Below are positions 1 through 64,000 of a stretch of DNA of 64,000 bases, piece by piece (the stretch's first letter is position 1; every line of letters begins with the position of its first letter). Below the pieces are notes generated by a model. The model was not told where the DNA came from and ran no database searches. It worked only from the letters and a program-made list of their open reading frames with translations. The translations under genes were made by a program, and so were the position numbers. The DNA comes from Eledone cirrhosa. Taxonomy: Eukaryota. The stretch spans positions 13,330,001 to 13,394,000 of the forward strand of contig OZ024751.1 of NCBI GenBank assembly GCA_964016885.1, read 5' to 3'.

Positions 1-3
1 TCC

Positions 4-51
<48 letters not shown>

Positions 52-554
52 ATACAGGACTATAATGGTTTTATTCGAAGGAAATCACCAGGAATACATA
101 GTGAATACATAGTTTAGACAAGATTTGAACGTAGCACCGTGCAAAGCTGTACCCAGAGTATACACAATGCGTCATTCATAATGGGGGCGGTATATACACA
201 CTTATATACATACGCACACATACACATACACACACACATCACACACATACACACACACATCCATATATGTACACAAACATAATGTAACGATAGCCTATTT
301 AGTATTGAGGGGGATTAGGGAAAAAAAAACAAAACAATAAAGAAAATAGAACATTTAAGCGGAACAACCAAAGTGTAGTGTACTCCAATATAAAAGAGTA
401 AAAAGGGGTGGAAGAGGACGGTAAGACGGGATGCTAAGATATCAACAATTATCATCTACTTCTCTAGACCCGCCTTCTCCACATACACTTATAACCTTCA
501 TCGTCCAAGGGGACATGCTCAAGTTCCGTTCCGTGTTATTTTACTAAACGGTCT

Positions 555-557
<3 letters not shown>

Positions 558-596
<39 letters not shown>

Positions 597-646
597 GAGA
601 GAGGGGGGGGAAGCTAGATATATATATATATATATGAGAGAGAGAA

Positions 647-705
<59 letters not shown>

Positions 706-845
706 GGGAGGCGTAATATATATTTGTATATATACATATATATGATGGAAAATATATATATTTGTATATATACAATTATATATATATATATATATATGAG
801 GGATATATATATATTTGTATATATACATATATATATATGAGGGAA

Positions 846-880
<35 letters not shown>

Positions 881-1080
881 TGTATGTATGTATGTATGTA
901 TGTATGTACGTACGTACGTACGTATGTATGTATGTATGTACGTACGTATGTATGTATGTATGTATGTACGCACGCACGCATGCATGCACGTACGTACGTA
1001 CGTACGTACGTACGTATGTATGTATGTATGTATGTATGTATGTATGTATGTATGTATGTATGTATGTATGTATGTACGTA
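558..1080. repeat. (TA)n / (TATG)n / (TACG)n microsatellite block
   Basis: Direct reading of simple repeats. Confidence 0.95.
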
Positions 1081-1575
1081 TAATGCAGGGCGGGTACGAT
1101 ATAGAATAAAAACAAGTGAAAAAGGTGACGAAAAATGTCAAAATAACGTGTTTTGCTCATCACCATCATCACCACCACCACAACCACCACCACCACCATC
1201 ACCATCACCACCACCATCACCACCACCACCATCACCACCACCATCATCATCATCATTATCATAGGCCTTAATCCAAAGGAAAAACAGCAGCACTACCACA
1301 ATCAGCAACAACAACAACAACAGCACCGGCGTCAACAATTACACGTGATGGCGCCGGTGACTTCCAGTAGCCATTTCCAATAAGGAAGAACTCGGAATGG
1401 TGTGGGTGATGGCGGCGTTGGTGGTGGTAATAGGGTGTTGGGTATACTTATTTACATGTGTGTGTGTGGGTGCATGTGGGTGTATGTGTGTGTGTGTGGG
1501 TGCATGTGGGTGTATGTGTGGATATATGTATGTATGTATGTCTATAATGGTTTCTAACTTTACATTACTATTGGT

Positions 1576-1611
<36 letters not shown>

Positions 1612-1621
1612 TATATATATT

Positions 1622-1669
<48 letters not shown>

Positions 1670-1724
1670 TATATATATAGTAGAAACAATTATATATATA
1701 TATTATATATATATATATATATAT

Positions 1725-1886
1725 AATTGTTTCTACTTTTGGCACAAGGCCAGCAAATATTTTCGACCCCGTAAGGATGAAAGGCAAAGTTAACCTCGGC
1801 GGGATTTGAACTCAGACCATAAAGGGCCGTAACTCTTTGCTGCAAAGCATGGCGTCCGACCCTCTACCGATACTGCCAATCCACCG
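1725..1886 (-). mobile_element. tRNA-derived SINE, near full length (family S1; central gcctttcatccttacggggtcga domain, Meta-domain-like)
   Basis: Reverse complement has A-box-like tggcagtatcgg, B-box gagttcaaatcc, the shared central domain and 3' end agtagaaacaatt(AT)n; about 20 homologous copies in the window. Confidence 0.85.
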
Positions 1887-1901
1887 TCATTATATATATA
1901 T

Positions 1902-1999
1902 AAGGTTGACTTTGCCTTTCATCCTTACGGGGTCGATAAAACAAAGTACCAGTAATGCACTGGGTAATTGCTGGCCTTGTGCCTAACGTAGAAACAATT
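1902..1999 (+). mobile_element. S1 SINE, 5'-truncated
   Basis: gactttgcctttcatccttacggggtcgataaa...gtagaaacaatt followed by (AT)n. Confidence 0.85.
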
Positions 2000-2017
2000 A
2001 TATATATATATATAATG

Positions 2018-2090
2018 ACGGGGTCGATAAAATAAAGTACCAGTAATGCACTGGGTAATTGCTGGCCTTGTGCCTAAAGTAGAAACAATT
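2018..2090 (+). mobile_element. S1 SINE 3' fragment
   Basis: acggggtcgataaaataaagtaccag...agtagaaacaatt. Confidence 0.85.
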
Positions 2091-2110
2091 ATATATATAT
2101 ATATATATAT

Positions 2111-2198
2111 AATTGTTTCTACTTTTGGTTCAAGGCCAACATATACCCAGTGCATTACTGGTACTTTATTTTATCGACCCAGTAAGGATTAAAGGCAA
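2111..2198 (-). mobile_element. S1 SINE 3' fragment
   Basis: aattgtttctacttttgg...ttatcgacccagtaaggattaaaggcaaa. Confidence 0.8.
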
Positions 2199-3029
2199 AA
2201 TGGTTTGTAACTTTACATTACTATTAGTGTTATTTATATATTATGTGTGAACTACCTATATATATACATATATAGGTAGTTCATCTGACCCTATCCCCAC
2301 CCTTACTCCCTCACACCATCCTTACCCACCTTACCCATCTCACTATCCTCACCCACCTTACCCATCTCACTATCCTCACCCACCTTACCCACCTAACCAT
2401 CCCCACCCTCCTCCCCATTCACCCCACTAGCCTCACCCACCTCACCATCCTCACCCACCTCAGCCGCTATGTGGCGCCACCAGCCCAACATTTTGGTTTA
2501 CTCGGTTTTATTTCACTTCCTGTCAACACACAACTTTAAAGGAATCCCTTTGTTCTTGGTGTAATTATTATTATTTTTATATTTCATCTTCCACACCGTC
2601 GCCATCGCCATAATATTAGTTATCATCACCATCACCATCACCATCATCGCCATCGTATATCATAATATTCATCACCATCATCATCATCATCATCATCGTC
2701 ATCATAATATTAATTACCATCATCATCATCATCATAATATTCGTTACCATCACCACCACCATCATCATCATCAATATATACATCATCATCATCATCAATA
2801 TATACATCATCATCATCATCAATATAATCATCATCAATATAAACATCATCATCATCATCAATATAATCATGAGCAACACCAATAACATCATCGTTATCAC
2901 ACTCGTTATCGCCATCTACCCCCCCCCCTCCTCCTCATCATCATCATCATCACAACCACTACCACTACTAGTTATTCAATCAACTACAGCAACCGTAGCC
3001 CCACCACCACCACCACAGTCACTGCAACC

Positions 3030-4830
3030 TATATCATCATCACCATCATCATCGTATTCACCACCACCAATACCACCCCCTTCACCACAACCTCCATCAT
3101 CACCAACATCATCATATCCACCACCACCAATACCACCCCCTTTACCACAACCTCCATCATCACCATCATCATCATCATCATATCCACCACCACCAATACC
3201 ACCCCCTTCACACAACCTCCATCATCACCATCATCATCATATCCACCACCACCAATACCACCCCCTTCACCACAACCTCCATCATCACCATCATCATCAT
3301 ATCCACCACCACCAATACCACACCCTTCACCACAACCTCCATCATCACCATCATCATCATATCCACCACCAATACCACCCCCTTCACCACAACCTCCATC
3401 ATCATGACCATCATCATCATATCCACCACCACCAATACCACCCCTTCACCACAACCTCCATCATCACCATCATCATCATATCCACCACCACCAATACGAC
3501 CCCCTTCACCACAACCTCCATCATCACCATCATCATCATCATCATCATATCCACCACCACCAATACCACCCCCTTCACACAACCTCCATCATCACCATCA
3601 TCATCATATCCACCACCACCAATACCACCCCCTTCACCACAACTTCATCATCACCATCATCATCATATCCACCACCACCAATACGACCCCCTTCACCACA
3701 ACCTCCATCATCATCACCATCATCATCATATCCACCACCACCAATACCACCCCCTTCACCACAACTTCATCATCACCATCATCATCATATTCACCACCAC
3801 CAATACCACCCCCTTCACCACAACCTCCATCATCACCATCATCATCATATTCACCACCACCAATACCACCCCCTTCACCACAACCTCCATCATCACCATC
3901 ATCATATCCACCACCACCAATACGACCCCCTTCACCACAACCTCCATCATCATCACCATCATCATCATATTCACCACCACCAATACGACCCCATCACCAC
4001 AACCTCCATCATCACCATCATCATCATATCCACCACCACCAATACCACCCCCTTCACCACAACTTCATCATCACCATCATCATCATATTCACCACCACCA
4101 ATACCACCCCCTTCACCACAACCTCCATCATCACCATCATCATCATATTCACCACCACCAATACCACCCCCTTCACCACAACCTCCATCATCACCATCAT
4201 CATATCCACCACCACCAATACGACCCCCTTCACCACAACCTCCATCATCATCACCATCATCATCATATTCACCACCACCAATACGACCCCATCACCACAA
4301 CCTCCATCATCACCATCATCATCATATCCACCACCACCAATACCACCCCCTTCACCACAACCTCCATCATCACCATCATCATCATATCCACCACCACCAA
4401 TACCACCCCCTTCACCACAACCTCCATCATCACCATCATCATCATATCCACCACCACCAATACCACCCCCTTCACCACAACCTCCATCATCACCATCATC
4501 ATCATATCCACCACCACCAATACCACCCCCTTCACCACAACCTCCATCATCACCATCATCATCATATCCACCACCACCAATACCACCCCCTTCACCACAA
4601 CTTCATCATCACCATCATCATCATATTCACCACCACCAATACCACCCCCTTCACCACAACCTCCATCATCACCATCATCATCATATTCACCACCACCAAT
4701 ACCACCCCTTCACCACAACTTCATCATCACCATCATCATCATATCCACCACCACCAATACGACCCCATCACCACAACCTCCATCATCACCACCACCAATA
4801 CCACCTCCATCACCACAATCTCTATCATCA
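3030..4830. repeat. about 60-bp minisatellite built from CAT/CAC triplets
   Basis: Unit atcatatccaccaccaccaataccacccccttcaccacaacctccatcatcaccatcatc; identical 60-bp lines at 4321-4560; frameshifting unit variants. Confidence 0.95.
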
Positions 4831-4885
4831 TCATCATCATCATAAAATCAAAATGTCCCTGTGACATTTGCCCCGACTCATTACA

Positions 4886-5158
4886 TTCTGAGTTCAAATC
4901 CTGTCGAGGTCAGAAATGTCTTTCATTCTTCCGGAGTTCATAAAATATAGTTTGAGTCAAGTTATATATTAATGGAATTAATTGCCAGTGGAAAAACTCT
5001 CTCTTTCTCTCTCACTTTCCTTCATTTTTCTCACTTTTTTTCTCTCCCACTCTCTCTCTCCCTCTCTCTCTAAAATAAAGTACCAGTCCATTACTGAGGT
5101 CAATTTAACTGATTTTCTCCTATCCCAAATTGGTGGCCTTGTGCCCATGTTAGAAATC
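4886..5158 (+). mobile_element. Older S1-related SINE split by about 120 bp of other sequence
   Basis: B-box gagttcaaatcc near 4890 and decayed central domain; 3' half (taaaataaagtaccag...ggccttgtgccc...agaaa) resumes at 5071. Confidence 0.6.
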
Positions 5159-5339
5159 TCTCTCTCTCTCACACAACTGACACACCGACTTTCTTCACTT
5201 ACCATTCTCCCCGACTGCTGCTATGCCCTTATCTCTGACCACCTTCCCGCACACACAGACACACAACACACCTCCTGCCTTGACCCTCTGACCACTTCCT
5301 GTTGCGCGCGCACCCCACATCGCCCCTCTTCCGACCAAC

Positions 5340-6050
5340 CCAACCACGGATTACACATATTGGACATCGATCCCAAGAATCAAGCACATCCCCAGGATAT
5401 TACCCAGCATTCCACCACATCCTCTACGGAACTACCTTAAGGACTCACCCACAGACATACACTCAAAAAAACATTTTTCCAACACGCCACCTACATCCAC
5501 AACACGGATAAACACCACACACACGTGCGTACCACCACATATTTACACACTCAGCCTCCGGAATCCTCTACCCCACCCCTCTGACCCCTACCCATCCACA
5601 CACGCACACCGACGTACACCCCACCCCACACACACCTTTTCCTGAACATGCAACCCCGTTCTTCGCCCAACTCTTACTTCCACATACACACACACCACCT
5701 TCAGCCCTCCCCGCTCGGACACCCCGCTTCCCTCTCCCCACTCCACCCGCCACCACCCCTACACGCCCCACCACCTTCCACCACCTGTTTTACTTCATGT
5801 TTATTTTTATTTTTATTATGCTTTTATATTTAATTTCATTTGTACCGTTTCCTCTCACCCCCTTTTTTCTATATGTCTCTACACCACTCCCCTACACACC
5901 CTTGGAACTCTCTTCCCACACAGTTTTCACCTGAAGAAGGGCTTATGCCCGAAACGTCGTTCCCAACCACTACCCCACTCTCAAGAGCGTGAAACTAATA
6001 AACCTTTGTTCGTACTGCCTCTCTGTTTTGTTCCCGTTCAATTTTTTACT
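5340..6050 (+). mobile_element. Decayed 3' end of a Penelope-like element (GIY-YIG C-terminus remnant, 3' UTR, HHR), ending in (TA)n
   Basis: Broken frames read HTLKKTFFQHATY...HGIN, similar to the PLE endonuclease C-terminus LEQKFIFQxxTLxPxGIN; HHR at 5931; tail gcgtgaaactaata also at 32367 and, related, at 46872. Confidence 0.55.
5928..5960 (+). ncRNA. Minimal type I hammerhead ribozyme (PLE type)
   Basis: CTGAAGA (5931) a GGGC ttat GCCC GAAA (5951) CG TC; stem I only 2 bp, so partly decayed. Confidence 0.75.
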
Positions 6051-6060
6051 ATATATATAT

Positions 6061-6338
6061 ATGTAGAGGTTATATTTAATTTGTTGGGATACAACAAGCT
6101 AAAATATTTTTATAACTGATATAAAGCACTCAACAAATTATTGGAGTAAATATACAATATATTAACAAATGGAAACTGTATTTATAAAACCATATTTATT
6201 TCATTATACATATTTCAAGGGCCACCAAGGCAGATTATGGTGCGCTTTCATCAGATAAAATATAATACAGATTAGTTTTATAAATAAATATTGACATACC
6301 CTGAGAAAATGCAACCTTAACGGTTGGAGCTTCCTGGA
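6061..6338 (-). mobile_element. HHR element family A, copy 1, between (TA)n tracts
   Basis: Minus-strand HHR core at 6213-6254 (CTGATGA aagcgcacca..tggtggccctt GAAA); homologous to four other loci. Confidence 0.8.
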
Positions 6339-6350
6339 TATATATATATA

Positions 6351-6785
6351 AGTAGAAGTTGTATTTAATTTGTTGGAAGTCCGACAAACAGAAATGTTTA
6401 TAACTGATTAAGAGCACTCAACAGTTTAGTGGAGTAAATATACAATGATATTAAATGAATGGAAACAATATTTATAAAACCATATTTATTTTATTATATA
6501 TATTTCAAGGGAAACCAAGACAATATTGGTACGCTTTCATCAGATAAAATACAAAGTTTGTTTTATAAATAGAGACGTACCCATGAAAATCATACCTTAT
6601 CGGTTCACTACCCAGTGAATTTCCAACCGATAAGGTATGATTTCCATGGGTACGTCTCTATTTATAAAACAAACTTTGTATTTTATCTGATGAAAGCGCA
6701 CCAATGTGGTCTTGGTTGCCCTTGAAATATATATACTAAAATAAATATGGTTTTATAAATATAGTTTCCATTCATTTAATTTCAT

Positions 6786-6790
<5 letters not shown>
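6351..6790. mobile_element. HHR element family A, fold-back copy (arms about 6440-6605 and 6625-6790)
   Basis: About 165-bp inverted arms with 19-bp spacer; HHR cores at 6503-6543 (-) and 6687-6727 (+); (TA)n on both sides. Confidence 0.85.
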
Positions 6791-6844
<54 letters not shown>

Positions 6845-6847
<3 letters not shown>

Positions 6848-7091
6848 AAAGTTCTATTTAAATTGTTGGGATACAACAAGCAAATATTTTTATAACTGAT
6901 ATAGACTATCCCTGATGTCTTCCAAAAGTAACGGTTGCATTTTGAAAGGGTATGTCAATATTTATTTATAAAACTGGTATATATTGTATTTTGTCTGATG
7001 AAAGCATACCATAATTTAACATGGTATCCTTGAAATATGTATAATAAAATAGATATGGTTTTATAAATATAGTTTCCATTTGATAATATCG

Positions 7092-7092
<1 letters not shown>
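6845..7092. mobile_element. HHR element family A: inverted 3' terminus (6845-6903) joined to forward HHR segment (6905-7092)
   Basis: HHR CTGATGA 6995, GAAA 7032, stem II core atacca/tggtat; (TA)n on both sides. Confidence 0.8.
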
Positions 7093-7123
<31 letters not shown>

Positions 7124-7406
7124 TCTATCTAGCCATCTCTGTATCTCTCTCGTAACCCTTTGAAACTGCCCCTGGTTCTGTTACACAAAGCTATGTTTTA
7201 TAGCGTTTATATTCATGAAAAAAACCTTGGCATCATAATTTCATTAAAAAAAAGCTTTGTTAAATTATGTTGCCAAACACCAGCTCAATACTGAAACTTA
7301 TATTGCTGTCTCTCCCCTTCCCCCTTTCTGTCATTGCTTAACACTCCTAGCCCCCTCCCCCATTTAAACACAAACAATATATACAGAACATGATTACATA
7401 TATATA

Positions 7407-7481
7407 CAGGGTGTCCCCAAAAATGTATACACACTTCAACAGCAGATGACTCAAAGTGTATACATTTTGGGGGTCACTTTG
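7407..7481. mobile_element. Tc1/mariner-type MITE
   Basis: TA|cagggtgtccccaaaaatgtatacac ... gtgtatacattttgggggtcactttg|TA; second copy at 19650. Confidence 0.75.
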
Positions 7482-7552
7482 TATATAACAGAACATATTA
7501 AATTGAATAAAATTTCACATTTTTCATAATTATTTGAAAACCATCGACAGAA

Positions 7553-7705
7553 TCTTCTATTAGAACTATGGTAACGAAACACAGGCAGTGTCTTCCGTGA
7601 GGAATATGGTAACGAAAGGAATAAAACACATTGTCTTCCATTAGAATATGGTAACGAAAGGGGTAACCAGAGGCAGTCTTCCATTAAAATATGGTAACGA
7701 AAGGA
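7553..7705. repeat. about 42-45-bp tandem repeat (tcttccattagaatatggtaacgaaa) x4
   Basis: Four diverged units. Confidence 0.8.
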
Positions 7706-7764
7706 GTAAAGGAACAAGTGTCTGCAGAATATTTCAACCACTTAGAGATATATTTTCACAATAT

Positions 7765-7841
7765 AGTTGCCTCCCGGTATTCGCGGGGAATACGTTCCCT
7801 GAGCATCCGCGAAGAATTTAAAAAAACGCGAATATTGGACG
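7765..7841 (+). mobile_element. Tigger/pogo-like terminal fragment
   Basis: tagttgcctcccggtattcgcggggaatacgttcc...ccgcgaa...cgcgaata resembles recalled Tigger/MER2-type ends. Confidence 0.5.
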
Positions 7842-8064
7842 TGGTCATAAAAATACCTATAAACGTCAAAACAGAACGTAATATAGAGGCCGGCAAATAC
7901 GGTATAGTGGATTGGCAGTATCGGTAGAGGGTTTGACGGTAGTATCGGTAGAGGGGAGAGGGGAAAGAATAGAGGGAGAGAGAGGAGGAAAGATATGTAA
8001 AAAAAGGCGAGGGGGAGAAGGAGGAGGCAAACATGAAAATAGCAATTTTATTAAAATTAATGAA

Positions 8065-9470
<1,406 letters not shown>

Positions 9471-10043
9471 CACACACCAGAGAATATATTGTAACAGTAA
9501 TGGTATTGAAAGAAGGAACGAAACGAAAGATTCCGGACACGAACAAAATAAAAAAACACAAAAAAAAACAAAAAAAAAGTTTTAAAACCAAAAAAAAAGA
9601 CCATAGGAATCAACGAAAAATCTATGAGATCTGTAATCAGAGAAGGTTTTATTATATAGAATAATTACCTCCATCGTTAGAGATTTACAACATTCACGTC
9701 TGTTGCCATTTCTGATCAGAGATCTCACAAGATTTCTGCTTGTTTTCTCCGTGATTTCGTCTGATAATACACCAACAGTGTTAAATCGAAAGAATTTTCT
9801 CACTTTTTATTCTAAACTTACCTTCATTTCTTCACGTAAATCTCGTTGATTTGTAATTTAAATTAATCAACCAAGGTGTATTTTGTTTTAATTTTATTTT
9901 ATATCGTGTTTGTTATATGTTGTTTTCCTCTTCACTTCCTCCACACTACATCACACCGCCGCCCTCTATAGAACTTATACGAAGGTTATATTATATTCAA
10001 ATACATTTTGTTACTGTTTCGTATATTTGTTATAAATTACCAT

Positions 10044-10135
10044 TATCATCATCATCATCATGATCATCATCATGATTTTACGTCCGCTTTTCCCTGCTTG
10101 CAAGGGTGGGACGGGAACTGATTCTGACGGGAACT
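10044..10135 (-). mobile_element. 3' end of a second SINE family (S2), (ATG)n tail
   Basis: catcatcat..ttttacgtccgcttttccctgcttgcaagggtgggacgg; homologous to 15957-16125. Confidence 0.6.
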
Positions 10136-10175
<40 letters not shown>

Positions 10176-10282
10176 ATATATATATATAATATATATAATA
10201 TATATATGTATATAATATATATATATAATATATATATAATATATAATATATATATATAATATATATAATATATATAATATAG

Positions 10283-10315
<33 letters not shown>

Positions 10316-10320
<5 letters not shown>

Positions 10321-10555
10321 ATATTAACAAATGGAAACTATATTTATAAAACCATAATTATTTTATTATATATATTTCAAGGGCGACCAAGGTAAATTAT
10401 GGTGCGCTTTCATCAGATAAAATACAGATTTGTTTTATAAATAAATATTGACATACCCGGAAAAAAAAACAACCTCAACGGTTGAAATTCGTTGAAATAA
10501 GTTATACAAATGTTTAAGGTTGTTAAATCCCAACAAATTAAATATAACCTCTGCA
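10316..10555. mobile_element. HHR element family A: minus HHR segment (10316-10490) plus inverted 3' terminus (10491-10555)
   Basis: Minus strand reads tattttat CTGATGA...GAAA tatata TA ataaaata (core 10375-10416, 8-bp stem I). Confidence 0.85.
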
Positions 10556-12210
<1,655 letters not shown>

Positions 12211-12263
<53 letters not shown>

Positions 12264-12276
12264 CATATATATATAC

Positions 12277-12307
<31 letters not shown>

Positions 12308-12398
12308 CATATATATATATATACATATATATATATACATATATATATACATATATATATATACATATATATATACATATATACATATATATATATAC

Positions 12399-12443
<45 letters not shown>

Positions 12444-12456
12444 CATATATATATAC

Positions 12457-12487
<31 letters not shown>

Positions 12488-12602
12488 CATATATATATAC
12501 ATATATATATATATATACATATATATATACATATATATATATACATATATATATACATATATATATATATATACATATATATATACATATATATATATAT
12601 AC

Positions 12603-12633
<31 letters not shown>

Positions 12634-12660
12634 CATATATATACATAATATATATACATA

Positions 12661-12743
<83 letters not shown>

Positions 12744-12848
12744 ATATATATACATATATATGTGTATATATATATATATATACACATAATATATATACAT
12801 ATATATATGTATATATATATATACACATAATATATATACATATATATG

Positions 12849-12880
<32 letters not shown>

Positions 12881-12881
12881 C

Positions 12882-12928
<47 letters not shown>

Positions 12929-12951
12929 CATATATACATATATATATATAC

Positions 12952-13002
<51 letters not shown>

Positions 13003-13095
13003 CATATATATATACATATATATATATACATATATATATATATACATATATATATACATATATATATATACATATATATATACATATATATATAC

Positions 13096-13191
<96 letters not shown>

Positions 13192-13235
13192 ATACATATA
13201 CATATATATATACATATATATATATATACATATAC

Positions 13236-13327
<92 letters not shown>

Positions 13328-13329
13328 AC

Positions 13330-13363
<34 letters not shown>

Positions 13364-13693
13364 ACATATATATAATATATATGTATACATATATATGTAT
13401 ACATATATATATGTATAATATATATACATATATATAATATATATGTATATATATATGTATACATATATATATGTATAATATATATACATATATATAATAT
13501 ATATGTATATATATATATATCTATACATATATATATATATGTATACATATATATGTATGTATATGTATACATATATGTGTGTGTGTATGTGCATATGTAT
13601 AAATATATATATATATATATATACATACATATATATATATACATCCATATATATATATATATATATATATATGTGTATATATATATATATATA
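12211..13693. repeat. (TA)n/(TACA)n microsatellite, about 1.5 kb
   Basis: Direct. Confidence 0.97.
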
Positions 13694-13881
13694 TAACGAA
13701 GGAATTGTGGTAAGGAACCAGATAGACCATAACGCACCGGAGTACTCAATACTTAGGGTAGCAGAGTGGGTAATAGGAAAATGTATGACCCCGACGGCAC
13801 AGCTCAAGCCGTTTAGACGGCTATTGCGTCCAGAAATAGCCGTCGAAAGGGCTTGAGCTCTGCCGTCGGGGTCATAAATTG

Positions 13882-13885
<4 letters not shown>
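13694..13885. mobile_element. Family B fold-back element, copy 2
   Basis: Same taacgaagg start and same short-arm end; different hairpin centre. Confidence 0.85.
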
Positions 13886-13919
<34 letters not shown>

Positions 13920-13996
13920 GTGTGTGCGTTTGTGATTGTGTGTGTATGTATGCATAAATGTATATTAAATTAATAGACACATATATTCAAAATCAC

Positions 13997-14126
<130 letters not shown>

Positions 14127-14777
14127 CTGTGTATCTGTATGTATGTGTATCTGTGTGTGTGTATGTATCCCTACATTAATGAATTAATAATGAGCGAAAT
14201 TTTGGTGGGAAACGAAAGAAATGATTTTTATCATTTCACTTAATATATATTAACATATTAGCAAAAATGGCGTTTTCTTTCCAAACCAATTCAGGTGAGG
14301 GAACAGGTAACAATGTTGTAAAATGTTGTATGTACTGAATAAACGAATTACCGTTTAAAGAAAATCCAAAGATATAACAGTAATTCTAAAAGATAAATTC
14401 CTGGAATATTCTAGAATGCAATGGAAGTTACTTCTATACAATAATTATATAGTGTATTATAAGACTGTAGAATAAATGTGCTGAGATGGAGATTGTTATC
14501 AAAGAACAAACAAATTAAAAAGGCGGGAAATGTGTGTATATTTGTGTGTGTTTTGTTTCTATTTAATTTGTGTTTTATTTTTTGGGGGGGGGTTCTTTTT
14601 AAAATTTTTCCATCGCGATACGTGATCCTAATTCAACGCATATATACAACGTCAGTGTAAACATGAGTGTTAAAATAGCTGTTGCCATATATATATATGT
14701 ATATATGTATATATGTATGTGTGCATGTGTATGTGTGTGTGTGTATGTGTGTATGCATATGTGTGTATGTATATATA

Positions 14778-14817
<40 letters not shown>

Positions 14818-14927
14818 TGAACGTGCGTCTGTATGTGTAACAAACATACGTATCATTTATGATTAAACGTATTTCTTTTTATACCTGTCTGTAATTATGT
14901 GTATATGGCACACACACACACACACAA

Positions 14928-14982
<55 letters not shown>

Positions 14983-15176
14983 GGGAGGTGTGCTCATGTA
15001 TGTGTATGTGTTCTCGTGGTTTTATTTCACAACTTACTTTCCAATAAAGAAAAAAATATTCGACAAATGAGACACAATGTTGTTTCATTCGAACCAAGAC
15101 ATCAATTTGGTACATATGTATATATATATATATATGTATATATGTATATATGTATGAATGTATATATGTATGAATG

Positions 15177-15216
<40 letters not shown>

Positions 15217-15619
15217 TATACATGTGTGTGTGTGTGTGTGTATGTATCACCCTTTAAAAGACCAAAATAATATATGTATGTATCAATCTATATATGTATG
15301 CATCTGTGTATGTATGTATCTATGTATGTACGCATGTAAATATGTATGTATCTATCTATCTATTTATGATTGTGTGTATGCATGTATGTATATATACATG
15401 TATGTACGTCCGCGTTCATGCATTTATATACACACGAATGTATATATTTACAAGCACGAATGTCTTTCAACATGTTTGATTATCGAAGCGTTGAGACACC
15501 CAAACGTACAAATTATTGTAATTATAGTCAATCTCTATGAATAATAGTTGAGAATACTGGATAAATTACTGTTTTTCCATTTTTAATGATAATCTGCGTA
15601 ATTTTCTCAACTATTATTA

Positions 15620-15768
15620 ATGCTTTCCAGCATAGTTACGTCCCTTTACGATCTGAGTTCAAATTCCGCAAAGGTTAACTTTGCCTTTCATCCTTACGAG
15701 GTCGATAAAATAAAGTACCAGTAATGTACTGGGTAATTGCTGGCCTTGTGCCTAAAGTAGAAACAATT
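15620..15768 (+). mobile_element. S1 SINE, 5'-truncated
   Basis: B box, central domain and agtagaaacaatt end. Confidence 0.85.
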
Positions 15769-15857
15769 CTTACAGTTATTTCTGCGTTTGGGATTCACAC
15801 ATATTTACACTCTATACATATGTATAAGTACTTACCACAATTTCTTAAATGTTTCAT

Positions 15858-15945
15858 ATACAAAGGTCGGCCGAAATGTTCATAGGCTGACCAAGATACT
15901 CTCATGGAATATCCAAATGAGGTTTATTTTTCAATATAGTCTCTT
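15858..15945 (+). mobile_element. Mariner-like left-end fragment
   Basis: tacaaaggtcggccgaaatgttcataggctgac...tttatttttcaatatagtctc resembles mariner 5' ends. Confidence 0.4.
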
Positions 15946-15955
15946 CGAAAGAAAG

Positions 15956-15956
<1 letters not shown>

Positions 15957-15986
<30 letters not shown>

Positions 15987-16125
15987 GTTTAACGTCCATC
16001 TTCCACGCTAGCATGGGTTAGACGGTTTTGCTCCATTTGATGCGGGAATGGTCAGGAAGCGTATCTGGCAGGGTTTTTTTTTGTTACAGCTGGATGCCCT
16101 TCCTAACACCAACCACATTTACTGT
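15957..16125 (-). mobile_element. S2 SINE 3' part with RTE/Ceph-domain-like motif
   Basis: Minus strand contains gttggtgttaggaagggcatccagctgtaa and ends in an (ATG)n tail. Confidence 0.65.
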
Positions 16126-16361
16126 GTGGACTGAGAGCCTTTTCAGTTATTAATAAGACGAATTGAAATTAATGTAAAATTTCACAGCTCTAGCATCACC
16201 ACTTGGTCAGCCTATCAACTTGTCAGCCGAACTTCGTATATTCATAATTCTATTTATATTTGTAATATCTTTATTAGCCATGAGACCCAGCTTCTCTAGA
16301 TAGGGGCTGAGATAGTTAGTCCGAAGGGCCACCAAATACAAGAGGAGAAGATGCAGTAATA

Positions 16362-16803
16362 TACGAGTGGATGCTGAAAGGTTCTTTACTTCATCGCTTC
16401 TACAGAGGCCTAGTTGGTGGTCTAACCTTCCGAGTTCTTTATACAGGGCTTAGAAAAACCGAAGGACCGCAGCAATAAGTGTGCGAATCAGAGAGGGGAA
16501 TATGTTGAATAAAATAATGGTTTCTGATTTAGGCACAAAGGCAACAATTTTGGTGGGAGGGGAAAGTCGATTAAATCGACCCCATGACGTTACTGGTACT
16601 TTATTTTATCGACCTCGTAAGGATGAAAGCAAAGCTAACCTCGGTGGGATTTGAACTCATAATGTAAAGGGCCGTAACTATATGTCGCGAAGCATAATGT
16701 CCAACACTCTAGCGATACTACCAATTGAATAAAATCATAATCAACTGATCCTCCTGTATTTTCTTTTACCCATAGCCAGGAATATTTCAGCACCTTCCAC
16801 ATA
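16362..16803 (+). mobile_element. Internally deleted mariner element (TIRs plus transposase C-terminus), interrupted by a SINE
   Basis: Ends tacgagtggatgctgaaaggttc / gaatatttcagcaccttccacata; residual frame EFFIQGLEKPKDRSNKCANQRGEYVE* matches the mariner transposase C-terminus. Confidence 0.8.
16516..16724 (-). mobile_element. S1-related SINE with 11-bp TSD ttgaataaaat
   Basis: TSD at 16505-16515 and 16725-16735. Confidence 0.85.
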
Positions 16804-17080
16804 TATACTATAATAGACTATAATGATAGATGTCGTACTATATACTAAAATAGTCACACTATAATGATAGATGTCGTACTATATACTAAAATAGTCACAC
16901 TATAATGATATATGTAGTACTATATACTATAATAGTCACACTATAATGATAGATGTAGTACTATATACTATAATAGTTAGACTATAATGATATAGTACTG
17001 TATATTATAATAGTCACACTATAATGATGTAGTACTGTATATTATAATAGACTATAATGGTAGATATAGTACTGTAGTAC
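16804..17080. repeat. about 40-bp minisatellite (tataatagtcacactataatgatagatgtagtac)
   Basis: About 7 units. Confidence 0.85.
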
Positions 17081-17162
17081 TATTACGATTAACGCAGTAT
17101 AATTTAGTTTCTATTCTTTATCCTCCAAACATATTTCGTCTTTCGTTTCATTGCGTATTTTT

Positions 17163-17203
<41 letters not shown>

Positions 17204-17472
17204 GTATGTATGTGTCTGTGCGTGTGTGTATATATATACATGGCCCTATTGTTGTTGTTATTGTTGTTGTAGTTTTTATTGTTGTTGTTGTAGTTTTTAT
17301 TGTTGTTGTTGGTGGTGTTGTTATTTGCTTCACATTGGTTGTTTCTGTTTTGTTGCTGCTGCCTCTGTTGCTAGTGATGATGGTGATGATGTTGATAGTA
17401 ATGATAATGATGATGTTGATAGTAATGATAATGATGATGATGATGATATATATATGTATGTTGTATTTGTGC

Positions 17473-17504
<32 letters not shown>

Positions 17505-17548
17505 ATTCACACGTGTGCGCGCGCGCGTATTTTTGTGTGGGCGTGTGT

Positions 17549-17620
<72 letters not shown>

Positions 17621-17712
17621 ATGCACGCATATATACACACACACATATATATATATATATGTAAACATATATGTTTACATATATATATATGTGTGTGTGT
17701 ATGCGTGCATGT

Positions 17713-17779
<67 letters not shown>

Positions 17780-17934
17780 CACGCACACACAGTCAGACGT
17801 TTGACTCTTAGTACAAATCACCTTTTGTAATGTGGTGTCGGCCATATTCTACAACAGTAAAATGACCGAATGATGAAGTAGGAAACCTCTTTACTTTATG
17901 ACCCGGATGTATTTCATATAAAATTACTCCATGG

Positions 17935-18954
17935 CCCTGTTGTTGTTGTTGTTGTTGTAGTTTTTATTGTTGTTGTTGGTGTAGTTGTAGTTTTTATTGT
18001 TGTTGTTGTTGTTGTAGTTTTTATTGTTGTTGTTGTTGTAGTGTTTATTGTTGTTGTTGTTGTAGTTTTTATTGTTGTTGGTGTTGTTGTTGTAGTTTTT
18101 ATTGTTGTTGTTGTTGTTGTTGTAGTTTTTATTGTTGTTGTTGGTGTAGTTGTAGTTTTTATTGTTGTTGTTGTTGTTGTAGTTTTTATTGTTGTTGTTG
18201 TTGTAGTGTTTATTGTTGTTGTTGTTGTAGTTTTTATTGTTGTTGGTGTTGTTGTTGTAGTTTTTATTGTTGTTGTTGTTGTTGTTGTAGTTTTTATTGT
18301 TGTTGTTGGTGTAGTTGTAGTTTTTATTGTTGTTGTTGTTGTTGTAGTTTTTATTGTTGTTGTTGTTGTAGTGTTTATTGTTGTTGTTGTTGTAGTTTTT
18401 ATTGTTGTTGGTGTTGTTGTTGTAGTTTTTATTGTTGTTGTTATTTGCTTCACATTGGTTGTTTCTGTTTTGTTGCTGCTGCCTCTGTTGCTAGTGATGA
18501 TGGTGATGATGTTGATAGTAACGATAATGATGATGATGATGATGATGGTGGTGAAAGTAAGGATGATGATGATGATCATGATAATGATGATAACGTTAAG
18601 GATGATGATGATGATTTTTTGAGGGTTGTGATGGTGACGATGATGATGATGATGATGATGAAGGTGACGATGATGGTGATGGTGGTGATGGTAAAGATGA
18701 TGATGGTTGTGATGATGATGATGATTGTAATGATGATGATGATGATGATGGTGATGATAATGATAACGATGATGGTGATGGTGATGGTGATGATAATGAT
18801 GACGATGATGATGGTGGTGATGATAACGATGACGATGATGATGATGGTGGTGATGATAATGATAACGATGATGGTGATGGTGATGATGACGGTGATGGTG
18901 ATGATGATGGTGATGATGATAACGATGATGATGTTGATGGTGATGATGGTGGTG

Positions 18955-18985
<31 letters not shown>

Positions 18986-19070
18986 CAATGCTGATGATGA
19001 TGGTGATGGTGATGATGATGGTGATGATGATGATAACGATGATGATGTTGATGGTGATGGTGATGATACA
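17935..19070. repeat. (GTT)n-based higher-order repeat followed by (GAT/GGT)n
   Basis: Direct. Confidence 0.9.
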
Positions 19071-19334
19071 ATTAGATTTCCGCCAACCTTGCTCACATTT
19101 TTAGAAAATATTTGCAAATCATTTTTCACAGGTTTCAATAATTATATAGCGGGTATGCTTGGGCACCTCCTTGATTTAATCGATCATATCGACCACAGTA
19201 GTTATCTTTTTAAGTTTGCTACTTATTTTCTCGATATTTCTTGTCGAACCGCTACGTTACAAGCACATAAGCACAGGTACACTCATACACACACAAACAA
19301 CCACACGCACACGCACACGTGTGTAGAGGGAGGA

Positions 19335-19381
<47 letters not shown>

Positions 19382-19450
19382 GAGAGAGCGAGATAGAGAG
19401 AGACAGACAAACAGACAGAGAGAGAGAGAGAGAGGGAGAGTCTGCGGTGG

Positions 19451-19528
19451 ATGTAAAATCCCGACCACGGCGCCAAGCGATTTCGGCTTGTGTTGAAACC
19501 GCTTGGCGCCGCAGTCAGGATGTTACAT
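19451..19528. repeat. GC-rich hairpin, probable HHR 3'-half fold-back
   Basis: atgtaaaatcccgaccacggcgccaagcgatttc / gaaaccgcttggcgccgcagtcaggatgttacat. Confidence 0.65.
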
Positions 19529-19565
19529 ATCTACATGTCTATCTGTCTCTGTATATATAATATAT

Positions 19566-19639
<74 letters not shown>

Positions 19640-19649
19640 TATAAACACA

Positions 19650-19750
19650 TAGGGTGTCCCACAAAAATGTATACATACTTTGATTATCTGTACAGGCAAT
19701 ATTTATTTGAATGTTGTTGAAGTGTGTACACATTTTTGGGAGACACCATG
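19650..19750. mobile_element. Tc1/mariner-type MITE, copy 2
   Basis: TIRs homologous to 7407-7481, opposite orientation. Confidence 0.75.
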
Positions 19751-19760
19751 GATATATATA

Positions 19761-19817
<57 letters not shown>

Positions 19818-19820
<3 letters not shown>

Positions 19821-20429
19821 CACAGAAGTATCCACGGTAAGTTGTGGGGTCTATCTAGTCTGCATGAAGAACTCAATGTAATCCATATGTTGAAAATGTT
19901 GTAGGTTAAAATAAATCCCGGAAAACAATAAAACATCAAAAGGAAAACAGAGTCATGATATAAGTTAAAACAATGAAATAAAAATTCAAGTCATTAGAAA
20001 TATACTTCACTGCTTTACGATCGTTTCTAGGTGATAATAATACATCGTACGCATATTTCGTTATCGATCTATGTAGGGTTATTTACAAAATATCAAATAA
20101 GGAATATATTTACCTACATGTATATCATCAGCCGTTGTCAAAAGCAATGAAAATTTATTAAAAATCAATAGTAAATTGAATTCTAGGACCTTATTTGGAG
20201 GTAGCTGAAGAGCAAACCAATTATTGATTTTGAATAAATTTTCATTGCTTTTGACAACGGCTGATGATATACATGTAGGTAAATATATTCCTTATTTGAT
20301 ATTTTGTAAATAACCCTACATAGATCGATAACGAAATATGCGTACGATGTATTATCATCACTTAGAAACGATCGTAAAGCAGTGAAGTATATTTCTAATG
20401 ACTTGAATTTTTATTTCATTGTTTTAACT

Positions 20430-20434
<5 letters not shown>
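19818..20434. mobile_element. HHR fold-back element family F (arms 19958-20170 and 20222-20434)
   Basis: About 213-bp near-identical inverted arms; CTGATGA 20261, long stem II (atgtagg/cctacat), GAAA 20333 tatgcg TA; stem I weak; (TA)n on both sides. Confidence 0.8.
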
Positions 20435-20477
<43 letters not shown>

Positions 20478-20880
20478 GAAGGGATCCTGAACTTTCTTCC
20501 AACCAATTTCCATCTGCAACCAGGAAGCTAAGCCTATATATATATATATATAAAAATTTCAGAAACAACAACAGTTTCGTCCCCTCCCCTCCTGCATGGT
20601 CTTCTGTGTGACCAGTTTTAAAGGAAACCAATTATAAGATTAAAAGATTGTATAGCGAGTAAGTTATACAACTATGATAGCGAAAGCAGCGGGTGGCACC
20701 CTTCCTGCTTATAATATAAACAATATCAAAAAAGAAGAAAAACAAGGAAAAAGGAAGGTGGGGAACCACTAGGGTAGATGTGAAGAGTTTTAGATGGGGA
20801 GATTGGGAGGGGTGGGGATACACATATATATATATATATAAAACAAAACACAAACAAGAAGAAGAAGAAGAAGAAGAAGG

Positions 20881-21049
20881 GTTTCTGATTTTAGGTACAA
20901 GGCCATTCAATTTGGGGAAGTGGGAAGTCAATTAAATCGACTCCAGTACATTACTGGTACTTTATTTTATCGACCCCGTAAGGATGAAAGGCAAAGTTAA
21001 CCTCGATGGGATTTGAACTCAGAATGTAAAGAGCCATAACTCTATGCTG
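20881..21049 (-). mobile_element. S1-related SINE
   Basis: Central domain and B box. Confidence 0.85.
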
Positions 21050-21119
21050 AAAATAATAATAATAATAATTCGGTGAGTGGGGCAGGCGAAGTGGGGGGTA
21101 GACATTTACACTAGAAGAG

Positions 21120-22200
21120 CGTGTGTGGAGGTGTTGTGTGGTGTGGTGTAGTGTAGTGTAGTATAGTGTGATGTGGTGTAGTGTAATATGGTGTGGTGTA
21201 GTGTAGTATGGTGTGGTGTAGTGTAGTGTAGTGTGGTGTGGTGTGGTGTAGTGTAGTGTAGTGTGGTATAGTGTAGTGTGGTGTGGTGTAGTGTAGTGTG
21301 GTGTAGTGTGGTGTGGTGTAGTGTGGTGTAGTGTAGTGTGGTGTAGTGTAGTGTAGTGTGGTGTAGTGTAGTGTGGTGTAGTGTAGTATGGTGCGGTGTG
21401 GTGTCGTGTAGTGTAGTGTAGTATGGTGTAGTGTAGTGTAGTATGGTGTGGTGTAGTGTAGTATAGTGTGGTGTAGTGTAGTATAGTGTAGTGTGGTGTA
21501 GTGTAGTGTGGTGTGGTGTAGTGTAGTATGGTGTGGTATGGTGTAGTGTGGTGTAGTGTAGTATGGTGTGGTGTAGTGTAGTATGGTGTGGTGTAGTGTA
21601 GTATGGTGTAGTGTAGTATAGTGTGGTGTAGTATAGTGTGGTGTAGTATAGTGTGGTGTAGTGTAGTGTGGTATGGTGTAGTGTAGTATGGTGTTGTGTG
21701 GTGTGGCGTAGTATGGTGTAGTGTAGTATAGTGTGGTGTGGTGTGGTGTAGTGTGGTGTAGCGTAGTATGGTGTGGTGTGGTGTGGTGTAGTATGGTGTG
21801 GTGTGGTGTAGCGTAGTATGGTGTGGTGTGGTTAGTGTAGTATGGTGTGGTGTGGTGTTGTGTAGTGTAGTATGGTGTGGTGTAGTGTAGTATGGTGTAG
21901 TATGGTGTGGTGTGGTGTAGTATGGTGTGGTGTGGTGTAGTGTAGCATAGTGTGGTGTAGTGTAGTATAGTGTGGTGTGGTGTAGTGTAGTGTAGTATGG
22001 TGTAGTGTAGTATAGTGTGGTGTGGTGTAGTATAGTGTGGCGTGGTGTAGTATAGTGTGGTGTGGTGTAGTGTAGTATGGTGTAGTGTAGTATAGTGTGG
22101 TGTGGTGTAGTGTAGTATAGTGCGGTGTGGTGTGGTGTAGTATAGTGAAGTATGGTGTAGTGTGAGGTGAGGTGTAGTGTGGTATGGTGTCATATAGTGT
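21120..22200. repeat. Pentamer satellite (GTGTA/GTGTG/GTATG)n
   Basis: Direct. Confidence 0.95.
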
Positions 22201-23219
22201 GGTTGGATGGTATGTTATTGAAGAAGATGATGAGGTCAGAGGTGAAGAACTCTCCAGTATTTTGGTAACCCTTTGACAGAACTGATTAGTGGAGCAATGG
22301 TGGAGGGAAGAGGGAGGGATGGGGAGTGATGTAGGGTGGTGAGTGGTGGAGGACGGGGTTGGGGGGCTGGGGTAGAGGTGGTAGTGGTCGGGTGTTGGGT
22401 AGCAGAGAACGAATTCTGGAAGACTTGAAAATAGAGATATCTACACGGATGATTGTACTGATATGGTAGCGGCGGTGGTGGTGGTGGCGGTGGTGGTGGC
22501 GGTGGTGGTGGTGGCGGTGGTGGCGGTGGCAGTGCTTATGTGGCAGCAGTGTGGTGTACGGTGTGTGTGTGGGGGAGGAGCAATGTTATGAAGTGTAGTG
22601 GTAGAGTGGTGGTGGCGGCGATGGTGGTGGCGGTAGTGTGGTGTACGTTGGGTGTGTGATGATGTTATGTAGTGTAGTGTAGTGATAGTGGTGGTGGTGG
22701 TGGTGGTGGTGGTGGTGGTGGTGCTTATGTGGCGGCAGTGTGGTGTACGTTGGGGGTGTGATGATGTTATGTAGTGTAGTGAGGGGTGTGAGTGGAGGGG
22801 GTGAGTGGAGGGGGTGAGTGAGTGGAGGGGTGTGTGAGTGGAGGGGGATGTGAGTGGAGGTGAAATGTTGAGAATATAGAGGAAGGTGGAGATAAAGAAA
22901 TATGGGTAGGTGTACGTGTGTTATGTGGTGTAGTGGTGGTTGTTGTTCAGGTGGTAGTGTTAGTGATGGCGTCCCGAGTGGTGGAGGGGCTAAGGTTGTA
23001 TATGTGATAGTGGTGGAGGGTAGCAGCTTCTTTTAATAAAGATATCACTGTCATTCAGATGGTGGTGGGGGAGGCGATGATTGTCGAGAGAGGTGGTGGG
23101 AGTTGGTGGTTGTTGTGTTGGTGGTGATGGGGAAGATGGCTCTGAGAATGGTCTGGGTGGTGGAGGAGGTGGTGGAAAAACAACAAGGACAATATATGTA
23201 AAATAGCAACCAACTCCCA

Positions 23220-24510
23220 ACATCACCGCCACCGTCTCTCACCTCCACAACCATCACCACCACCACCTCTCACCTCCACAACCATCACCACCACCACCAT
23301 CTCTCACCTCCACAACCATCACCGCCACCATCTCTCCCACCATCTCTTACCTCCACCACCATCACCGCCACCATCTCTCCCACCATCCCTCACCTCCACA
23401 ACCATCACCATCACCATCTCTCAGCACCACAACCATCACCACCACAAACATCACTACCACCATCTCTCAGCACCAAATACATCACCACCACCATCTCTCA
23501 CCACCACAAACATCACCACCACCATCTCTCACCTCCACAACCATCACCATCTCTCACCACCACAACCATCACCACCACCATCTCTCACCACCACAACCTT
23601 CACCGCCACCATAACCATCACCACCACCATCTCTCACCTCCACAACCATCACCGCCACCATCTCTCACCTCCACAACCATCACCGCCACCATCTCTCACC
23701 TCCACAACCATCACCATCTCTCACCACCACAACCATCACCACCACCATCTCTCACCACCGCAACCATCACCGCCACCATCTCTCACCGCCACAACCATCA
23801 CCACCACCATCTCTCACCACCACAACCATCACCGCCACCATTTCTCACCTCCACAACCATCACCACCACCATCTCTCACCACCACAACCTTCACCGCCAC
23901 CATCTCTCACCGCCACAACCATCACCACCACCATCTCTCACCTCCACAACCATCACCACCACCATCTCTCACCACCACCACCATCACCATCTCTCACCAC
24001 CACAACCATCACCACCACCACCACCACCATCTCTCACCTCCACAACGATCACCACCACCATCTCTCACCTCCACAACGATCACCACCACCATCTCTCACC
24101 ACCACAACCATCACCACCACCATCTCTCACCTCCACAACGATCACCACCACCATCTCTCACCGCCACCATCTCTCACCTCCACAACCATCACCACCACCA
24201 TCTCTCACCACCACCACCATCACCATCTCTCACCACCACAACCATCACCACCACCACCACCACCACCACCATCTCTCACCTCCACAACGATCACCACCAC
24301 CATCTCTCACCTCCACAACCATCACCACCACCATCTCTCACCTCCACAACCATCACCGCCACCATCTCTCACCTCCACAACCATCACCGCCACCATCTCT
24401 CACCTCCACAACCATCACCGCCACCATCTCTCACCTCCACAACCATCACCGCCACCATCTCTCACCACCACAACCATCACCGCCACCATCTCTCACCTCC
24501 ACAACCATCA
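23220..24510. repeat. about 30-bp minisatellite (caccaccatctctcacctccacaaccatcac)
   Basis: Direct. Confidence 0.95.
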
Positions 24511-24566
24511 ACAACAACAACAACCAAGTTAACAACAACTATAATAACAATAGTAACAACAACAAT

Positions 24567-24956
24567 ATTGGTTGTCCATCGTAAACGATGATGACATCTT
24601 CTTCATTGTTGTTGCCGTGGGCACGAAGGTGGCTGTGGAGGCCGATCCTAGACTTGCAGGTCCGGGGACAGTGGGGGCAGGGGAAGAGACCGGAGTCGTT
24701 TGGGGCAGCTGCTGGTGCCTTTCTCTTCCTTTTACGGGCCCCAGTGACCTCTGCCAGTCTCTTCTTTTCAAAAGAGTCCTTGGCGCGTCTGGTAAGGGCT
24801 CACCACTCAGTCCTGTCCTGAGCACGGGACTCGAGTTGTTTTGGGGGCGATTCCAGTGTTGTTGATACTGGACTCCACACAGTCTTTGAACCTCTTGAGA
24901 GGCCTGCCCTGCTTTCGTTTCCCCGAACAGTGTTCCCAACCCGGATGACATGTCCA
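24567..24956 (-). mobile_element. RTE-clade LINE 3' end with C-terminal C2H2 zinc finger
   Basis: Minus frame ARKRKRKAPAAAPNDSGLFPCPHCPRTCKSRIGLHSHLRAH; upstream GRPLKRFKDC; triplet-repeat tail; frameshifts. Confidence 0.85.
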
Positions 24957-25089
24957 TCTATATAGATTCTTCACATTTCAAAGACACTGCTAGAAATAAC
25001 AACCACAACGCCCTCATCTCACACCCTACCATCTTAAAATGTAGAAGATAAGCAGAGAGAAAGTGTGTAAGAGAGAAAGAGAAGTGGTA

Positions 25090-25140
<51 letters not shown>

Positions 25141-25390
25141 TGTATATATATATATATATATACATATGAATGTATATATAGTGTATTTTGCAATACACTG
25201 CATGCTTAATTAAAAGCATTTCGAAGACCTTACGCTATTGTTTTAGAGTAGTGACAGTCTCACTTACTTTAAATTTTCACCAAACAGGGGAGATAAAGTT
25301 GACAGAAACCTGTTTCGTACTTTTTGGTACTTATCAAAGCTAAGTACTATATATATATTCGGATTTTAGTCTTCATATTTATTATTATTA

Positions 25391-25508
25391 TTCTGAGTTC
25401 AAATCCCGCCGGGGTTAACTTTGCCTTTCATCCTTATGGGGTTGATAAAATAAAGTACCAGTAATACACTGGGTAATTGCTGGCCTTGTGCCAAAAGTAG
25501 AAACAATT
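25391..25508 (+). mobile_element. S1 SINE, 5'-truncated
   Basis: From B box to 3' end. Confidence 0.85.
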
Positions 25509-25520
25509 ATTATATATATA

Positions 25521-25711
25521 TGGCGGTGGATTGGCAGTATCAGTAGAGGGTCGGAGGCCATGCTTTGCAGCAAAGAGTTACGGCCCTTTATGATCTGAGT
25601 TCAAATCCCGCCGAGGTTAACTTTGCATTTCATCCTTACGGGGTCGATAAAATAATGTACCAGTAATACACTGAGATTATTGCTGGACTTGTGCCAAAAG
25701 TAGAAACAATT
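25521..25711 (+). mobile_element. S1 SINE, full length
   Basis: ggcggtggattggcagtatcag head, B box, central domain, 3' end. Confidence 0.9.
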
Positions 25712-25829
25712 ATTATATATATATATAGTAATAATAAATGTGAAGACTAAAATCCGAATATATATATACAGCTTATTTTAAAAATAAAAATATCCAATAC
25801 TAATAATAATATAATTAAAGCTACAACTC

Positions 25830-26100
25830 CCCTATCCGGGAGCTTCCAACAGTAATGGTTGCATTTTTTAAGGGTATGTCAATATTCATTTATAAAACTG
25901 ATCTATATTATATTTTATCTGATGAAAGCACACCATAATTTAACTTGCTGTCCTTGAAATATGTATAATGAAATAAATATTGTTTTATAAATATAGTTTC
26001 CATTTGTTAATATCGTTTTTACTCAAAATATTTGTTGAGTGCTTTATATCAGTTATAAAAATATTTGCTTGTTGTATCCTAACAATTTAAATAGAACTTT

Positions 26101-26103
<3 letters not shown>
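25830..26103 (+). mobile_element. HHR element family A, forward copy with complete 3' end
   Basis: CTGATGA 25919, GAAA 25956; ACTC 26021 ... gttGAGTgct 26034-26043; ends in (TA)n. Confidence 0.8.
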
Positions 26104-26139
<36 letters not shown>

Positions 26140-26423
26140 CGTCGGGGAAAACAGAAAATTAAATAAATAAATAACAACATAATTTAAAGGAAAGAAAGAA
26201 ATAGTGCCAAGAAAAGAAGGTGGAAGGTCAGAGTTGAAAGGTGAGAGGGTCCGTCAGAGGTTGTAACCCTTAAAAGTAAAAACATCTTCCTACCTCGAAC
26301 CCCACAAAAAATGACGAAGTCGGGTGGGGGAACAGAGAGGGAGAAGGGAAGCGAGAGAAAAAGAAAGAAAGAGATAGGAAGAAAGATAAATAGAGAAATA
26401 GAAGAGATAGAGAGAGAGAGAGA

Positions 26424-26473
<50 letters not shown>

Positions 26474-27014
26474 GAAGGGGAAGAACAACAACAATCACAA
26501 AAACAGATGGCGTGGGGTGGAGAGTTTTAGAATATATGGGGGTGGGCTTTAATTGTTGAGAGTAGAGAAGGAGAGGAGGCGGTGGTGGTGGCGGTGGTGG
26601 AAGGTGGAACGGGTGTAAATAGATTTGTAAGTACTTTTGATGGAACAGATAGATAGAGAAGGGAGAGGAGGGAAAGGAGGAGATGGTGGAAAAGCCGAAT
26701 TTCGTGCTGGAGGCGGATAAGAGGGGGTGGTTGGAAGTGGTGGTGGTGGTGGGATGGGAAGGGGTAATGTGGAAGAAAAGAAGAAAGGATTTAGAACGAT
26801 GGAAAAAAAAAAGGGTAGGTCGAGAAGTGAAGACGGAAATTTGTAGTAGTTGAACATTGTGATTTCCTGACAGATCAGCCAGTTCGGGAAATTAGTGTGC
26901 AAAATGATGAAACTTTCCACAGACACGTGCACACTTAACGTAGATCTCAGAGAGATTCGCCGTGACACTGTGAAAAACTTAGCCCTTTCAGTTACACAAA
27001 ACACTCATTTTTGT

Positions 27015-27495
27015 CAGTCGAGTGTATTGGCGCAACATGAAATAAAGTGTTTTGCTCATGGATGTAAAACGCCTTCGGAAATCGAAATCACGGCCTTACG
27101 ATTGTGAGCCGAATACCTTAACCGCAAAGTCACGTCCTTCCTGTCGTTATAGTGGAAACTAGGGCCTTACGAAAGTGAGCCGAATACCAGTAAGCCACGT
27201 CCCTCATACTTTCACTGTGAAAACTATGGCCTTATGATCTTGAGCCGAATACCCTAACCACGCAGTCACGTCCCTCGTGCCTTCATAATGGAAAGTGCAG
27301 CCTTACGATCTTGAGCCGAATACGCTAACCCCAAAGCCATGTCCCAGGTTCCGTCAATGTGGAAACTATGACCTGAATACCTTAACCACAAAGTCATCTC
27401 CCTCATGCTTTCATATTGGAAACTAGGACCTTACGATCTTGAGCCGAATACCCTAACCACAAAGCCATGTCCATCGTCATGCCTTCCTTATGGAA
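27015..27495 (-). mobile_element. 5' part of a third tRNA-SINE (S3) with its head tandemly amplified about 6x
   Basis: gcaacatgaaataaagtgttttgctca body motif (also at 42418 and 58878), then six 57-75-bp units containing (gagcc)gaatac...aagccacgtcc. Confidence 0.7.
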
Positions 27496-27666
27496 AGAAG
27501 TTACAAACAGTCTCGCAGTCTGGGACTACCCTTGTAAATTCAAGACCGAATTTCCCTTTGAGAGTGTTCATGTCTTGGTCACCGTTAGTAGCCCATTTCT
27601 GATAGTTTGTTTCCTGAACATTTACTGTGGTTGGTATATCCTGGACGTTTCTGTTACCATCTACAA

Positions 27667-27853
27667 TATAGGTTCTCAAAGTGGACGCTACAGCCCCAGT
27701 GGGAGTTGAGAAGGTCCAGCGGACGCTAGGGCCAATGGGAATAGTGGGTGGAGGGGGGCGGTAGAGATGATATAATAGTATATCAAATGATGCATAGATA
27801 TAAATATAGTAAAATAAATATATTTATTTATATATACTATATTTTATACATAG

Positions 27854-27891
<38 letters not shown>

Positions 27892-28144
27892 CTTTGCTTT
27901 TCATCCCTACGGGGTCGATAAACTAAAGCACCAGTAATGCCCTGGGGTAATTGCTGGGCTTGTGCCAAAAGTAAAAACAATTATTTTATTTATATATAGA
28001 TTAACGATTCTATTTATTATATATAATTTACAATCTGCGCGTAGGTAGGTCTCTCTGGAGATAGGGTTGGGGGTGCTGAGGGTATTACGTGGCCGTGAGG
28101 AGGGGCGGGGGGGGGGGGGGGGCCAAAAGGTTTAAGAACCTCTG
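27667..28144. mobile_element. hAT/Charlie-like MITE containing (TA)n and an S1 SINE fragment (27890-27982)
   Basis: Ends tataggttctcaaag / ggtttaagaacctctg resemble CAGTGGTTCTCAA-type TIRs. Confidence 0.5.
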
Positions 28145-28351
28145 ATGTATAATATACCGAAAACCGAAGGCATCGGGTGTGTATCGGCGCCAAGAAGGGT
28201 TGGCTGATGACCTGTAATTGTTCCGTTGAAATTGTTTCGTCCCGACTCAAATTGATTTACAACATTATTTCACGCTACAGTTTTCCTCCTATATTTGCTT
28301 ATCTATGTATAAACAAAGAAATATATCTATCAAATAAAGAAATATGTATAT

Positions 28352-28731
28352 AATTGTTTCTGATTTAGACACAAGGCCAAGAATTGTAGGAGACGGGAAA
28401 GTCGAAAAAATCGAACCCAGTGTGTTACTGCTACTTTATTTTATCGACCCTATAAGGATGAAAGGCAAAGCTCACCCCAGCAGGATTTAAACTCAAATCG
28501 TAAAGGGGCGCAACTCTGTGCCATAAAGCATGTTGTCCGACGCTCTACCGATACTGCCATTCCACTGAGTGCACTAGCTAGTTATATTTGATGTTCTCTG
28601 AGGTTGCTGCTATATAAATAAAGAAATAAGTAAATGCTAAATCTAGACAGGCTAATTTGTTTGGCGATACTTTAAATCTGTTTGCTTGGAGTCAGATTTC
28701 TCCGTGGTAGTTTGGTTGCTGTAGGGTCGGA
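28352..28731 (-). mobile_element. S1-related SINE with 165-bp 5' extension
   Basis: Whole block is an inverted homologue of 43349-43728. Confidence 0.85.
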
Positions 28732-28761
28732 ATGTAAAGAGCCGTAACTACGCCTCGAAGC

Positions 28762-28946
28762 ATTTTGGGAGGAGGTAAAATTGATTAACTCGACCCCAGT
28801 GCATTAGTGGTAATTTAATTTATCGACCCTGTAAAAATGAAAGTCAAAGCTAACCTCAGCAGGATTTGAACTTATAATGCAAAGAGCCGTAACTCTATGC
28901 TATAAAGCATGTTGTTCGACGCTCTACCGATACTGCCAATCCACCG
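28762..28946 (-). mobile_element. S1-related SINE
   Basis: Head, B box and central domain. Confidence 0.8.
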
Positions 28947-29049
28947 ATGTATTGGCAAAAAAACAATAACCACCACATCGCCCCACTCCCACTATTAACA
29001 CGACCGCCCGCCCCCCAAGCAACATCATTAATGATATATACAATAAATT

Positions 29050-29705
29050 CCCCCAACACCAACCCCAACAACAACAACAACACTAACACCAACAACACCA
29101 CCAACAACACTAACACTAACAACACTAACACCGACAGCACCAAAAACAACAACAACACCAACAACAACACCACTAACAACAACACCAACAACACCAACAC
29201 CAACACCAACAACAACACCACCAACACCAACACCACCAACACCAACAACACCACCAACACCAACAACACCACCAACACCAACACCAACAACACCACCAAC
29301 AACAACACCAACAACACCAACACCAACAACACCAACACCAACAACACCAACAACAACACCAACAACACCAGCAACACCGACAACACCAACAACAACATCA
29401 ACATCATCACCATAATCAGCAGCAGCAACATTGTGAACAACATTATTATCATCATCATCATCAACATCATCATTAATAATATCACCATCATCATGACCAA
29501 CACTACCATCATCACCATCTACAACATCATCTTCAACACCATCCTCATCATCACCAACACTAATATCACCATCATCATCATCACCAACATCACCATCTTC
29601 AACACCATCACCATCATCATCATCATAACACTAATATCACCATCATCATCACCATCACCAACACTAATATCACCATCATCACCACCATCACCATCATCAT
29701 CATCA
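29050..29705. repeat. (AAC/ACC)n then (CAT/CAC)n low-complexity tract
   Basis: Direct. Confidence 0.9.
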
Positions 29706-29967
29706 ACAATATATGCAGTGTTGTATAATATGAAGCAGAAATGACACAGAAACCTAGTTTTTGTCAATGGACTGACAGACCTCAGTGAAAATATCTCAGT
29801 AATCTACACCATTTCCCTACTTCAAACTCTATATACACTCCCTCCTTCTATATACACACCGTTTACAGCCTCACCCACCTCTGTCTCACACACACACACT
29901 GGCCAGCTTCTTCACACATACACACATGCATATAAATAAATATATATATGTATACATACACACACAC

Positions 29968-30026
<59 letters not shown>

Positions 30027-30029
<3 letters not shown>

Positions 30030-30239
30030 CGAAGGAAATGTGGTAAGGAACCAGATGGACCATAACGCACCAAAGTACTCAATACTTAGGGTAGTAGAGT
30101 GGGTAATAGGAATGAGTAGGACCCCGACGGCTGAGCTCAAGCCGTTTCGACGGCTGATTCTGGACTAAATGAACATTTTATTTAGTCCAGAATTAGCCGT
30201 CGAAACGGCTTGAGCTCAGCCGTCGGTGGCCTACTCGTT

Positions 30240-30244
<5 letters not shown>
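30027..30244. mobile_element. Family B fold-back element, copy 3
   Basis: Longest hairpin centre (ttctggactaaat..atttagtccagaa); same termini as copies 1 and 2. Confidence 0.85.
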
Positions 30245-30278
<34 letters not shown>

Positions 30279-30281
<3 letters not shown>

Positions 30282-30717
30282 GGTTTGTTGGTTGACCACT
30301 GGATAGAAATGGTCATTCCGTATGGTCAATCTTGATGCAATATTATGGAGAGTACTCAACGTAGTGCAGTTCACCCGTCTTCGTTTGTGTAGTTGGTGGT
30401 GATAATACGGAGTTAATTATTATAAATAAAATAACAGGAGGCTGGACGGGTGTAAATCCTTGAAAAGTTTATTATACTATGATCATTTCAATGACCGGGT
30501 TCCGTATGAATCCGGTGATATCATCAGGTATTCACTTGAGGTCAGTCGTCCTCTCTGTCTCTGATTTTCGGACCCATGGATTTTATATATTCCTTTGTTA
30601 TATTTCGAATACCTGATGATATCACCGGATTCATATGGAACCCGGTCATTGAAATGATCATAGTATAATAAACTTTTCAACGATTTACACCAGTCCAAAC
30701 TCCTGTTATTTTATTTA

Positions 30718-30721
<4 letters not shown>
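30279..30721. mobile_element. HHR fold-back element family C (arms 30419-30533 and 30607-30721)
   Basis: atac CTGATGA (30613) tatcaccgg..ccggtcatt GAAA (30651) tgatca TA gtat; mirror copy on minus at 30486-30527. Confidence 0.85.
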
Positions 30722-30774
<53 letters not shown>

Positions 30775-30775
<1 letters not shown>

Positions 30776-31596
30776 GATCTAGATCTAACCATCAATATAT
30801 ATATATTAAATTAAACAACGTTCAACACTCACTAAAATGGGATATCGTGGCTAGGGCCCAACCGTTCAATGGACGAAGAAAATCTTGTGATCTCTGTATT
30901 ACGGAAGCATATTACATAACTCTATCACGACTCTACCGATTAACGATAGAACGGAGGTAACCATTAGCTGTCAACATCGAAGAGCTAATTCCTTCGCCAA
31001 TAGAGTTTTTGACCCAACTTAGTCATGTAGCCCCATTTTTACTTGTAGCTAATAAGTTAAATTGCTATGAACAACTCGATAATTATAAGTTACCTCCCCT
31101 ACATTGTCTCTCAATTAAAAAATTTAAAAATTAGCACTTAACTATAAACACTCTAAATTTCTAATCTCTCGAGAAGTTACTTCCCCTGAAACCATCCTCT
31201 AATTAGTAAGGTAAATATGCACTTTGGCAGCCATCTTGTTACCCATAGGCAGATCTCACACAATGCAGCCTCGACAGATGAATACTGCTTGATTATGGCT
31301 GACAACTGATGCAACCAAGACACCATAGTAAAAACCAATATATGGAACATTATATTATGTAACATTATCCCATTATTTTAATTTATATTCCTTTGAAGTT
31401 CCGATGAGCCACTCTGTTTTTTAAATATGTTAATTATTTTCAACTGAACCAGATCAATTATGTGTGTGTGTGTGAAACTATTATTGTGTATGTATGACTA
31501 TAACTGTATGTGTGTGTATATGTGCATATAAGTGGGGTGGTATTCTCACGAGCTATCTGCCTTTCTATTTGTTTAACTCTGTAGTTAACGTTCAGT
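30775..31596 (+). mobile_element. 5'-truncated Penelope-like element: endonuclease C-terminus, 3' UTR and degenerate HHR
   Basis: 30808-31022 reads KLNNVQHSLKWDIVARAQPFNGRRKSCDLCITEAYYI (frameshift) INDRTEVTISCQHRR...*; ccgatgag 31401 ... GAAA 31474; (TA)n on both sides. Confidence 0.75.
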
Positions 31597-31604
31597 CTAT
31601 ATAT

Positions 31605-31785
31605 ATGTCTCTGTCTGTCTGTCTGTCTGTCAGTCAGTCTGTCTCTCAGTATGTCTGTCTGTCGATATGTCTGTCTGTCTGTCAGTCTCTCAGTCTGTCT
31701 GTCTGTCCGTCAGTCTGTCTCTCAGTATGTCTGTCTGTCGATATGTCTGTCTGTCAGTCTCTCAGTCTGTCTGTCTGTCTGTCTG
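31605..31785. repeat. (TCTG)n-based repeat
   Basis: Direct. Confidence 0.9.
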
Positions 31786-31856
31786 GGTTTTGGTATTCAT
31801 TCATTAGAAATTCAACCCTTTCTTAGGATACCCCCCCTCCCACAGTCCTGCGTAAG

Positions 31857-31928
<72 letters not shown>

Positions 31929-32242
31929 CAATGTAACACCATTCAGAATGAATGGCACCTCCTTGTGTCTAGCACCTATCCACCCTTGTAGTAATCTATC
32001 CAGTACAGCACTCCCTTCTCCTCCCCCAACATCTCATTAGACACAACAAGTCTTCTCAATGACTTTCTAGACTAACACCCCCCCCCCCCCATTAAACCCC
32101 CAAGCCACACTACATATCTTTATTTACTCTGCGAAACATCTCAATCTATGTCTGCTAAGCGCGAAACAAAAATCATTCTTTAACTTATATTAATTCTTCT
32201 CTTTCTTCATCTATATTTTTTTCTTATCTAGTTATTTGTCTG

Positions 32243-32276
<34 letters not shown>

Positions 32277-32541
32277 CATCTCTCTATCTACCCCCCCCCC
32301 CCCCATCTCTCTCTCTCCCTCTATGTATGTATATGTATGTATATATATATATTTATATACTCTCAAGCGTGAAACTAATACTAATATCATTTGTACTGCT
32401 TCTCTTTTTTTTGTTCTCTGTTCATTTATTAAACTATATATATATATATCCATCTATCTACTTCTCCCCCTCTCACCCTCTTTCTCTCTCTCTTTCTCTC
32501 TATATATATATATATATATATCCATCTATCTACTTCTCCCC

Positions 32542-32651
<110 letters not shown>

Positions 32652-32682
32652 TATTTATATATATATATAAGTAGATAGATGG

Positions 32683-32715
<33 letters not shown>

Positions 32716-33360
32716 TATATAAGAACAAAGTGGAGATGTTACATAGGAGATTTATTGCTCAATCCTGGTTACAAATGTTTCTCAAGCAGCTGGCTTGTGA
32801 TCAGCGATGGCACCCCCATACCAGACCAGACTCTAAGATTGCCTGATCCTCAGACCAGTGTTAATACAACAAAAATCATATCAAATCTGTGGACGAACCA
32901 GCAAAAATACAAACCCCTCTATCCCTTTGCCTTTCTGTCTATTTAGCTATTTATATATCTATCTATCTAATCAATATATCTATGTACCAATTAATTTATC
33001 TATCTATATTTCCATCAATTACACGCTGGCAAATACAAACACACAGGCACACACATATCACCCCCTCACACACACACACACACACACACACACGTACACA
33101 CATGCCAATTACATCGTAGAAAAAGAATGTTAGCCGATAAATTACAAATAGGTAGTGGGGTGAGAAGATCGATGAAAATACCTCCGAAAGGTGAAGTAAA
33201 ATCACAGATTCACAATGTCAGACTATAAAGACGGGATGGTCATGGCAAGAACGCCTGTGATACTAAGTTTGTTGGTTCAACATGAACATTACATCAAAGA
33301 CGTGTGTTAGTGTTAGCTGCATAAATTTCATCTTTAAGAACTTTTAAATACATGAAAGTT

Positions 33361-34320
33361 GGGCATGTGGTTAGAATGTCCCAGGAAAGAGTCACTGGAT
33401 AGATTTGTAGCTCAGAGATGAGAGAGTCACTCCAGGTAGAGCTGCTACTTCTCTGAATTCAGAGATCACAACTCCGATATTATGGTCATGTGGTTAGAAT
33501 GTCCCAGGAAAGAGTCACTGGGCAGATTTGTAGCTCAGAGATGAGAGAGTCACTCCGGGTAGAGCTGCTACTTCTCTGAATTCAGAGATCACAACTCCGA
33601 TACTATGGTCATGTGGTTAGAATGTCCCAGGAAAGAGTCACTGGGCAGATTTGTAGCTCAGAGATGAGAGAGTCACTCCGGGTAGAGCTGCTACTTCTCT
33701 GAATTCAGAGATCACAACTCCGATACTATGGTCATGTGGCTAGAATGTCCCAGGAAAGAGTCACTGGGCAGATTTGTAGCTCAGAGATGAGAGAGTCACT
33801 CCGGGTAGAGCTGCTACTTCTCTGAATTCAGAGATCACAACTCCGATACTATGGTCATGTGGTTAGAATGTCCCAGGAAAGAGTCAGTGGGCAGATTTGT
33901 AGCTCAGAGATGAGAGAGTCACTCCGGGTAGAGCTGCTACTTCTCTGAATTCAGAGATCACAACTCCGATACTATGGTCATGTGGCTAGAATGTCCCAGG
34001 AAAGAGTCACTGGGCAGATTTGTAGCTCAGAGATGAGAGAGTCACTCCGGGTAGAGCTGCTACTTCTCTGAATTCAGAGATCACAACTCCGATATTATGG
34101 TCATGTGGTTAGAATGTCCCAGGAAAGAATCGCTGGACGGATTTTGCGGGCAATGACAACCGCCAGGAGACCCAGAGGTAGAACCCGAGCAAGATGGTTG
34201 GATAACATCCATGAACTTGGCTGGTCTCACTTGGGTATCCAGCCGGATCAGTTGGAGACGGTTGCTTCTGACAGGAGTGTTTGAGGACTCTGCCTTCACG
34301 ACCCTCCCAGGAATAAGTGA
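33361..34320 (+). mobile_element. Rex3/Expander-like RTE LINE 3' end with six tandem 123-bp units
   Basis: Units start 33361, 33484, 33607, 33730, 33853, 33976; final part reads RSQLRYYGHVVRMSQERIAGRILRAMTTARRPRGRTRARWLDNIHELGW; followed by (AAAAAG)n. Confidence 0.9.
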
Positions 34321-35130
34321 GAGAAGATAAAAGAAGAAAAAGAAAAAGAAAAAGAAAAAGAAAACGAAAAAGAAAAAGAAAAAGAAAAAGAAAAAAGAAA
34401 AAAACAAGAAAAGAAAAAACGAAGAAAAAAGAAAAAAAAGAAAAAAAAAGAAGAAAAATAGAAGAAGAAGATGATCTTTCATCAATGTTTCATATAGTGT
34501 AGATATAGCAAGTGCCTGGATAACTGAAATGTTGGTTAGTTAAAATATCCACCCCCAATTGACCTCTAAAACAGATGTATGTGTCCACCCACCCCACGTC
34601 GCCCTACCCCTTCTTTGGTTATTTGACTCCGCAAGTAAATTATAAGAAGATCTGCTATATGCTACACACCAGTAGATAAGGATTATGTCGGACAAGTTTC
34701 AGCAGACCTTCTGGTTGACCCTTTAAATAAAAATTAAATACCACTAATTCTACAGAGCGGGGAAACACGTGCGTATGTATGTAATCCTCTCCAGGTGGCT
34801 ATGATGAGAGACATAGACAGACAATGGAGGCTATAACAGAGCTGCCACGTTAGAAAATCTGAGAAGCAGAACAGGGGAAGAGAACAAATTATTGTAATGA
34901 AAGATAAGATTGCCTCTTGCTGTGTTTAATTTTGTAAATAATTCTATGGAAAATATCTCACAAGGCTCTATCGTTTAGTTATTATAATCTCCATTTTATT
35001 TTAATATCAACAAAAGGCCAACAATTTGGAAAAGAAAAGTTGATTATATCCACTCAGTATGTAACTGGTACTCTACTTTGCCAACATCGGTTGGACATAT
35101 ATATGTATATATTTACACATATATACATAC

Positions 35131-35161
<31 letters not shown>

Positions 35162-35190
35162 CACAAATATATATACATATATATATATAT

Positions 35191-35221
<31 letters not shown>

Positions 35222-35247
35222 AATATATATACATATATATATATATT

Positions 35248-35428
<181 letters not shown>

Positions 35429-35460
35429 ATATACATATATATATACATATATATATATAC

Positions 35461-35672
35461 ATAAAATTTTATCTGACGAGGACGTACTGAAAAAACAGCA
35501 CAGTACCTTCGAAATATATATAATAAAACATATATTTTGATTATGTGAATGTCTTCATTTATTAATATTTTGAATAATATTATTAACTCCAGAAAAATTC
35601 TTTGTAGAGTGCTTTTAATCTATTGTAAAACTATATTCATTGAGTAATCAATGAACCATATTAATCTTTGGT
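35461..35672 (+). mobile_element. HHR element family G in (TA)n
   Basis: ttttat CTGACGA (35473) ggacgtactg..cagtaccttc GAAA (35511) tatata TA ataaaa; ACTCC 35586 ... gtaGAGTgct. Confidence 0.8.
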
Positions 35673-35706
<34 letters not shown>

Positions 35707-35732
35707 AATATATATGCATGTATATATATAGG

Positions 35733-36165
35733 AGCTCTTAAGAGTCAATGGCCATCCAAAATCACCGGGAGAGATGACCCCTTTAGCCTTAGTCAAGGCA
35801 GAATTCTAGGAGAAGGAAAACTCTGATATAACACCTGCAACCCTGATGGTATCCAATGATGTTGACTTGTTCTTCTTTTTGGTAAATAGCATCTTGGTTA
35901 AGAGAGTGGGACTGGCTTTGTGCAGTGCCTTTGCTCACTATAAAAGCTTCACGGCACAGGCATTGCTTTATATCTGGAGATCTCTCTGCACTTGTCCTCA
36001 CATGGGCCCAGCACTATGTGTCAATAATTGTCCTACCATGGGCCTAGCACTATGTGTCAATAATTGTCACAGGTGTAGTGTTTGTACCAGAGGTTTCAAG
36101 TCGCTGGCTGGACTAAAAAGTCACACTCGTTCAGCGCTTCGGTAGGGGTTATCATACATGGATGT
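35733..36165 (+). mobile_element. Probable internally deleted (bipartite) RTE-derived element
   Basis: 5'-UTR-like ctaggagaaggaaaactctga (35806) and terminal C2H2-like HRCSVCTRGFKSLAGLKSHTR within about 430 bp. Confidence 0.55.
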
Positions 36166-36204
36166 AAAGTAGTGGCCGTACTCGAAAACGAGTTGGCAGC
36201 CACC

Positions 36205-36391
36205 ATTTATATAAATATGTATACGTACATACATATACGGTGCTGATGACAGCTAATAAGCTAGAAAGAAGTTCATCGCACTTTGTCAGTGTTGAACAAA
36301 ATGGCAACGATGGTTGCCGAACACTGTACGGCTTAATTCGGGCTGTTTGTTTACAAACAAACCGAGCATTATAATAAATGCTTGGTAAACC

Positions 36392-36424
<33 letters not shown>

Positions 36425-36973
36425 GTGTGCATGTATGTATGTATATACATACTACTGTACGTCTGTATACATATATGTATGTACGAATACATACTTATAT
36501 TTAAGTAACAGCCGTACTAAGAGTGAGAAATGAAATTTCATTTTTTCCATTTATCGTTTTCGGTACACCCGGCCGACTAACTCACTCGATATGCAAATTA
36601 GGCTGCTCGGTCGTTAATATGCATAAGAAAAGTATATACTTTCAAACGTTCAATCATCTGACAGGAAGGTATACGGTGCTGATGACAGCTAATAAGCTAG
36701 AAACTAGTTCATCGTTCCTTTGTCGGTGTTGAACAAAATGGCAACGATGGTTGCCGAACACTGTACGGCTTAATTCGGGATGTTTGTTTACAAACAAACC
36801 GGGCATTATAATAAATGTTCTGTAAACCCATACATACATATATATGTGTGCATGTATGTATGTATATACATACTACTGTACGTCTGTATACATATATGTA
36901 TGTACGTATACATACTTATATTTAAGTAACACCCGTACTAAGAGTGAGAAATGAAATTTCATTTTTTCCATTT
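36205..36973 (+). mobile_element. Retrozyme-like tandem element family E (436-bp monomer, about 1.7 units, short inverted 5' piece)
   Basis: HHR cores at 36243 and 36679 (436 bp apart); second unit repeats the first until (TA)n. Confidence 0.85.
36673..36715 (+). ncRNA. Minimal type I hammerhead ribozyme, apparently intact
   Basis: acggtg CTGATGA c agct aata agct a GAAA ctag TT / catcgt: 6-bp stem I, 4-bp stem II, palindromic CTAG loop, GUU site. Confidence 0.8.
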
Positions 36974-37257
36974 ATATATATATATATATACATATAGACA
37001 CACAGACACAAATATATATATATATATAGACACACACATACATATACACACACACACATATATATATATATACACACACCCATATATATATACATATATA
37101 TATATTCCTTTACATATATTTGTGGTGTTAACTATTTTCTTTACGTTTCACAGCAATGCTAAAATTGTTAAAAACAAAATGTATACCTTAAATTCAAATG
37201 AACACACACACTTATCTGTGTGTATGAATAGCTGGATGGATATGTGTGTGTGTATAT

Positions 37258-37289
<32 letters not shown>

Positions 37290-37686
37290 GGTGGGTGTGT
37301 AGGTGGGTGTGTGGGTGTGTGTGTGTGGGTGGGTGTGTGGGTGGGTGGGTGCGGGTGGGTGGGGTGTGGGGGGGGGGGGGGGTTGTGTGTGTGTGCATAG
37401 ATATATGATATATCTATGTAAATATACTTATATGTGCATATAAGTCCACTCATGCATACTCACATAAACTACACACATATCTATATATATAAATACATAT
37501 ACATACATACACACACACGTATATATACATACATATACCCACACATATATACAGACATACACACATTTATATACATACATACACACACACACACACATAT
37601 ATATATACATACACACACACATATATATACATACATATACACACACATATATACAGACATACACACATTTATATACATACATACAA

Positions 37687-37719
<33 letters not shown>

Positions 37720-37722
37720 CAT

Positions 37723-37760
<38 letters not shown>

Positions 37761-38189
37761 ACATAGACATACATACACGCACATATACATACATACCCAT
37801 ATATAAACACACACACACACACACACACACACTTAAGTCATCCTCTCTTTCTTTGATCTGATAACATTATTTTGAATAAGAGACTAGTTTTGGCCGCCAG
37901 ACGCTGGCTAAAGAGAAAGCACTCGGTAACACAGCACCCTCACCTTCCCCACCTCTACCGTCACCAACAACACTATAACACCACCACCACCAACAACACT
38001 GTCACCTTCCCCCCCCCCACCACCACCGTCATCAACAACACTATAACACCACCACCATCACCACCAACTCACTGACAACAACACCACCCCCACCACCACA
38101 TTAATAGCAATACCACCAACACCACCACCACACTACTAATAACAACGCTCTGTAGTGACACCACAATCAACATCAACATAAGCACTATC

Positions 38190-39870
38190 AATGCCAACAC
38201 CACAACCACCAACAATACTAAAGACGCCGCCGCCAACACCACCAACATTAACACCAACATCACAACAACCACCACCACCAACACCAACATCACAACAACC
38301 ACCAACATCACAACAACCACCACCACCAACATCACAACAACCACCACCACCACCAACATCACAACAACCACCACCACCACCAACATCACAACAACCACCA
38401 CCACCACCAACATCACAACAACCACCACCACCACCAACATCACAACAACCACCACCAACACCAGCATCACAACTACCACCACCACCACCACCAACACCAC
38501 AACTACCAACACCAACATCACAACTACCACCACCACCACCAACATTAACACCAACATCACAACAACCACCACCACCACCATCACCAACATCACAACTACC
38601 ACCACCACCAACACCAACATCACAACAACCACCAACATCACAACAACCACCACTACCACCACCACCACCAACATCACAACTACCACCACCACCACCAACA
38701 CCAACATCACAACAACCACCAACATCACAACAACCACCACCACCACCACCAACATCACAACAACCACCACCACCACCAACATCACAACAACCACCACCAA
38801 CACCAGCATCACAACTACCACCACCACCAACACCACAACTACCAACACCAACATCACAACTACCACCACCACCACCAACATTAACACCAACATCACAACA
38901 ACCACCACCACCACCAACATCACAACTACCACCACCACCAACACCAACATCACAACAACCACCAACATCACAACAACCACCACCACCAACATCACAACAA
39001 CCACCACCACCACCAACATCACAACAACCACCACCACCACCAACATCACAACAACCACCACCAACACCAGCATCACAACTACCACCACCACCACCACCAA
39101 CACCACAACTACCAACACCAACATCACAACTACCACCACCACCAACATCACAACTACCACCACCACTACCAACACTAACATCACAACAACCACCAACACC
39201 ACAACTACCACCAACACCACAACTACCACCACCAACAACACAACTACCACCACCACCAACAACACAACTACCACCAACACCACAACTACCAGCACCAACA
39301 TCACAACTACCACCACCACCAACATCACAACTACCACCACCACTACCAACACTAACATCACAACAACCACCACCACCAACACCACAACTACCACCAACAC
39401 CACAACTACCACCACCAACAACACAACTACCACCACCACCAACACCACAACTACCACCAACACCACAACTACCACCACCAACAACACAACTACCACCACC
39501 ACCAACAACACAACTACCACCAACACCACAACTACCAACACCAACATCACAACTACCACCACCACCAACATCACAACTACCACCACCACTACCAACACTA
39601 ACATCACAACAACCACCACCACCAACACCACAACTACCACCAACACCACAACTACCACCACCAACAACACAACTACCACCACCACCAACAACACAACTAC
39701 CACCAACACCACAACTACCAGCACCAACATCACAACTACCACCACCAACACCACAACTACCACCAACAACACAACTACCACCAACACCACAACTACCAGC
39801 ACCAACATCACAACTACCACCAACAACACCACAACTACCACCACCACCACCAACATTAGCACCACCCTCA
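38190..39870. repeat. (CCA/CAA)-based minisatellite (ccaacatcacaacaaccacca variants)
   Basis: Direct; triplet-phased units. Confidence 0.95.
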
Positions 39871-40079
39871 CAACTACCACCAAGACTATATGTATTACTA
39901 ACACCACTAAAGTGAGCACCAACACTAACATCAAAGACCCCCCCCCCCAACCACCAACAATACCAGCACGCCGCCACCAACACTACCCCCCCCCCCACAT
40001 ATGGTAGAATAAACAACACGCTTGATTCCACTTACCCTTTTTAGTACTTCCACCTCTACAACTACCTCCTTCAAGATTG

Positions 40080-41280
40080 CACCACCACCACCACCACCAC
40101 CACCACTACCATTACCACTAACATCACCACCGCCACTAACACCACCACCATCACCACTATCATCACCACCACCACCACCACTACCATTACCACTAACATC
40201 ACCACCACCACCACAATCACCACTATCATCACCACCACTACCACTACCATTACCACTATCATCCCCACCATCACCACTATCATCACCACCACCACTACCA
40301 TTACCACTAACATCACCACCACTAACACCATCACCACCATTACCAGAAACATCACCACCACCACCACACTATTGTCACCACTAGCATTATCCCCACTAAC
40401 ACCACCACCATTACCACTAACACCACAATCACCACTGCCACCGCCGCCGCCATCACTACTGCCACCGCCGCCACCACCACCATCACCACTGCCACTATTA
40501 CCACTAACACCACCGACATCAACACCATCACCACTGTCACCATCATTACCACCACCACCACCACCACCGTCACAACACTACCACCACCATCACCACTGCC
40601 ACTATTACCACTAACACCACCACCATCACCACTGTCACCATCATTACCACCACCACCACCACCACCGTCACAACACTACCACCACCATCAACACCATCAC
40701 CACTGTCACCATCATTACCACCACCACCACCACCATCGTCACAACACTACCACCACCATCACCACTGCCACTATTACCACTAACACCACCACCATCAACA
40801 CCATCACCACTGTCACCATCATTACCACCACCACCACCACCACCACCGTCACAACACTACCACCACCATCACCACTGCCACTATTACCACTAACACCACC
40901 ACCATCAACACCATCACCACTGTCACCATCATTACCACCACCACCACCACCACCACCGTCACAACACTACCACCACCATCACCACTGCCACTATTACCAC
41001 TAACACCACCACCATCAACACCATCACCACTGTCACCATCATTACCACCACCACCACCACCACCGTCACAACACTACCACCACCATCACCACTGCCACTA
41101 TTACCAGTAACACCACCGACATCAACACCATCACCACTGTCACCACTAACACCACCACCATCAACACCATCACCATTGTCACCATCATTACCACCACCAC
41201 CACCACCACCGTCACAACACTACCACTACCACCACCAACAACAACACTACCACCTTCAGCGCCATCACCAACAGCAACAA
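40080..41280. repeat. (CAC)-based repeat with about 115-120-bp higher-order unit
   Basis: Lines 40801-40920 repeat at 40921-41040. Confidence 0.9.
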
Positions 41281-41785
41281 CACTACCAACGACGCCACTA
41301 TCACTAATGAAGCTCTACTTGGTCATTCAACCTGCTAGAAATCGCAGCCAAATATACTTCAAATCACCGTTTTAATACATTAGATAATAGCATCCTAGAT
41401 ATACTGTATCTGACATACAGAACAAAATGAACAATACAATAAAGACATGTTGGTCACGACTGGAATGTCTTTAACCAGAGGTACGCTTGTTGATAACTCA
41501 CTTGAGCCCAAACAACAACAACTATAACAACACCATCAGCCACATTAACAAGACTGACAACATTAATGCATCTTCCAGCGCGTCTCACCCACTATCATCC
41601 GAAGAAACACCTCTATTCTATCTGCCGGGGTCGCGTGGCGGTCAGCGTGTGCCCCCCCCACCCCACCCCTTCCCCCAAATGCTCATAATACTGAGAGATG
41701 GGGAAAGCGGGAAAGACGGAGATAGTGGAAGTGGGAGTTTGGTTCCTTTGTGTTCGGACCTGGTGTATATGTATATATTTCTCTA

Positions 41786-41888
41786 TGTGTGAATCTGGGA
41801 GGGGAATATGTTGGGTAAAATCATAATTAACTGGTCCCCTTGTATTTTCTTTTACCCAAAACCAGGGACTTTTCAACACCCCCTCGTA
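41786..41888 (+). mobile_element. Mariner right-end fragment (same family as 16362)
   Basis: gaggggaatatgttg...ttttcttttaccc...gacttttcaacaccccctcgta. Confidence 0.75.
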
Positions 41889-42561
41889 CTATACTTAATT
41901 ACATAAATATTTCACATTAAAATATAAATTCAAAACGAAAGAAAATACATGTTTACGACTGCAGGAAAAGTAACATGAGGGATATTCACCTGTTGTTTCT
42001 GCAGGTCGAGAAAGAACAACTTGAATGAATGGTAAACCTAATCCGTCTCCGAGATCAGGGGATCACCATCAGGTCTCGACTGCCTTCAACGGAGTTTACT
42101 TTATTACAAATATTTAGACTAGGTATCGTGCTTGAAAAGCTTCAATAGTTTTTCCTGTTAGACTCAGCGGCAAAGCAAAATATATTCTGAATCATGGACA
42201 GTATTTAACACCATCCCCTTCTTTCTTCCTGACTATATTCAGCCTTTCTTCAGTCACAATTAATCATGGATTTGCAGCTGAAAATTTACTCCCCAAGACG
42301 CAGCACTTGACAATATGCTTTGTGAGAAGACTAGTAGTCACCTATGCTTACAAGTCTCCCGGCTCTACGCTACACTTGTATCGTAGGAACTCATATTTTC
42401 CCCGCTGGGTGGACTAGAGCAACGAGAAATAAAGCATTTTACACAAACATACAACGCGTTACTTATTACTGAGTGCAGAGGTGAAACACCAAAGTAAAGA
42501 CTCGCTATTTAGCCATAATAAATGAACACTTACATACTACATCGGTATTGAGTAGACTCAA

Positions 42562-42782
42562 GATTTAGACACAGGGCCAATAATTTTGGAGGAGGGTAAA
42601 GTAGATTAAACTGACACCAGTGCATGACTGGTACTTTATTTTATTGACCCCGTAAGGATGAAAAGCAAAGTTAACCTTGGCGGGATTTGAACTCAGAATG
42701 GCGAGATTTGAACTTAGACCGTAAAGGACCGTAACTATATACCGTAAAACATGTTGTCCGACGCTCTACCGATGCTGCCAAA
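42562..42782 (-). mobile_element. S1-related SINE with duplicated B-box segment
   Basis: ggcgggatttgaactcagaatggcgagatttgaacttaga. Confidence 0.85.
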
Positions 42783-42929
42783 TAACATGAAATCGTGTAA
42801 AGCTTGGTCAGACCACTCTGGCACCTTTGCTTCTTACCCACCCCGGGATTACATTACACATCATCTTCACACTTAGATGACACCATGATTACATACTTTT
42901 ACTCTATCCCTACAAATTATGTATATATT

Positions 42930-43005
<76 letters not shown>

Positions 43006-43098
43006 CATACATACATACATACGTACACACACACACATATACTGTATATATCGATACATATATATATATACACACACACATATACACAGACGTACGTG

Positions 43099-43136
<38 letters not shown>

Positions 43137-43167
43137 TATACATACAGACATATATACACACACACAC

Positions 43168-43198
<31 letters not shown>

Positions 43199-43348
43199 TA
43201 GATAGATTGAGAGATGATAGAGAGATTGAGAGAGATAGATAGATTGAGAGATGATAGAGAGAGAGAGAAAGAGAGAGAGAGACATACATGCATATATATA
43301 CTTACATATATACAGACGTACATATATATACATTGTAACCACACTTCA

Positions 43349-43728
43349 TCCGACCCTACAGCAACCAAACTACCACGGAGAAATCTGACTCCAAGCAAAC
43401 AGATTTAAAGTATCGCCAAACAAATTAGCCTGTCTAGATTTACCATTTACGTATTTCTATTTTTATATAGCAGCAGCCTCAGAGAACATCAAATATAACT
43501 AGCCAGTGCACTTAGTGGATTGGCAGTATCGGTAGAGCGTCGGACAACAAACCTTATGGCATAGGGTTGCGCCCCTTTACGATTTGAGTTCAAATCCTGC
43601 TGAGGTTAGCTTTGCTTTTCATCCTTACAGGGTCGATAAAATAAAGCACCAGTAATGCAATGGGGTCGATTTAATCGACTTTCACCTCTCCCCAAATTGT
43701 TGGCCTTGTGTCTAAATCAGAAACCAAT
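43349..43728 (+). mobile_element. S1-related SINE (43515-43728) with 165-bp 5' extension
   Basis: Homologous to 28352-28731. Confidence 0.85.
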
Positions 43729-43844
43729 ATAAACCGTATTCGACTGTGTATTGCGTGCATTCGCATATAACGTGCATATCTTTTTGATCAGAGTAGTGTC
43801 TGGGAAAGCCTAGTTTTGTTGTATAACATTTAGTTATGGTGTAT

Positions 43845-44194
43845 GCCGCAGCTCGGAGAATCACTCCAGGTAGAGCCGTTACTTCTCCGAATTGAGAGAT
43901 CACAGCTCCAGTACTATGGGCGATCACAGCTCCAGTACTATGGGAGATCACAGCTCCAGTACTATGGGAGATCACAGCTCCAGTACTATGGGCATGTGGT
44001 TAGAATGTTTCAGGAAAGAACCACTGGACAGATTTGTAGCTCAGAGATCAGAAAGTTACCCCAGGTAGAGGAGCTACTTCTTCGAATTGAGAGATTACAG
44101 TTCCGATACTATGGACGTGGTTAGAATGTCTCAGGAAAGAATCACTGGAAAGTCACTCCAGGTAGAGCCGCTACTTCTCTGAATTGAGAGATCA
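43845..44194 (+). mobile_element. Rearranged Rex3/Expander-like RTE fragment
   Basis: ESLQVEPLLLRIERSQLQYYG (24-bp unit x4) HVVRMFQERTTGQICSSEIRK. Confidence 0.85.
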
Positions 44195-44195
44195 T

Positions 44196-45773
44196 ATAAC
44201 GACGACCTCTACCGCTACAACCACGACCTCTACCGCTATAACCACGACCTCTACAACCACGACCTCTACCGCTATAACCACGACCTCTACCGCTATAACC
44301 ACGACCTCTACCGCTATAACCACGACCTCTACCGCTATAACCACGACCTCTACCGCTACAACCACGACCTTTACCGCTATAACCACGACCTCTACCGCTA
44401 TAACCACGACCTCTACCGCTACAACCACGACCTTTACCGCTATAACCACGACCTCTACCGCTATAACCACGACCTCTACCGCTATAACCACGACCTCTAC
44501 CGCTACAACCACGACCTCTACCGCTATAACCACGACCTCTACCGCTACAACCACGACCTTTACCGCTATAACCACGACCTCTACCGCTATAACCACGACC
44601 TCTACCGCTATAACCACGACCTCTACAACCACGACCTCTACCGCTATAACCACGACCTCTACCGCTATAACCACGACCTCTACCGCTATAACCACGACCT
44701 CTACAACCACGACCTCTACCGCTATAACCACGACCTCTACCGCTATAACCACGACCTCTACCGCTACAACCACGACCTTTACCGCTATAACCACGACCTC
44801 TACCGCTATAACCACGACCTCTACCGCTATAACCACGACCTCTACAACCACGACCTCTACCGCTATAACCACGACCTCTACCGCTATAACCACGACCTCT
44901 ACCGCTATAACCACGACCTCTACAACCACGACCTCTACCGCTATAACCACGACCTCTACAACCACGACCTCTACCGCTATAACCACGACCTCTACAACCA
45001 CGACCTCTACCGCTATAACCACGACCTCTACAACCACGACCTCTACCGCTATAACCACGACCTCTACCGCTACAACCACGACCTTTACCGCTATAACCAC
45101 GACCTCTACCGCTATAACCACGACCTCTACCGCTATAACCACGACCTCTACAACCACGACCTCTACCGCTATAACCACGACCTCTACCGCTATAACCACG
45201 ACCTCTACCGCTATAACCACGACCTCTACCGCTATAACCACGACCTCTACAACCACGACCTCTACCGCTATAACCACGACCTCTACAACCACGACCTCTA
45301 CCGCTATAACCACGACCTCTACAACCACGACCTCTACCGCTATAACCACGACCTCTACAACCACGACCTCTACCGCTATAACCACGACCTCTACCGCTAT
45401 AACCACGACCTCTACCGCTATAACCACGACCTCTACAACCACGACCTCTACCGCTATAACCACGACCTCTACCGCTATAACCACGACCTCTACCGCTATA
45501 ACCACGACCTCTACAACCACGACCTCTACCGCTATAACCACGACCTCTACAACCACGACCTCTACCGCTATAACCACGACCTCTACAACCACGACCTCTA
45601 CCGCTATAACCACGACCTCTACCGCTATAACCACGACCTCTACCGCTATAACCACGACCTCTACAACCACGACCTCTACCGCTATAACCACGACCTCTAC
45701 CGCTACAACCACGACCTTTACCGCTATAACCACGACCTCTACCGCTACAACCACGACCTCTACCGCTACAACC
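44196..45773. repeat. Homogeneous 21/15-bp minisatellite (aaccacgacctctaccgctat)
   Basis: Direct; very few variants. Confidence 0.97.
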
Positions 45774-46533
45774 ATTGCACCACGACGACCACTATCATCA
45801 AGAACACACCACCACCACTAAGCAAGCCATCACTATCATCACCAGCACAACCACTACCACCACCACCATCACCACCACTAAACAAGCCACCACCATCATC
45901 ATTACACCACGACACAACACCACCACAACCATCACAACCGCTACCACAATTCATACTGCAACTTCAGCCAAACAACCACCACTACCACCACCACCACCAC
46001 AACCACCACTAACACAGCCTATCCTGCACCTTCAGCCAACACAACCAGCACCACCACCACCACCACTAACACAACCTATACTGCACCTTCAGCCAACACA
46101 ACCACCACCACCACCACAACCATTATTACACCATGACACAACTACCACCACAACTACAGCCTATGCTGCACCTTCAGCCAACACCACCACCACTCATACT
46201 GCACCTTCAGCTAACACAACTACCATCACCACCATCACACCACGTCACAACTACCACTATCACCACCACCACAACCACCGCTACCACAGCCTATACTGCA
46301 CCTTCAGCCAACACCACTACAACCACCACCGCCACCACCACTCATTCTGCACCTTCAACCAACCATGAACTATTAATTCATTTCAGCTGTTTGAACCGTC
46401 AATATAGAGACGTGTTTATTCTTGAGATGACCTCAAAAACGTTTGCCAGGTCAAAGGACAAATTAGTACATTTTGACACTACCCCCAAACACCTCCCCAA
46501 TACCCCCGTCTTCATTTATCTATTTATTTCCCC

Positions 46534-46578
<45 letters not shown>

Positions 46579-46789
46579 TCTCACACGTACATGCATAAAT
46601 ACTAACATGAATACATACAAACACAAATATTCACACACACACATATATATGTATGTATATATGGTTGCCTGGATACACACACACACACACGTATATATGC
46701 ATCTGTATGTATATATGACTGACTGAATACACACATTTCTTTTCTCCAAAAGAATTTTCCGTTCCTTACTTTTCTCACTCTTTATCTTT

Positions 46790-46925
46790 CCTTTTATCTT
46801 TTATCTGTCATTTTATCTGCTGATGAAGGACTTGTGTCCGAAACATAAAGACTCTTTTCCTACTATATCAAGCGTTAAACCAATGTATGTCTTCATTGTA
46901 CTGGGTTGTTTCCGTTTACCTTTGG
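46790..46925 (+). mobile_element. PLE 3' end with minimal HHR
   Basis: CTGATGA (46820) a GGAC ttgt GTCC GAAA (46840) ca TA; tail aagcgttaaaccaat related to 5985. Confidence 0.7.
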
Positions 46926-47188
46926 CACACACACACATATATATATATATATATAGTAATCTTATTAAATGTTTAATTAATCGGGAGTTAGTGTGGCGTT
47001 TGCATCATTCCAATTAATAAACTTTAGTGTAAACAGTATTAAACACTCCATGTTGTATGCCTTTTTCTTCTAGATTGCTTATTTTATCATGTCATTTCTC
47101 TAATTCCTTTTTTTTTGTTGTAGAGCACCATCTTCCTTCTTTCCACCTATTGTCACTAACTAAAGCTATCTATTTCACACACACACAC

Positions 47189-47229
<41 letters not shown>

Positions 47230-47407
47230 CTCAGTCAACTCCTCGCCGATCTATTATCTAGCTAATTCAGACTTGTTAGTTTTACATTCTTACACTCACT
47301 TCTGCTCTCTCAACATAGCCCCTCATTTATACTTCTATCCATATACCTATAGCGTGACACAAGGTGGAAAAGTAAAAAACGAATAAAGGTACATGAGACT
47401 TGACCTT

Positions 47408-47443
<36 letters not shown>

Positions 47444-47448
<5 letters not shown>

Positions 47449-47897
47449 AAATAAAGATCCGAAGGCATGGTATAAATTTCCAATCATTTTAATCACGACA
47501 CATGTTTCAATAAGAGATAGATCGATCGTGTAGCCATGATCGATTATCACTGATCTCGTCAGGTGAAAATGAATTGTCTTCAAATCCTTGATATGAGGGA
47601 GAAAATTAACGGTGTTCATTCACAGAGTTTAGACCCTCATATCAACTCTAGTGAGTGAACACCGTTATTTTTCTCCCTCTATCTCTTATTGAAACATGTG
47701 TCGTGATTAAAATGATTGGAGATTTATACCAGGCCTTCGGATCTTTATTTTGATACAAACACTCCGTTTTACATCATCTAGCTGTTCCCATAAATGGAAT
47801 TGGAGATATACAAAAGCGTGGAGAACTTAATATTGTTAACAAAAGTTTATTGGACCGTATGACACAACCAATAATACACCTTACTATATAACAACTA
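47444..47897. mobile_element. HHR fold-back element family H with nested hairpin
   Basis: Minus: tcac CTGACGA gatc...tctcttatt GAAA catgtg TC gtga (47493-47566); right arm from about 47678; internal hairpin 47595-47679; (TA)n on both sides. Confidence 0.85.
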
Positions 47898-48179
47898 TAT
47901 ATATATAGAGATAGATAGATATAGATATATAATCATACATATACACGCACACACACATACATATATATATATATATAACAATATAGCATGCTCACACCAC
48001 AACACACACCTCATGCATATACAACATGCCACAAACGCTCATCCCCCCCCCACACACACACATATATATATATATGATCATACATAGGTACATACATATA
48101 TACACATATACATTTTTACAACAGTTCTATTTTGGTATTGCGCCTGAGTATGTGATGTGTGATGTGATCAATCCGGTTT

Positions 48180-48592
48180 GGTGATGGTGGTGATGATGGT
48201 GGTGGTAGTGGTGGTGGTGTAGTGGTGGTGGTGATGGTGGTTTTGGTGGTGATGGTGATGGAGATGGTGATGGTGGTGGCGGTGTAGTGGTGGTGGTGAT
48301 GATGGTGGTGTGGTGGTGGTGATGGAGATGGTGATGGTGGTGGCGGTGATAGTGGTGATGGTGGTGATGGTGATGATGGAGGTGTAGTGGTGGTAGTGGT
48401 GGTAATGGTGGTGGTGATGGTGTGGTGGTGATTGTTGTGGTGATGGTGGTGTAGTGATGGTGGTGGCGGTGATAGTGGTGATGGTGATGGTGGTGATGGT
48501 GATGATGGAGGTGTAGTGGTGGTAGTGGTGGTAATGGTGGTGGTGATGGTGGTGTAGTGATGGTGGTGATTGGTGTAGTGGTGGTGGTGGTG
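48180..48592. repeat. (GGT/GAT)n tract
   Basis: Direct. Confidence 0.9.
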
Positions 48593-48989
48593 TGTATATA
48601 TGTGTGTTTACTGTAGTATAAAAGTCAATTGAGATCGATTGATTGATTTAACCCCCACCCTCCCGAATATCCAGACGAAGTGACACAGTGTGTGATTGTT
48701 TTTATCTCAACACTTCTGGTAACTTCCACATTAACAACACCAACAACACCGTCATAAACACTTGTTAACCTCTACACTATCAACACACCACCTCTGACAA
48801 ACTCCACTACTAACGCCACCACCACCACCTCTGTTAACCTTTCTTCATACTATCAACAGAACCACCGCCAACACCACCGCTACAACCTCTAATAACCTGC
48901 ATAACGTCAACACCACCACCACCACCACTGATATCCACTTCACTACCAACACCACCACCATCACAACTTCTGTTAACTTCTACACTACG

Positions 48990-50750
48990 ATCGTCACCAA
49001 CACCAACACCTCTGACAACCTCTACACTACCATCAACACCACCACCATATATGACAACCTCTACACTACCATCAACACCACCACCATATATGACAACCTC
49101 TACACTACCATCAACACCACCACCATCTATGACAACCTCTACACTACCATCGTCACCACCACCACTGACAACCTGTACACTACCATCGTCACCCACACTA
49201 CCACTACCGCCTCTGACAACCTCTATACTACCATCGTCACCACCACCACCACCTCTGACAACCTCTACATTACCATCGTCATAACCATCACCACCAGGCA
49301 ACCTCCACGCTACCAACACCACCAACAACCTCTACACTACCACCACCACCAGCATCACCTGTGTTAACCTTCACACTATCAACAGAACCACCGCCAACTC
49401 CAACACCACCTCTAATGACCTGCACATATTTAAACACCCGCACCGCCACCACAACCTCTGATATAATCTACACCTCACCAATCTCTAACATCAACGATAC
49501 TGCCACCAACACCACCACCACCACCACTACAAAATAAACCCACCACCACCACTACTACCTCTACATAATAAACACCCTCTCACACCACCACCACCACTAC
49601 TACCTCTACATAATAAACACCCTCTCACACCACCACCACCACTACTACCTCTACATAATAAACACCCTCTCACACCACCACCACCACTACTACCTCTACA
49701 TAATAAACACCCTCTCACACCACCAATACCCCCATTCACACCGTCACCACAACACCACGTCTCCTCCACCACAACTACCTTCAGATAATCAACATCCCAC
49801 ACACCCAATCACCACCACCACCACCACCACCACCACCACCACCTCTACTAATTTACCAATTCTGCCACCACCACCACCACCACCACAACTTACACCACCT
49901 TTCATAATCTCCACCATCTCTACCATCACCAAACTATTGACACCACTACCACCACCATCATCACAACCAATACACATATCAACCCACCACCACCACCACC
50001 ACCATACCACCATCAGCTCCCACATCACCCCCACCACCATCATCACAACCAATACACATATTAACCCACCACCACCACCATACCACCATACCACCATCAC
50101 CTCCCACATCACCCCCACCATTGACATCACCACCATAACACCTTTCATAACCTCCACCATCCCTACCATCACCAAACATTACCACCATCATCATCATCAC
50201 AACCAATACACATATCAACCCACCACCACCGCCACTATTGACGTCATCACCACCACCACCACCACAAATGACATCATCATCACCACCACCACCGCCATTG
50301 ACATCACCACCACCACCGCCACCATTGACATCACCACCACCACCATCACAACTGACATCACCACCACCACCATCACAACATACATCACCACCACTACCAC
50401 CACCATTGCCATCACTACCACCACCACCACCACCATCACAACTGACATCACCACCACCACCATTGCCATTGACATCACCACCACCACCATTGACATCACC
50501 ACCATTGACATCACCACCAGCACCACCACCACCATTGACATCACCACCAGCACCACCACCATTGACATCACCACCACCACCATTGACATTACCACCAGCA
50601 CCACCACCGCCACCACCACCACCATTGACATCACCACCAGCACCACCACCGCCACCGCCACCACCACCACCATTGACATCACCACCAGCACCACCACCAC
50701 CACCACCAGCACCGCCACCACCGCCACCGCCACCACCACCACAACTAACA
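48990..50750. repeat. Series of CAC-rich minisatellites (39-bp, 51-bp and ccattgacatcacc units)
   Basis: Direct. Confidence 0.85.
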
Positions 50751-51139
50751 CCACCTTACATAATCTCCACCATCTCTACCGTCACTACAACCAATACATA
50801 TATAAACCCACCACCGCCAACACAACTAACACTACCTTTGATAACCTCTACCACCACCAACACTATTAACATCACGACCACCATTATCATCATCATCATC
50901 ACAGCAACTAATACACACAACCCCCAACTCCACCACTAACAACAACAACAACAATACCGCAACATTAACAACATGAGAATCGACTCGGCACAATCAACAC
51001 CAGTTAACACAAACTTAACCTCAACCAATATTATCACCATCACATCCACCATATCTCATCAATACCACCACCACCACCATCATCTTTGCCGCCGCCGCCG
51101 ACGACGACAACAACAACAAAAACAACAACAGCAGCAACA

Positions 51140-54100
51140 ACAGTAATATCACCAATACCACCACCAACGACATCACCAATACCACCAACATCACCAATAC
51201 CACCACAACCAACATCACCAGTACTACTACCACCAACATCACCAATACCACCACAACCAACATCACCAGTACTACTACCACCAACATCACCAATACCACC
51301 ACAACCAACATCACCAATACCACCACAACCAACATCACCAATACCACCACAACCAACATCACCAATACCACCACAACCAACATCACCAGTACTACTACCA
51401 CCAACAGCACCAATACCACCACAACCAACATCACCAATACCACCACAACCAAGATCACCAATACCACCACCACTAACATCACCAATACCACCACAACCAA
51501 CATCACCAGTACCACCAACATCACCAATACCACCACAACCAACATCACCAGTACTACTACCACCAACACCAGCACCAATACCACCACAACCAACATCACC
51601 AATACCACCACCACCAACATCACCAATACCACCACCACCAACATCACCAATACCACCACAACCAACATCACCAGTACTACTACCACCAACACCAGCACCA
51701 ATACCACCACAACCAACATCACCAATACCACCAACACCAGCACCAATACCACCACAACCAACATCACCAGTACTACTACCACCAACACCATCACCAATAC
51801 CACCACAACCAACATCACCAATACCACCACCACCAACATCACCAATACCACCACAACCAACATCACCAGTACTACTACCACCAACACCAGCACCAATACC
51901 ACCACAACCAACATCACCAATACCACCACCACCAACATCACCAATACCACCACAACCAACATCACCAGTACTACTACCACCAACACCAGCACCAATACCA
52001 CCACAATCAACATCACCAATACCACCACAACCAACATCACCAATACCACCACCACCAACATCACCAATACCACCACAACCAACATCACCAGTACTACTAC
52101 CACCAACACCAGCACCAATACCACCACAATCAACATCACCAATACCACCACCACCAACATCACCAATACCACCACAACCAACATCACCAGTACTACTACC
52201 ACCAACACCATCACCAATACCACCACCACCAACATCACCAATACCACCACAACCAACATCACCAGTACTACTACCACCAACACCAGCACCAATACCACCA
52301 CAATCAACATCACCAATACCACCACCACCAACATCACCAATACCACCACAACCAACATCACCAGTACTACTACCACCAACACCAGCACCAATACCACCAC
52401 AATCAACATCACCAATACCACCACAACCAACATCACCAGTACTACTACCACCAACACCAGCACCAATACCACCACAATCAACATCACCAATACCACCACC
52501 ACCAACATCACCAGTACTACTACCACCAACACCATCACCAATACCACCACCACCAACATCACCAATACCACCACAACCAACATCACCAGTACTACTACCA
52601 CCAACACCAGCACCAATACCACCACCACCAACATCACCAATACCACCACAACCAACATCACCAGTACTACTACCACCAACACCAGCACCAATACCACCAC
52701 CACCAACATCACCAATACCACCACCACCAACATCACCAGTACTACTACCACCAACACCAGCACCAATACCACCACAATCAACATCACCAATACCACCACC
52801 ACCAACATCACCAATACCACCACAACCAACATCACCAGTACTACTACCACCAACACCAGCACCAATACCACCACAATCAACATCACCAATACCACCACCA
52901 CCAACATCACCAATACCACCACCACCAACATCACCAGTACTACTACCACCAACACCAGCACCAATACCACCACAATCAACATCACCAATACCACCACCAC
53001 CAACATCACCAATACCACCACAACCAACATCACCAGTACTACTACCACCAACACCAGCACCAATACCACCACAACCAACATCACCAATACCACCACAACC
53101 AACATCACCAGTACTACTACCACCAACACCAGCACCAATACCACCACAACCAACATCACCAATACCACCACAACCAACATCACCAGTACTACTACCACCA
53201 ACACCAGCACCAATACCACCACAACCAACATCACCAATACCACCACCACCAACATCACCAATACCACCACAACCAACATCACCAGTACTACTACCACCAA
53301 CACCAGCACCAATACCACCACAATCAACATCACCAATACCACCACAACCAACATCACCAATACCACCACCACCAACATCACCAATACCACCACAACCAAC
53401 ATCACCAGTACTACTACCACCAACACCAGCACCAATACCACCACAATCAACATCACCAATACCACCACCACCAACATCACCAATACCACCACAACCAACA
53501 TCACCAGTACTACTACCACCAACACCAGCACCAATACCACCACCACCAACATCACCAATACCACCACAACCAACATCACCAGTACTACTACCACCAACAC
53601 CAGCACCAATACCACCACAATCAACATCACCAATACCACCACCACCAACATCACCAATACCACCACAACCAACATCACCAGTACTACTACCACCAACACC
53701 AGCACCAATACCACCACAATCAACATCACCAATACCACCACAACCAACATCACCAATACCACCACAACCAACATCACCAGTACTACTACCACCAACACCA
53801 GCACCAATACCACCACCACCAACATCACCAATACCACCACCACCAACATCACCAATACCACCACAACCAACATCACCAGTACTACTACCACCAACACCAG
53901 CACCAATACCACCACAACCAACATCACCAATACCACCACCACCAACATCACCAATACCACCACAACCAACATCACCAGTACTACTACCACCAACACCAGC
54001 ACCAATACCACCACAATCAACATCACCAATACCACCACCACCAACATCACCAATACCACCACAACCAACATCACCAGTACTACTACCACCAACACCAGCA

Positions 54101-55050
54101 CCAATACCACCACAATCAACATCACCAATACCACCACCACCAACATCACCAATACCACCACAACCAACATCACCAGTACTACTACCACCAACACCAGCAC
54201 CAATACCACCACAACCAACATCACCAATACCACCACAACCAACATCACCAGTACTACTACCACCAACACCAGCACCAATACCACCACCACCACCACAACC
54301 AACATCACCAGTACTACTACCACCAACACCAGCACCAATACCACCACAATCAACATCACCAATACCACCACAACCAACATCACCAATACCACCACAACCA
54401 ACATCACCAGTACTACTACCACCAACACCAGCACCAATACCACCACAATCAACATCACCAATACCACCACAACCAACATCACCAGTACTACTACCACCAA
54501 CATCACCAATACCACCACAACCAACATCACCAATACCACCACAATCAACATCACCAGTACTACTACCACCAACATCACCAATACCACCACAACCAACATC
54601 ACCAGTACTACTACCACCAACACCAGCACCAATACCACCACAACCAACATCACCAGTACTACTACCACCAACAGCACCAATACCACCACAACCAACATCA
54701 CCAGTACTACTACCACCAACACCAGCACCAATACCACCACAACCAACATCACCAGTACTACTACCACCAACACCAGCACCAATACCACCACAACCAACAT
54801 CACCAGTACTACTACCACCAACATCACCAATACCACCACCACTAACATCACCAATACCACCACAACCAACATCACCAGTACTACTACCACCAACACCAGC
54901 ACCAATACCACCACAATCAACATCACCAATACCACCACCACCAACATCACCAATACCACCACAACCAACATCACCAGTACTACTACCACCAACACCAGCA
55001 CCAATACCACCACAACCAACATCACCAGTACTACTACCACCAACACCACC
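51140..55050. repeat. 3.9-kb 24/27-bp minisatellite with higher-order structure
   Basis: Units accaataccaccacaaccaacatc and accagtactactaccaccaacaccagc. Confidence 0.97.
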
Positions 55051-55319
55051 ACCGCCAACAATAACAACCACACCAACACCAACATCCCCACCACCAACAG
55101 CAATACCACACCACCAACACCCCCACCAACACCAACACCACCACCACCAACATGACCATCACCACCAGCACCACCACAGCCAACAATAACAACCACACCA
55201 ACATCCCCACCACCAACGACATGACCATCACCACAACCATCACTATCATCATCATCATCATCATCATAGCTATCTCACTACCACCACTACAACAATAGCA
55301 TTCTGCAGTAGATACGATT

Positions 55320-55880
55320 TACTACAACTACTACTACTACTATTGCCACTACTACAACTACTATCAATGCTACCACTACTACTACTGCCACTAATGCTAC
55401 TACTACTACTACTACTACTACTACCATCATCACCACTAATGCTGCTACTACTGCTACCACTGCTACCACTACTACTACTACTACTACCACTAATACTGCT
55501 ACTACTACTACTATTACTACTGCCACCACTATTACCACTGCTACCACTACAACTCCTACTACCACTAATGCTGCTGTTAACTACTACTACTACTAATGCT
55601 ACTACTATTACCACTGCTACCACTATAACTCCTACTACCACTAATGTTGCTGTTACTACTACTACTACTACTACTACCACTAATGCTGCTACTACTACTA
55701 CTGCCACTTATGCTGCTACTACTGCTACCACTATTACCACTTCTACCACCACAACTACTACTACCACTAATGCTGCTACTACTACTACTACTACTATTAC
55801 CACTGCTACCACTACAACTACCACTAATGCTGCTACTACTGCTACTACTACTACTACTACCACTACCACTACTACTACAA
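55320..55880. repeat. (CTA/CTG/CCA)n tract
   Basis: Direct. Confidence 0.9.
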
Positions 55881-56248
55881 AATTAGTGCCAAACGAACAA
55901 TTGATTTGTCAGCACAATTTAATTGCCACAGAGGTGTGGGGTGTCGGAGGGGATGGGAAGGGGGTGGTAAGGGCAAAGTACGGCAGTTATATAAGAGAGA
56001 TTAACTTTGATTAGAAGCCAATTGCTCTATCGATCTGGCCTACACGTTTGTAGCTATTGAACGGACATATATCTATTTATATATGTAAACATCTATCTGG
56101 TATGTATATATATATATATATGGGGGGAGTGGTGTGTGTGGTGTGGTGTGTGTGGTGTGGTGTCTGTGTGTGTGGAGAGAGAATGATTTTCCGAAGAGCG
56201 GATAAATATCAGTTATATTAATTACTACTCAATACAGAGAACGTACAT

Positions 56249-56370
<122 letters not shown>

Positions 56371-56387
56371 CATAAATATATATATAA

Positions 56388-56570
56388 AAGAGCTTCTACA
56401 GGACTAGAACTGTTTCATTCGTGAGAAATCATCAGGAAGCTTCCTGATGATTTCTCACAAATGAAACAGTTCTAGTCCGGTAGAAGCTCTTCTATATTAA
56501 AACATTTATACTCTGCTATGTATTGAGTACCTTACTTACTGTGGTTACCTCCGATTCAACCCGGAATAAC
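56388..56570. mobile_element. HHR fold-back element family I (zero-spacer palindrome 56388-56491)
   Basis: Centre aagctt 56437-56442; CTGATGA 56444, GAAA 56463; mirror copy on minus; ACTC 56510 ... ttGAGTac 56523. Confidence 0.8.
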
Positions 56571-57005
56571 TTAAATATAAGTATGTATACGTACATACGT
56601 GAGAAATGAAATTTCATTTTTTCCATTTATCGTTTTCGGTACGCCCGGCCGACTAACTCACACGATATGCAAATTTGGCTGCTCAGCCGTTAATATGCAT
56701 AAGAAAAGTATATTCTTTCAAGCGTTCAACTGACAGGAAGGTATACGGTACTGATGAAAGCTAATAAGCTATAAACTAGTTCATCGTTCCTTTGTCAGCG
56801 TTGAACAAAATGGCAACGATGGTTGCCGAACACTGTACGGCTAATAATTCGGGCTGTTTGTTTACAAACAGACCTAGCATTATAATAAATGTTCGGTAAA
56901 TCCATACGTACATATATATATATATATGTGTGTGCATGTATGTATATATATACATAGTACTGTACGTCTGTATACATATATGTATGTACGTATATATACT
57001 TATAT
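56571..57005 (+). mobile_element. Family E (retrozyme-like) copy, permuted start, inverted 5' piece
   Basis: Homologous to 36523-36920; HHR at 56751 with GAAA mutated to TAAA (56772). Confidence 0.85.
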
Positions 57006-57015
57006 ATATATATTA

Positions 57016-57199
57016 TGGTGGATTGGCAGTATCAGTAGAGGGTCGGACGCCATGCTTTCCAGCATAGTTACGTCCCTTTACGATCTGAGTTCAAATCCCG
57101 CCGAGGTGGACTTTGCCTTTCATCCTTACGGGGTCGATAAAATAAAGTACCAGTAATGCACTGGGTAATTGCTGGCCTTGTGCCTAAAGTAGAAACAAT

Positions 57200-57200
<1 letters not shown>
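57016..57200 (+). mobile_element. S1 SINE, full length
   Basis: A box, B box, central domain, agtagaaacaatt(AT)n. Confidence 0.9.
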
Positions 57201-57233
<33 letters not shown>

Positions 57234-57365
57234 CAGGGTAGAACCAGTTTAAAACTAGTTAGACCATTGCTGAGCAGAGTACTCGATACTTGGGATAGTG
57301 TGGCCATATTATAAAAAGTGGGAGCCCGACGGCTGAGCTCTTGCTGTTTCAACAGCTAGTTCCAA
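57234..57365 (-). mobile_element. Diverged family B relative
   Basis: agtactcgatactt...cccgacggctgagctc..gctgtttcaacagcta. Confidence 0.65.
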
Positions 57366-57630
57366 CTACTACTACTACATTTACGCCCTCTATCGAGTAA
57401 CGTTACTCCAATGATCCTTCGAAGTTACACCATTTTGACTGTTTGTATTCAAGATCGTGTCTTTTACTTATTACCCAAAAGATGCTTGACCATAGGTAAT
57501 AGTTGGCACGAATACTGAATTAAAGGTAGCGAGTTTGGCTTTACACCTGGCTCACTTTCTTTTTCTCATTACCGAATGCTGAATCTGTCACATTACTGCA
57601 CCAGGTCCTGCAATTCTTGCACTTAATTCA

Positions 57631-57830
57631 GCCTCCTGCATTCCATCACTCGTGAACACGGGCCCCGAGATACTTGAACTTCTCCACCTACTTCAGTGGA
57701 ACTCCACTCACATATAGAGTGCTCTGCGCAGGCTTCCTTAAGAGGACGAGTATCTCAGTCTTCACAACACTGATCTTTCATTCCAACAGTGCAGCACTCA
57801 GCATCAAGCCTATCAAGTGCATGATCCAGT
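57631..57830 (-). mobile_element. Rex3/Expander-like RTE reverse transcriptase fragment (pseudogenised)
   Basis: LDHALDRLDAECCTVGMK/ISVVKTEILVLLRKPAQSTLYVSGVPLK*VEKFKYLG/VFTSDG. Confidence 0.85.
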
Positions 57831-58744
57831 TATTGTAATATATTTCCTGCTAATCACACGTATAGACTGTTTCACAGTATTTTTATAAATTTTTTTCTTA
57901 ATACTGATAACATGTTAACTCTATGCTTGCTCACACACACACACACTCACTCTCTCTCTCTCTCTCCTTCAAATTAAACCACACTCAAAATGTATGATAC
58001 GTACAACTTTTATAAGCATATCAGTTTATTTCGTTAATGCAATGACAGAATATATTTTTTCATATTTCAAATATAATTGCAGCATTAAACGAGTACATTT
58101 AATATTTCAATGAAAGATAAAACTTCAATTTAAAAATATATTTTAAATATTTCTTTAAACGTAAAACGTTGTTTCCTTATTTTCGTTTTTCATATTTCAA
58201 AATATAATTACATTAAACGAACATTTCTTCATAAGACTTCAATTTAAAACAAAATATTTTATAAAATATGTTTTAGATATTTCAACGAAAGATAGAACTT
58301 CAATTTTTAAAATATATTTAAAAGATATCTGTAATCCGAAAACGCCGTTTCTTTAATCGTTATTAGATTACTAGGAGGCAACTTGGTATAGTCGCATTAG
58401 TTCCCACGCATTGCACTCTATGCTCAAATCCGTCTGAGATTAAATTTGCTTTTCATCCATCCAAAGTCGATAAACAAAGTACTGAAGACGATTCTCTCTC
58501 CCCCTCTCTTTCACTCTATTATCTATCTCTGGAAGAAATCGATTGATCTAAAATACCCAAGTATGTCACTACGGTGACCCTATCACACGCCCAGGAGTTA
58601 TAGGTACATACATACACAAATAGACATATACATACATACATACATACATACATACATACATACATACATACATACATACATACATACATGTCTCGAATTA
58701 CCATGGTTTTGCACCTAGAAAATTCTCTTTTGAGTCACAAACCA

Positions 58745-59158
58745 GAGTAAGGCGTGTTTGTGGAAGACCAACAGTCACCCAGGCACGCCTCTTCACACCA
58801 CCGATATTCTCCAAGAGATGGCCGATATAACTTGGCACCAATGATATCACAACTCATATATACAGCTGAGTGAACTGGAGCAGCATGAAATAATTGTTTC
58901 TACTTTTGGCACAAGGCCAGCAATTACCCAGTGTATTACTGGTACTTTATTTTATCGACCTCGTAAGGATGAAAGGCAAAGTTAACCTCGGCGGGATTTG
59001 AACTCAGAATGGCAAGGGCAGTAACTCTATGCGTCAAAGCATGGCGTCCGACCCTCTACCGATACTGCCAATCCATATCTTTCTCAAGGACACAATGCAT
59101 CACTCGGTCTGAGAATAGAACTCACAACCTCACAATCTAACCAATAAGCCACGCGCGC
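58745..59158 (-). mobile_element. S3 SINE interrupted by an S1 SINE (58892-59075, -)
   Basis: cagctgagtgaactggagcagcatgaaat continues after the insertion as tctttctcaaggacacaa...taagccacgcgc. Confidence 0.7.
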
Positions 59159-59583
59159 TTTCACATACATAAAAAATAACATATATATAATATAAAACGA
59201 AAAATCAGTGATGCATCTGAACTAAATTTATTGTGTGTTACAATTGTTTCGCCGGCGGACAGCTCGAGACACGATCATTGTGTGGATCTGTCTGATTCTG
59301 GATCCGCAGGTTCGACGGACACGTATAATGATTTCGGAGCAAATTCTCTCACTGGGGCTTGTTTGTGTATATCTTCGGTTTGCTTTTATCCTTCTATGTT
59401 TTTTACTTGTCCCCCTCGCCTTACGTGGTCCCAATAACTTTGTTTAGTTATTGCTCGCACCAACCTGAGGTATCTGATTTTTAATGCGATGAAATAAAAT
59501 GAGGGCTGGAAAATCACTGACGAAGGACTATTTTTATCATATGTAACCCATGTGCAAACCACGCAGTATTCTTCTTTCTTCTC

Positions 59584-59675
<92 letters not shown>

Positions 59676-60439
59676 TAGATATATATATACATTTATATAC
59701 GCGTTTAGTGTAACGAAATTGAATGTCGTTCAATAGTTAGATTCGAACCTTTACATACCGCTTGAGTAAACTTTACCTGTCAAGTACCAGTCATATTTTA
59801 GGTCAATTAAATCAACTCTACATTACCCCACATCCCCTCAAACAGAATTGTCGCCTTGTGTCTATATCTAAAATCAATATATCAGAGTTATTGATCGGTT
59901 CTGTGTGCGTGTGTGCGTGTGCGTGTGTGTTTGCGCGTGTGCGTGTGTGTGTTTAAGGGCCAAGTGTGGTGGAATTTGTAGAATGCAACAGAACCACATC
60001 AAGATCTTCAGCAACTCAATTGGTACCAACAAAGTTATCACCTACTACCACCATCATCACCAACGTCAGCACCGCTATCAGCACCACCATCATCATCACC
60101 ATCATCAGCATCAGTATCACCATCAACACCAGCATCATCATCACCACAAACTACCATCATCATCACCATCACCACAACTATCACCAACACAATCACCGCC
60201 ATCACTACCTACCACCGTCAACACCGACCGCCAACACCACCACTACCACCATCATCACAACCACCATCACAACTATTATCACCACAACCATCAACCCCAC
60301 CGTCACAACAACTATCGCCAACACCATAACCGCCACCACTACCTTCCACCATCACGCCATCACCACCACCTACAACCACTATCACCACCACCATCACCAC
60401 TACCTACCATCACGCCATCCACACCAACTACCACCACCA

Positions 60440-61110
60440 TTACCACCACCATCACCACTACCAACCATTACGCCATCACCACCAACTACCACCATTAACA
60501 CCGACACTATCACCACCACCATCACCACTACCAACCATTACGCCATCACCACCAATAACACCGACACTATCACCACCACCATCACCACTACCAACCATTA
60601 CGCCATCACCACCATTAACACCGACACTATCACCACCACCATCACCACTACCAACCATTATGCCATCACCACCATTAACACCGACACTATCACCACCACC
60701 ATCACCACTACCAACCATTACGCCATCACCACAATTAACACCGACACTATCACCACCACCATCACCACTACCAACCATTATGCCATCACCACCATTAACA
60801 CCGACACTATCACCACCACCATCACCACTACCAACCATTACGCCATCACCACCAATAACACCGACACTATCACCACCACCATCACCACTACCAACCATTA
60901 CGCCATCACCACCATTAACACCGACACTATCACCACCACCATCACCACTACCAACCATTACGCCATCACCACCATTAACACCGACACTATCACCACCACC
61001 ATCACCACTACCAACCATTACGCCATCACCACCATTAACACCGACACTATCACCACCACCATCACCACTACCAACCATTACGCCATCACCACCACCATCA
61101 CCACTACCAA
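60440..61110. repeat. 60-bp minisatellite, about 11 near-identical units
   Basis: Lines 60541-61080 are nearly identical. Confidence 0.97.
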
Positions 61111-61415
61111 CCATCACACCATCACCACCAACCACCACCATTAACACCGACCACCATCACCACCACCTACCACCGACCACTATCACCACTACCATCACCA
61201 CCATCACCACTACCAACCACTACGCCATCACCACCACTACCTACCACCGCCAATACCGACCACCACCACCACCACCACCATCATCATCACCACTACCAAC
61301 CTTCACCACCGTCAATACCGACCACTATCACCATCACCATGCCACCACCACCACTACGATCAAGTCATCAACATCACCTACCAACCGTTATCGATGTCAA
61401 TGGGAAAAAACAACA

Positions 61416-62764
<1,349 letters not shown>

Positions 62765-63201
62765 TATATAACAGTTATGTATTGGGGTCAATTAAATTGA
62801 CTTTACCCCACCTAACACATGTCACCCTAAGCCTACCTCAGAATCGATAATGTTTATATAATTAATATTGTTGTATATTAACAATACACATTGTACAGTC
62901 ACATTCTGTTTATTTATGAATACAAACCTTTTAAAAAATTGTTTGAATATTTAAATGTTATTTTTATGCAGTTCAATGACATATGCTGAATCGGTAGAGC
63001 GACATACAAAACAGCTGTGATTGTATGTATGTCAGACAAAGTAAGAACAAGAATGATAGGAGTGGAAGGTTGAGGAAGGATAATAATTGTTTCTGGCAAA
63101 TACAGGGACCAGACCAACGATTGGGGCTGTTGGTCAAGCTCTCGAAATAGTCGGACATCAAATATAACTATTTCTTTAGCACTCAGTGACGTGTCAGTCA
63201 A

Positions 63202-63485
63202 TCATACTGATGTCCTCCCCACAGCCCCGGCGGACAGAATGGAGAAGGCGTTTCCCCGGAGGACGGCAAGGGAGACGCGCTGGAAGAGCCATTCCGACTC
63301 GCGGGGCTCACACCTAGAGCTGGCCAGCTCAGCGCCTATGGTGGGGAGTAGGGAGGTAGCCCTAGGGTCGAGGACACCAGCAGAAATGTCCCCTGCCAAG
63401 GGTACGACCGCAAACCTGTCGAAGAGCGACCCGTATTTGGAGGGCTTGGCCTCCTCAGCCCGACGTGCAGCAGAACCTGGGTTGT
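63202..63485 (-). mobile_element. CRE-clade non-LTR retrotransposon 3' fragment (restriction-like endonuclease C-terminus)
   Basis: PGSAARRAEEAKPSKYGSLFDRFAVVPLA...ESEWLFQRVSLAVLRGNAFSIL matches the CRE-type (F/L)QRxSxAxxRGNA terminus. Confidence 0.8.
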
Positions 63486-63506
63486 GGTGTTATTAAGACT
63501 ATTTAT

Positions 63507-63713
63507 GCTGGTAGGTTGTTAGAGCATCGGATAAAATGTTTTGTAGTATTTATTTACTGATCTTTACGTTCTCAGTTCAAATCCCGCCGCGATCAGCTTT
63601 GCCTTTCGTCCACACGGGGTCGATGAAATAAAGTACCAGTAATGCACTGGGGGCGGTTTAATCGACTACCGCTTTCCCAAAATGCTGGACTTGTGCCAAA
63701 AGTAGAAACAATT
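63507..63713 (+). mobile_element. S1-related SINE
   Basis: B box, central domain, 3' end. Confidence 0.85.
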
Positions 63714-63728
63714 ATTATATATACTTTC

Positions 63729-63903
63729 TGGCATAGAGTTACAGTCCTTTACGTTCTGAGTTCAAATCCCGTCGATGTTAGCTTTGCCTTTCATCCTTAC
63801 GGGGTAGATGAAATAAAAAGTAGCAGTAATGCGCTGGGGTCGATCTAATCGACTGTCCCCTCCTAGCAGAAATTGTTAGTCTTGTGTCAAAATCAGTAAC
63901 TAT
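63729..63903 (+). mobile_element. S1-related SINE
   Basis: B box, central domain, decayed 3' end. Confidence 0.8.
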
Positions 63904-64000
63904 TATTAAAGCAGAACCAGAACCTCATCGGATAAACTAAATCTTTCTACCTGACCTTCTAAAGACTTTATCAATGAGTTCCACCTCCTGGCATATGTTA

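What the first reader, a model, noticed from the sequence alone, without database searches (positions are those of the whole stretch)
36205..36973. 436-bp head-to-tail monomer bounded by two minimal hammerheads: candidate non-LTR retrozyme/circRNA
Seen: HHR cores at 36243 and 36679, exactly 436 bp apart, in a direct tandem of about 1.7 units with no credible ORF. The second HHR has 6-bp stem I (acggtg/catcgt), agct/agct stem II and a palindromic CTAG loop; the first has the loop mutated to GAAG. Established: metazoan non-LTR retrozymes are short non-coding tandem units with minimal type I HHRs that cleave as dimers, give circular RNAs and are thought to be mobilised by PLEs. Inference: transcription would release a monomer of about 436 nt (about 36274-36709) able to circularise; possibly an uncatalogued cephalopod family.
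Basis: partly seen in the sequence, partly recalled or inferred. Interest (0 to 1): 0.82.

Follow-up and report, generated by a model that had tools for sequence, protein, structure and literature searches.

The report
Hammerhead retrozyme with Penelope insertion footprint
This is an aged copy of a very abundant 425-base non-coding repeat that carries a predicted self-cutting hammerhead RNA and is inserted in the two-armed pattern of Penelope-like retrotransposons, so it is likely a new member of a known kind of animal parasite (retrozyme); cutting and RNA circles are untested, and this copy's first ribozyme is predicted to be damaged.

Summary
Confirmed: hammerhead (HHR) cores at 36243 and 36679, 436 bp apart, in a 1.7-unit tandem without a coding frame. 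Corrections: the family unit is 425 bp; the HHR is canonical type I (extended helix I), not minimal; a 29-bp inverted arm lies at 36209-36237. The family has at least 11,681 exact HHR cores, dispersed in (TA)n tracts. Arms end at two fixed sites 54 nt apart; head-to-head arm pairs used one of each in 27 of 38 pairs and never the same site (11 unclassifiable; one likely exception elsewhere in the window). That is the Penelope-like (PLE) 'tail' signature. A 467-bp sister family (about 5,400 cores) keeps the same fold by compensatory changes; its youngest lineage has identical arrays of up to 17+8 units. No copy adjoins a PLE reading frame (0 of 143 loci). Best reading: a non-LTR retrozyme copied by a PLE enzyme, probably from an RNA circle; an uncut linear template is not excluded. 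No RNA data. This locus is probably a dead end. The scan noted this kind before on other DNA. New member of a known kind.

The parts
36209..36237 (-). Short inverted arm: consensus positions 343-371, ending at site a; shares TATA with the start of the main arm
   Evidence: 28 of 29 bases match; at up to 2 mismatches this 29-mer occurs in the window only here and in three family units
36234..36975 (+). Main arm: 5'-truncated unit (consensus 116-425) followed by a full unit (1-425), ending at site b; 1.7 units
   Evidence: full unit 2.9% from the young-subfamily consensus
36237..36279 (+). HHR1, damaged: core intact, palindromic loop CTAG changed to GAAG, outer helix I missing; predicted cut 36273|36274
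36274..36709 (+). Predicted monomer between the two cut sites (436 nt); folds as a multibranched structure closed by the helix I stalk
   Evidence: circular fold z -8.7 against 30 shuffles; release is a prediction
36391..36500 (+). TA-rich long hairpin of unit 1, with the locus-specific 16-nt (TA)n expansion; site a at its 3' side (36500)
   Evidence: contigs end and run into (TA)n at 36500
36501..36554 (+). 54-nt 'tail' between site a and site b (unit 1), holding a conserved hairpin
36591..36598 (+). Octamer-like ATGCAAAT kept in both sister families; promoter role unsupported
36645..36736 (+). HHR2 with extended helix I stalk: core 36679-36685, stem II 36687-36698, GAAA 36700-36703, palindromic loop 36704-36707, predicted cut 36709|36710 (GUU)
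36922..36975 (+). Tail of unit 2; the insertion ends at site b
36976..36992 (.). (TA)n target tract

Best explanation
The element is one aged, two-armed insertion of an abundant 425-bp non-coding hammerhead repeat (non-LTR retrozyme) that was likely copied into a (TA)n tract by the enzyme of a Penelope-like retrotransposon, probably from a circular RNA. Shown: copy number, dispersal, fixed 3' ends at two sites, inverted arms, variable 5' truncation, no coding frame, conserved fold. Inferred: transcripts of multi-unit loci are cut by HHR pairs (palindromic helix III) into monomers whose ends the helix I stalk holds together; a host ligase closes them; a GIY-YIG/RT protein of the Neptune/Nematis type nicks both strands of (TA)n and starts reverse transcription at site a for one strand and site b for the other; each cDNA runs on through the cut site for a variable length, and the two are joined head to head. 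This locus itself is predicted to be a dead end.
For: Copy number: 1,282 GUU-type plus 10,399 GUA-type exact cores, 9,101 matches to a 3'-proximal 40-mer. In 75 loci taken from the first 100 listed of those 9,101 matches, 102 of 117 arms end at site a (53) or b (49); 37 loci have head-to-head arms; of 38 pairs 27 are a+b, 0 a+a, 0 b+b, 11 have an unclassified end (27 of 27 against one half, p 1.5e-8). Sister family: 15 of 17 two-armed loci a+b, none alike, among 28 loci (read). Two adjacent internal RT start sites defining a tail, and nicking of both strands in AT-rich DNA, are what a purified PLE protein does (PMC11167929); inverted 5'-truncated copies and a one-sided tail are PLE traits (PMC8557442). 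An autonomous RT+GIY-YIG element of this genome shows the same a/b two-arm shape in (TA)n (L183). 79 of 117 arms cross the cut site, 10 of them twice, and 5' ends do not pile up there (3 seen, 3.6 expected), so a cut linear monomer was not the usual template. HHR core invariant between families; changes fall at N7, H17 (A, U or C, never G among subfamily types seen) and in stems with compensation: 21 of 84 pairs change on both sides, 97.6% of cells paired, slid controls 24-52% and at most 6 pairs. Fold z -8.7 and -9.9, and -6.6 and -8.6 without the TA-rich part. Youngest sister lineage: 7 loci on 5 contigs, units nearly all identical, 6 of 7 multi-unit, up to about 17+8 units.
Against: No RNA evidence of any kind. 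No sequence shared with a PLE end was found (tail against L183 p 0.27 and 0.89), so the helper is unnamed. In vitro the anole PLE used uncut RNA and did not need its HHR (PMC11167929), and 8 of 9 Xenopus retrozyme dimers did not cut (10.64898/2026.07.22.740005). This subfamily has a C-A mismatch at the base of stem II and a GUU triplet, and its minimum-energy fold mispairs the core. Some array length arose by local block duplication after insertion (L239, L236). A second copy in the window has two arms that both end near site a. The covariation is mainly a two-family contrast, the structure was derived from the same alignment, and the count of compensated pairs was reached by 36 of 500 shuffles.
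Confidence: 0.78

Rival explanations
1. Same parasite and same PLE helper, but the template is an uncut linear multimer read from multi-unit loci; the HHR cuts rarely or serves another step, and arrays grow further by local duplication.
For: Uncut RNA was the main substrate for a purified PLE (PMC11167929). Long genomic arrays that could act as masters exist (17-unit arm; 5 tandem cores at C1:19.315 Mb). Variants I first took as private to one locus mark a 7-locus lineage. Local block duplications are seen.
Against: The HHR and the end-joining stalk are kept by compensatory change. Linear copying with 5' truncation can only shorten arrays, yet young loci carry long identical arms on both sides. 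Related retrozymes give circles in vivo (PMC7229834).
Confidence: 0.14
2. The unit is the pseudo-LTR or UTR of a long protein-coding PLE; the copies are 5'-truncated insertions of it.
For: Same ends, inversions and target as PLEs; vertebrate retrozymes often match PLE pLTRs (10.64898/2026.07.22.740005). Only 50 of 150 listed GIY-YIG places were examined. One sister-family arm abuts a PLE ORF end head to head (L205).
Against: Arms run from unit into unit, up to 2.8 units, never into an ORF; 6 of 143 loci have a PLE protein match nearby and none adjoins an arm's 5' end. PLE ends examined share no non-microsatellite sequence with either family.
Confidence: 0.05
3. A satellite or DNA-level repeat (unequal exchange, rolling-circle DNA) with an incidental or fossil HHR-like motif.
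For: Local block duplications occur; no Rfam hammerhead hit.
Against: Copies are dispersed, end at fixed 3' sites with variable 5' truncation; one sister locus has a 16-bp target duplication (L304); strand-specific HHR core and compensated stems.
Confidence: 0.03

Closest known systems
Metazoan non-LTR retrozymes (Cervera and de la Pena 2020, PMC7229834; mussel 350-390 bp, axolotl 330/350 bp)
   Same: Short, non-coding, GC below 50%, one type I HHR per unit, weak palindromic helix III, highly self-paired fold, thousands of copies, co-occurs with PLEs; a non-Watson-Crick pair at the base of helix II as in axolotl HHR_Amex2.
   Different: Unit 425 bp, slightly above their 170-400 nt; most copies are 0.3-2 units with an inverted second arm; fixed a/b ends and (TA)n targeting are not described in the parts I read (supplement unreadable); circles not shown here.
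Vertebrate non-LTR retrozymes as PLE derivatives (Li, Clavereau and Pollet 2026, 10.64898/2026.07.22.740005)
   Same: Monomers, dimers and multimers of an HHR unit; proposed non-autonomous partner of PLEs.
   Different: No mollusc class among the genomes listed in the text; there 24 of 57 Xenopus families match known elements, mostly PLE ends, here no pLTR match was found; this locus fails their 'active' test of two consecutive complete HHRs.
Penelope-like elements, Neptune/Nematis type and anole Poseidon (PMC8557442; PMC4209133; PMC11167929)
   Same: Partial tandem plus inverted 5'-truncated copy, tail at one end only, AT-rich target, HHR in the repeat.
   Different: No ORF; tail 54 nt (about 70 in the sister family) against 30-40; canonical rather than minimal HHR; strict a+b pairing of the two arms, whereas the anole protein showed no start-site difference between strands.

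Membership tests
Metazoan non-LTR retrozyme | Short unit (about 150-450 bp) in head-to-tail repeats | tested here: met
   425-bp consensus; 44 of 117 arms longer than one unit; sister arrays to about 17 units per arm
Metazoan non-LTR retrozyme | Type I HHR in each unit with conserved core | tested here: met
   Family. This locus: HHR2 complete, HHR1 damaged
Metazoan non-LTR retrozyme | No protein-coding capacity | tested here: met
Metazoan non-LTR retrozyme | No LTR, PBS or PPT | tested here: inconclusive
   No LTR-like layout in the parsed loci; PBS and PPT were not searched for
Metazoan non-LTR retrozyme | Stable self-paired fold, GC below 50% | tested here: met
Metazoan non-LTR retrozyme | Self-cleavage, as monomer or dimer | not testable with these tools
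   Only duplex energies computed
Metazoan non-LTR retrozyme | Expressed as linear and circular monomers | not testable with these tools
   No RNA holder listed; the four runs are contigs of unknown kind
Minimal PLE hammerhead (min-HHR) | Helix I 4-5 bp with poorly defined loop 1, helix II 7-8 bp | tested here: not met
   Helix I 6 bp plus internal loop and outer stems, helix II 4-5 bp, palindromic loop 3
Canonical type I hammerhead | Loop 1 - loop 2 tertiary contact | tested here: inconclusive
   Internal loop position and an AAYA loop 2 are kept in both families; the contact itself was not modelled
Autonomous Penelope-like element | RT plus GIY-YIG ORF between pLTRs | tested here: not met
   0 of 143 loci with an adjoining ORF
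PLE-type insertion | Tail at one end, inverted 5'-truncated copy, microsatellite target | tested here: met
PLE-derived non-autonomous element | Sequence shared with the end of an autonomous PLE | tested here: inconclusive
   None in 50 of 150 listed GIY-YIG places; other PLE families unsampled

The most novel reading that the evidence does not exclude
A PLE reverse-transcriptase dimer holds one ribozyme-made RNA circle and primes both nicked target strands at two different, mutually exclusive sites on it, rolling round up to 17 or more times per arm. The genome then records, in thousands of copies and in two sister families, the first direct footprint tying animal retrozymes to PLE enzymes and to rolling-circle reverse transcription, with an active intact helper and an active parasite lineage side by side for reconstitution.
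Probability: 0.4. Interest if true: 0.75.

Novelty: new member of a known kind. Interest (0 to 1): 0.5.

Why it matters
The helper and the template of animal retrozymes have been proposed but not shown in the papers I read. This family carries the PLE two-start-site signature on a non-coding unit, and its sister has a very young lineage beside long PLE reading frames, so the life cycle (cut, close, roll, insert) can be rebuilt in a tube. The two families together hold over 17,000 exact ribozyme cores in this genome.

Tried and rejected
RNA evidence: no RNA holder listed; laying the four contig runs only confirmed ends at 36500 and 36554. snRNA-type promoter (idea recalled from newt satellite 2): no octamer within 330 bp upstream of 3 of 20 fetched U2 genes and no convincing match to either unit; the octamer is destroyed in an active sister lineage. 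Rejected. Dimeric or trimeric circles behind alternating units in L239 and L236: the variant phases fit local block duplication. Rejected. One RNA molecule per locus: the L231 variants occur in 7 loci, so not shown; within-locus distance 5.2% against 9.0% between loci is partly a subfamily effect. ADAR footprint: rare variants shared within a locus were A>G 10, T>C 3, against 26 and 50 for single-unit variants (Fisher p 0.005, binomial p 0.09), but three of the ten are the L231 lineage cluster; a weak, post-hoc hint only. Pile-up of 5' ends near consensus 236 (8 of 117) lies in a palindrome where the older subfamily has an indel; treated as a parsing effect, not tested further. A gap-tolerant parse merged arms and was dropped for the strict one. 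DNA searches with the two halves of the sister unit returned nothing because common words are skipped. Low-copy third HHR types were an older sister subfamily (L275) or unrelated singletons without PLE frames. Row F1C_L075 of alignment A2 had wrong coordinates and is ignored. Rfam hits at E<=10 are microsatellite hairpin matches below gathering score. The Atlas search only confirmed the PLE protein type.

Full report
Observation. The two hammerhead cores are at 36243 and 36679, 436 bp apart, in a direct repeat (36234-36555 against 36670-36976) with about 10 substitutions and a 16-nt (TA)n expansion in the first unit. The second HHR is complete; the first has GAAG for CTAG, a changed 3' strand of helix I and no outer helix. 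There is no credible reading frame. Rfam finds no hammerhead.

The family. The window lies in a 3.0-Gb genome. Exact HHR cores number 1,282 with a GUU triplet and 10,399 with GUA, reversed controls 0; a 3'-proximal 40-mer has 9,101 matches. The consensus of 17 full-length matches is 425 bp and the window's full unit is 2.9% from it. Subfamilies differ at HHR position 7, at the cut base, at the unpaired base of stem II (C-A or U-U) and by G-U/A-U exchange in helix I: positions that established hammerhead rules tolerate (own knowledge).

Insertion anatomy. I parsed 75 loci covering most of the first 100 listed of the 9,101 matches, all on one chromosome (four duplicate loci dropped; a few places already held as earlier loci were left out). 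Of 117 arms, 53 end at site a (consensus 364-379), 49 at site b (407-425), 15 elsewhere; most run into (TA)n. 37 loci have two arms head to head; of 38 pairs, 27 are a+b, none a+a or b+b, 11 have an unclassified end. The window's element is such a pair: short arm at a, long arm at b. A second copy in the window (56570-57005) has both arms ending near a and is a likely exception. 44 arms exceed one unit and 3 exceed two; 79 cross the predicted cut site; 5' ends are not enriched there (3 seen, 3.6 expected). Contigs of four runs also break into (TA)n at 36500 and 36554.

A sister family. A relaxed pattern gave 5,393 matches; the 100 listed are all one other HHR type, in a 467-bp unit collinear with ours. 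It has the same two ends at homologous places, 15 of 17 two-armed loci a+b among 28 loci (read). Both consensus units fold as the same multibranched circle (z -8.7 and -9.9 against 30 shuffles; -6.6 and -8.6 against 60 shuffles without the TA-rich part). On 19 units chosen from 81 full-length ones (10 and 9), 21 of 84 pairs change on both sides, including 3 of 6 in proximal helix I and 3 of 5 in helix II; slid controls reach at most 6 pairs. This is largely one two-family contrast on a structure derived from the same alignment. The youngest sister lineage has 70 marker matches in 7 loci on 5 contigs; units are nearly all identical within and between loci, arms reach about 17+8 units, and one locus outside (TA)n shows a 16-bp target duplication. 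Some arrays also grew by local block duplication.

Is it a PLE end? The genome holds RT+GIY-YIG elements with the CX2-5CxxC linker of the Neptune/Nematis type (motif as described in PMC8557442). Ten such frames used as queries matched 6 of 143 family loci, none adjoining an arm's 5' end, and 1 of 28 sister loci, head to head (L205). Neither unit shares non-microsatellite sequence with the 50 GIY-YIG places examined of 150 listed, beyond nested copies. L183 shows the same two-arm shape with ends about 41 nt apart in (TA)n, but its tail is not significantly like ours. The helper is therefore inferred by footprint, not named.

Mechanism. Shown: the anatomy above. From the literature: a purified anole PLE protein nicks both strands of AT-rich DNA and starts reverse transcription at two adjacent internal sites that define the tail; its HHR was not needed in vitro (PMC11167929). 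Canonical type I HHRs with a palindromic loop 3 cut as dimers (PMC4209133), and coral, mussel and axolotl retrozymes accumulate as circles closed probably by a tRNA ligase (PMC7229834). Inferred: multi-unit transcripts are cut in pairs, closed into circles, and copied from sites a and b at once. The strict a+b pairing suggests one RNA or one asymmetric dimer serving both strands. A linear uncut template remains possible. This locus is probably inactive: predicted helix III duplex -0.2 against -4.8 kcal/mol.

What I saw of each paper. PMC7229834: parts 2-4 of 6, supplement unreadable, which may list further species. 10.64898/2026.07.22.740005: parts 1-3 of 5, supplements not seen. PMC4209133 and PMC11167929: parts 1-2 of 4. 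PMC8557442 and PMC8967140: passages. Searches for an octopus or cephalopod retrozyme listed no paper devoted to one; I saw those listings and opened only the two named. Searches served the mechanism. Repbase and Dfam could not be searched, and most subscription papers are missing.

Earlier notes of this scan describe the same kind on other DNA, one with the same two-start, circle idea; I had the a/b result before reading them, and they are not independent support. A look-up by this sequence found nothing.

Verdict. Observation confirmed with corrections; new member of a known kind; interest 0.5, for the testable PLE footprint and the young sister lineage rather than for this decayed copy.

Noticed in passing
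window 56570-57005: Second insertion of the same family, with a broken HHR core; 30-bp inverted arm and main arm both end near site a, unlike the a+b rule.
   Followed up: partly
G000:C1:30831609-30840868 (L231), G000:C18:30950143-30962117 (L298-L299): 467-bp sister retrozyme with a fully paired stem II; very young lineage with identical two-armed arrays (about 7+13 and 17+8 units) and a destroyed octamer with three clustered A>G changes.
   Followed up: yes
L303:465-1454: Array switches from one sister subfamily to another between unit positions 32 and 100, just after the cut site (31); would fit a template jump at an opened circle, but it is one case and the interval is 15% of the unit.
   Followed up: partly
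L205:930-1834: Sister-family arm joined head to head to the 3' end of a PLE ORF of the L183 type: co-insertion or insertion into an older fragment.
   Followed up: partly
L183:1856-7170: PLE with a 1,096-codon open frame, inverted upstream arm, two ends about 41 nt apart and a U3-type HHR-like motif; candidate helper for in vitro work.
   Followed up: partly
L181, L187, L198, L199 3' UTRs: Several PLE families carry HHR-like motifs with a UUGA.AA core and a palindromic CCGG loop (U3-A8 type as in PMC4209133).
   Followed up: no
window 6050-7131, 10259-10607, 25833-26117, 35473: Another HHR family (long stem II, TATA loop); 6050-7131 is a four-HHR head-to-head structure with about 290-310 bp spacing.
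   Followed up: partly
window 30416-30724 and 56372-56509: Two further short families, each an inverted pair of HHR motifs; other single HHR-like motifs at 5931, 28204 and 46820.
   Followed up: no
L275-L276 (G000:C1:95.646-95.654 Mb): Older sister subfamily with a GUC triplet in a locally amplified array with a higher-order period near 4.2 kb.
   Followed up: partly
window 36060-36205: Left flank is the end of another very high-copy repeat (depth; also seen in L187).
   Followed up: no
G000:C3:307.35-307.45 Mb: Tandem array of U2 snRNA genes with a period near 2.2 kb; no octamer in 330 bp upstream of those checked.
   Followed up: partly
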